Shown here piece after piece: positions 1 to 49,199 of a stretch of DNA of 49,199 nucleotides. The stretch is taken from contig CAVZSQ010000024.1 in assembly GCA_963777955.1 (NCBI GenBank), positions 1-49,199 on the forward strand, in the 5' to 3' direction. Source of the DNA: Calditrichia bacterium. Its GTDB lineage: Bacteria > Calditrichota > Calditrichia > JAJRVZ01. The position numbers and the translations under genes were made by a program. How positions within the stretch are numbered: the stretch's first letter is position 1; each line of letters opens with the position of its first letter. Below the pieces are notes generated by a model, which ran no database searches, was not told where the DNA came from, and was given only the letters and a program-made list of their open reading frames with translations.

Positions 1-144
1 CATCACCAATTGCTTAATATTCTTAAAGTGTTTTACCTTCGGAATGAAAAAAGAAACATACTAGAGTAGTATATAGTAATGAAAAACAATCTATAAACAG
101 TATGATATAATATTTCTATATTAAAAATTCAAAAGAACTCTTTT

Positions 145-1869
145 TACATTTATTAGTTTCTCAAGATTATATTCACTCCTACAAATATCTCCTATTTTTT
201 TTCTTCATGTAGGAAAAATCCTCCAAATTTGTTAAAGGTTTATCGTTACATGATAGATCGCCTATAACACGATTTAAAATAAAAGAAAGGTAATATCTAA
301 GATTAGCAATCACAGTTTCATTAGTATTACCTTCTGTCAAGACATCATGTACGATCTCGTTTCTAATCCTATAAATAGAGTTAATGAGAATTCAAATTCT
401 TTTGATGAATTTTAATATATTCTTTTAAATTTTCCTTTGAAAATAAACGATTCTCAAATTTCCATGCTCTATAGCTTAATAATGGAAAGTCTTTAAATAC
501 CTTCTTTTGAATTTCTTTATAAATTTGTATATCATTAAAACAATTTATATTATTCTCTATTGAATGTCTGAAAATTTTAGTATTCACTCCAAGTTTCATT
601 ATTGTGTTATGTAGATCAATTAAATTACGTTTGACATAAACAATTGAGTGTGAATTTATAAATCTATTCCTAATTTGTTCGATTATAAAGATTGTTTATC
701 AGTTGATAATAAAAACTCAAGACCAATCCAGTAGTTTTAGAAAATTTATGTTCATGCTCTATTGCTTCATTTCCTAATCTTAAATATCGTATTGATGATA
801 ATATTTTTTCTTTTGACTCCTCTGTAATTTTATCTGAATCCAATATTTTTTTAATGTCACTATAAAACGGTTATTCAGTACTTGTCCCTGTCGTGTACTC
901 GGTTGCAGGAAAATAGGTTAACCGTTGAAATTTACCCTCTTCGATATTTTCTCTATCAATAACAAGTACCCGATCTCTGACTCTTACACCTATGTCATAA
1001 TTACCTAGATTGAATAAATCAATATTCTGAGAAATTTGGTATTTTGCTGTATAAAGTGCACCGTATTGATCTAAAGCTTTGGTATTAATAATTAAGAATT
1101 TTACTTTACTTTCTGTTTTAATAAATTTCCTAAATTCGTTATTATTTATTATGAATAAATCATCAATTCTATCAACAATCTCAATTCCCATACCTAAAAG
1201 ATTGAAATTAATATTTAGAGATTTTGAGAAAAATAACTTGAAGCAGACTATATATTCTTTTGGATTTAAATTGAGTAGTTTTTCTATTTCAAGAAAACAT
1301 TCATTAAACTTCTCTTTCGGATCATGAATAAAGGATGCAAATATTTTTCTAAATATATTTAAACTTTTTGTATAACCATTGTAAATAAGTTCAGTAATGA
1401 AATAACTTAATTTAATTTCTATCTGCTCAAGATGAGAAAATATTTTTCCTATTTTTTTAACATTAACATTTAGAAGTACTTTTAATGATTTTAATAAATT
1501 GTTTAAATATTCTTTATTTTCATTAATAATAATTTTTATACAACTTTCAATTCAAATAATTTTCTTTATTTAGATCACGCAAAAGGTCTAAAAAGTACTT
1601 CTTTTCAAAAACATTGAATTTTAGTTCTTCATCCAATTTAATTAGAGATATGGCCTCATCCTTAAGATAATTCAACTCTTCAATATTTTTAATCTTATTG
1701 TTCTTTAAGTAATTAATGTTTTTTTCCAATTCTATCAAAATAGATCTAGGATCATTAATCGTACTTTATAAGAATCGAGTGTATTTCTATGTAAAAGTTC
1801 TAATGCTCTTTCTATGAAGAATTTTTCAAGAATCGTAAATTTTTTATCTTTAAAATTTAAATAAATCAT
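145..1869 (-). CDS. HEPN-domain (Apea-like) protein, putative defence RNase; several frameshifts
   Basis: Manual translation from ATG 1869 (MIYLNFKDKKFTILEKFFIERALELLHRNTLDSYKVR...) links track ORFs 1547-1738, 871-1191 and 381-599. NYWIGLEFLL lies near 710-737 and IYRIRNEIVH (HEPN RxxxxH) at 347-364. Very AT-rich. The 3' end is approximate. Confidence 0.7.
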
Positions 1870-2012
1870 ATTAGTAAAATTTTTCTTGCGTTATTTAAAC
1901 TTAATTTATACTATTACGTATAATTTAATACATATAAATAGATCTAAGAAGGGAGCTGGATAAAAATGGATCTGGGTCCGTCCCGCATTTTTACTTCCGC
2001 TTCAAGTTATAG

Positions 2013-2039
2013 AAAGCCCAATTCTCATTGGGCTTTTTT
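2013..2039 (+). terminator. Intrinsic terminator-like hairpin
   Basis: AAAGCCCAAT-tctc-ATTGGGCTTT is a perfect 10-bp stem running into a T tract. Confidence 0.5.
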
Positions 2040-2448
2040 AATAATATAAATACGATTCTATAAAATAAAAACTATAATATTGGTCTAAGTGCAAATATGT
2101 TGAAATTTTTAGGGTTTATATAAATGGAGGAGTGAAGACCAAATCACTTTTTGAAATCCAAGGTGATAATTTGAAAATCCTAAATAATAAATACATAAAA
2201 TTCTTAAAACCACTTGGAATTAGATATTTCCTAAGGAGATTCGGAAATTAGTATCTGGTACTTAGGATTTTGACTGTTCATTATCGGTAGTATGTATATT
2301 TTCCTTTCCCAGGTGGCAAATAGGTGACAGATTATGGTGCGAAAATATACGATAAATCCCGTTAGAGGGCGTTGGGACAAGGCTTCGGGGGATTTTGTCA
2401 CTCGAAAGAATGATATATTGTTTTTATTGTACTTAGGTCGGTTTTTTT

Positions 2449-2536
2449 GGTCTTGAAAACCGGTGTCCGCAAGGATCAGATTTATCATGAGGGTTCCCGC
2501 TTGCGCGGGAAGGTTCGAGTCCCTCATCCTCCGCCA
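2449..2536 (+). pseudogene. tRNA-Ser(TGA) 3' fragment with insertions (att-like remnant), copy 1
   Basis: Anticodon arm GGT-CTTGAAA-ACC, variable arm GTCC-GCAA-GGAT, T arm GAGGG..TTCGAGT-CCCTC and ATCCTCC-G-CCA end. No D arm or 5' acceptor strand. The palindrome TTCCCGC-ttgc-GCGGGAA is inserted in the T arm. Confidence 0.75.
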
Positions 2537-2755
2537 AATTAAATTCCAAATCTCAAAAGCCAATGACCAATGAATCCAGTAGAAAGTGGGTAAGATTAGT
2601 CGGAGTAAAGTGTTACACGTGGTTCCACGAAAACCTCCGGTGAAGTACCACTAAGAATAATCCGATATCCTTTAACCCTTTGCCATTGGCCTTTAACCAT
2701 TACCCATCACCCTTTTCCCATTATCCGTTCAGGCATAATTGGTAATGCGTCCGGC

Positions 2756-2839
2756 GCTGCCGGATGTCCGCAAGGATCATGATTTATCATGAGGTTTCCC
2801 GCCATGCGGCGGGACAGGCTCAGTCCCTCATCCTCCGCT
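2756..2839 (+). repeat. tRNA-Ser-derived direct repeat, copy 2
   Basis: 84 bp, about 80/84 identical to 4318-4401. Shares GTCCGCAAGGATC and AGTCCCTCATCCTCCGC with 2465-2534. Confidence 0.85.
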
Positions 2840-3054
2840 ATGAGAAAATCCAATGACCAAATTCCAATAACCAAATTTTAAAAATAAGTTCACGAAGGTC
2901 CACGAAGAAAAGAATCAGCTGACGAATCCTAATCACTCATAAACAAACTTTAATCATTAATTCCAGGATTTCTTTCTTCGTGTAACTTCGTGCAGTTCTC
3001 CGTGTAACTTCGTGTCATTCCTCACCCCACTCCCATATAAATTTGTGTTTGGCA

Positions 3055-3152
3055 TTTTGTGTCCCACCTGTCGTACTCAAGCAGTTTTGTGTCCCGTAAT
3101 AAAAGATTTGCCGGACACAAAGAAGATTGTGTATATTTGATCGGTCACAAAA
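3055..3152 (+). promoter_or_regulatory. Putative fic promoter with four operator-like boxes
   Basis: TTTTGTGTCC at 3055 and 3085, inverted GGACACAAA at 3113 and GGTCACAAAA at 3143. TTGCCG-N18-TATATT at 3108-3137. AAGGA RBS before ATG 3163. Confidence 0.45.
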
Positions 3153-3162
3153 GGAAAAACAC

Positions 3163-4258
3163 ATGAAACCATACCTACCAGAAACTTTACCACCCCGGAA
3201 TTTGGATTATGAAAGGCTTGTACGCCTCGTAGGTGAGGCGAATGCTGCATTAGCGAGATATGATGGATTACTACAAGTCTGTGGTTAATCCCGAAATTCT
3301 GCTTTCGCCGCTTACCACCCGTGAGGCGGTGTTATCGTCAAAGATTGAGGGCACACAGGCAACTGTTGATGAAGTGTTGCAGCACGAAGCGGGAATGTCC
3401 ATAAAAGATGACAATAAAAAACAAGATATCCAGGAAATTACGAATTATCGTTCAACATTAATTATTGCGGAGAAAAAACTTAAGGAAAATCCAATCACTT
3501 TATTTTTAATCCGGCAGATGCACCATGAGTTGATGAAAAGTGTTCGGGGTGAGAATAAAGAGCCCGGGAAGTTTAGAACAACACAGAACTGGATCGGTAA
3601 ACCTGGATGTCCTATTGAAGAAGCTAGATATGTTCCCCCGGAACCACCCATAGTGCAAGAGCATTTGCAAAATTTAGAACATTATATCCAAAGCACAAAT
3701 TCGGATGTGTTAGTTCAATCAGCGATTGTCCATGCCCAGTTTGAATTGCTTCACCCATTTTTAGATGGGAATGGCAGGATTGGACGCCTGCTCATACCAT
3801 TATTCCTTTATTATAAAAAGCGATTAAAGCGACCTATGTTTTATTTAGGTGAATATCTTGAATCTAATCGTGAGTTATACTATACGAAACTAAATGGTAT
3901 ATCTGCCAATGAGGAGTGGAACGATTGGATAGAGTTTTATCTGAAAGCTATTGAAGAACAAGGTAAAACAAATGTAAAAAGAGTACAAAATATACTTGAT
4001 CTATACAATAAAATGAGGGTTGTAATCAAGGAATTGATAAAATCGGAATATACAAATGATATCGTTGACGCTATATTTGAGAAACCAATTTTCAGATCGG
4101 TCGACATCCAGAAAAGGTCAAATATCCCCAAGCAAACTCTGATGCCAATTTTGAAAAAATTGATAACCGCAAATATAATAGTGATAATTAGAAAGGCTCA
4201 AGGAAGAAGCCCTGCTGTATTAAAATTTCCAAAATTACTGGAGATCACGGAAAAATAA
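3163..4258 (+). CDS. Fic family protein (adenylyltransferase) with N-terminal Fic_N region and probable C-terminal HTH; one frameshift near 3275
   Basis: Canonical HPFLDGNGRIGR motif and inhibitory SSKIEGT motif. The real start MKPYLPETLPP... at 3163 joins the 3260-4258 ORF by a 1-nt shift. Confidence 0.93.
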
Positions 4259-4317
4259 TTCAATAAAATGAAATTATAATTTGCGTCTTGTATAGTATCT
4301 TCAGCCCCCGCCTGGCG

Positions 4318-4401
4318 GCTGCCGGATGTCCGCCAGGATCATGATTTATCATGAGGTTTCCCATCTTGCGGCGGGACAGGCTCAGTCCCTCATCCTCCGC
4401 T
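4318..4401 (+). repeat. tRNA-Ser-derived direct repeat, copy 3
   Basis: Near-identical to 2756-2839. Lies 60 bp after the fic stop codon. Confidence 0.85.
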
Positions 4402-5304
4402 CTCTAAAGAAGATTAAAGATTGAAGAAATAAGATTAAAACTAAAGAGACAGAGATCGGAGACCTACCGCCAGGTAGGACAAATAGTCACAGAGACAAAA
4501 AGAAAACTAAGACACTGAGTAAAATTCACGGAGTACCTTAGACTTGAAATCAAAAATCACGACTAGGAAATACCAATTACAATTACAATTTACAAATTAC
4601 TAATTACTAATTACTTTTTACCATTGGAATTTAGTTTTTGGTACTTGGAATTTATTCTACGGTCGATAAACTCATCTGATCTGCAGCCTGCCACCAATCC
4701 TAATCCCTAAATATTTTTCTCCGTGGAACTCTGCCGAAGGTCTCCGTGTCTCTCCGTGTAATTCATTTACCCCAACCATTCACTAAAAAAATCCCCCCCG
4801 TTGTGTCGTACTTCACATTCTTAAAAATGCTTAATTCGTAATATGTAATTAGTAATTAAGACAGACTTAGTAATCTCTTAAAGGGCATTTTAGTAGTGGG
4901 ACTTTCCTTTTATTTTAAATTGTCAACTTGCTCTCTGCTAATGCCAAACATTTGAAAAAGAACGGTTTTATACTTGCTTTAATTTAAATGACATGGTAAA
5001 ATCAAAGATATCGTCATCTGAGTCTGTATTTTTCAGTTAATTTCCCCGGCATCAGACTTGCCGGGAGTAAAAATTGAAGTTATGTAGTTGTATCTATCCT
5101 GTGATCTGGAAGGTAATTTTTTTCTAAATTAATTCTTTATTTTATTTTGTGATATGAGACTAATGCGATTGCTTCAATGTGCTAAATCAGGATCCGCAAT
5201 GACGTATCCAGTACAGATCCCGTCATCCCGCCCAAGGCGGAGTGACACCTTGAGGGTCGTCTCGACTTCGCTCGACGACCGGTCTTGCGGTCCCCGAGCG
5301 GCTA

Positions 5305-8300
5305 GTGCTGAGCGGAATCGAGAGCAAGTCGAGAAGATACTCAGGAACTAAGGAACTAAGGAACTCAGTGCCTTTTTTGTCCCTCTGTCTCTTTGTCTCT
5401 CTGTCTCTTTTTCCCTTCGGCTCTGCTCTCGCCGACCAGGGCAGCAGCGATGGCTTCGGATACATGTGGACCGATGCCAAGGGCAGCATAACTGTACCGT
5501 ACAACTGGATCGATGTCAAAGGGGGCACCAGCCTGTTTGGTACCACCTTCAATGATAGTGTTTCTGCGGCGATCCCCTTGCCTTTCAGTTTTACTTTCTA
5601 CGGCAGCGCCAAAAACAGTATCTACGTATCATCCAATGGCTGGGCAGGTTTCAAAAACCCGGGCACAGATTCTTATCCAACTAATACCACCATCCCCTCC
5701 GGCTCCGGCCCGGATTCAATGCTGGCCGTGTTCTGGGACGATCTGCAAAGCTCTGCCGGAAATAACGGAGGCGTCTACTATTCGACCGTGGGCAGTGAAC
5801 CTAACCGGAAATTTATTATACAATGGTACATCCTGGACGGCTCACCTTCCCCTAATACAATTGAATTTGAAGTTATTCTATCTGAACACAGCAATTTAAT
5901 TAAATACCAGTATCATACCGTCGATGCAGCCTACGGCGGCGGACAATCTGCCACCATCGGCATAAAAGCCAGTACCTCGCGCGGCAACCTGTACAGTTTT
6001 GAAACTCTAAATTCAGTTTCAGCCTACTCCGCCACTTTATTCCATAACAGTACCGTCAGCAGTGTTTCTGCTGCCATTCTACCCGTTTCAGTCCCGGTCG
6101 GCAGTTTCCAGACTTTTACTTATACAATCAACAACATTCTGCCTGCCACCGCCGGACTGGGTAAACTGGATCGTTTCGCCATCAAGAATCCGTTTAGCAC
6201 TACTCCGGCAATAACCTCAATCGCGATCAATAATTTTAACTCGTACCTGCAATATTCCAGCAGTAAACCGACCGATCCGGGTTATGCCACCTGGTACTAT
6301 AAAACCCCCGGTGATTCACTGATCATCCAAACCTCAAGTTTTGATGTCGCCAGTGCTGTTGAAGTTCAATTCCTGCAGACGATTCCCGAAATCGCTACGG
6401 GTACATACATGTACCGCAGCAGTTCCGATGCTATACTTGATCTGAGTTCGCCCTACAATACTACGGGAGGACCCTCAATCACTGTCACAACTGGAGAATT
6501 GGATCATCTGATTATCCGCAACGCCAGCGGCGGTGGAGGTGCCGAGGTCGGTGCCCAGACACTCAACACCGATCAGTCACTAATCGTTTACGCCGCCGGT
6601 TATGATGCGGCGAGCAATTTTCTGGGCGATCAATCGGTTAACTGGACCCTGACCGGCAGCCTGGACGGCAGCGGCAGCACTGCCAGCAGTTACACCTTCA
6701 GCCCCAGTGTAGCCCCGACTGCCGGAACCATCGTGGCAACCAGCGGCGGTATAAACGACGCTACTGGTACGATTACGGTCAATACCGGCGCACTTGCATC
6801 ACCTGACCGTCCGCGATGCCGCGGCCGGAGGCGGGAATGAAGTTACTACCCGGTCCTTAACTACCGATCAATCATTAACTGTATACGCTGCCGGCTATGA
6901 TGCCGATAACAATTACCGCCAGGATGAAAATGCCACCTGGACCTCGACCCTGGGACTCAGCGGCTCGGGAACTTCCATTACTTTTAATCCGACCGTACCT
7001 GCCAGCGGTACTATCAGGGCCACTGTCAGCGGTATTTATGACGAGACCGGCCTGGTCACCGTCACTGTAGGAATTCTGCATCACCTGATCTGTTCGCGAT
7101 GCAGCCGCCGGAGGCGGCAATGCAGTTACTAATCATACCATGACTACCGATCAATCCTACACGATGTATGCTGCCGGATATGACGCCGATAATAATTACC
7201 GCCAGGACGAATCGGCCAACTGGACTTTGAATGGCAGCCTGGATGGCAGCGGCAGCAGCGGAACTACCAGTTATACCTTCAATCCCAGCATTGCCCCAAC
7301 TTCCGGGTCGATTGTCGCAGTGGTCGGCAGTATCAGTGATGTCACCGGAACAATCACCGTTAATACCGGGGCCCTGGACCATCTGACAATCCGCGATGCG
7401 GCCGCAGGCAGTGGCGCCGAAGTTACCACCCGCTCGCTGACCACCGATCAAGCACTAACTGTCTATGCCGCCGGGTATGACGCCGAAAATAATTATCGCC
7501 AGGACGAAAATGCCGCCTGGACATCAACTCTGGGACTCAGCGGTTCGGGAACTTCCATCACCTTTAATCCGACTGTACCTGCCAGCGGTACGATCCGCGC
7601 CACTGTCAGCAGCATCTTTGACGAAACCGGCCTGATCACGGTAACAGCCGGTGCATTGCACCACCTGATCATTCGCAACGCGGCCGGCGGAGGTGGTACG
7701 GAAATCACCACCTATTCCATGACCACCGACGATTCGCTGCGTTTATATACAGCCGGATATGATGCCGATAATAATTTTCTGGCCGATCAATCGGCCGTCT
7801 GGACCCTGACCGGCACCCTGGACGGCAGTGGTACCACCGGCACCACCTTTACTTTCCGTCCGCATATCTCCGGAACGTCCGGATTGATTGCGGCTACTGT
7901 CGGCACCCTGAGCGATTATACCGGAAACATAACCGTCAGCATCGGCACATTACATCATATTCGTATAAATACAGCCGCCATTGCCGGCGCAGCAGAATTT
8001 ACCGATCAAACCCTGACCACCGGTCAATCGGTCAATTTGTATTCTGCCGGTTATGATGCCGATAACAACTGGCGCTCGCTGGTCAGTTCCAACTGGACTT
8101 CGTCCGGAACTTTGGATGCAGTAAGTGCCAGTGGCACCAGCATGGTTTTTAATCCCGTTACCGCTCCGACTTCCGGAAGAATTATTGCAGTCAGTGGTGC
8201 CTTAAGAGACACTACCGGTACGATAAACGTCATCACCGGTTCAATTGCCTCGATACGAATCCGGACTGCAGCCGGAGGGGGCGGAGTAGAATTAGGGGCC

Positions 8301-11300
8301 AGCACCCTGACGGCAGATGACAGCCTGGCCATGTATGCAGCAGCATACGATGCCTCCAGTAATTACCTGGCCGATGTCAGTGTTACCTGGAATTCTACCG
8401 GTACCCTGGATGTCATCAATGCCACCGGAACCAGTTATATATTCAGGCCGGTCCGCGCAGCCGCTTCCGGCACCATTATCGCCACCAGCGGCAGCATCAG
8501 TGATTATACCGGCACCATCACGGTCAATGTCGGGATTCTGCATCACGTGCGGGTAAATACTTCGTCAGGATCGGCCGGAGTGGAATTTTTGACAGCCTCT
8601 CTCAGTGCCGGACAATCGGTTACTCTGTACAGCGCCGGTTATGATGCGGACAGCAATTACCGCGCTATGGTCAGCGCCACCTGGTCATCCACCGGAACCC
8701 TGGATGCGGTCAACGCCACCGGAACCAGTTATACTTTCCAACCGGTAACCGCGCCCAGCAACGGAACCATCGTGGCCACCAGCGGAAGTTTCAATGATGC
8801 CACAGGTTTAATAAATGTAATTACCGGAACCCTGAACCGGATTACCATCCGCACCGCAGCAGGGGGCGGAGGTAAAGCGCTGGGCGATACGACACTCACG
8901 GCAGACAATGCCCTCACCGTATATGCTGCCGGCTACGATGCCAGCAGTAATTATCTTTATGACGTAAATGTCAGTTGGACCTCCAGCGGTACCCTGGATA
9001 ACATAGTAGCCACCGGCAGCAGTTACACCTTCAATCCTGTCCTGGCTCCTTCTTCAGGCACCCTCATTGCCACCAGCGGCATTTATTCAGATAATACCGG
9101 AACCATTTCTATAACGGTCGGTGCATTACATCATGTGCGCATCAATTCATCCGCCGGGTCCGGCGGCCAGGAAACCGGCAGCGTCTCGATCACTGCAGAT
9201 CAAAGTTATACTTTCTATTGCGCCGGTTACGATGCCGATAATAATTATCACTCTCAGGTATCAGCCAGCTGGACTTCGTCCGGCAATTTAGATCCGGTCA
9301 GCGGCACAGGTACCAGTTATACTTTTAATCCGGTCGTGGCACCGACCTCAGGTACGCTCAGCGCTACCAGCGGAGCCATGAACGATGTCACCGGTACCGT
9401 TACTGTTTCCACCGGCGTCTTCCATCATATTGTGATCAATTCAGCGGACGGTTCCGCCGGCTTGCCATTCGGAAACCGGGTAATGACCGTCGATGAAACT
9501 GTTATTCTTTATGCCGCCGGCTATGATGCGGATAACAATTACCGGTCGGGCGTTAGTGCCTCCTGGTCCTCAACCGGTTCGCTGGATCCGGTGAGTGCGA
9601 CCGCTACGAATTATGCCTTCCATCCGGCTACCGCTCCATCATCAGGAACAATTATTGCCCTGTTCTCAGGCCAGCGGGACACCACCGGAACCATTACGGT
9701 TAATTCCGGATCGCTGGCCTCCATTATTATCCGCAACGCCGCCGGGGGCGGCGGAATTGCCATTGGTACTCACAGTATGACAGCTGTGGATACCCTGACA
9801 CTCTATGCAGCAGGGTACGATATCGGCAGTAATTTTCTGGCAGATGTCAATGTTTCCTGGTCATCGACCGGTACTTTGAATACCGTTTCCGCCACGGGCA
9901 CGAGTTATATTTTCAGACCGGTCACGGCACCGACATCCGGAACCATTGTCGCCACCAGCGGAGGATTGACTGACAATACCGGTACGATCACGGTAACACC
10001 CGGTGTGGCTGTGCGCCTGGTAGATCCGACCGGTTTAGGCGGAAACCGCACTACTGTTGCCGGCAGCACGCAACTTATCCGGATCAAGGTAGAGGATCAA
10101 CCCGGAAACGGGGTCAGCGGCCGGACCGTCAATTTTCTTCCAGCCGGATCGATGTCCGAACCGACGGTAATCACCGACGCTAACGGCATCGCCCAGACCA
10201 CCTTCACCACTCCGCGCGGATCAAATTCAGTTCAGGTGGAAGCAGCTCGTCTCCGGACTGTCCTCTTTTTATTTTACAGTTTATATGATTCAGTATGTCG
10301 AAAATTCATTATATCCCAAAGTGGTCATGCGCGGAAATACAGCTTCATTTTCTGCACAGATTTCCAATCCCGGGAATGTAGCTGTACCGATCAGCCTGGC
10401 TAATACACAAATTACTTTCAAAAGCGGTTCCATAACCTATACAGCCTCATTACAGTCGCCGTCTACTTTGCCGGCAGCCAATATGGCCATTCCCTTACAA
10501 TTTAACGGGGCCGTGGTCAACGCGTCCTTCCCGGGAGGCGCTTACACACCCGAAATCAAAATTGTGGGCCGTGACAGTTACAGTACAATGAACGGTTCGG
10601 TGGTCACCAATCCGGGTGAGCTCACCATAGGCGATTCTGAGATCACTCTCGGCCTGGTGGTGATTTCCCCCGACCAGGTCCTGCAGGGGGATACAGGAAT
10701 TCATGCTACCATGACCGTACAGAACCAGGGCATACCGCTGCCGATCGATCCTTATCCGGCGACCCGGCTCGTCTTTCGCCGGCATGATACCGGTGTGGAA
10801 CAACTTGTTGAAAATCTGACCCGTACCGATACCCTGACTGTTCTTCGTTATAATGTTCCCAGCGAATTCGAATTTGAGTTTGACATCCCGCACGATTATC
10901 TAACCGGGCAGATCGATGTCTATGGCGTACTAAGTCTGGACGATGGCAACTTAATAAAAATATCGGAGTATGCACTGGGATCGTTCCAGTCCAATTCAGC
11001 CGGGAACGCCAATTACGTGGCCGGCAGTTTACAACCGAATACCGCGATTCCCCGGGAAACAATAAATCTGAAGGCCTCGTTCAGCAATAGCGGGACTGCC
11101 GATATTCTTTTAAATCCGACTTTATCCTATATCGAAATACTGAATTCGGGACTCGGCAGCAGAACCCTGACCGGACAATTTACCCTGCTGGGCAATTCCA
11201 CCACTACCCTTTCTTTTAACAGCCTGACCATCCCACAATCCCTGGCGACAGGAGTTTACAATGTGCGCTGGACTTTATACGGCACAATGTCCAACGGAAT

Positions 11301-14300
11301 AGTTTTTTCAAAAACCGAAACGATTACCAATGGCCTGACGGTGTTAAATCCGGCCCGGCTGGTTTTTTCTACGATCACCATTCCCGCAACTGAAGTCCGC
11401 CTGGGTCAGAATGATGTGATTGTTGATTATAAAATCAGGAATCAGGGTCAATCTTCGGCCAGGGTCAGTTCGCTGAATCATAAATTCAGAAAATCGACAG
11501 GTGAAGAAATCCTCAATAATCAGTGGGTGCCTTTAAGCCTGCTCCCTGCCCTGCCTGATACTTTAACCCCGGGACAGGAAAGAACCTACCGGGCTATCTA
11601 TACCATCCTGCCTTCTGCGCCGACTGGTATGGTATATCCTATCCCCACGGTATCCTATCAGGATCTGCGTACGATTTCCTATACGGATATCGGACAAACT
11701 ATTGTGCAAACTGATTCGGTAAACGTGATCCGTCCGGCTTCCATGTATGTTTACGATTTGAGTATTATCCAGGACGGGCAGGCGCCCAATGCGCCTTATG
11801 TGAACCAGAACCGCGAATTTTCCTTGAAACTGGTTCTGCACAATTCCGGTGAAGATTTTATCGAAACCGCGACGGTACAAATCCTCAAGCAGGCAGATGA
11901 AACAGTAATCCGGGAACTGGAGGTTTTAGATATCGGACCCGGTTCATTCAAAGATGTCCTGATCAGCATTTCCGAAAATGAACTCGGTACCATGACCTAT
12001 CTTGCTTTCATCGACACGGCGCTGGATGTGCTGGGTGATCCCGTACTGATAACCCCGGCCCGGGATAATGCTGTCATCGTTTATGTCCAGAAACCGAGCA
12101 ACCTGAAGTTAGAGGCAGCCTTCGCACCGGAACAAAGTGAATCCGATTCCCTGATCGTTTCGCTGGATCAGAATTTCAAGGTGCGGGTAAATCTTGTCAA
12201 TGAAGGGCAGTCCGGGTTCCAGCAGAATGGCAGTCTGGTATTACGGTTGCCTGCTCAATATATCAATTTCATCAATGCCCAGGACAGCATTAAGTCTTTC
12301 ACGGCTCTACAGCAATACGTGGAATGGGATGTCCGGGCCACTGCTGTCAGTGCTGCGCCCCCGCAGGATTGGAACATATTAATCTTTGATATCAAAATCG
12401 TTCCGGTTGATTTGAACAGCGGTCAGAATGTGCCTTGCAGTATTGAATCGGATATCGTGAGAGTAAAGGTTGAAGATAGGGGTACAATTGTTCAGAATAT
12501 CGTTGCAATTGTAGGGCCGGACGGGGCGCGTGATGGTGAAGTATCCACTGACCAGATTTTCGAGGTACAGGCTGATATTATTTTTAATGCTACTGTTGCG
12601 GATACGGGGCGGTCAGCACGCCTGTTTATACCCACCGACTATGAGACTATTGAGGCGGATGAAATCGCCCTGCCGATCGGAACGGATACCTGCCGGGTGG
12701 TCTGGTCAGTGCGGGCCCCGGATCAGGCTTTCAATCAAAATTATCTAAGGGTGGTGGTCAGTGCTTACGATCAGAACAGCGGCCTGAGTCTCAGTAAAAC
12801 ATCAAATCAGACACCCGTCCGCACCGTGATGAAAGCTCGACTGATACCATCCTTAAGAATAGCGAAATTTGCCGGAGCGGATAATGATACACTTTCAGTC
12901 GGACAGACTTTCATACTGGAAGCGTTGGTGGCAAACCAGGGCCAGGCTGAAGCCGAAGGTACCGGAAAAATTTATATCCGGGAATTGGGGGCCAATCCTG
13001 CCTTTACCCGGCTCGATACACTGAACAGTGCAAGCGACACTCTGTTTTTCACAGTCGGGCAAACGGTGCGCTGGTATTTACAGGTAAATTCGATCGATGG
13101 TCTGGAGAAAACAGGTGGTCTGATGGCAACAACCGCACAGACAGAATTACAGGATTTGTTCAGATCACTTCAAAATGAAACTGAAGCACAGTCACAGTAC
13201 AAAACCGCTGGCGCCAATAATGGATTCAGGGTCAGCAGAGCCGCCGAGATTTTTAACCAGATTGTATCTTTGCTGCAATCGACTAGCCAATAGCAGCCAG
13301 GATCTGAAAGTGAAGGTATCGTCAGTCCCCCTGGATGAAAACTCTTCAAGTTCTGCTTTCCTGATCAGCGACAGCGGGCAAACCACCGCCTATATTCAGC
13401 AGAAAGCTGCGATCTTAACAGCACACACTATTGTGGCCGACACTGTATCCACCGGTCAGACGTTTTCATATACCGTCCACGGGGAGTTCAGTTCTAATTT
13501 AATTGATGCCCGGGCTATTCTACAACTACCGGCCAGTTTTAATAGTACCGTCTTAGAAGCAACATTTAATGACCAGAATCAGGCTACCTGGAGTAGTATC
13601 CCTGTTCCCTCAACAGCAGAGTATACCGGTACCGCCAGTGAAACATTAAAGGTACTGATAAAAGGTACAGATATGAATACGGGTAAGACAGTTTGGTCCG
13701 GTTCTCCCATCCTGGATACCCTGACTGTCCAGTTAAAGCCGAAATTGTACATGAAAGGCGAGGTTGTCGCTCCGGCTTACGCAAAATCATCCGGGATACT
13801 CACCTATGGTCAGATCGTAACAATTGATGTATGGCCGGGTCTGGTTTACCAGCAAAGCGGACTGGAGTATGCCGGAATCGAAGGAAGCGGAACTATCATA
13901 CTGAACAACAATCTTTTCACCGCGGATAAATTTGTCGCGGTAGAAGGTGAAGAATACGAGAAAACCTTCGCAGCCATCGGGCAAAAAGTTACATTCAAAG
14001 TAAGGGCGCCTGTCGGAGACCGTACCGCCAGTATTAATTTCAGAATTAGAAACCTGCCCCTGGATAAAAACAGTCGTCTCGCGGCAGATGTCGACGTGGA
14101 CAGCGGCACCGTTTCTATCCCGATCCGGGTGCGCCATAAAGAGATTACCGTGACCGTGCTGGACAGTCTGATTACAAACACAATTTTCGCCCGGGGAGCC
14201 GGATCAAATCTGCTTTTAGCCTTCCGGATATCCAATGTGGGATCTCAGGATCCGCTGACCCTGAAAGGGGTGGAACTGACCTTCATAAACAATAACGATA

Positions 14301-15002
14301 CCAGTGCGCTGAGCGCTCAGACCCTGATTAATATGCTGGATTCAGTGCAGGTGATTAATTATAGCCAGTACCTGACACTGCTGGGCCAGGATCCCGGCGA
14401 CGACCAGCCAGCCGCCGCAGGTTTTCGCCGATTATAAACTTAACGAATCGAATATAAATAATCCGTTTAAAATAAGCTTTACTACGGAATGTACTTTGGA
14501 TTCGACCGATATTCAAGATGTGCTGGTATTGGTCAAGTTCAATTCAAATTCTATTATCCGCAGTTTCCGTACCAGGCTCAGCGATGTGATCGCCTATGAT
14601 TATGGCTCGAATTCTCCGGTAACAATGACGGGAAAAGATGAACCGCAACTAATCTCCCCGGTATTCTCTACATCAACCAATGATCCGAAAGAAGGATTCT
14701 TCAATTATCCTAATCCCTTCGGACAGCCGCCTCACGAGACGACCAAAATCGTGTTTTACCTCAACACCACTACCAGTGCCGATGTGACCGTCCGGATTTT
14801 CACCCTGATGGGGGAACTGGTAAAGTCAAAGTGGTATAAAAACCTGAATAATTTAGCGAGGGGAACCTACGACTTCCTGGAATGGGATGGGCGAAATGAC
14901 CGGGGCTACAAGGTGCTTAATGGAGTATATTTAGGTATTATTGAGATTAAATCTGATGGGATTGTACAAAAGTATGTTACTAAAATTGCCTATATTAAGT
15001 GA
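5305..15002 (+). CDS. Giant (~3,200 aa) secreted surface protein/adhesin: signal peptide, N-terminal DGFGY..WID domain, 12 Ig-like repeats, Big_1/CARDB-like domains, C-terminal FlgD/T9SS-like sorting domain; about five frameshifts
   Basis: Track ORFs 5305-6840, 6794-7132, 7140-10403, 10285-13293, 13175-14437 and 14496-15002 join by single shifts, and the repeat pattern continues across the first junctions. The C-terminus reads NYPNPF...WDGRNDRGYKVLNGVY. The start is uncertain (GTG 5305, or ATG 5154 with another shift). Confidence 0.8.
6490..10005 (+). repeat. 12 tandem intragenic repeats of ~282-297 nt (mostly 294 nt, 98 aa)
   Basis: The YAAGYDA-like motif recurs near 6595, 6890, 7173, 7470, 7752, 8046, 8340, 8634, 8928, 9222, 9516 and 9810. 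Confidence 0.9.
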
Positions 15003-15016
15003 GAAAAAATATAAAC

Positions 15017-16930
15017 ATGAAACGTAATAGACCGCTACTGCCAATTATTTTTTTCATCTGGGTCAGCATCTTTTTTATTTCTGACTTTTGCCCGGGTGTT
15101 TTGGCTCAGGATGGCCAGGGCGGTACCGAGAGTAATTTTAATGTTGGTTTTGGTGCCCGGGCTCTGGCCCTGGGTAATGCCTTCACGGCTATGGCCGATG
15201 ATCCCACAGCAGTATACTGGAATCCGGCCGGATTGGAATTTATCGATCAGCAGAGCCTTACCCTGTTTCATAGTTCATTATGGGCAGGAACCAATTATGA
15301 TTTTATGGGCTATGTTTTTCCGACCCTGGATCTGGGCACCTTCGGTTTGGGGCTGGGCCGCATTGGGGTTGGGGATATTCAGGAAAGAAGCGAGGATGGC
15401 GTACCTCTTAATAAATTCTCACTTCAGGAATATCATCTCTTTTTCTCCTATGCCAAAAAAATGCCGTTAAATATTACCCCGGGAATATCGTTACGTCTAG
15501 TCCGTCGTGCCTGGGGCAGTCTCAGGCAAATGGGCAGCCTGGCCGATAATGGTATCGGCATGGACCTGGGTATAATGTATCGCCCCGAGTGGCTGGGTTC
15601 ACCCTGGTTGCAGGACTGGTCAGTCGGTATCAACTTGCAGAACCTGCTGGTGCCGCAGTTGAAAGAAGGTACCGGCAGCGATGCTTTTCCGTTGACCTTT
15701 AAACTGGGATTTTTTAAGAAACTCCGCCTGGTCGGGGGTGAAGCGACTAATATTTTATTCGATTTTGATTTTTCCGAAAAACGGGATTTGAAACTGCATT
15801 TCGGTACGGAATATGCTTTACCGGAACTGGGTAGCATGCGTATCGGCTATGGAACCGGCGGATTCAGTCTGGGCGCCGGTGTGGAATACCAGATGTTTCA
15901 GATCGAGTATGCCTTTGGACGAAATGAATATACGGACGTGCTCGCCCCGGTACACCGCATTTCCTTATCGATTAATTTCGGACCCAACCGTGACGAACTG
16001 TATGTTATTGCCCAGCAAAAACTCATCCAGGAACAGGCCCGGGTCCTGGTCGATTTGCAGGAGGCAGAAAAAGAACAATTCTGTATCGATCACATCCGCA
16101 GTGGCAATGAATACCTGGACGAACAAAAGTATCTGGACGCGATCGTCGAATACCAGCAGGTTTTGAACCGTGACTCGCTGAATATTCAGGCCCGCAGTTT
16201 ACTGGATTCGGCTAATACCCTGTTGGAAGCATACACGCTGCAGCTGCAATCGGTGGCCATCCAGAATGCCCTGGACCAGGAAGATAATCTATTCATCGCA
16301 CAACATTTTGACAAAGGACGGGAACTGCTGGACCAGAACCAGTTTACCACCGCACTGGCTGAATTCAATCTGGCTTTTGATAGAGATACAAGTAATGCTG
16401 CCGTTAAAGATGCGGTCAGTACCACCCGTCGCCGGATCAATGAAGAGGTGACCCGTTTATTGCAGCGCAGCCGCCAGGAACTGGAGAACCAGAATCATGC
16501 CGAAGCACTGGTTTTGCTGGCCAACGCCAGGGATCTGCATACCACCGACCGGCAACTGGAACAATCCATTGAATATCAGACCCGCCAGGTAAATATCCAG
16601 AAAAATCTGCAGCGGGGCATGTTATTATTCCAGATCGAGGAATACGAGAAAGCCTTAGCGGTTCTGCAGGATATTCTGGCCATCGATCCGGAAAATGCCC
16701 TGGCTAAAGATTATTCAGAAAAATGTAAAATTGAAACCATCAGTAAAGTAACTAAAATGGATGCGGAATCCGAACAACAGTATCTGGAAGGAATGAACGC
16801 TTTCCTGGAGGGTAATTACCAGGCAGCCATAGCGACCTGGGAAAAGATCCTGATTAAATATCCGTACCATAAAAAAATACTCACGGCTATCCAGGGTGCC
16901 CGGGAGAAAATGAAAATCGAAATAAAATAG
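15017..16930 (+). CDS. PorV/PorQ (UPF0164)-like outer-membrane beta-barrel fused to C-terminal TPR repeats
   Basis: Signal peptide, then GARALALGNAFTAMADDPTAVYWNPAGL and alternating beta-strands ending HRISLSINFG, followed by TPR helices (AIVEYQQVL, ALAVLQDILAIDPENALA). Confidence 0.85.
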   Translation: MKRNRPLLPIIFFIWVSIFFISDFCPGVLAQDGQGGTESNFNVGFGARALALGNAFTAMADDPTAVYWNPAGLEFIDQQSLTLFHSSLWAGTNYDFMGYVFPTLDLGTFGLGLGRIGVGDIQERSEDGVPLNKFSLQEYHLFFSYAKKMPLNITPGISLRLVRRAWGSLRQMGSLADNGIGMDLGIMYRPEWLGSPWLQDWSVGINLQNLLVPQLKEGTGSDAFPLTFKLGFFKKLRLVGGEATNILFDFDFSEKRDLKLHFGTEYALPELGSMRIGYGTGGFSLGAGVEYQMFQIEYAFGRNEYTDVLAPVHRISLSINFGPNRDELYVIAQQKLIQEQARVLVDLQEAEKEQFCIDHIRSGNEYLDEQKYLDAIVEYQQVLNRDSLNIQARSLLDSANTLLEAYTLQLQSVAIQNALDQEDNLFIAQHFDKGRELLDQNQFTTALAEFNLAFDRDTSNAAVKDAVSTTRRRINEEVTRLLQRSRQELENQNHAEALVLLANARDLHTTDRQLEQSIEYQTRQVNIQKNLQRGMLLFQIEEYEKALAVLQDILAIDPENALAKDYSEKCKIETISKVTKMDAESEQQYLEGMNAFLEGNYQAAIATWEKILIKYPYHKKILTAIQGAREKMKIEIK

Positions 16931-16955
16931 TCATCACCCAGCCGGTGACTTCCCG

Positions 16956-17444
16956 TTGAAAAAAGCAAAACTGACCATCCCAGCCGAAATTGATTATCTC
17001 TCCACCGTTCGCGATTTTATCGACAGACAGGGCATAAAAAATTTCTTCTCCTCGCGGGTGACCAATGCCATGAAACTGGCGGTCGAAGAAGCCTGTACCA
17101 ACATTATGCGTCACGGCTATGAAAATGTGCTGCGTACACACCGGAAAATCAAAATAAAAACCATCATCCGCCACTTCAGTTATACCGTGATCATATATGA
17201 CCAGGGTAAAAGTTTTGATCCCCGCCAGGTGCGCACTCCTGATCTTAAGAAATATGTAGAGGCAGGCAAGATCGGCGGGCTGGGTATCATGATGATCACC
17301 CGGTTAGTAGATGGCCTGGATTACCGGGTAACAAAAAAGGGAAATGAATTTCACCTGATTAAATACCGCGAGGAATTGAAAAGGAATGTACTATTTCAAC
17401 TGTGGTTTTTGATGGGGGTATATGTGCGCAGGGTGTGGAGATAA
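16956..17444 (+). CDS. RsbW-like anti-sigma factor / Ser kinase (HATPase_c_2)
   Basis: N box LAVEEACTNIMRHGY, G1 box DQGKSFDP and G2 box GGLGIMMI. TTG start. Confidence 0.88.
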   Translation: MKKAKLTIPAEIDYLSTVRDFIDRQGIKNFFSSRVTNAMKLAVEEACTNIMRHGYENVLRTHRKIKIKTIIRHFSYTVIIYDQGKSFDPRQVRTPDLKKYVEAGKIGGLGIMMITRLVDGLDYRVTKKGNEFHLIKYREELKRNVLFQLWFLMGVYVRRVWR

Positions 17445-17447
17445 AAA

Positions 17448-17479
17448 GAGGCACTGAGGCACTATGGCACTGAGGCACT
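17448..17479 (+). repeat. 8-bp tandem array (GAGGCACT)x4, left arm of cassette A
   Basis: Read directly. Reverse complement of the array at 17804-17883. Confidence 0.9.
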
Positions 17480-17506
17480 TAGGAAGAAAAATACCGAAGT
17501 AGAAAA

Positions 17507-17727
17507 TTAAGTAATTGAATTTGATTGACTGATTTTATTTATTAGTGATTTTAAGATAATTTCTATTTCTCTGATATTTCTATAAATAGATTCATAGTTT
17601 GATTTGGAAATGAAATTTAGATTCAATCCTATTTCAGACGGGTCTGCAATTCATATACCGAACCCATCGCAATATTTAGAAAGCGGATATAATCTTTGGT
17701 CGACTTTGCATTTTCAATCTTATCCAT
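17507..17727 (-). pseudogene. Internally deleted four-helix-bundle (IVP/Avd-like) gene, cassette A
   Basis: Not in the ORF track. Manual translation gives MDKIENAKSTKDYIRFLNIAMGSVYELQT/EIGLNLNFISKSNYESIYRNIREIEIILKSLINKI, which matches the C-terminal half of 22870-23241. Confidence 0.8.
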
Positions 17728-17803
17728 ACAATTGGTAATACAACAATCATACCAATTTTTTTAGATACCAATTTTTTATAAATTATATGTTTAATTTATT
17801 TCA

Positions 17804-17883
17804 GGTGCCTCAGTGCCGTCAGTGCCTCAGTGCCTCAGTGCCTCAGTGCCTCAGTGCCTCAGTGCCTCAGTGCCTCAGTGCCT
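17804..17883 (+). repeat. 8-bp tandem array (AGTGCCTC)x~10, right arm of cassette A
   Basis: Read directly. Ends 1 nt from the stop codon at 17885. Confidence 0.95.
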
Positions 17884-17884
17884 T

Positions 17885-18331
17885 TCAGAACAAATCCGGA
17901 TCCAGGGTCACATCCAGGGTCAATACCCCTTCCTCATAACAGTCCCCTTCGCAATACTCAGTAGAAGTTGCATCCAGGTTGCCCCCTTCCACTACATAAA
18001 CTGTTATGACCTGGCTGTTTTTAAGCAGTTTATATTCGGCCGTGACAGAATAATCATCATTGGCTAACCAGTAGTCCCTGCTGTTTGTATCGATCGTATC
18101 GAGCAGAACCACCTGTTCGTCTTCAATATCACCGTGATATATAACCACCGGCACGGCAAGGTTAAGATTATCCAGTGTAACCTCTATAATAAGATTTCCT
18201 TCTTCAGGTTTATATTCGATGCAGTCGTATGGCGCCGGGTCGCAATCTTCATCACTATCAAACAAATCGCAGGAAACTGAAAACAACAGACAGCAGGCAT
18301 AAACCGGCCACTTGCTTTTAAATCGTATCAT
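17885..18331 (-). CDS. Hypothetical acidic, Cys-rich lipoprotein
   Basis: Lipobox FSVS-C after a short signal peptide. GGAT purine tract upstream. Confidence 0.75.
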   Translation of the reverse strand: MIRFKSKWPVYACCLLFSVSCDLFDSDEDCDPAPYDCIEYKPEEGNLIIEVTLDNLNLAVPVVIYHGDIEDEQVVLLDTIDTNSRDYWLANDDYSVTAEYKLLKNSQVITVYVVEGGNLDATSTEYCEGDCYEEGVLTLDVTLDPDLF

Positions 18332-18340
18332 ATTATATCC

Positions 18341-18929
18341 TCACAAAATAACTAAGAAGGCAAAATAAAAACGGTTGGGGAAAATGGACATCTTGCAATA
18401 CTGATACCCCAGCCGCAGCAGGAGCAGGTTACTGTTATTATGTTCATTGTACAGAAATCCATAGCCCATACCACCGGTCAATACAGGGATGCTGATATCC
18501 AGATTATCCCGGTTCGAACCCCGGTAACATTTGTACACAAGCCCTGATTCAACCGCAGCAAATAAGGATAGATCCCTGGACAGTCGATAATTCCTTATCC
18601 ACCCCGAATGTCAGGGCATACAATTCTTCTTTATAAATAAAATAAATGTTGTCAGTATATTTAATCAGCACCGACTTGCCATAGGGACGAAGCCAGAAAG
18701 AACATACAAAGCGCAGATCCAACCCCTGTATCGAAGGAGGCATGAATGACAGCCCCAGCATAAAATCTTCATTGTTCATATTGGTCACCAGGCCCAGATA
18801 ACTTGGCATTTCGGTATCTGAGTACCCGCTGTTTGAATAATTGTCCTGGGCCATAATCACCTGGTTAAAGGTTAACAACGTGATCAGGATAAAAATAAAT
18901 TTTAAGGATTTAATGGTATGTAAAGTCAT
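18341..18929 (-). CDS. Hypothetical exported protein, probable small beta-barrel; frameshifted
   Basis: 18549-18929 has a signal peptide (..IMA|QD) and an AGGA RBS. It continues into 18341-18538, which has amphipathic strands. Confidence 0.6.
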
Positions 18930-19102
18930 GCTGTCCTCCCGGACCTAACCTGCTTCTGCTGATCAATATATTAATTGTTATGGTAAAAGGGTAATAAAAA
19001 AAGGGACAAAGAGACAAAGGGACAAAGGGAAAAAGAGACAGAGATTTACCCCCTAGGTAAAGGTCGGGGAAACGACCGGCATTAGAGCTGACCCACCCCC
19101 GG

Positions 19103-19146
19103 CCCCTCCCTATCAGTCCGGCAGGCGCCGGACTGATAGGGAGGGG
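19103..19146. repeat. Perfect 20-bp GC-rich hairpin (REP-like)
   Basis: CCCCTCCCTATCAGTCCGGC-aggc-GCCGGACTGATAGGGAGGGG. Confidence 0.9.
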
Positions 19147-20504
19147 TTTGGGGAGGGTCAATCAATCTATAACTCAATTCCTGCTGAAAGCAGCAGTTGC
19201 GCACCCACCATAACCGAAAATCCCTGCAGATTGTCAAGGCGGTTCAGATAATGATTTTTTTTGGCACTGTACTTGACCTGCGTATAAAAGGTCAGCTGGC
19301 CTGAAAAGAAATAATGGACTTCCAGCCTGTTGACCAGGTTCTCGGTTACCGGTTCGACCGGAAATTTTTCCTTGACCGCATAAAACAGATCACTCAGGGT
19401 AACATCGCCATAGCGGCCCACGATCGTCTCGTTTTTAAAATACCAGGGAAACCAGCCCCAGTAGTTCAGATTCAGTTTTATTTCCTCGCAACTGGCACAG
19501 GGATAGCCCAGGCCCAGTTGACGGTACATCATAATTCTCATAGGTCCGGCCCGACTGATATGTTCTGTTCCAGACACGTACATAGGTGATATCCACCGCC
19601 GCGCCCCGGGCCAGCAGATCGGCCGTGCGCAGGCTGGACTGTACCGCCAGGCGGTCCGGGTAGCGGGCCCGGTCATTGACCCCGGGATCATTATTCACAA
19701 TAAAATCATCGATCAGAAATTGGGTATAGAGTGAAATTTCAGGCCATGGTTTATAAAAAAGATCGATGTTCCAGAATCCATTCAACTGTTTATTATCATT
19801 CCGCTGCAGGCCATAATAAAAGGTCATCGGATTCAAAAAGGTCCAGTCAAACTGTTCCTGGTCCCCTCCAAACGTGGCCATTTCAGTCAGGGCCAGTTGA
19901 ATTTTTGGCGAGATAGCCAGGTCCAGCCGGTGTCCGACCAGGTAGCGTTTGGCATCCCGTATACTGTTGATTGTATCCGGGATCCTGGTTTTTTCAAAAC
20001 CGTCAATATCATCCAGTTTTGCGGCCAGAACCGAGAGTTTTATTTTCTTATAAGTGTAAGAAAATAAAAAATGATCGTAACTGTAGGGATGGTTGGATAA
20101 AATCAGGCTGTATGATCCCGGCGGTCCCCAGTTCCGGTTTATCCGTCCAAAAAATATCTGGCAGTTGCTGAAGTGGACATCGATATAGGCATCATTGGTC
20201 CGTCCATACAACCAGTTTTTTGATTCGGACAGATCGCCGGCATAGTAAGGATCATGTTTATAATCCTGGTTAACTCCGGTGCGGTTAGCCAGGGTGACCA
20301 GGTCTGTGGCCAGGTGAATACTGCCACTGGCCCGGTAGCGGTTATAAACCACATCATGATAATGACCTTCGATCATTTAATTGAATCTGCCCCGAAACAC
20401 TGCCCGTTCCGTAATAATACTGCCAGTATCTTTTGAAAAATTCATAAGGTTTCGGATTGTTCTCCGTTTTAGCCCAGACCCTTGAATCATACGGTTGCTG
20501 GAAG

Positions 20505-20852
20505 ACGAAATCCGGCGACACCTGCGGACAGGAAAGATACAAAGGGACAAAGGAATAAAAGGAATAATCTTAAAAAACGGCATATTAATTGCATATGTAA
20601 ATCTCGGATTAATAAAACATGACGAAGGAAATATATTATGGAAAAGCAGATAATCAAAACTTACGTGATCTAAAGATCTGGCAAAAGTCAATTGAAATGG
20701 TAACCGCAATATACAAGTTGACTTCTCATTTCCCGGATAGAGAATTATTTGGAATAACTACACAAATTCAGCAGATCATCCATATCAATACCAAGCAATA
20801 TTGCCGAAGATAAAATAAAAAAAAATTTTAAACGAAATCCGGCGACACCTGC
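20505..20852 (+). repeat. Exact 21-bp direct repeat ACGAAATCCGGCGACACCTGC at 20505-20525 and 20832-20852
   Basis: Read directly. The two copies flank the N-terminal four-helix-bundle fragment. Confidence 0.95.
20638..20812 (+). pseudogene. N-terminal half of a four-helix-bundle gene (fragment B)
   Basis: MEKQIIKT/RDLKIWQKSIEMVTAIYKLTSHFPDRELFGITTQI/RSSISIPSNIAE. Preceded by an AAGGA RBS, a sigma54-like box and a degenerate GGGACAAA array (20526-20567). Confidence 0.85.
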
Positions 20853-20944
20853 CCGGAATTGATCAGGTAATTTATGTAGTCATTACTGCTGTGGTCGAGG
20901 TAGATGTATTTGGTACCGTCCTGAGCCTGAGGAAACAATGGGAT

Positions 20945-21088
20945 AAAGAGACAAAGAGACAAAGAGACAAAGAGACAAAGATCGCAGACCTACCGCTAGG
21001 TAGGGACAGAGAGACAGAGAAGGCACTAAGGCACTGAGGCACTTAGAAACATAGCGACAAAGAGACAAAGAGACAAAGAGACAGAGAG
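20945..21088 (+). repeat. Mixed 8-bp array (GAGACAAA, GAGACAGA, GAGGCACT), left arm of cassette C
   Basis: Read directly. Contains the embedded hairpin CCTACC-gcta-GGTAGG. Confidence 0.92.
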
Positions 21089-21142
21089 AATATGGTTGAC
21101 GATAATTATACATTATTTATTTCTTCCTTTTATCAATGTATT

Positions 21143-21299
21143 TATTAGATCTCTATCCGAAACGCAAACTCAACTTTTAATATCCTTAAATCTGGGTTAT
21201 ATAGCAGAAAAAGATTTTAAGTCTTTAGCTGAAAACAGTCTTGAAATTGAACAGATGGTAAGCTGTCTAATCAGAAAATTAAAAAGCAAAGTAAAGTAG
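21143..21299 (+). pseudogene. C-terminal fragment of a four-helix-bundle gene (fragment C)
   Basis: SLSETQTQLLISLNLGYIAEKDFKSLAENSLEIEQMVSCLIRKLKSK aligns to SLAEMQTQLLISLNLDYL...EIERMLSSLIRKLKAK. Confidence 0.85.
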
Positions 21300-21322
21300 A
21301 AATCGCTAAGTTATAAGTTAAA

Positions 21323-21400
21323 TTTCTCTCTGTCTCTCTGTCTCTCTGTCTCTCTGTCTCTCTCTGTCTCTCTGTCTCTCTGTCCCTCTGTCCCTCTGTC
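21323..21400 (+). repeat. 8-bp array (TCTCTCTG/TCCCTCTG)x~9, right arm of cassette C
   Basis: Read directly. Confidence 0.95.
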
Positions 21401-21597
21401 GATATGGCAGATATTCAAGAAAAGAATATATCAGATTTTTAGGCATATCGTTGGGATCTTTATATGAAATGCAAACACAATTGCAAATTTCACTGAACCT
21501 TGGCTATCTATCATCAGAAAACTTTCACTCCCTTTCGGAAGGAAGCAAAGAAATTGAACGCATGTTAAGCGGACTTATAAGGAAATTGAAGTTATAA
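21401..21597 (+). pseudogene. C-terminal half of a four-helix-bundle gene (fragment D)
   Basis: Not in the ORF track. YGRYSRKEYIRFLGISLGSLYEMQTQLQISLNLGYLSSENFHSLSEGSKEIERMLSGLIRKLKL*, followed by a (CTCTGTCC)x4 array at 21632-21666. Confidence 0.88.
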
Positions 21598-21679
21598 GAA
21601 TATAAAATTAAATAAATTAATATTTAATTTATCTCTGTCCCTCTGTCCCTCTGTCCCTTTGTCCCTTAGTACTACTTTA

Positions 21680-22741
21680 CTACCCCAACAACACCCCAAT
21701 CCGTTCCACCATCTTCTCCGCCACGCTGTAGTTGCCGAAGACCGGCGGCGGAGTACCCGTGGGATTAAAATAGCGTACGGTGTTGAGCAATCCTTCGGCA
21801 TCATTGCCGATGACAATATTCCAACCCGCTTTAACGGTTTCAATCCATTCGGTCTCCGGGCGCAGGGTGATGCAGGGAACTTTCAACAGGTAGGCTTCTT
21901 TCTGAATACCCCCTGAATCGGTCAGTATGCGGCTGGCATTTTTTTCCAGTATCAGAAAATCGAAGTACCCCTGGGGATCGGTCAGCACAATATTAGCGGC
22001 AATATTCAGTTTATATTCTGTAATCATTTTACGGGTGCGGGGGTGAATTGGAAAAATGACCGGTAAGTCCAGCCTGGCGATGGCGTTCAGTACGTTTTCC
22101 AACTTGTGCATATCATCAACCGTATAAGGGCGGTGCAAAGTCAGCAGGTGATATTTTTTTGATTTTAATTGCAGTGTCTGCAGTACAGTAGAATTTTTCT
22201 CGGCCAGCGGCAAACTATTATGCAGGGTATCAAGCATTATATCGCCGCTGAGGAAAGTTCGTTTTTCCAATTTCTCCGTGGCCAGATTTTCGACAGCGGT
22301 TTTAGTCGGGGCAAACAGCAGATCGCTGCAGTGATCGGCCACGATACGGTTGATCTCCTCCGGCATACTGCGGTTGAAACTGCGCAGGCCCGCTTCCACG
22401 TGGACAACAGGTATATGCAGTTTGCTGCCTGCCAGGGCTCCGGCCAGCGTGGAATTCGTATCGCCAAAGACCACCAGCAGATCCGGTTTTTCCCTTAACA
22501 TGATTGTTTCCAGGGCGATCAGCATCTGGCCGGTCTGCACGCCGTGGCTTTCCGAGCCGATTTCCAGGTTATAATCGGGCGCGGGGATTTGCAGATCCTG
22601 AAAAAAGTTGCCGGACATATTTGGATCATAATGCTGACCGGTATGAATAATGATCTCATCATACCGTTCGCGGATTTTTTTGGAGAAAGGGGCCAGTTTG
22701 ACGAATTGGGGTCGGGCACCGACGATGGTGGTTATTTTCAT
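21680..22741 (-). CDS. wecB: UDP-N-acetylglucosamine 2-epimerase (non-hydrolysing)
   Basis: [30 protein letters not shown] and [10 protein letters not shown] motifs. GAGG RBS before ATG 22741. Confidence 0.96.
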
Positions 22742-22816
22742 AGTACCTCGGTTTGTTGGAATAAAGAGACAAAGAGACATAGAGACAAAGAGACAAAGTG
22801 GAAAATAGTACTATAT

Positions 22817-22832
22817 TGGTACAGTATTTGCA
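22817..22832 (+). promoter_or_regulatory. Sigma54-type -24/-12 promoter
   Basis: TGGTAC-AGTAT-TTGCA against the consensus TGGCAC-N5-TTGCA. Equivalent boxes at 20578-20593 (+) and 17739-17754 (-). Confidence 0.6.
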
Positions 22833-22869
22833 TATGTCTATTATGAATTTAATCTAAAGGAAATTTATT

Positions 22870-23241
22870 ATGGACCAACTGAAGATCAAAACCTATCGTG
22901 ATTTAATTGTATGGCAGAAATCGATTAATATTGTGACTGAAATTTACAGGGTGACCAAACAATTTCCCAAACAAGAGACTTTTGGCTTAGTACTACAGAT
23001 CAGAAGGTCTTCTATATCAGTTCCTAGTAATATTGCCGAAGGATACAGCAGATATTCGAACAGAGAATTCACCAGATTTTTGGAAATCGCTATAGGATCC
23101 CTGGCTGAAATGCAAACTCAGCTGCTGATATCTTTGAACTTGGATTATCTACCAAATAATGATTATATAATTCTGACTGAGTCCGGCAGAGAAATTGAAA
23201 GAATGTTAAGCAGTTTAATCAGGAAATTAAAAGCAAAGTAA
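22870..23241 (+). CDS. Four helix bundle protein (23S rRNA intervening-sequence protein / Avd-like family)
   Basis: YRDLIVWQKS, FPKQETFGLVLQIRRSSISVPSNIAEG and RFLEIAIGSLAEMQTQL. 123 aa. Confidence 0.95.
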   Translation: MDQLKIKTYRDLIVWQKSINIVTEIYRVTKQFPKQETFGLVLQIRRSSISVPSNIAEGYSRYSNREFTRFLEIAIGSLAEMQTQLLISLNLDYLPNNDYIILTESGREIERMLSSLIRKLKAK

Positions 23242-23402
23242 AGTATAATTCATTAAATTTTATGTTTAATTTACTTTGTCTCTTTGTCTCTTTGTCTCTT
23301 TGTCTCTTTGTCTCTCTGTCTCTTTGTCTCTTTGTCTCTTTGTCTCTTTGTCTCTTTGTCTCTTTGTCTCTTTGTCCCTTTGTCCCTTTGTCCCTTTGTC
23401 CC

Positions 23403-25469
23403 TTAATTACTCCTGGCATGTCTGAACAAAATATTATACCACGCCTTGAAAAAATACTTCACATCGGTGGTAAAGGGATGTTTTTGTTTGCTGTCCAGGT
23501 ACTTCCGTTCCGAGGCCAGGATTTCCTCGAATGATTTAGGCATATCGGCGTAAAACGGCGGTACCAGTCCGGGTTTGAACTGGATGCGCAATTCCTGCAG
23601 ATCTTTGGGGTACAGGCTGAAATATTGTTCGCTCAGCGCGCGTACGCCGACCAGGTTGAGATCGCCGCGAAAAAAGTTGATGATCTGCGGCAGTTCGTCC
23701 AGCCACAGTTTGCGCATGAAACCGCCCCACTCGGTCAGACGAAAGTCGTCCTTGAATTTACCGCCCGATTGCAGTTGATTCTGTTCGTAAACATATTCCT
23801 GCAGATATTCCGAATAAGGATACATGGTGCGGAATTTATGTATGTAGTTGATTTCACCTTGTAAACCTACCCGCCGCAGTTTGATGGTCGGCCCATAGGA
23901 AGGGCTTTCATCCACCGACGGCGTGCGTACCCGCTTGGCAATTATATAGGCGGTTTCATTATATTCTCTTTCAGCGATTACTTTAAAGCCGCAGAAATAA
24001 AGCCGGCCCATAATTTCGGCCCGGGAGATCATCCGGTTTTTACCTTTAGTCAGAGCAAAGTAAACTTTCTGCAAACCGGGAAGTTTGGGCATAACGCGGT
24101 GAACGATAAAATTCAAAATATAGATGCCATCGGCAAAGATCCTGGGATACTTGCGGTAAATGCGGATCTTATGTGTCTGAATTGTATCGGCGATAGTGAC
24201 AAAGTATCCGCCGTTATATATTTTTTTATGTACCTGCAGAAAGTAGCGGTTCAGCCAGCGAAAGTCATTGGCCCGGTGCAGGTTGATCAGCAGGGTCAGC
24301 GAGTGATCGTCAATCGTGGCTATATTATAAAGTGTATGGGTATCGACCACCAGGGCATCCCGTTCATCGATGGTGTTCAATTGCAGGTGTGATTCGATAA
24401 AGTGATAGAGCGCCGGAAAATCTTTAAGGAATTTATTTCTCAAGCGTTCATTGGCCGGCACCAGTTCCCGGTTGGCCAGGTGGGCCAGGTGCAGCAGTTC
24501 ATCCGGCAGTTCCTCCTGCTTCAGGGTCTGGTTCAATTCCTCCACGGTTTCGATATCGCTGTTCTGATTTGATTCGTTGCGGGTGATGAACCAGAGATAG
24601 TAGGTGATCATTTCGATAAAGGTGAACAGCAGAAAGGTACCGAAGATCTGCAGACGGGAAAAATAGAGCAAACGCTTGGCGAACATCAGCAGGGCCATGG
24701 TGGCAAACATCAGTATGGCTGCCTTGACATAGGGGGCAATGGCATAATAGTAATTTCTGTACTTGCGGCGTTCAAATTTGCGGGTAAAGATGGAGGTGAC
24801 CAGCCACAGACCGCAGATTACAAAAAAGATGTTTTCGTAATCCTCCGATAAATAAAAACTGCCCCGTTTGAAATAATTCATCAGGAAAAAGGAACCGGTC
24901 AGCAGCATAAAGTCGAACAGCAGACTGGGGATGGAGAAGGAACCGAATTTATGGATCTGTTCGCGGTACTCTTCCTGGTTTTGTACTATTCCTTTGCCGA
25001 CAGTCAGGTAAAAAACATAAAAAGCTGCTATTTCCAAAATAAAAAGCAACGTACAGGTACCGAAGATCTGGATACGTGAAAATGAGTAATAACCCATAAT
25101 GACCACGATCACCGACAAACTGTAAATTTTGAATACCGCGCAGCGGCCGATGGTCAGAAAACCATTTTTCAGATTGGGATAGTTGGACAGGTTGAACTTG
25201 CCGGTAGCCAGGGAGACAATTAGCCATAAAGCATAAAATAGCAGTAACAGGTTAAAATAGGGATGGGGTACCAGTTGCAGCGTCCCCCTTTTATAATAAT
25301 GCATGCTGAAATAAGCGATATTCAGCAGGAAGAAATCGACTACCATAAACTGCCAGGTGATCTTTTTACTGAGCAGGTCACGGCCGAAGGTCTGCAGGCC
25401 ATAGGTCTGCAAAGATGGTTTCTGCTGCTGCAGATCTATAGCATTATCGATTTCAGACGTAATTTTCAT
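23403..25469 (-). CDS. Priming sugar (polyprenyl-phosphate glycosylphospho)transferase with extended N-terminus
   Basis: C-terminal Bac_transf motifs KFRTM, LDELPQ..N..RGD..LVG.R and KPGL. Multiple N-terminal TM helices. Confidence 0.9.
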   Translation of the reverse strand: MKITSEIDNAIDLQQQKPSLQTYGLQTFGRDLLSKKITWQFMVVDFFLLNIAYFSMHYYKRGTLQLVPHPYFNLLLLFYALWLIVSLATGKFNLSNYPNLKNGFLTIGRCAVFKIYSLSVIVVIMGYYSFSRIQIFGTCTLLFILEIAAFYVFYLTVGKGIVQNQEEYREQIHKFGSFSIPSLLFDFMLLTGSFFLMNYFKRGSFYLSEDYENIFFVICGLWLVTSIFTRKFERRKYRNYYYAIAPYVKAAILMFATMALLMFAKRLLYFSRLQIFGTFLLFTFIEMITYYLWFITRNESNQNSDIETVEELNQTLKQEELPDELLHLAHLANRELVPANERLRNKFLKDFPALYHFIESHLQLNTIDERDALVVDTHTLYNIATIDDHSLTLLINLHRANDFRWLNRYFLQVHKKIYNGGYFVTIADTIQTHKIRIYRKYPRIFADGIYILNFIVHRVMPKLPGLQKVYFALTKGKNRMISRAEIMGRLYFCGFKVIAEREYNETAYIIAKRVRTPSVDESPSYGPTIKLRRVGLQGEINYIHKFRTMYPYSEYLQEYVYEQNQLQSGGKFKDDFRLTEWGGFMRKLWLDELPQIINFFRGDLNLVGVRALSEQYFSLYPKDLQELRIQFKPGLVPPFYADMPKSFEEILASERKYLDSKQKHPFTTDVKYFFKAWYNILFRHARSN

Positions 25470-25595
25470 ATTCTATTTAACTTAGAACATCTATTCAATC
25501 AATAATCGGTAAACGGTTTTTTTATATAAGGAATAAATTAGTACTATTCTGTGGAAAATCTGTGATAAATCTCATAAAACACTATTTAATGAAGA

Positions 25596-26680
25596 TTATC
25601 TGAATTTATATTGATAATCGGGATCGGTTTTCATGATTTTAAAACTTTCCGGATAATTTTCAACAAACCAAGATCATAAACGCAGTAACATCAATTTTAT
25701 CTTCAAGCATTTTTTGTCTGCGTTTTTGCCATTCAACACGACTATTAGAATCATATAAAATCTCTATTCCCTTATTTATTGCTCTATCCGAATCAGTTTC
25801 AGAGTTACTATAATTAAAAACCAGACCATACTTTTGTTCTTCATCAGTAGTATAATATCGACCGATTTTATCCAGATAAATCGCAGGAACTCCAAGCATC
25901 GCACATTCAGACGCCATGGTAGCACTTTCTCCAAATAACAAACTTGCAAAGGCAAGAGCATCATGCATTTTTTCAGGTGGAATTTTAATTTTATATTGTA
26001 ATAACTCGTCAGGTAATTCATTTTCTGCAGAAATAAAAACCTTTGTAATTTTTGAAAATTCTTTTATTGCCTTTACTTTTTTGTCATAAGATATGCCTTT
26101 AACTCCAATATCATGACTGGCATACCATCCGACAAATCCGAACAATGACAAATGATTCATTTTCTGATAAATTTAAATATTTCAGAATTGACTTATCCGG
26201 GGTAAATCTGCGTGGATGTAAATAAAAAAGTTCATGATAGCCTTCATAGAATATTTGTCTTTTACCAAATATCGGAGGAAATGATGTTGACGTGAGTATT
26301 ACATTAGTAAAGGGTTTGTAAAGATAAATCTGTTCCATATTACCTGTATCTTCCATAGAGATATGCGGTTTCCTTAATAACCATGCTACATGTGCTGCAT
26401 AAAAGGAACCAACACTTAAAAATATATCGGGTTTGAATCTAATCGATACTTTTATTAATAAGATGTCGAATTTAATCAGTCCCATAATCTTCTTAAGTAA
26501 TGTTCGATAATTTTTACCGAATGAGATATAAGGAAATTGATAAATATTAAGTAATTCAATTGTCACTTCCTTATCTCTGGTGGTAAATAATATCTCATTC
26601 CCAGAATTCATCATATTCCGGGCAAAATTTCTGAACAGATGGATATGAGCCGGGTGGCCAATATCAATCAATATTTTCAT
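25596..26680 (-). CDS. DUF354-family (GT-B-like) protein; frameshifted
   Basis: MKILIDIGHPAHIHLFRN, GYHELFYLHP and GESATMASECAMLGVPAI. Two track ORFs plus a shifted tail. Confidence 0.85.
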
Positions 26681-27709
26681 TTCGGTTAACCGATTTCATT
26701 TTTCGTAACATTTTAAATCCGAGCATGGAGATCTTCATAATTAATGGTTTGTATATTTTTTGATACCGGCCCAGATTTATCAATTTCCCGCCAAACTTAA
26801 TTTTATAATCCCTGACGCTATACGGCTTATCGGGTTTTCCGGCACCGCCAAAATCAAATTCCTGAAATCCATTCTGTTTACCCCATAAAAGAATTTCCCA
26901 GGGTAATAAATCATTAGGATATTTATCTAAATGATTCTTATCACTACCGGTGTACCAGTCGTATAATGTGTTTTTAAAACATAATATATAGCGTACGGCA
27001 ATTATATCATTTTCAAAGCAGGCTGAGAATATCTTCAAATAACTCAGTTCGTTCATATGCCTGATAGCAGCGTCAAAAAGATTGGGAGCAGGAACCGGCA
27101 AATTTATCTTTTTGTAGGTGTCCCAGACCAATGAATATGCCTTTTTTAAGTGATCGGTATTTTTCAGATCCATTTCAATAAAAGTAGTACCTCTCTTGCG
27201 GGCCCGGCTGATCTGTTTTCGTCTGGCGCTGTTCAATTCTTCCCATAATTCAGTCTCGGTCTTCAATAAATCTATTCTTATATCGAGATGGTCCGAGTAT
27301 TCGTAATTTAATTCGTTAAAAGAACTTTTCAACTCAGTTGTATCCCAATGATTCCTTATTTCGGTATATACTACATCCTTCCGCACCACTCGTCATACTT
27401 TTTGATTAAACTTTTTAATAATTCATTATCGTTATCTTTCACCAGCGGCCCGCCGGAGATAATTGACCTGGTGGAAAATGTCTCGCCGACTCCCTTATAA
27501 TAATATTGCAATACGGCAACAACTAAACCAAGCAGGTTTTCCGCTTCATCAAACATAAATATCACTATTGGCCTGAAATTGGATGTATCTTGAAAAATCC
27601 TGTAAATATAAGGTGTTTGAAAAATATTGCCGTACGGATGATCAAGCACGAACTGTATCCACTTATTCTCTAAATCATGATTAAAACCGCTTGAAAATCT
27701 AAGGTGCAT
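26664..27709 (-). CDS. FemAB/FemX-like GNAT-fold protein; frameshifted
   Basis: GNIFQTP, GGPLV, RRKQISRARKRG, FDFGGAG and YKIKFGG. Confidence 0.85.
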
Positions 27710-27716
27710 ATTTTAT

Positions 27717-28469
27717 TCAGAATTTATTTAAGATCGCTTTAACAGCATTTTTTAAATTTTGTATGATATACTCTGTACCCCATTCCAATATATCAGCAGA
27801 CCACCTTTGCGGATGGACATTTATTATCATTTTATCCGGTAATTTATGGTGGTGTAATGATTCTATTATATCAGAGGTTTTTCTAAACCTGAAATTATAT
27901 GTGCTGGTGACCCGGTCCCGTTTATTAGAAATATTATTGTTCCAGGAACGACCAGTATCAGTCAGATACAAAATTGTATCGAAATCCAGATCTAAATATG
28001 GTTCACCTGATATTCCGTATCGTTTATAATCATAACGCTGCCATAATTCACGATTGTCCCAGCGGGACCAGGGACTACCATGCATACAAATAGTTTGAAC
28101 CTTATAGAATTCTCTAAATTTTTCCAGGTTTTTTTCAAAGGTCCTGATCGCCAGATCAAAATTACCCCGGGCAGCCGTCAGGTCTTCATAATGATAACCA
28201 AGTTCATGACCAAGCCGTACGATTTCAGCTATGATCCGCTCATCCCAGGAACTCCTGACAATCCGGAAATAGAAGGTCGCCTTTATATCCAGCCCGGTCA
28301 AAATTTCAGCCAGTCTGAGCGCCCGGGCAGGTTTGCGGTCGACGTCATTGCGCAAAATGACCGTCCGTTGCAGCGGCTTGGTTAAAAATTGTTCAAAGGT
28401 CTGAAATTCATAGCCGGCAGATTGCAGTTCCTGCAATAACAGCCTGTACATTTTTATCGTAAAATCCAT
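27717..28469 (-). CDS. Polysaccharide deacetylase-like protein
   Basis: ILRNDVD, ATFYFR, GHELGYHYE, CMHGSP and YLTDTGRSW. Confidence 0.75.
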   Translation of the reverse strand: MDFTIKMYRLLLQELQSAGYEFQTFEQFLTKPLQRTVILRNDVDRKPARALRLAEILTGLDIKATFYFRIVRSSWDERIIAEIVRLGHELGYHYEDLTAARGNFDLAIRTFEKNLEKFREFYKVQTICMHGSPWSRWDNRELWQRYDYKRYGISGEPYLDLDFDTILYLTDTGRSWNNNISNKRDRVTSTYNFRFRKTSDIIESLHHHKLPDKMIINVHPQRWSADILEWGTEYIIQNLKNAVKAILNKF

Positions 28470-28526
28470 ATCATAACCAATTACAATGACCAATAACAAA
28501 TCCAATAATCAATTACCAAATTCATA

Positions 28527-28583
28527 CGAATTACTAATTACGAATTACCAATTAGTAACTGGTAATTAGTAATTGGTAATTCG
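28527..28583. repeat. Back-to-back inverted 7-bp arrays (AATTACN / NGTAATT)
   Basis: cgaattactaattacgaattaccaatt followed by agtaactggtaattagtaattggtaattcg. Confidence 0.8.
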
Positions 28584-29501
28584 ACACTCTTCATACAAAT
28601 TTATTAATCGTCTTGCTATGGTTGGCGAGTCCAGCCCCATTTTTATGATTTTATTCCTGCCTGCGCTGCGGCTGTGCAGATCGAAAGCCATGCGTATTTT
28701 TACGGAGATGTCCCCCGGATCGGCAGCGGCCAGGTAACAGCCCAGAACGTCATCGATCAGATCCGGTACATCCCCCACCGCGGTGGCCACCACCGGCAGA
28801 TTACAGGCCATGGCTTCCTTGATAACATTGGGCGAACCTTCCCACAGGGAAGTCAGCAATAATAAATCAGCCGCGTTGTAATAGTACACCATATCAGCCT
28901 GGTCAACTCCATGTATACTCTGTAAATTTACGGCCGGATCGTTTAACTTCTGCACGCCTTCGGCAGCCAGGGCATAATTTTTTTCCGGCCGGGCGGGATT
29001 ACCCACGAATAAAATATTTTTTGTCGCGGTAAAATTTACTCTGGAACGGCAGGATTCGCGGTCCAGCGGTTTATATATATCTATGTCAACACCATTGGGA
29101 ATCACCTGCACCTGCCGGGCGGCCAGTTTCTGTTTCATGGCCGCGGATTTCACGATAGTGCAGCGCCAGATATGATTGCTGAAATATTTTATCAACGTGT
29201 TCCAGGATCTGCCCAGCATCAGGTCGCTGCCCATCAGAGAGGCGATAACTGGTATCTGCCGTGAGGCCAAAGCAGCACAGACGGCCGATAAAGCATAATG
29301 GGCATGAACGATATCATATTGCCTGTTTTTCAGATAGTTACGCAATAAAAAAACATTTTTGAGATACCCGTACCAGCCTTTGCCCATGATGCTGTAATAT
29401 TCTATTTCCACCCCTTCTTTTAGCAATGATTCGCCCTGATTCTTGATAATCGGGCTTACTTCAGAAAGTCTGTTTCCGCTGCTGACAAATAGTATGCGCA
29501 T
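28566..29501 (-). CDS. Glycosyltransferase family 4
   Basis: HAHY, VIPNGVD and EGSPNVIKEAMACNLPVV (EX7E). Confidence 0.93.
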   Translation of the reverse strand: MRILFVSSGNRLSEVSPIIKNQGESLLKEGVEIEYYSIMGKGWYGYLKNVFLLRNYLKNRQYDIVHAHYALSAVCAALASRQIPVIASLMGSDLMLGRSWNTLIKYFSNHIWRCTIVKSAAMKQKLAARQVQVIPNGVDIDIYKPLDRESCRSRVNFTATKNILFVGNPARPEKNYALAAEGVQKLNDPAVNLQSIHGVDQADMVYYYNAADLLLLTSLWEGSPNVIKEAMACNLPVVATAVGDVPDLIDDVLGCYLAAADPGDISVKIRMAFDLHSRSAGRNKIIKMGLDSPTIARRLINLYEECRITNY

Positions 29502-29517
29502 GGTTTATAGCAAAGTC

Positions 29518-30553
29518 TTACTTAATATGGTCCAAATAATAGGCAATACTGTCCGCATACACTTTTTCCGGTTCTAATTTTTCCGGATGCGGCGTCCAGG
29601 TATTTTTATCGAAGGTGTACCAGGCATCAGAGTACAATATTCCCGCCGTACCGAAATAAAGGCATTGGAATTCGAACAGGTAAAATGTTTTGCCGTCAAA
29701 GCCGATATCCAGGGAAACATGAGGCACTTTAAGGCTCTCATAGACCGACCGGGCAAAATCGAAGATTCCCTTGGGCTGCGGGGCGCGGGTTCCGTAAAAA
29801 TAGTTATCATACCCTCCCCCGCTGGCTTTAAAGACCCTTTTTTCAAAGATCGGGCGGTAAAATATATAATACCGCTCGCCAAAGACGTATATCTTCCAGT
29901 CATTCTGCAGGCCGGGTATAAAATCCTGGACGATGAATTTCCGGCGGTAGCGGGAATCGCGCTGATATCCTTTGTGTTTGAACGACCGGCCCAGGTCCCA
30001 CAGTTCGTAAAAAATATCTTTAGTCCGGCTGATCTTTTTTACAAGTTTTACCAGCATGTTTTTATCGCCGGCCAGGTACACATTCTTACCAGAGGCCCCT
30101 TCGGCCGCTTTGACCACCAGCGGTAATGGATTAGCCGCTTGCTGCCGGTGGAATTCTTCATAGGTTCCGAATCCCCGGGCAGTAATATTTTTATGCGCCG
30201 GATCAAGCAGACTGGTCGCGCAGTATTTCCATGAATACCTTGTTATTATTGGCGCGCAGATATTTAAAATCCGGAATCACCCGGGCGCCGGATAACTGCA
30301 AACCCAGCACGATATCTTCAATATAGGATTTATAGAAATACCCTTCATCCTCCGACGAAGTGTACAATATGAACTGGTTAGTAAAATTATTTTTCCTGAA
30401 ATTTACATCGCTGAGATTTATAAATTTCGGATTGATGTTATGCTGCGAAAAATATTTCGCCAGCACCTGCTGGTCGAAACCGCTGCGGTAGGGTTTGTCA
30501 AAATGCCGTGAACCAAAACGGTTTTTATAATCGGTCAATAGATAAATTTCCAA
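29518..30553 (-). CDS. ATP-grasp (RimK-like) protein; frameshifted
   Basis: PLVVKAAEGASGKNV, FIVQDFIPGLQNDWK and LDIGFDG..YLFEF. Confidence 0.75.
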
Positions 30554-30572
30554 CTGCCTGTGTCCTGTCTGC

Positions 30573-32351
30573 TTAGTGGTTTATGGATTCTACATACCTG
30601 ATCTGGCTCAGGGAGATCGCCAGGTTATCACGACTCTGTTCCGGTACTTTATCCAGATTATTCAGCAGCGCCTGCAGATAACTCCGGTCATGAAAGTCGC
30701 TGCGGTCGATCAGGCCGGCAAAATATGTTTTGTTGAATTGCAGTGCCGACAAGATGCCCAGGTTATCAAGATCGGGTTTGCGGATCTTCCTGCCGAGGCG
30801 TTTTTTCAAGAAAGGATAGACGATGCGCAGCCTGCCGCCGGGACTCAATAAATCCGCGGGCCGGTACCCCTTGCCGGTCAGCTGCCTTAACATGTCCGGC
30901 GCAGTCCGCCTGATGATTTCCGCGTATAATATCTGTCCCTTATAGCGCTGCAAAGGATTGTGGGTGAAAAAAGGATTATTGACCCCGGCTAATTCCGTTC
31001 TTAACAATTCTTCAATAAGTTTAAAATTAAGGAAAGGCAAACGGATATTCAGATACCTGAGTTGCGTTACGATCAGCGATCCAAAAAACTTCCTGAATAC
31101 TTCCTCGAAAACATATACATAGAATTTCTGATTCAGGGTCAGTCCAGCCGGTCTCGAGTTTCTGTATTGCCTGACCGTTTCGATCAAATCATCCAGAACT
31201 ACGTTGAATTCAGAAATCTTTAGTGCATTTAATTTGACTGAATTCCGGATAAAACTTATCCAGGAGTCATCGGCAGCGGTCAGGCATTTGACTAATTCCG
31301 GCGGGGTCATGGCCCCGGCCACATGCAGGGCGCGGAACAATTCGCTGCCGCAATAACCGGTCAGAAGGAAATTTGTATGAACCGATAATATTTTCGCAGC
31401 GTATAAAACCTGCACATACAGGTAATTACTGTTCAGGGCTGATTGCCCGATCAGTTCCTCTCCGTCCGGCAGGTAGCGCTCTTTGAAATATGCCTCTTCA
31501 TCCAGGATAACCGGAAAATGCTCAAGGCCGAGTTGGGCCGCGTTGGCCGCCGGAATAGTTACATCCGGATTGTTGCGGGTACCAAAGGAGAAGGTCTTGA
31601 ATTTTTTGCCTGCCTTCCTGGCACAGGCAACCAGAGTGCGACCGTCAAAACCTGAAGTAAATGAGATATAGCAGCCTGCGGGCGGAAAATAATCCCTGAC
31701 CAGGTCGATAAACAATGCGCTGATATCCTGCTGCGCCTTGTTCAGTGGTACTAATTCCCGGTGATAATACTGTTCAATGCCGGTATGTTTATGACATTGC
31801 AGTTTTTGCCCGCTATATTCCAGGTAGTTGTTGGACGGGACAAGCTGCACTTCGGAAAATACGGTCGAATTAAGCAGCGGATAGCCGAACAGGATCTGTT
31901 CCAGCAGGAATCTCTTGTTCAGGGTCAACCTCGCGGCCGGCAGCCGGCGCAGTAAGGCTATGGATGAAGATATCAGCACGTGCCGGTCCGTGGTATAAAA
32001 GTAAATCGGTAAGATTGAAAAAACGCTGTTGTAAATCTTCAGAGTGGATGAGCGGGCTGAAAAATGAATGATGTAGAATAGACCGTTGATATATTTTAAC
32101 CGCTGCTCGTTAAAATCAGCGGCCAGATCCTGAAAGAAACGGTTGTTTTCAATTTTCTCCGGTATGATAAAATCCCCTGAAAAATAGAAATCCTGCGGCC
32201 CGCTGCTTTTAATCCTGATCATATCTTTGGCGGAATCGAAATATATAATCGCCTGATCTGCAGGTAATTCGCCGGACAGGGGTAATTCCGGGACAGGTAC
32301 CAGTTCTCTTAAATCCTTATTACGGGGTATACAAATCAGAAAATCAGGCAT
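30573..32351 (-). CDS. Asparagine-synthase-related protein (polysaccharide amidotransferase-like)
   Basis: Variant PP-loop SFTSGFDGR, TFSFG, LTGYCGSELFR and RLPFL. Confidence 0.8.
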   Translation of the reverse strand: MPDFLICIPRNKDLRELVPVPELPLSGELPADQAIIYFDSAKDMIRIKSSGPQDFYFSGDFIIPEKIENNRFFQDLAADFNEQRLKYINGLFYIIHFSARSSTLKIYNSVFSILPIYFYTTDRHVLISSSIALLRRLPAARLTLNKRFLLEQILFGYPLLNSTVFSEVQLVPSNNYLEYSGQKLQCHKHTGIEQYYHRELVPLNKAQQDISALFIDLVRDYFPPAGCYISFTSGFDGRTLVACARKAGKKFKTFSFGTRNNPDVTIPAANAAQLGLEHFPVILDEEAYFKERYLPDGEELIGQSALNSNYLYVQVLYAAKILSVHTNFLLTGYCGSELFRALHVAGAMTPPELVKCLTAADDSWISFIRNSVKLNALKISEFNVVLDDLIETVRQYRNSRPAGLTLNQKFYVYVFEEVFRKFFGSLIVTQLRYLNIRLPFLNFKLIEELLRTELAGVNNPFFTHNPLQRYKGQILYAEIIRRTAPDMLRQLTGKGYRPADLLSPGGRLRIVYPFLKKRLGRKIRKPDLDNLGILSALQFNKTYFAGLIDRSDFHDRSYLQALLNNLDKVPEQSRDNLAISLSQIRYVESINH

Positions 32352-32366
32352 GGCAGGTTTTTCGTT

Positions 32367-33325
32367 TTATCTGTTTCTAAGCAGGTTGTATAAATACTTG
32401 ACTACAGCCGCAGGTAAAAAAGAAAGACACAGCATAGCCATAGTTTGCAGATCAAAAAATTTATGCTGCAGTGATTTTATCAGGTTTTTTCGCGCCTGTG
32501 CCGGCTGAAAATTATCGAACAGATATTTTTTGGCCAGGTACTTGTGATAGAGGTGTTGCCGTTCCCGGGCGGTCAAACTGTTTTTTAGTTTCAGGTAAAC
32601 TGCACATTGTTCGCGGGTCGACAGTACCGGTCCGGATCGCCGTAGTTATCAATTCCCTTTTGAAGCCGGCTCAATCTGCCTATCTTGGTGGTGGAGGACG
32701 ACGGTAGTAGACGGTATTGAATCAGCAGTCCGGCAGATTGGCTAATTTTCCATATTGGATCAACTTATTCCACAGCAGCAGATCCTCAAAATCATTCAGT
32801 TTACTTACCGCTTCATTATATCTGCCGCTGTTTATCACGGCATCCCTTCGCAGCATGACCGAACTGTGGAAGATGGGCGGAAAGGGCAATTTTGTTTTTA
32901 AATCGTCCCAGCTGCAGGGATAATCCGAATTGTAAATGAAATTTCCCGCCTGGTCGATCACACTGGCATTGGATCCGACCAGCACATGATCAGGGTTTTG
33001 TTCCAGGAATTCCAACTGTTTTGCGAGGCGCTGCGGCCGGCAGATGTCGTCGGCATCCATGCGCGCGATATATTTTCCCGCGGAGATATTTATACCGGCA
33101 TTTAAAGCAGCAGCCAGTCCGGAATTTTTTTGTTCGATGACTTTAATCCTGCTGTCCCGGTAAGATTTTATCACAGCCAGCGCTGTTATCGGTGGAACCA
33201 TCGTTGACAATAATGAATTCAAAATCACGGCAAGTTTGATGTAATACACTGTCTATCGCTGCGGCCAGGTATTTTTCACCATTATAGACCGCCATGACTA
33301 CACTGATGGGACAGGACGCAGTCAT
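32367..33325 (-). CDS. Glycosyltransferase family 2; frameshifted
   Basis: [29 protein letters not shown] and FEDLLLW. Confidence 0.9.
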
Positions 33326-33326
33326 T

Positions 33327-34476
33327 TTAGTTCAGGTGTAATTGGTGAAAAAGATCGCTGAATCTTTTCTGGCAGGTATGGCAGCGCAGAGCCCGGCGCA
33401 GACCCGCCTGGCGGACATGCCCGGCTTCGCTTTCATGATTGAGAAAATACCTGACTTTATCCAGCAACTCAGGTTCACTACGGAAGACGAGCACTTCTTT
33501 ATCGGGCTCATAATGCTCGGCCAGTTCGTCCGAATAATTGGTAATGTACAATCCGCCGGACATGGGTATTTCAAATTCCCGCAGGTGCAGATGCTGCTGT
33601 ACGACTGTCGAAATTTTATTATCCTGCTCGAACACTTCCAGGAAACCCAGGTTTATTTCAGAACGGTTGAAAAGTCTGACCAGCTCGTCTTCGGCTACCG
33701 GGGGGTGCAGATTTTTATGATACAATTTGCGCAGGTTCTGCTGAAAATTGAATTCTTCCACCTTTAAAGCAAATGAATGCCTGTGTTCGGCGGAAAAAGC
33801 AGCCAGGGCGGCCAGCCGGTGGCCGGTCCGTTTGACCTGCCATTTTATTTTTTTCAGCCGGTTGGCCGCCAGCCAGTTGGGACCAAAGCAGTCGACGGCC
33901 ATACCATGCTGCAGCAGATAATAGATGTAACGGGCCCGCCGGGCATAGTTGCTGCCGGTAAAGGTCAGCGGGTAGTCTCTGGGAATATCCAGGGGATGAT
34001 AATAGACAGGATTGGCGGCCATCTGGAACCAGACCGGCCTGGCGCCGATATTTTTAAATTTTTCCGCAGCAGATTTCTCGGCATGAAGATTGAAATCAAA
34101 CCGGGGGGATATTTTTTCCACCAGGTGGAACTGGTGGGTGTTATTGCAGGAGAAGTTGGCTGCAGGCACGCCGGTTTTCCTGATCTCGCTGATCACGTCC
34201 GCAATCGATATCCAGGTCGGTCAGGTAACCCAGGAACAGATCGAAACCGTGTTTGTTGTGTTCTTTTTTAAAAGCCTCAGGCAAGGTATGATTTAGTTTT
34301 TCTTTAAACGCCCTGGTCCTGAATTTCACTTTCCATTCCGCTGCCAGGTTATCCAAACGTAATAAAAAAACATCATGTCCCAGTTCGACCAGCGGTTCAT
34401 AGAAATTTTTATACCAGGTCATGCTGCCGGGCACGGCCAGGTTTCCCGAGGGGTGCAGAATTAAAAATATTCGCAT
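33327..34476 (-). CDS. CgeB-family glycosyltransferase; frameshifted
   Basis: Start [12 protein letters not shown] at 34476. FTGSNYARR and [20 protein letters not shown]. Confidence 0.85.
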
Positions 34477-34481
34477 TGTTT

Positions 34482-35518
34482 TTAGGCCGGGTGGATATAA
34501 TGAAAGAACAACCGTTTGGCTTTGATAAAGTAGCGTCTGACGGTATGGATGGCGCTGATCAGGCCGATTTTCAGCGGAGCAAAATGTACTTTTGTGGCCG
34601 GCCGGTTGGGATTGATAGCATCCAGTTCTTCGAAAAACGAGACCAGTTGTCGTGCCGATTGTTCCAGGGACAGATTTTTTTTTAATGAATTCACGCGGGG
34701 CAAAGCGGTCATAATTATTATTCAGTTTTGCGATTGCCGCAGGCAATTCTGAAAGGTCGTCGATCACGATACCGCAGGTTTGGTCAAAATATGGCACCGA
34801 GGTGGCTTTGAATTCGGCCAGTATTTTCGGCAGGTCGTATTTCTCGCGCCGGTCGTGATCTAGACATATTCCGGCTGTTTAACACGATCAGGGGGACATT
34901 GGCCGCCAGTGCTTCCTGCAGGGCAATGCCCTGGCTTTCGGTGGTGCCGATCCATACTCCGAAGAAAGACCGCCTTAAAACATATTTATAAGTCTCTTCA
35001 GTATAAGTTCCATATTCAATCAGATTTATTTTATAGCCCATGGTCTTTTTAATTCGCGTATGGCCTCTTCTTTTAATTCAGGTTTCTGTTCTTAAAATAT
35101 AGTAAGACTTTGTTTTCTGTCTTTAGTCTCGGTAAAATTGAAATTCTTCCTAATCGATTCCCACCGGCCATGCTTTCAGTTCACACTGATCATAATTGAA
35201 ATTTTTTCCATAGTTCAATAGTCCAATTGGAGGGGTGTAAATAAAGGAAATTCGTAAGCCGGGGCAGGAAGAGAGGGAAATCATGGGGAGTGACAAACAG
35301 ATTAGGACCAACCACAGCAGGTTTTTCTTACCGCCGCAGATATCAGCGCCGGTATACTATCATGGATCCAGTTCCAGTTCATATTCTTCAAGACTTTGAT
35401 TGATTGTATAAGGCTGCCCTATTTTCTTTAATCCCAATAGTGCATTGGCCAGTACTTTGGCCGGACCGCCGGGTTTGAGCGGATCGGAGTTGGAGATAAT
35501 ATTAATAGTATGCGACAC
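34482..35518 (-). CDS. GT-B glycosyltransferase-like protein; several frameshifts
   Basis: N-terminal GGPAKVLAN (manual translation), ESQGIALQEALAANVP and VPYFDQTCG. Confidence 0.65.
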
Positions 35519-35560
35519 AGCATTCACAGTATCTAATTATAGAAAACAAAGACTGATTTC

Positions 35561-37009
35561 TTAATTCACTTTATTAACATATATTGCATCACGTAGAAAG
35601 AAATCTGAAAAACCATAAAATATAATTTGACTAAAACTACTTCCATATGAACCAATTATATATTGGAATTGTTGCCCCGAAGTATTATGTAGAATAAAAA
35701 ATATCAAAAATCCGATTATCAAAACCAATACGCCATTTTTATAGGGATTTAACTTTTTTAATCTCATATTTATTTTATAAGGTACCGTAATTAATTTAAA
35801 CCATAAGTAAATAAACAATATAAATCCTGTAATTCCAACATTCATTAAAAGATTCGCCTGACCAGCATGTCCATTTTTATTGATCCAGAATACATCTGAA
35901 AATCCCCAGCCTAAAACCGGACTCTTATAAAATACATTTAATAAAGCCGGAGTATATTCACTGATTCTTTTTACCGTACCCCCTGCGGTCATGTCACCTT
36001 TTAAAATCAATCCCAAGGTAGATACTCTATTGGTTACACCTACAATTTGTGCTTGAATAACAGGCGAAAAATATATAACACTACTTATAAATATCAAAGG
36101 CAAAACTAATCTTAATACAAATGTTGGCTTTTTGTAGATAAAAACTGAATAGATGATTAAAGCGAAAGCATAAGCCACAATCCAACCACGGGTAGCAGTA
36201 AGTAGAATTGAAAAAAATGCTATAATAAGAATTAGATAAAGATATTTCTCCGAAAAGATTTTTTTTGCTGAACTTAGATAAAACATTGAACCAATATAAC
36301 ATATTAAATTTATATATGGTGATGAAAGCGGTCTGGCAACCCTTACATCATATTGTGAGATATCAAATTGTCCTAAAGACCTGGATACTTCTCCTGAAAC
36401 CGGTTCAAAAGCTTGTACCAAATAAATTTGCCAGAGGTTGTCCTAATAATAATTGTACAATCTGTGCAATTAAACCTATTATTACAAAAGGTAATAATAG
36501 GGCAAAGAAATTATCCCATTCTTCTTTTTTAATTATTAGCCTGGGTATTGAATATAGTAACTCCCAGGGCAAAAGCCATTTAACAGTTTTTAAAAGTGTA
36601 TAAATGGAAGTACCGATTAAAATTGAAAAAATGAATAGAACTATTAAATATACGGTTAATAATACTACAGGTTTCTTATAGATAAAAGTATGGTGTCCCC
36701 CGGTCGATATAGCCTTTATAAGGGCCGCATAAATAAACAATTCTTGAAACGTAATATAAGCCGGAAATCGTAACATGGGCAGGCCATAATTTAAATCTCC
36801 CCCGGGAAAAAGCCGCCAGGTGGATCAACTAAAATAAAAATCAAGGCAAACCAAAAATAATTATTTTCCGCCTGATAAAACTTGAATAATAAAAATGCAA
36901 AGAATATATAACTTACCGGATTAGGAGCAAGATAAATAGTAATGATCGCCAATGCAAAATATATAAATAAGATATAAACCTGTGTTCTATTAGATAATTT
37001 ATTTTTCAT
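35561..37009 (-). CDS. wzy: O-antigen polymerase/ligase-family membrane protein; frameshifted
   Basis: Three hydrophobic track ORFs. LLTATRG, PVLGWGF and HAG..NLLMNVGITG motifs. Confidence 0.75.
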
Positions 37010-38061
37010 TATTATTATCAAAGATTTTATTTAGTACAATATTTGCTGCCTGAACTGGCTGGAAATTAGAATCGATATGTTCCTTTAATCTTTTAATAAC
37101 AGTCATACGTTTATTCTCATTATTCAAATAATATTTAACGAGATCCAAGGCCTGATCATAATTATGTATTATGGGTATTTCAATGTCTTTGAATACTCTC
37201 TCAATATCCCGGCGGTATTCTACCAGGGGTAGAATACCTGAACCAATGCAATCAAATATCCGTATATGCAGACCATTGATCAAACCCGGATTAGCATCCA
37301 CCGGGTACAATTTACAGCAATTAGCAATAGTATTGACCAGGTCTTCGCTTAACCAGCCCTCTTTTGGTACGAATTTTTGCTCTAATTCAGGAAATTCTGT
37401 GAACCACCTTTGCCAGGCTCGCGGACCGTAGATTCTGATATCTAGATCCGCGAATTTGCTCAGGAACAGTGCCCGTTTATAATTCCAGATATTGGCATAA
37501 GTCGAGCCCAGGTAAAACAAGTCGCTAGAATATTTTTCCGGCTCTTCTGCCGTAGGTGTTTTTGGAAAGTATTTGGTCGGATCGTATCCCGGAATTAAAA
37601 AGGTGGTATTTTTCAGACCTAATGTTTCGACCTGCTGCAGCCAGTATGTATCCGAAGCAAAGATATGATCGACTTCAAAAAGCATTCTGAAGATGTGATC
37701 CCGGTTGACCAGGAAAAAGGGGCTGTCGGCCAGGTAGACGGCCAGTTTACAACTGGTCTTTTTTATTTCCCGGGCCAACTCGGCTGTGACCATCTGATCG
37801 TTATAAATCAGAACAAAATCCGGTTTCTCTGCATTTACAGCAGCGAGGTAGCCATCCTGTATTTTTTGCAGATACCTGTTTCTGAAATAAGTTCTGTACC
37901 GGTATGGTAGACGTATTGTATATGTATCTAATTTATTTTGCCAGTGCGGCAGGAAGGACAGGTAATTTACTATCTCTGACCTCATGGCCCAACGTTTTAA
38001 ATCCAAGATAAAATGCATCAGATAGCGAGCCTATTCCGCCAAAAAATAATAATATTTTCAT
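36999..38061 (-). CDS. CgeB-family glycosyltransferase; frameshift near the 5' end
   Basis: Start MKILLFFGG at 38061. YLADSP and HIRIFDCIGSG. Confidence 0.8.
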
Positions 38062-38308
38062 ATTAGATGCTATTATTGTACTGTTTATTGAATATTTTAC
38101 TGGAATATTTCTTAATTTTTACTGGCATTATAAGAATTTTATATATGTTTAATATGGATTTCTTTTTAATTCAAATTTAAATGTTCATATTAAGGTTAGA
38201 AAATAATACTATATTTCTTTATATTACTTTAATAAATATTAATCTCTAGGCAGCAATGATCACTTATCATCCTTGCGAATAATGAGTATCAGTGAGATCT
38301 AATATCTT

Positions 38309-39040
38309 TTAAGACTTATATCGAAATGTTTCAATAATTCCGAGCATGTGAATGAATCCAAAACATAAAAGTCGGTCAACCTTTATCTCTTTTACTGAAA
38401 CGCAAGAGCATCCTTTGTATGAAATAAATACTTATTATCTCAATTAGATTAGGCATACTCTTGGAATAGAGTTTAGATATCGATGGTATTCTGTAAATTT
38501 CCTGAGCAATATATTCAAAATAATTTCCATTAGGGAATATTTCAATCGTATTAAAGTTATATTGAACCAGGTGCTTTTCATACCAATATCTACTGTAACC
38601 TGAACTAAAATAATATGGGGAAAAATAGTGTTAATGAGCAGAATGGAGCTGTAATGAGCAAATGCCCGTTTGGTTTGAGTAAACGGTAGAATTCCTGTAT
38701 GGCTTTAATAGGATCCGGTAAATGCTCTAAAACTTCTATACACATTATTGCATCAAAAGATGAATCGGGTGCAGGAATCGAAGTAATATCACTAATAATG
38801 TCTAACTTTCCATAATCAAATTCCCCTATTTGTAAAGCCTCCCCATCACCTTTTCCATCATACTCTCCAAAGTCGATGTGATACATATTGCAGATGTCTG
38901 CAATATTTACGATAACGTTGAGTTCCAGCACCAGCATCTAAAATTCTGCTATCGCTAGGAATTTTTAATAGCGTTTTTTCTAACCAACTTTCACGAGAAC
39001 TTTCATTATTTCGCCCGACGCGCGGCAGAAATGATCGCAA
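38309..39040 (-). CDS. Class I SAM-dependent methyltransferase; frameshifted
   Basis: ILDAGAG, FDAIMCIEVLEH and LLKPNGHLLITAPF. Ends are approximate. Confidence 0.85.
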
Positions 39041-39206
39041 AATACTCCTAACCCTGATTTATTCTTTATAATAGGTTTCCATCTCAAATTCTTGACTATG
39101 ATTTTATCGAATGACTATTGGATATGCAACTTTTCTCCAAAATTCTCTATGTTCTTTTTCAAATGGTAAAGCAAAAAGCATATCATAATCAAAATAAAAT
39201 TTGTAA

Positions 39207-39761
39207 CTATGAATTTATGTTCTCTAGTATCGAGATAATTTTTGAAAGCGGCGCATTGTTTTCAATCACTGAGAAATCCGAAACATCATCTATTACAATA
39301 ATGTGAGATTTAATCTTGCTGGTACTGATTGCTTCAATCTCTTGTAGTATCGGTGCTTTTATTGCGCCTGAGGCAGTTTGACCTTCTGAATAATGACCGT
39401 CGAGCCAAAAAATGCTTGGATTATCGAGTTTATTAATTATAATTGGCAAAATATCTTTACTATCTCCATTAATACAACTTATATTGGGATACCTGACAAA
39501 TATTTCGTTAGCATTTCGAAATAATGTCTCGTCTAATTCTATAGTCCAGATATGTTCAAAGTATTGACTGAGCTTAATTGGGGTTTCCCCTAAATAAGTT
39601 CCTGTCTCAACAAAATATTTGTATTTATATATTTTTTGTATACGCATTAACATACCGCGCTTATATTCGCCTTCCGGCCAAATAATAACTCTACGGAATG
39701 AATAATAATTCTTCTGAAATATACATTTAATACTATATTTAATTTTTCTTATAATATCCAA
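39207..39761 (-). CDS. Methyltransferase-like protein
   Basis: FVETGTYLG, TIELD, GDS, FWLDGHYS and IVIDD. Confidence 0.75.
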   Translation of the reverse strand: MDIIRKIKYSIKCIFQKNYYSFRRVIIWPEGEYKRGMLMRIQKIYKYKYFVETGTYLGETPIKLSQYFEHIWTIELDETLFRNANEIFVRYPNISCINGDSKDILPIIINKLDNPSIFWLDGHYSEGQTASGAIKAPILQEIEAISTSKIKSHIIVIDDVSDFSVIENNAPLSKIISILENINS

Positions 39762-39809
39762 TTTAATAAACCTTTTTTATCAAACAGGAGTATCTTTACA
39801 TATTGCTCT

Positions 39810-40572
39810 TTAATTCGGCTTCTTAAACCAAAAACATCCGCAACCGTATTCCTGTTGATCAGCCTGTTCTTTGGAAGCATTGACAATAAAACCTAGGCCA
39901 GGATTATCGGGCACCAGGGAAAACTCACGCAAATTAAAATTGTAAAAGATTCGATAATCTGCTGATAACTATAAATACGGTGGGCATTGAACATAATTTT
40001 TGGTTTTCCCACCGGCACAACCAGCAATAAATGACCACCGGGTTTAATAACCCGTATTGAGTTCAGCCATGGCGAGTTGATCGCCCTCAGGATTGATGGC
40101 ATCACCATATCTGCCCAAACCAATATGTTCAATTGTATGCATACAGGAAAGTGAGTCGATGGAATCGTTTCAAAGACCAAGATTCGTTAAATCTGCAAAA
40201 TCTGTGGATAAATTATTTAAACCAAGATTTACCGGACGTAATCATAATATTTTACTTTAATAAATGCCGAAACGATGGTACTGAAATAGAGTAATAGAAG
40301 AAATATCAATATGAATTTCAGGTTTGATTATATTTAATATTCGTGCTGCCCAGGCAGCATGATAGACATAGTGGCGATCAAAAGTTATCGTCTTTGTTCT
40401 GTCCGTCAGACAAGGATAGAGATCACTCAGTATTAATTTTCCCTTATCATCTAATGCTTTCGAAAATTTATTAAATCTTTCACATAACGGATATAATTAG
40501 GAATAGCAATAATCACATTTTTAATATTAATCAATGGATTTAACAATCTGAAAATCACATTTATTTTTTCAT
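39810..40572 (-). CDS. DUF268-family methyltransferase-like protein; frameshifted
   Basis: Manual translation gives DRHYVYHAAWAARIL, SLSCMHTIEHIGLGRYGD, FNAHRIY and GCGCFWF. Confidence 0.8.
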
Positions 40573-40652
40573 GACTCGTTCGGAGAATTTTTCTTGATTC
40601 TAACTTTGATTGTTCGAACTTATGACTGTATCCGGTAAGATTTCTCTAATAT

Positions 40653-42058
40653 TCATAAAACCAAATTTATAAGAAATAATAAGTACAGCAGGACTACTAT
40701 TATAAGTATAAAACATAAATTATTATATCCAGTGGCTACTAAAATGAACGAAAATACAATACCAATGATAATAAGTAACGACATTTTAATAAGTAATTTA
40801 ATTCCTATTTTAGGTTGTATTGAATTTCTCAGAAAATAAAAAAATAATAAAGCACTAATATAAGGAATAATCGCTTCTAACCAGCCAATTGAGATGGTAC
40901 CAAATACCGGTATCAACAGAATTTTTAATACCGGATATAACAAGTAAAGAATAGTTGTACTTAAAAGTACAAATCTTTGATTACCAACAGCAAGTAACAG
41001 CTGAAGACAATAACGTCAATAAAGGAGTTATTGACCCTAAGGAAAATAGCACCATAAAGGGGATAGCTTCTGCAAAGGCTTTACCGTATAAAAGAAGAAT
41101 TATTTTTTCTGATAAAAATATCAAGAATGAACAAAATATGATATTCAGTGAGAATAAGGGTTTTAGTATTCTGTAAAAGGTAGAACTGAATTTCTCAGTC
41201 GAGACCGCAAAATCTTTAGTCATCCTTGGAAACAGAACATTTAATATAGCTCCTCCGGCAAACATCAATATGCCCTTCATTCTGGAGGCTGCTCCGATTA
41301 TGCCGAAATCATGAGGAGTGAAGCCCAAATATTTTAATAAAACCGGATCACTTTGTGATTGTACACTTGATAATAAAGATAATGAACCAAAAATCCATGT
41401 ATTTTTAAAGATAATCTTAAGATCAGCAAAATTGATTCTCTGAAAAATGAATGGTCTTAATTTAAACGTATAGTCGGATAGTATTGTATATAAAATATAA
41501 TTAAACCTGCAAACCGAGTAAAATGCCGGAACCATTATTAAATAAAAATTTGGGATTTTGAGTATAAAAATGAAAAAACCTGTCAATAAGGTCAATACTT
41601 TTTATTATCGCCGTATTTGCTACAAATGGTGCTCTTTCTTTATAGAAGTGCCAGGTTGTAAGGACATTAGTAAAACTTTCAGAATATGCTATGATTATAC
41701 TGGATATACCTATAATGAAATGATCACTTCTGGTTTCGACAGATCCCAAAAAAACAAATGAACCCGCTATAAGCAAGAGGATAATATATAGATGCTTATT
41801 GATATAATAATAAAATAATTCTTTAGGATTGTCGATAGAATTTAGATCCCGCATCAAAAATCCAATTTTACCGAACTCACCTAAAGTGGCTGAATTGAAA
41901 ATATTCCGATATAATAGAATATATACTCCTACGATATTCGGCTCCTAACCAACGGGCAAGTAAAATTCCCCATAATGCCCGGGGTCACATAAATTGATTC
42001 CCTGGGAAAGGGTTACATATAAACTATCTTTGAAAAGTTTTGGTAGTTTTATTTTCAT
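40653..42058 (-). CDS. wzx: Oligosaccharide flippase; frameshifted
   Basis: Start MKIKLPKLFKDSLYVTLSQG. About 12 hydrophobic segments over several ORFs, with VLFPRM and IILLLYGKAF motifs. Confidence 0.8.
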
Positions 42059-42150
42059 TAAATCATATATATTAATTAATATCCATTCAAATAGGTGCGA
42101 CCATGAATTCTAATTGGTAATTTTTCTTCTCTTCATAATTTTTCTTTGTA

Positions 42151-42903
42151 CTAATCTTGATATATACTCCGGAGTTTCCATATCTTTATTCTTTCCAGTA
42201 ATTTCCCTGGCTCTTGATCGATATAATGACTTTGATCAAAAGGTTTGCAAGCAATCGTCCACTTTCTGTATAAAAATTCTGTATTTTTTTTGAATACCTT
42301 TCTTTTGCACTGTCGGCCTGTCCATAAGAATTTATCTTTGGAATCAAACCCAGGTTTCTTATTCCGGGTACATGTGTACCTGGGCAATTCCAGGCCGTTA
42401 ATCGAAAGCCTGACATGAAAATCGTCGTCTTCCCCGCCGATTTCCACAAAACGCTCGTCAAACCAGCCGTTTAATTTGATAATCTGGCGACTGATCAAAA
42501 AGTGGGCCCAGGAGTTGTTCAGCAATGCCACTGATTCTTGCAAAACCCCGCTGCTTCCAGGTTTCTTCTGAAAAAATACCGATCAGCAGATCATCGTTTA
42601 AAATAAGGATTCTTTCATTCCGGAGCGCAGGATCAACTGATTCCATAAGCGGCTGAGACCCTGAGGTTGATCGTAAGTAAAAATTTCCACATTGCCGTAT
42701 TGCCCGCAGAATTCTTTACTGATCCAGGTATCAGCCTGCTGCTGTTGCTCGTAATGACCATTCACCGCCACCAGGATCTGATTCCGGGGAAATAAATAAT
42801 TTAAGCGGGATAACTGTTTTTTAAAATTTCTCTCGAAGCGGTCAATAAAAGTCGTTACGCCGATGGTATAATCGTGATCATAATTTTTATCAGCATTGAT
42901 CAA
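42151..42903 (-). CDS. GT-A (GT2/GT7-like) glycosyltransferase; frameshifted
   Basis: GLSRLWN, ILILNDD and GWFDERFVEIGGEDDDF. Confidence 0.75.
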
Positions 42904-43026
42904 CCGGCCTAATAACTAGCCGGATTCATTCTGAAGAGTGCGGAGTGGTGCGTATTTGATGTAACATAGCATCGAGATTATTTGTAATTAATAATTAGCA
43001 AGGTAATTGGCAATTTGGAATTTAAT

Positions 43027-44104
43027 TTATATCTCCTCATAATCGATACCCAGCGACTCCCTTAAGATTTCCTTTAATTCCCTGGAATTCCGTTTCAGAT
43101 TGATGGCATCGCAACTTTTGTAAGGATTGGCTTTGCTGTAATCGTTGATGATAATCCGCTTGGAGTGCAGCATACCCAGCAGCAGTTGATCGTATTCAAC
43201 ACCGATGGCTTTTAATTGTTTTATCGTAACCTGCCGGTATTTTTCGGGACGGGAAGTGGTGATGATAATCTGAAACTTTCCACTGGCCCGCAATTCATGG
43301 ATGACCTGCACATTCTCCGTAAGTGCGCCGGATTCGCCGTAATAAGGGGGGAAATGCGCTGAAGAATGTTCGACCAGTACCCCGTCAATGTCGATGAACA
43401 GGGTGGCAAAAGAACGTTTATAATTTTCCCAATCCTGCAGGGTGCCCCAGTCGCAGTAATCGCTGACCGCCACGGCCTTAAACACGCCTTTATTGAGAAT
43501 GCCTTGATAAATCACGTTGCTGATATAGCGGTCATTCTCCAGGTTCAGGTTTTGCAGGATTTCGCTAAACAGCGCGGCATCTTCAAAACCGTACCCGCCC
43601 ACGCAGAAATACGGACTGATCACTTTTTTTTCGATGATATTGACCACCCGTTGATGATCATCCACCACGATGTAACTTTTATTTTTGGGTTTTACCAGCC
43701 CGGCCTGATTCAGATCGTAATAGCAGACAAAATTTCCAGATTTGATATCACAACTGAACCTGTTATCGGAATCCTTGATCAGGATCGGACCTTTGATCTT
43801 CGCTTTTAAAATAGCCTGGTAAACGGTCTCGGGCTGATCCCGGGTAGGCGCTGCCAGACTCCACCATGACCGTCTTTTTTTTCAGGCCGGCATCAGCCAG
43901 TTCTTCTTCAAAACCTTTGCGGAAATGAAATTGTTGTTCATGTTCCCGCAGATATACAAAGTAAATATTTTTGAACCGTTCCGGCCGCAGTCCGGCAATG
44001 GCTGCGATGGCCATGAACCGGCCGTCAGGGTGGGTCAGCATCCACTTGGGTCTCAATCCGGGAAAGCGGGATGAACGACCGGCCATCGGTATGATCAAAT
44101 TCAT
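43027..44104 (-). CDS. Nucleotidyltransferase-like domain fused to a HAD-like phosphatase domain; frameshifted
   Basis: IIPMAGRSSRF...PKWML, DWGT, then FIDIDGVL and TTSR. Confidence 0.85.
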
Positions 44105-44105
44105 A

Positions 44106-44976
44106 TCAGATTTCCTTTTTAGTTAGACAGGCTTCTATAAATTTTATTTCCCGTGGATCAACCAGATAGGGTAGAATCCGCAGCAGGTTCAGTTTTTCCA
44201 GGTAATCATACCAGGCTGCATAAAACGGATTTTCAATAAAGGCCTGGACGAGTTGTTGATCGAAATACCTCAGCACCTGAATGATTTTATTGCGCTGGTA
44301 AGGGAGTATCTCCGTATCCACTAACAGCGACCAGTAGAACCTGGTGTCCTGGCGCAATTTGACAATATCCAGCAGCGGCGATTCCAGGAATGAATCCAGA
44401 AAATCGATCATATAAATATTACCGGCAAAATAGAGCGTGTTGGAAAGGGTGAAATCCCCGTGACAGAGACCCAGCGGCAGCGGATAATCAGGTATGTGCC
44501 CGAACAGGTACTGAATGTTATCAAAGAATATTTTGCCGGAGAATTTCCGTTTTAACAGTATTGATTTAATGGCCGTTAATTTTTCGGTCAGCAGCAGCGG
44601 ATTACACTTTTTTATTTCGGCCAGAGAAATTTCTTTTTTAATGAACCTGATAAAATTAGCGATCAGCGAGCTCCAGTTGATCCAGGCTGCTGCGTTCCAG
44701 GTATTCACTGTATTTTTCGCCCGGTATGAACTCCATTTCAAACCAGAATAATCCATTCTCCCTCTGCCCGGCCTGCCGGTAAACCAGGGGCGTAGTGAAG
44801 GGTTGAAAATATTCAGTCTTAGACTGGAACAGGCGCTGCTTGCTGCACTGCGCCGCCAGCCGACGGTTATACTGCCGTGTGGCGGAAGATTTTCTGACTA
44901 TATCCCTGCCGGTCGATCTTAATAATTCAACCTGGCATCCGGATCTGCCGGCAATCTTGATTTTTTGATCCCGCAT
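44106..44976 (-). CDS. APH/choline-kinase-like phosphotransferase; frameshifted
   Basis: GRSGC, VRKS, FEMEFI, CHGDFTLSN and IDFLDS. Confidence 0.82.
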
Positions 44977-44993
44977 ACTTACGATCGGTCTGG

Positions 44994-45740
44994 TCAGACC
45001 TGGCCGCTGTATTTGAATATACGCAGCCGGTCTGCTTCCTGCTCCAGGATGTATTCTTTTTTCTGCCGCAATTCCTGCGTCAGCAGCCAGGGTCCGCCGT
45101 CAGCCTGCACGTACCACTGGTCTTCGGTGGAGAATCCCGGCGAACAATTATGGAAAGCTATATAGCCATTACGATTCAGCAGTTTTATAGCGTGAATAAA
45201 ATCATTGCGGGTGGCCTGGTAAGTATGATTTCCGTCGATAAAAATGAAATCAAATTTTTTATTATTCAGTCCCAATTCCGCCAGCACCTTGACCGAATCC
45301 CCCTTTAACAAACTCACCCGGCCGTCGCAAAGCGCCTGCTGCACTTGCTCCCTGCTGTAATTTGTCCACAGGTGGGTATTATCCGCGGCCGGAACAAAAT
45401 CTTCGAATAAATCTATACCGGTGAAACAGACCGATTGGGTGTGATCTTTCAGAAATCTGATTGTACCCCCGGCATAAGTTCCTACTTCCAGGTATTGAAT
45501 ACTCCCCTGCTGTTTTTGCAGTTGCAGCAGGTATGATAGTAATGCCCACTTTTCCCGTTCGGTCAGGTCGCTCACATAATTCCTCTGCAGAAATTCGCTG
45601 GAATATTTCCGCCCTGCTGATCGCCGCTTCAGCAGTACGACCAGACCGTAAGGCAGTATATTTCTGATAATTTTTCGAAATTTGATTTTGGCAGAATTGA
45701 CCACCAGCCCGTAGGGCAGCAGATATTTGAGGAAATTCAT
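44994..45740 (-). CDS. Class I SAM-dependent methyltransferase (Methyltransf_24-like)
   Basis: YLEVGTYAGG, GDS and FDFIFIDGNHTY. Confidence 0.88.
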   Translation of the reverse strand: MNFLKYLLPYGLVVNSAKIKFRKIIRNILPYGLVVLLKRRSAGRKYSSEFLQRNYVSDLTEREKWALLSYLLQLQKQQGSIQYLEVGTYAGGTIRFLKDHTQSVCFTGIDLFEDFVPAADNTHLWTNYSREQVQQALCDGRVSLLKGDSVKVLAELGLNNKKFDFIFIDGNHTYQATRNDFIHAIKLLNRNGYIAFHNCSPGFSTEDQWYVQADGGPWLLTQELRQKKEYILEQEADRLRIFKYSGQV

Positions 45741-46826
45741 GATAAAGATTTATTAATAGTATCCAGCATTTTCTGTACGACCACATTCCAGGAATAACGC
45801 CCGACGGCAAATTCCTGCCCTTCCCGGCCCATTTTTTCCAGCAATTGTGGATTATCCAAAGCAAATAAAATTTTATCGGCTATCTCCTGCGGGTCGGGAT
45901 TAACTATGAAACCGTATTTACCATAACCGGCGAATTCGGGAAAGGCCAGGCGGTTCAAACCCAGAACAGGTGTTTTACACGACAGGGCTTCAGGGAAGAC
46001 CATACCGTTCGGCTCAAAGATAGCCGGCATGGCATAAAGTGCCAGCTTCCTGAAATAACGATATTGTTTTGGAACGGGGATAACCTTCATAGTAGGTCAC
46101 ACCAGCCATGGCCTCGCCGGTGGTACCGACCACGGCCAGTTTTAGTTCGTGGTTTTTTGCCTGTGCAATTTTAAAACCCTGCAGCAGGAGATTTAGACCC
46201 TTTAACTCCTCGCCGCCGCGGCGCAGCACCGTCAGGATAGGGCCATTTTCATAATTTTTTCCGCCCATGTACGGTTTCAGGTTTGCACCGAAACCGACAT
46301 TATGAACTTTTTCTGCTGCTACGCCAAAATCTTCTATAATACTTTTTCTGGTCCACTCGTTAAAAGTGAAAATGATTTTAAACCGGCCGGCATATTGCGC
46401 TGTGTACCTGATTAAATTTTTCAGGTACCTGGCGGAATGATTTACCAGCCCATACTTGTAACTGCCCAGGGGAGAGGCATCGGTATAAGCTACATGAATA
46501 CCTCTGGCGGCAGCCAGACGCAGTGGTAAGCAGAAAGAACTCATGTGAAAAATGACATCAGGTTCTGTTTTTAATTTTTTATACAGCCTGACAAATTTTT
46601 TCTCGGTCAGATAATTTATCAGAGGATCTCTCAGGCTGACTTCGGACAGGAAAATATTTGCATACAGTTTATGGATGTTCAATAGAATACGGTTTTTTAC
46701 AGTATAGTCGATATGATCAATAATGTTGACCTTGTTTTTCAGATGATCGTAAAAAGTGCCGGAAGTAAGGGCCCATGATTTGCTGCCACTGCCTTCTTTC
46801 GCTCCGCAAAACAATAAATCAAGCAT
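45737..46826 (-). CDS. Glycosyltransferase family 4; frameshifted
   Basis: KGLNLLLQGF and EPNGMVFPEALSCKTPV. Confidence 0.87.
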
Positions 46827-46875
46827 GGTATTCGATTAATAAATTTTTAAAATATGGAAGGATTATTATGTTACT

Positions 46876-47439
46876 TCAGAATTCTCTGTTACGGATGTAT
46901 TTTGCCGGATTACCGGCATAAAAAGATTTTTCTTCGACATTGTTGAGTACAACTGATCCGGCTCCGATCCGGGCATAATTGCCGATGGTTACTCCCTGGG
47001 CGATAATACTGCCGGAATAAATGATTACGGCATCGCCGATGGAAACCGGACCTGTCTGCTCGTGTTCGTCGGCCCGGGTCAGGGTCCAGTCGCCGGTATG
47101 GGTCCACAACTGGCAGGCGGCGCCAAAAGCGCAATGATTACCGATGCTGACATTTTCGGTCAGATCAATAATTACGCTATGCCCGATATAAACCCGGTCG
47201 CCGATGGTCAGATTTTTAAACGGCCTCTGCGGATTTGGCCGGTGTAATATCAGTCCCCGCTCGATGCCGCACTTGTCGCCGATCCGTGCGCCGTATAACC
47301 TCATGATGGGAATGATATAGGCGTACGGCATGACTTCGATACAACTGCTGACGCCGTACGGCCCGTACACTTTAAAATGATAAAAGGACTTCGTCCGCCA
47401 GTAGCAGTATCCAATTTTTCTTAACAGATTGCCAATCAT
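46876..47439 (-). CDS. Left-handed beta-helix O/N-acyltransferase
   Basis: Hexapeptide repeats, IGAGSVV and GNPAK. Confidence 0.9.
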   Translation of the reverse strand: MIGNLLRKIGYCYWRTKSFYHFKVYGPYGVSSCIEVMPYAYIIPIMRLYGARIGDKCGIERGLILHRPNPQRPFKNLTIGDRVYIGHSVIIDLTENVSIGNHCAFGAACQLWTHTGDWTLTRADEHEQTGPVSIGDAVIIYSGSIIAQGVTIGNYARIGAGSVVLNNVEEKSFYAGNPAKYIRNREF

Positions 47440-47445
47440 AAGCTT

Positions 47446-48630
47446 TTAAATAATTGCCTCGAAGACCTTTTTTATCGCCCGTACGGTATCTTCCACTTCT
47501 TCATCGGTGAGGGAAGGATACATAGGGATACGGATCAGCCGGTCAAAAAATTTAACCGAATTGGGAAAACGCTCCTGCTTACCCAGCGGCTCATAGTATT
47601 TATTTAAATGCAGAGGGGAGTAATGAACATTGACCATGACACCCTCGGCTTTCAGAGCATCGATCATCCAGATTTTATGCTGCGGCGGTACCAGAATATA
47701 AAAGATATGCCAGTTGCTCTGACTATCTTTGGTAATCAGCGGTAAATCGATTTGCTCAAGGCCAGCTAATTCCCGGAGATAATATTCCGCGATTTGCCGG
47801 CGGCGGCTGTTAATGAATTCCAGTTTTTGCAATTGGGTTACGCCCAGCGCACCCAGGATGTTGGATTGGACATAACTGTTGCCCACATCGACGTATTCAT
47901 AATACCCTTTTTTTCTGGCATCGGAAATAAAAGAATATTTATCCGTTCCCTTTTCCCGCATGATCTTGATTATCTCGGCCAGTTGATCGTCAGCGGTAAC
48001 TATGGCACCCCCTTCGCCGGTCGTGATATTCTTGGTACCATGAAAACTGAATGTACTGACATGGGCCAGTGTCCCGGTTTTGCGTCCTTTATAAAGGGCA
48101 CCAATGGATTGGGCCGTGTCGTGTACAACATATAATCCGTGTCTGTCGGCTATTTCATTGATCTCGTCCATCTCGGCCGGATTGCCGGCGTAGTCGACCG
48201 GAGCAATGGCTACCGTGTTTTTGTTAACCGCTTTTTCGATCTTATGAACATCGATATTCCCGTTACCGGCATAGACATCGACCAGGGTGATTTTCAGGTT
48301 ATTTAAAATAGGGCCGAGCGCCGTGGAGGTATAGGTAAAATTCGGGACAATGACCTCCTTGCCGGCCGGAAAATTTTTGATCATAAAAGCCAGGTCCAGC
48401 GCTGCCGTACATGAGGTAGTGAAGAAAACATGTTTGACGCCCAGGTAGGCTGCAAATTTTGATTCAAATTCACGACAGCAGGGTCCGTCACCGCTGATAA
48501 ATGTCGATTTCAGCGCATCAGCAACCGCCCTGCTGTCGTCATCATCAAGAAACGGTTTGTGAATGATCACCGGATTACTGCGCAGCGGCTTGCCGCCATT
48601 GATGGCCAGTTTTTTATCGCTCATGCTCAT
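47446..48630 (-). CDS. DegT/DnrJ/EryC1/StrS aminotransferase, WecE/RffA-like
   Basis: SCTAALD, DTAQ, FSFHGTKNITTGEGG and REKGT. Confidence 0.93.
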   Translation of the reverse strand: MSMSDKKLAINGGKPLRSNPVIIHKPFLDDDDSRAVADALKSTFISGDGPCCREFESKFAAYLGVKHVFFTTSCTAALDLAFMIKNFPAGKEVIVPNFTYTSTALGPILNNLKITLVDVYAGNGNIDVHKIEKAVNKNTVAIAPVDYAGNPAEMDEINEIADRHGLYVVHDTAQSIGALYKGRKTGTLAHVSTFSFHGTKNITTGEGGAIVTADDQLAEIIKIMREKGTDKYSFISDARKKGYYEYVDVGNSYVQSNILGALGVTQLQKLEFINSRRRQIAEYYLRELAGLEQIDLPLITKDSQSNWHIFYILVPPQHKIWMIDALKAEGVMVNVHYSPLHLNKYYEPLGKQERFPNSVKFFDRLIRIPMYPSLTDEEVEDTVRAIKKVFEAII

Positions 48631-48661
48631 ATATAATAATCCCGCTTAACAGTTATGCAGA

Positions 48662-49198
48662 TTATATGATTTTGTAATGAGAATAATATTCATAAAAATT
48701 GAATAAGCGGATCAGATCATCGATACCCTGTTCCAGGCTGCGGCGGGGAGTGAATCCGAGTTTTTCAAGTTTAATGAACGAGACGAAGTAGTGCCGCAGG
48801 TCGCGATCCTTTATTTCGGAATCAATGATATCAAAATTGATTTTTTGTTTGATCAGATTGGCTACTTCCTTTTTTGAATAATTAAGATTTTCGCCGCCGG
48901 CATTAAAAACCTGCCCTTTCATTTTCTGAAAATTATTCAGAGCGAAAAGATAGCACTCGACTGCATCATCAATATGGATAAAGGTCCGCTTGGCAAAACT
49001 GTCAAACAAGACCAGTGCTCTTTCTTTGATGGCTTTATAGGTGAAATCATTGACCATCAGATCCATACGCATCCTGGTGCTTACCCCGAAAACCGTGGCA
49101 AATCTCAGGTTGATGGCATTTTCTTTTTCGGCCACATACTTTTCCGCTTCATACTTGGTTATGGCATAGGTGGAGATGGGATCAACCGGAGAATCCTC
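48662..49198 (-). CDS. NAD-dependent epimerase/dehydratase (5' end outside the window)
   Basis: YAITK (YxxxK), LRFATVFG, RMRMDLMVNDF and RTFIHIDD. The frame is open to the window edge. Confidence 0.9.
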   Translation of the reverse strand, partial: EDSPVDPISTYAITKYEAEKYVAEKENAINLRFATVFGVSTRMRMDLMVNDFTYKAIKERALVLFDSFAKRTFIHIDDAVECYLFALNNFQKMKGQVFNAGGENLNYSKKEVANLIKQKINFDIIDSEIKDRDLRHYFVSFIKLEKLGFTPRRSLEQGIDDLIRLFNFYEYYSHYKII

Positions 49199-49199
49199 C

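Follow-up and report, generated by a model that had tools for sequence, protein, structure and literature searches.

A four-helix-bundle gene between inverted arrays of 8-nucleotide words: an apparently undescribed intergenic cassette with turnover at a fixed site in Calditrichia

The window analysed here is a stretch of 49,199 nucleotides from a Calditrichia bacterium (GenBank assembly GCA_963777955.1, contig CAVZSQ010000024.1, positions 1 to 49,199 of the forward strand). It corresponds to contig C24 of the genome designated G000 (4.24 Mb, 92% complete); the congener used for comparison is designated G001. Between a sugar transferase gene and wecB, which belong to a host operon on the minus strand, lies a cassette whose gene is carried on the plus strand and is thus antisense to its neighbours. 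The features of the locus are as follows.

22762–22798, plus strand: 5' arm, rich in purines on the gene strand, with five W-N-A-G cores spaced at period 8 (word C-AAAG-AGA).
22817–22832, plus strand: promoter-like box TGGTAC-N5-TTGCA, which fits the sigma-54 -24/-12 spacing and, by inspection, also an extended -10.
22856–22862, plus strand: RBS-like purine-rich run upstream of the start codon, assigned from sequence only.
22870–23241, plus strand: intact four-helix-bundle (23S_rRNA_IVP / TIGR02436) gene of 123 aa, identified by profile matches (hereafter the IVP gene).
23261–23273, no strand assigned: AT-rich spacer on the inner side of the arm that adjoins the host stop codon.
23274–23405, plus strand: 3' arm of 17 complementary cores, expanded, the outermost word of which takes in the host stop codon.
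23403–25469, minus strand: sugar transferase (polyprenyl-phosphate, Bac_transf), 688 aa, the upstream host gene, whose stop codon is one boundary of the cassette.
21680–22741, minus strand: wecB (UDP-GlcNAc 2-epimerase), the downstream host gene, with its RBS 13 nt from the 5' arm.
20505–21666, plus strand: group of broken cassettes in the interval from a wzi-like gene to wecB, comprising two 3' halves that retain arms and one 5' half (arm, box and N-terminal codons).
17448–17883, minus strand: internally deleted cassette of another subtype (word CTGAG-GCA).
17632–17712 (minus strand), 20664–20774, 21123–21260 and 21403–21573: four IVP fragments with Pfam matches.

The left array (22763–22798) is AAAGAGAC, 4.5 copies, and the right array (23274–23404) is CTTTGTCT, 16.4 copies. 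The sugar-transferase stop codon (23403–23405) overlaps the first repeat word, and the GAGG of the wecB RBS is 13 nt away from the nearer arm. A preliminary description of this DNA had placed the cassette antisense and exactly between the stop codon and the wecB RBS; its placement is exact at the stop and 13 nt off at the RBS. Both of the 8-mer arrays that it had reported around the 123-aa gene, and the AT-rich spacer near the complementary array, are present. The spacer motif was also found at the border of the remnant at 17797 and, as a variant, at the border of the cassette at C22:468557. With a single mismatch, the arms are able to pair over 37 bp (-59.7 kcal/mol on the plus strand and -58.5 kcal/mol on the host-mRNA strand), and folding of the whole cassette gave z values of -3.2 and -3.3 relative to 20 shuffles. 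Rfam searches gave no match over the cassette and, in the window, just sub-threshold miRNA matches on the hairpin at 19090–19160. Scanning for sigma-70 promoters and terminators yielded two sites against 2.8 expected and one against 0.7, respectively. The four further fragments counted previously within 6 kb are real Pfam matches, and no transposase, integrase or RT was detected among the 57 distinct ORFs scanned (156 ORFs are listed in the window), in line with the earlier account.

The promoter-like box meets the GG-N10-GC spacing and the genome contains a sigma-54 gene (PF04552 match). The sigma-54-like box claimed earlier is thus present with a suitable spacing; the label itself is a consensus match only, the same letters fitting an extended -10, and GT replaces GC in four of six array-linked boxes. 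Several subtypes of local cassette share the motif, which is also seen on the metagenome contig L385 and upstream of a GxxExxY gene; in other phyla it is rare. It was found in 6 of 101 homologous loci (three of them from this genus) and in 4 of 64 loci of a second set. Because the box lies inward of the 5' arm, a transcript starting there would lack that arm and only host read-through RNA would carry both arms.

Further remnants surround the intact copy. The leader of the cassette at 17448–17883 is close to the full cassette that occupies the sugar-transferase/wecB gap in G001. The 5' half cassette at 20505–20851 (arm, box, N-terminal codons and an A-rich tract) breaks the wzi-like gene, which is uninterrupted in G001, and is bracketed by exact 20-bp direct repeats (20505/20832, seen in the assembly only); the fragment at 21401–21666 picks up where it ends. 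This arrangement could be due to insertion at a staggered cut or to misassembly. Indel errors are frequent in G000 (0.18 frameshifts per kb, with 101 of 526 orthologues frame-split), so lone frameshifts in other copies may be artefacts and are no proof of pseudogenes; the large deletions in other cassette copies are not assembly artefacts. Many of the split ORFs in the window, e.g. 7140–14437 and the wzi-like gene, are possibly products of indel errors. REP-like G/C hairpins adjoin 8-mer arrays at 5200–5330 and 19050–19170, and such mosaics are common in the intergenic gaps of both congeners. Pyrimidine-rich arms continue in frame into downstream gene starts at 5376–5416 and in locus L063 (G001:C302, ~4520–4630), where by eye they seem to encode a hydrophobic signal-peptide region. 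A Fic-domain gene at 3260–4258 adjoins the first 2 kb of the contig end, which is very AT-rich (23–26% GC).

The protein of the window matches PF05635 (E = 3.9e-39, 133.6 bits against a cut-off of 33.8) and TIGR02436 (E = 5.4e-38, 129.6 bits against a cut-off of 24) and is basic (pI 9.6). Its closest solved relatives are 2GSC (Xcc0516; E = 1.6e-22) and 2RLD (BT_0352; E = 7.2e-7), each entry containing five chains. The predicted structure (pLDDT 94.8) consists of four helices and superposes on 2GSC with a TM-score of 0.89 and an r.m.s.d. of 0.7, and on both 2RLD and Avd (4DWL) with a TM-score of 0.79; the model shows the Xcc0516/BT_0352/Avd fold. In passages of PMC4990558 and bioRxiv 2023.10.23.563531, Xcc0516 is described as a homopentamer and Avd as a pentamer in which all five protomers contact one RNA stem-loop via flipped-out bases. 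By analogy with these relatives, we infer that the window protein forms a homopentameric ring. The likeness to Avd proposed earlier holds for the fold and fails for family membership, the scores falling below cut-off for the Avd equivalog model NF033474 (25.6 against 80 bits) and for PF22296 (33.8 against 40 bits). A search for an RT in trans had also been suggested; no match to PF00078 was found in G000 (92% complete). Membership of a DGR was rejected on account of the sub-threshold Avd score and the absence of an RT match in G000. The IVP family is present in 29 of 31 genomes of the class. Estimates from coding sequences gave dN/dS values of 0.06–0.15 in the 11 of 12 IVP pairs that were computable (host median 0.079), which shows the protein to be under purifying selection. 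Genes of this type are noted within cas operons in PMC3936711, and several of seven viral IVP loci have periodic flanks as judged by eye.

Four states of the sugar-transferase/wecB gap were recorded. In the window the IVP gene is antisense and the word is CAAAG-AGA. In G001 (contig C302) the IVP gene is in the sense orientation with the word CTGAG-GCA, and its product is 52% identical to the window protein, against 87–88% for the host genes. The metagenome contig L385, which stops short of wecB, carries an antisense IVP gene with the word CAGAG-GCA (54 and 58% identity to the other two), and on L409 only gene-less arms are present, with 350 nt to wecB. The three IVP genes found at one gap are therefore 52–58% identical to each other, lie in both orientations and are accompanied by different words. 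No clean empty junction was found here in 11 genome loci or 68 distinct metagenome junctions, and no target-site duplication is visible at this site, which offers no clean empty junction for comparison. After the same sugar-transferase stop, relatives (L015, L016, L019, L023, L386 and L390) carry other small cargo genes, 7-mer arrays and a distant IVP gene. By eye, the small cargo genes are presumably of the HicA/HicB, GIY-YIG and ORF6N types.

Other sites show the same turnover. The G000 cassette at C22:411k is internally deleted and its G001 counterpart is whole; conversely, a short remnant at G001:C37 corresponds to a whole cassette in G000. Near-identical copies at different sites, G000 C22:468k and G001:C134, differ by a dS of 0.224, and among 120 host orthologues the first percentile of dS is 0.34, the median 0.78 and the minimum 0.187. 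These two copies spread after the genomes split, because their dS is below the first percentile of the host orthologues. At an unrelated site in Flavobacterium, sampled in 30 loci, 13 are filled, 16 are without gene and arms and one is cut off; five 5' cores are present in 10 of the 13 filled loci and one or two in the gene-less ones. IVP identity to the reference copy at that site is 44–90% in the 12 other filled loci, against 86–97% for the host gene. The cassette is an exchangeable, discrete unit that is replaced at fixed sites and reaches new sites between close relatives, and it decays by internal deletion to arms without a gene. A CTTAG-GCA cassette lies within CAAAG-type arm remnants at G000:C22 ~468480–469110 and G001:C37 ~1290–1480, and these nested arms suggest that new cassettes may insert into older arrays. 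A further subtype-A cassette at G000:C15 ~319227–319498 is heavily decayed and was missed by the Pfam search.

The arrangement was then assessed in homologous loci. The flanks of 110 loci were examined, 101 of them having both flanks, by inverted-repeat alignment with a score of at least 30. Flanks aligned as inverted repeats in 59 of the 101 loci; the corresponding figures were 2 of 188 for neighbouring control windows, 8 of 101 for the direct orientation and 82 of 1000 for mismatched pairs. A second set gave inverted flanks in 42 of 64 loci. The non-autonomous, turning-over unit put forward in the preliminary description is borne out by the filled, replaced and gene-less states at orthologous sites, and the enrichment of inverted arrays around the family by the alignments above. 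Two outcomes had been named in advance as speaking against it, a lack of site polymorphism and a lack of array enrichment; neither occurred, because both polymorphism and enrichment were found. The IVP gene is co-directional with both neighbours in 78 of the 101 loci and antisense to both, as in the window, in eight.

Array period tracks the protein tree (a quick tree of 95 loci selected for equal period in both arms): the period-8 label changes 11 times, against 31.6 times when shuffled. The window protein falls in a branch of 39 rows, 37 of which are period-8. Such a tree signal, like the sharing of words described next, can also be expected from plain linkage between gene and arms. Words are shared only by proteins more than 50% identical, whichever genome they come from (cosine 0.23 versus 0.03), and the possibility of genome-specific words was rejected, same-genome paralogues less than 40% identical having no words in common.

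Each arm consists of consecutive degenerate C-W-N-A-G-N3 words and, as shown STATISTICALLY, their number peaks at five and falls beyond; in this period-8 consensus the phase of AG was set by the script and the C was not. Within an arm the cores are conserved and the spacers vary. In 78 unselected loci, four, five and six cores were counted in 11, 30 and 4 of the 5' arms and in 13, 29 and 1 of the 3' arms, with 31 of the 78 loci behind the peak coming from one linked Flavobacteriaceae cluster. Without that cluster the 5' counts are 7, 10 and 2, a modest peak, and the 3' counts are 4, 13 and 0. De-replication at 70% identity leaves five cores in 12 (5') and 12 (3') of 41 loci, and taking one locus per site (30 sites) gives a weaker peak, with four/five/six values of 4.1/8.2/1.3 for the 5' arm and 3.6/6.7/0 for the 3' arm. 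In a diverse, mostly period-7 set, selected by a filter that 10 of 40 shuffles also passed, the 5' mode is at five (19 of 66) and the 3' arm has three cores in 21 cases and five in 19. The window has exactly five cores in the 5' arm and 17 in the 3' arm; local subtype-A 5' arms have seven or eight. The repeat words expand and diversify, as had been proposed.

The best overall explanation, to which we give an even chance, is an exchangeable gene with two inverted arms at gene ends, the protein of which forms a ring that binds one word per subunit. The unit begins at a host stop codon; purine-rich words precede the gene and complementary ones follow it, and both arrays travel with the gene. A homopentameric ring would bind an arm; one word per subunit is suggested because arm counts peak at five and the solved relatives are pentamers. 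By our own reasoning, single-stranded nucleic acid is the most likely ligand, because a period of 7–8 is mismatched to the DNA helix. One purine-type site would be present at the 5' end of each strand, so that the unit would work in either orientation. More tentatively, binding to an arm might mark or protect the ends for capture, exchange or spread. An enzyme encoded elsewhere, be it of host recombination or an HUH transposase, may move the cassette; recombination between flanks or older arrays is another possible route. No linked moving enzyme was found; four Y1 transposase (Y1_Tnp) matches in G000 are all on other contigs. The hundreds of gene-less arrays would be decayed or non-autonomous copies.

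The distribution of arrays over the genome bears on an alternative, which we consider unlikely, that the arrays are independent gene-end repeats among which small genes including the IVP gene were captured. The protein would then not recognise the words, and movement would occur by ordinary homologous recombination and horizontal transfer. G000 contains 251 period-7/8 arrays against one in a block-shuffled copy, and the arrays are therefore not due to chance; runs of at least three C-W-N-A-G-N3 words number 230, against 1–4 in three shuffles. The arrays form a genome-wide family mostly without an IVP gene, of which only about ten pieces were found, as capture would lead one to expect. Array sites also turn over without any IVP gene: at 26 orthologous sites, six have the same strand and spacer in G001, 14 have a different spacer or strand and six have no array there. 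This comparison covered 1.38 Mb of G001 (100 of ~590 contigs) and 26 of 41 sites by a consensus-run count, which was used instead of an exact-tandem classifier that under-called degenerate arrays. Inverted arms were present at all of six other G000 loci inspected, with differing words.

Cargo other than the IVP gene is consistent with capture as well, namely the other small genes that follow the same stop codon in relatives and a GxxExxY gene with arms of its own. The latter (PF13366; L282, G000:C22 ~188380–189200) has inverted arms and a TGGTAT-N5-TTGCA box as in IVP cassettes, and since this gene is unrelated, the arms are not exclusive to the IVP family. Protein similarity and word similarity showed no significant overall correlation in a Mantel test (rho 0.034; 184 of 1000 permutations). 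Capture accounts poorly for the joint gain and loss of gene and five-core arms at the Flavobacterium site, and for the association of one period and one consensus with one protein branch across Bacteroidota, Planctomycetota, Nitrospirota, Thermodesulfobacteriota and Verrucomicrobiota. Nor does it predict cores that are conserved while spacers vary, a core count that peaks at five instead of decaying, or the IVP remnants kept in some gene-less hairpins.

Many words include the palindrome CTNAG and fit the consensus on both strands (80 runs genome-wide). The stop triplets within CTAAG, CTGAG and CTTAG may account for arrays overlapping stop codons. Period-7 arrays (AATTAGT / TACTAAT), found in the window at 28525–28581 and 4571–4625, belong to another abundant word family of G000.

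The preliminary description had regarded the arms as an RNA stem that loops the cargo out. Stated fully, the cassette would be an mRNA analogue of an rRNA intervening sequence (IVS), with arms that pair in the host transcript and cargo excised by RNase III, leaving the insertion harmless or the flanking genes uncoupled. We regard this as quite improbable, and the claim of a functional stem was not upheld. Mismatches in the arms of 71 loci show no G-U strand bias (99 versus 114, p = 0.34) and 318 other mismatches, not of the wobble type, are present. Among 20 loci whose two arms both have five cores, 17 of them from one linked site cluster, variable positions are no more complementary in register than out of register (0.46 against 0.53). 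Neither of these two tests found selection for an RNA stem. The order of arms is fixed as purine then pyrimidine (19 versus 1 arm pairs in G000, and also 22 versus 4 and 22 versus 6), though either order makes a stem, and the 5' arm would be absent from a transcript starting at the internal box. What excision would explain is the near-perfect 37-bp stem possible on the host-mRNA strand and the start of arms at stop codons: purine arrays follow plus-strand stops in 24 cases and pyrimidine arrays in none, and at minus-strand stops there are 14 pyrimidine and three purine arrays. A precedent is the Coxiella IVS with a family member, for which passages of PMC4990558 give a 28-bp terminal stem, 5' tandem heptamers and RNase III cleavage in vitro. 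In 72 of 95 comparisons a locus has arms more alike than those of the nearest relative; a degree of joint evolution or pairing of arms may therefore have taken place, and RNase III cleavage may occur as a by-product where the arms are homogeneous, as in the window.

There is a slight chance, in our estimate, that the protein is a domesticated regulator, an RNA-binding pentamer comparable to TRAP or Hfq. Gene-end arrays would be its sites in host mRNA, with effects on termination, on decay or on how the next gene is translated, and the cassette would regulate itself. Such a role would agree with the strong purifying selection, the polarisation of arrays to gene ends where they abut RBSs, the similar fall-off of gene-less runs after five (G000 has 100 runs of three words, 90 of four, 66 of five and 15 of six) and the proposal in MacGregor 2015 (PMC4679880) of an unidentified post-transcriptional regulator for TAACTGA runs, which are intergenic and comprise two to six copies. 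Against it, array sites are not conserved between the congeners, the majority of G000 copies are broken, and the replacement of one subtype by another at a site is more in keeping with selfish turnover than with a stable regulon.

The favoured reading, an exchangeable gene whose protein ring reads its own arms, may extend further, although we think this doubtful. The cassette might then represent an undescribed class of minimal mobile element, with a pentameric ring that counts five periodic words per end as its sole product; it would insert at stop codons or older arrays, replace rival subtypes and leave behind the 7-/8-mer intergenic repeats that have long lacked an explanation in many bacteria, and ORF-bearing rRNA IVSs and the Avd of DGRs would be special cases derived from it. 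To our knowledge, no function has been assigned outside DGRs to the IVP/S23p family, for which structures have been solved, nor is there an accepted origin for the short tandem repeats found between genes in many bacteria; the cassette connects these two problems. The prediction is that a ring of five subunits binds five words and that every subtype binds its own word. If true, the ligand of a widespread family would be named, a class of repeats would be explained, and there would be an example of a natural protein whose reading of periodic words differs in specificity between subtypes. With four states recorded for one site, the window locus is well suited to testing this.

Among known systems, Avd (4DWL) resembles the window protein in its four-helix fold and as a basic protein, and differs in sequence (13% identity, below the Avd cut-off) and in that no RT was found in G000. 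Xcc0516 (2GSC) and BT_0352 (2RLD) are stand-alone S23p/IVP relatives, and their tie to five-word arms is a hypothesis of the present work. Cyanobacterial STRR heptamers are intergenic short tandem repeats of the same kind as the arrays. The TAACTGA runs, in the passages of PMC4679880 searched, are likewise abundant, oriented, intergenic few-copy runs with a patchy, probably horizontal distribution and a mechanism that is not known; those passages make no mention of four-helix or S23 proteins. Unlike both of these, the cassette arrays have period 8, occur as inverted pairs and are tied to a cargo gene.

MITEs and REP/REPIN-RAYT systems are small, non-autonomous intergenic units with inverted ends and fast turnover. 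The cassette shares with such systems the terminal inverted repeats and the presence or absence at orthologous sites; REP-like hairpins occupy the same gaps, and four Y1 transposase matches are present in the genome. Unlike these systems, it carries a selected, apparently non-catalytic gene with an intact ORF (family dN/dS as given above), its arms are degenerate periodic arrays and not one conserved end, and no transposase is linked to it.

No published description of a gene with periodic arms of this kind was found in full-text searches of a library with few subscription journals, and the cassette, a real IVS-type variant with turnover documented at the window's own site, is apparently undescribed. 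The nearest parallel is the 23S rRNA IVS of Coxiella (helix 45) and Leptospira, where, in passages of PMC4990558, a family protein is encoded in the loop of terminal inverted repeats, the number of repeats varies and the ORF decays, as in the cassette; the Coxiella IVS has three purine-rich GACAGAT heptamers upstream of its ORF, similar to the 5' words seen here. As in an IVS, the terminal inverted repeats of the cassette can form a long stem round the ORF (37 bp). Unlike an IVS, it sits between protein genes (sugar transferase and wecB) and not in rRNA, in either orientation, its arms consist wholly of periodic words, and it has a promoter-like box of its own and a gene under purifying selection. 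The cassette is not a member of the IVS class, of the DGRs or of the MITEs in the strict sense; its closest functional likeness is to an ORF-bearing IVS relocated outside rRNA.
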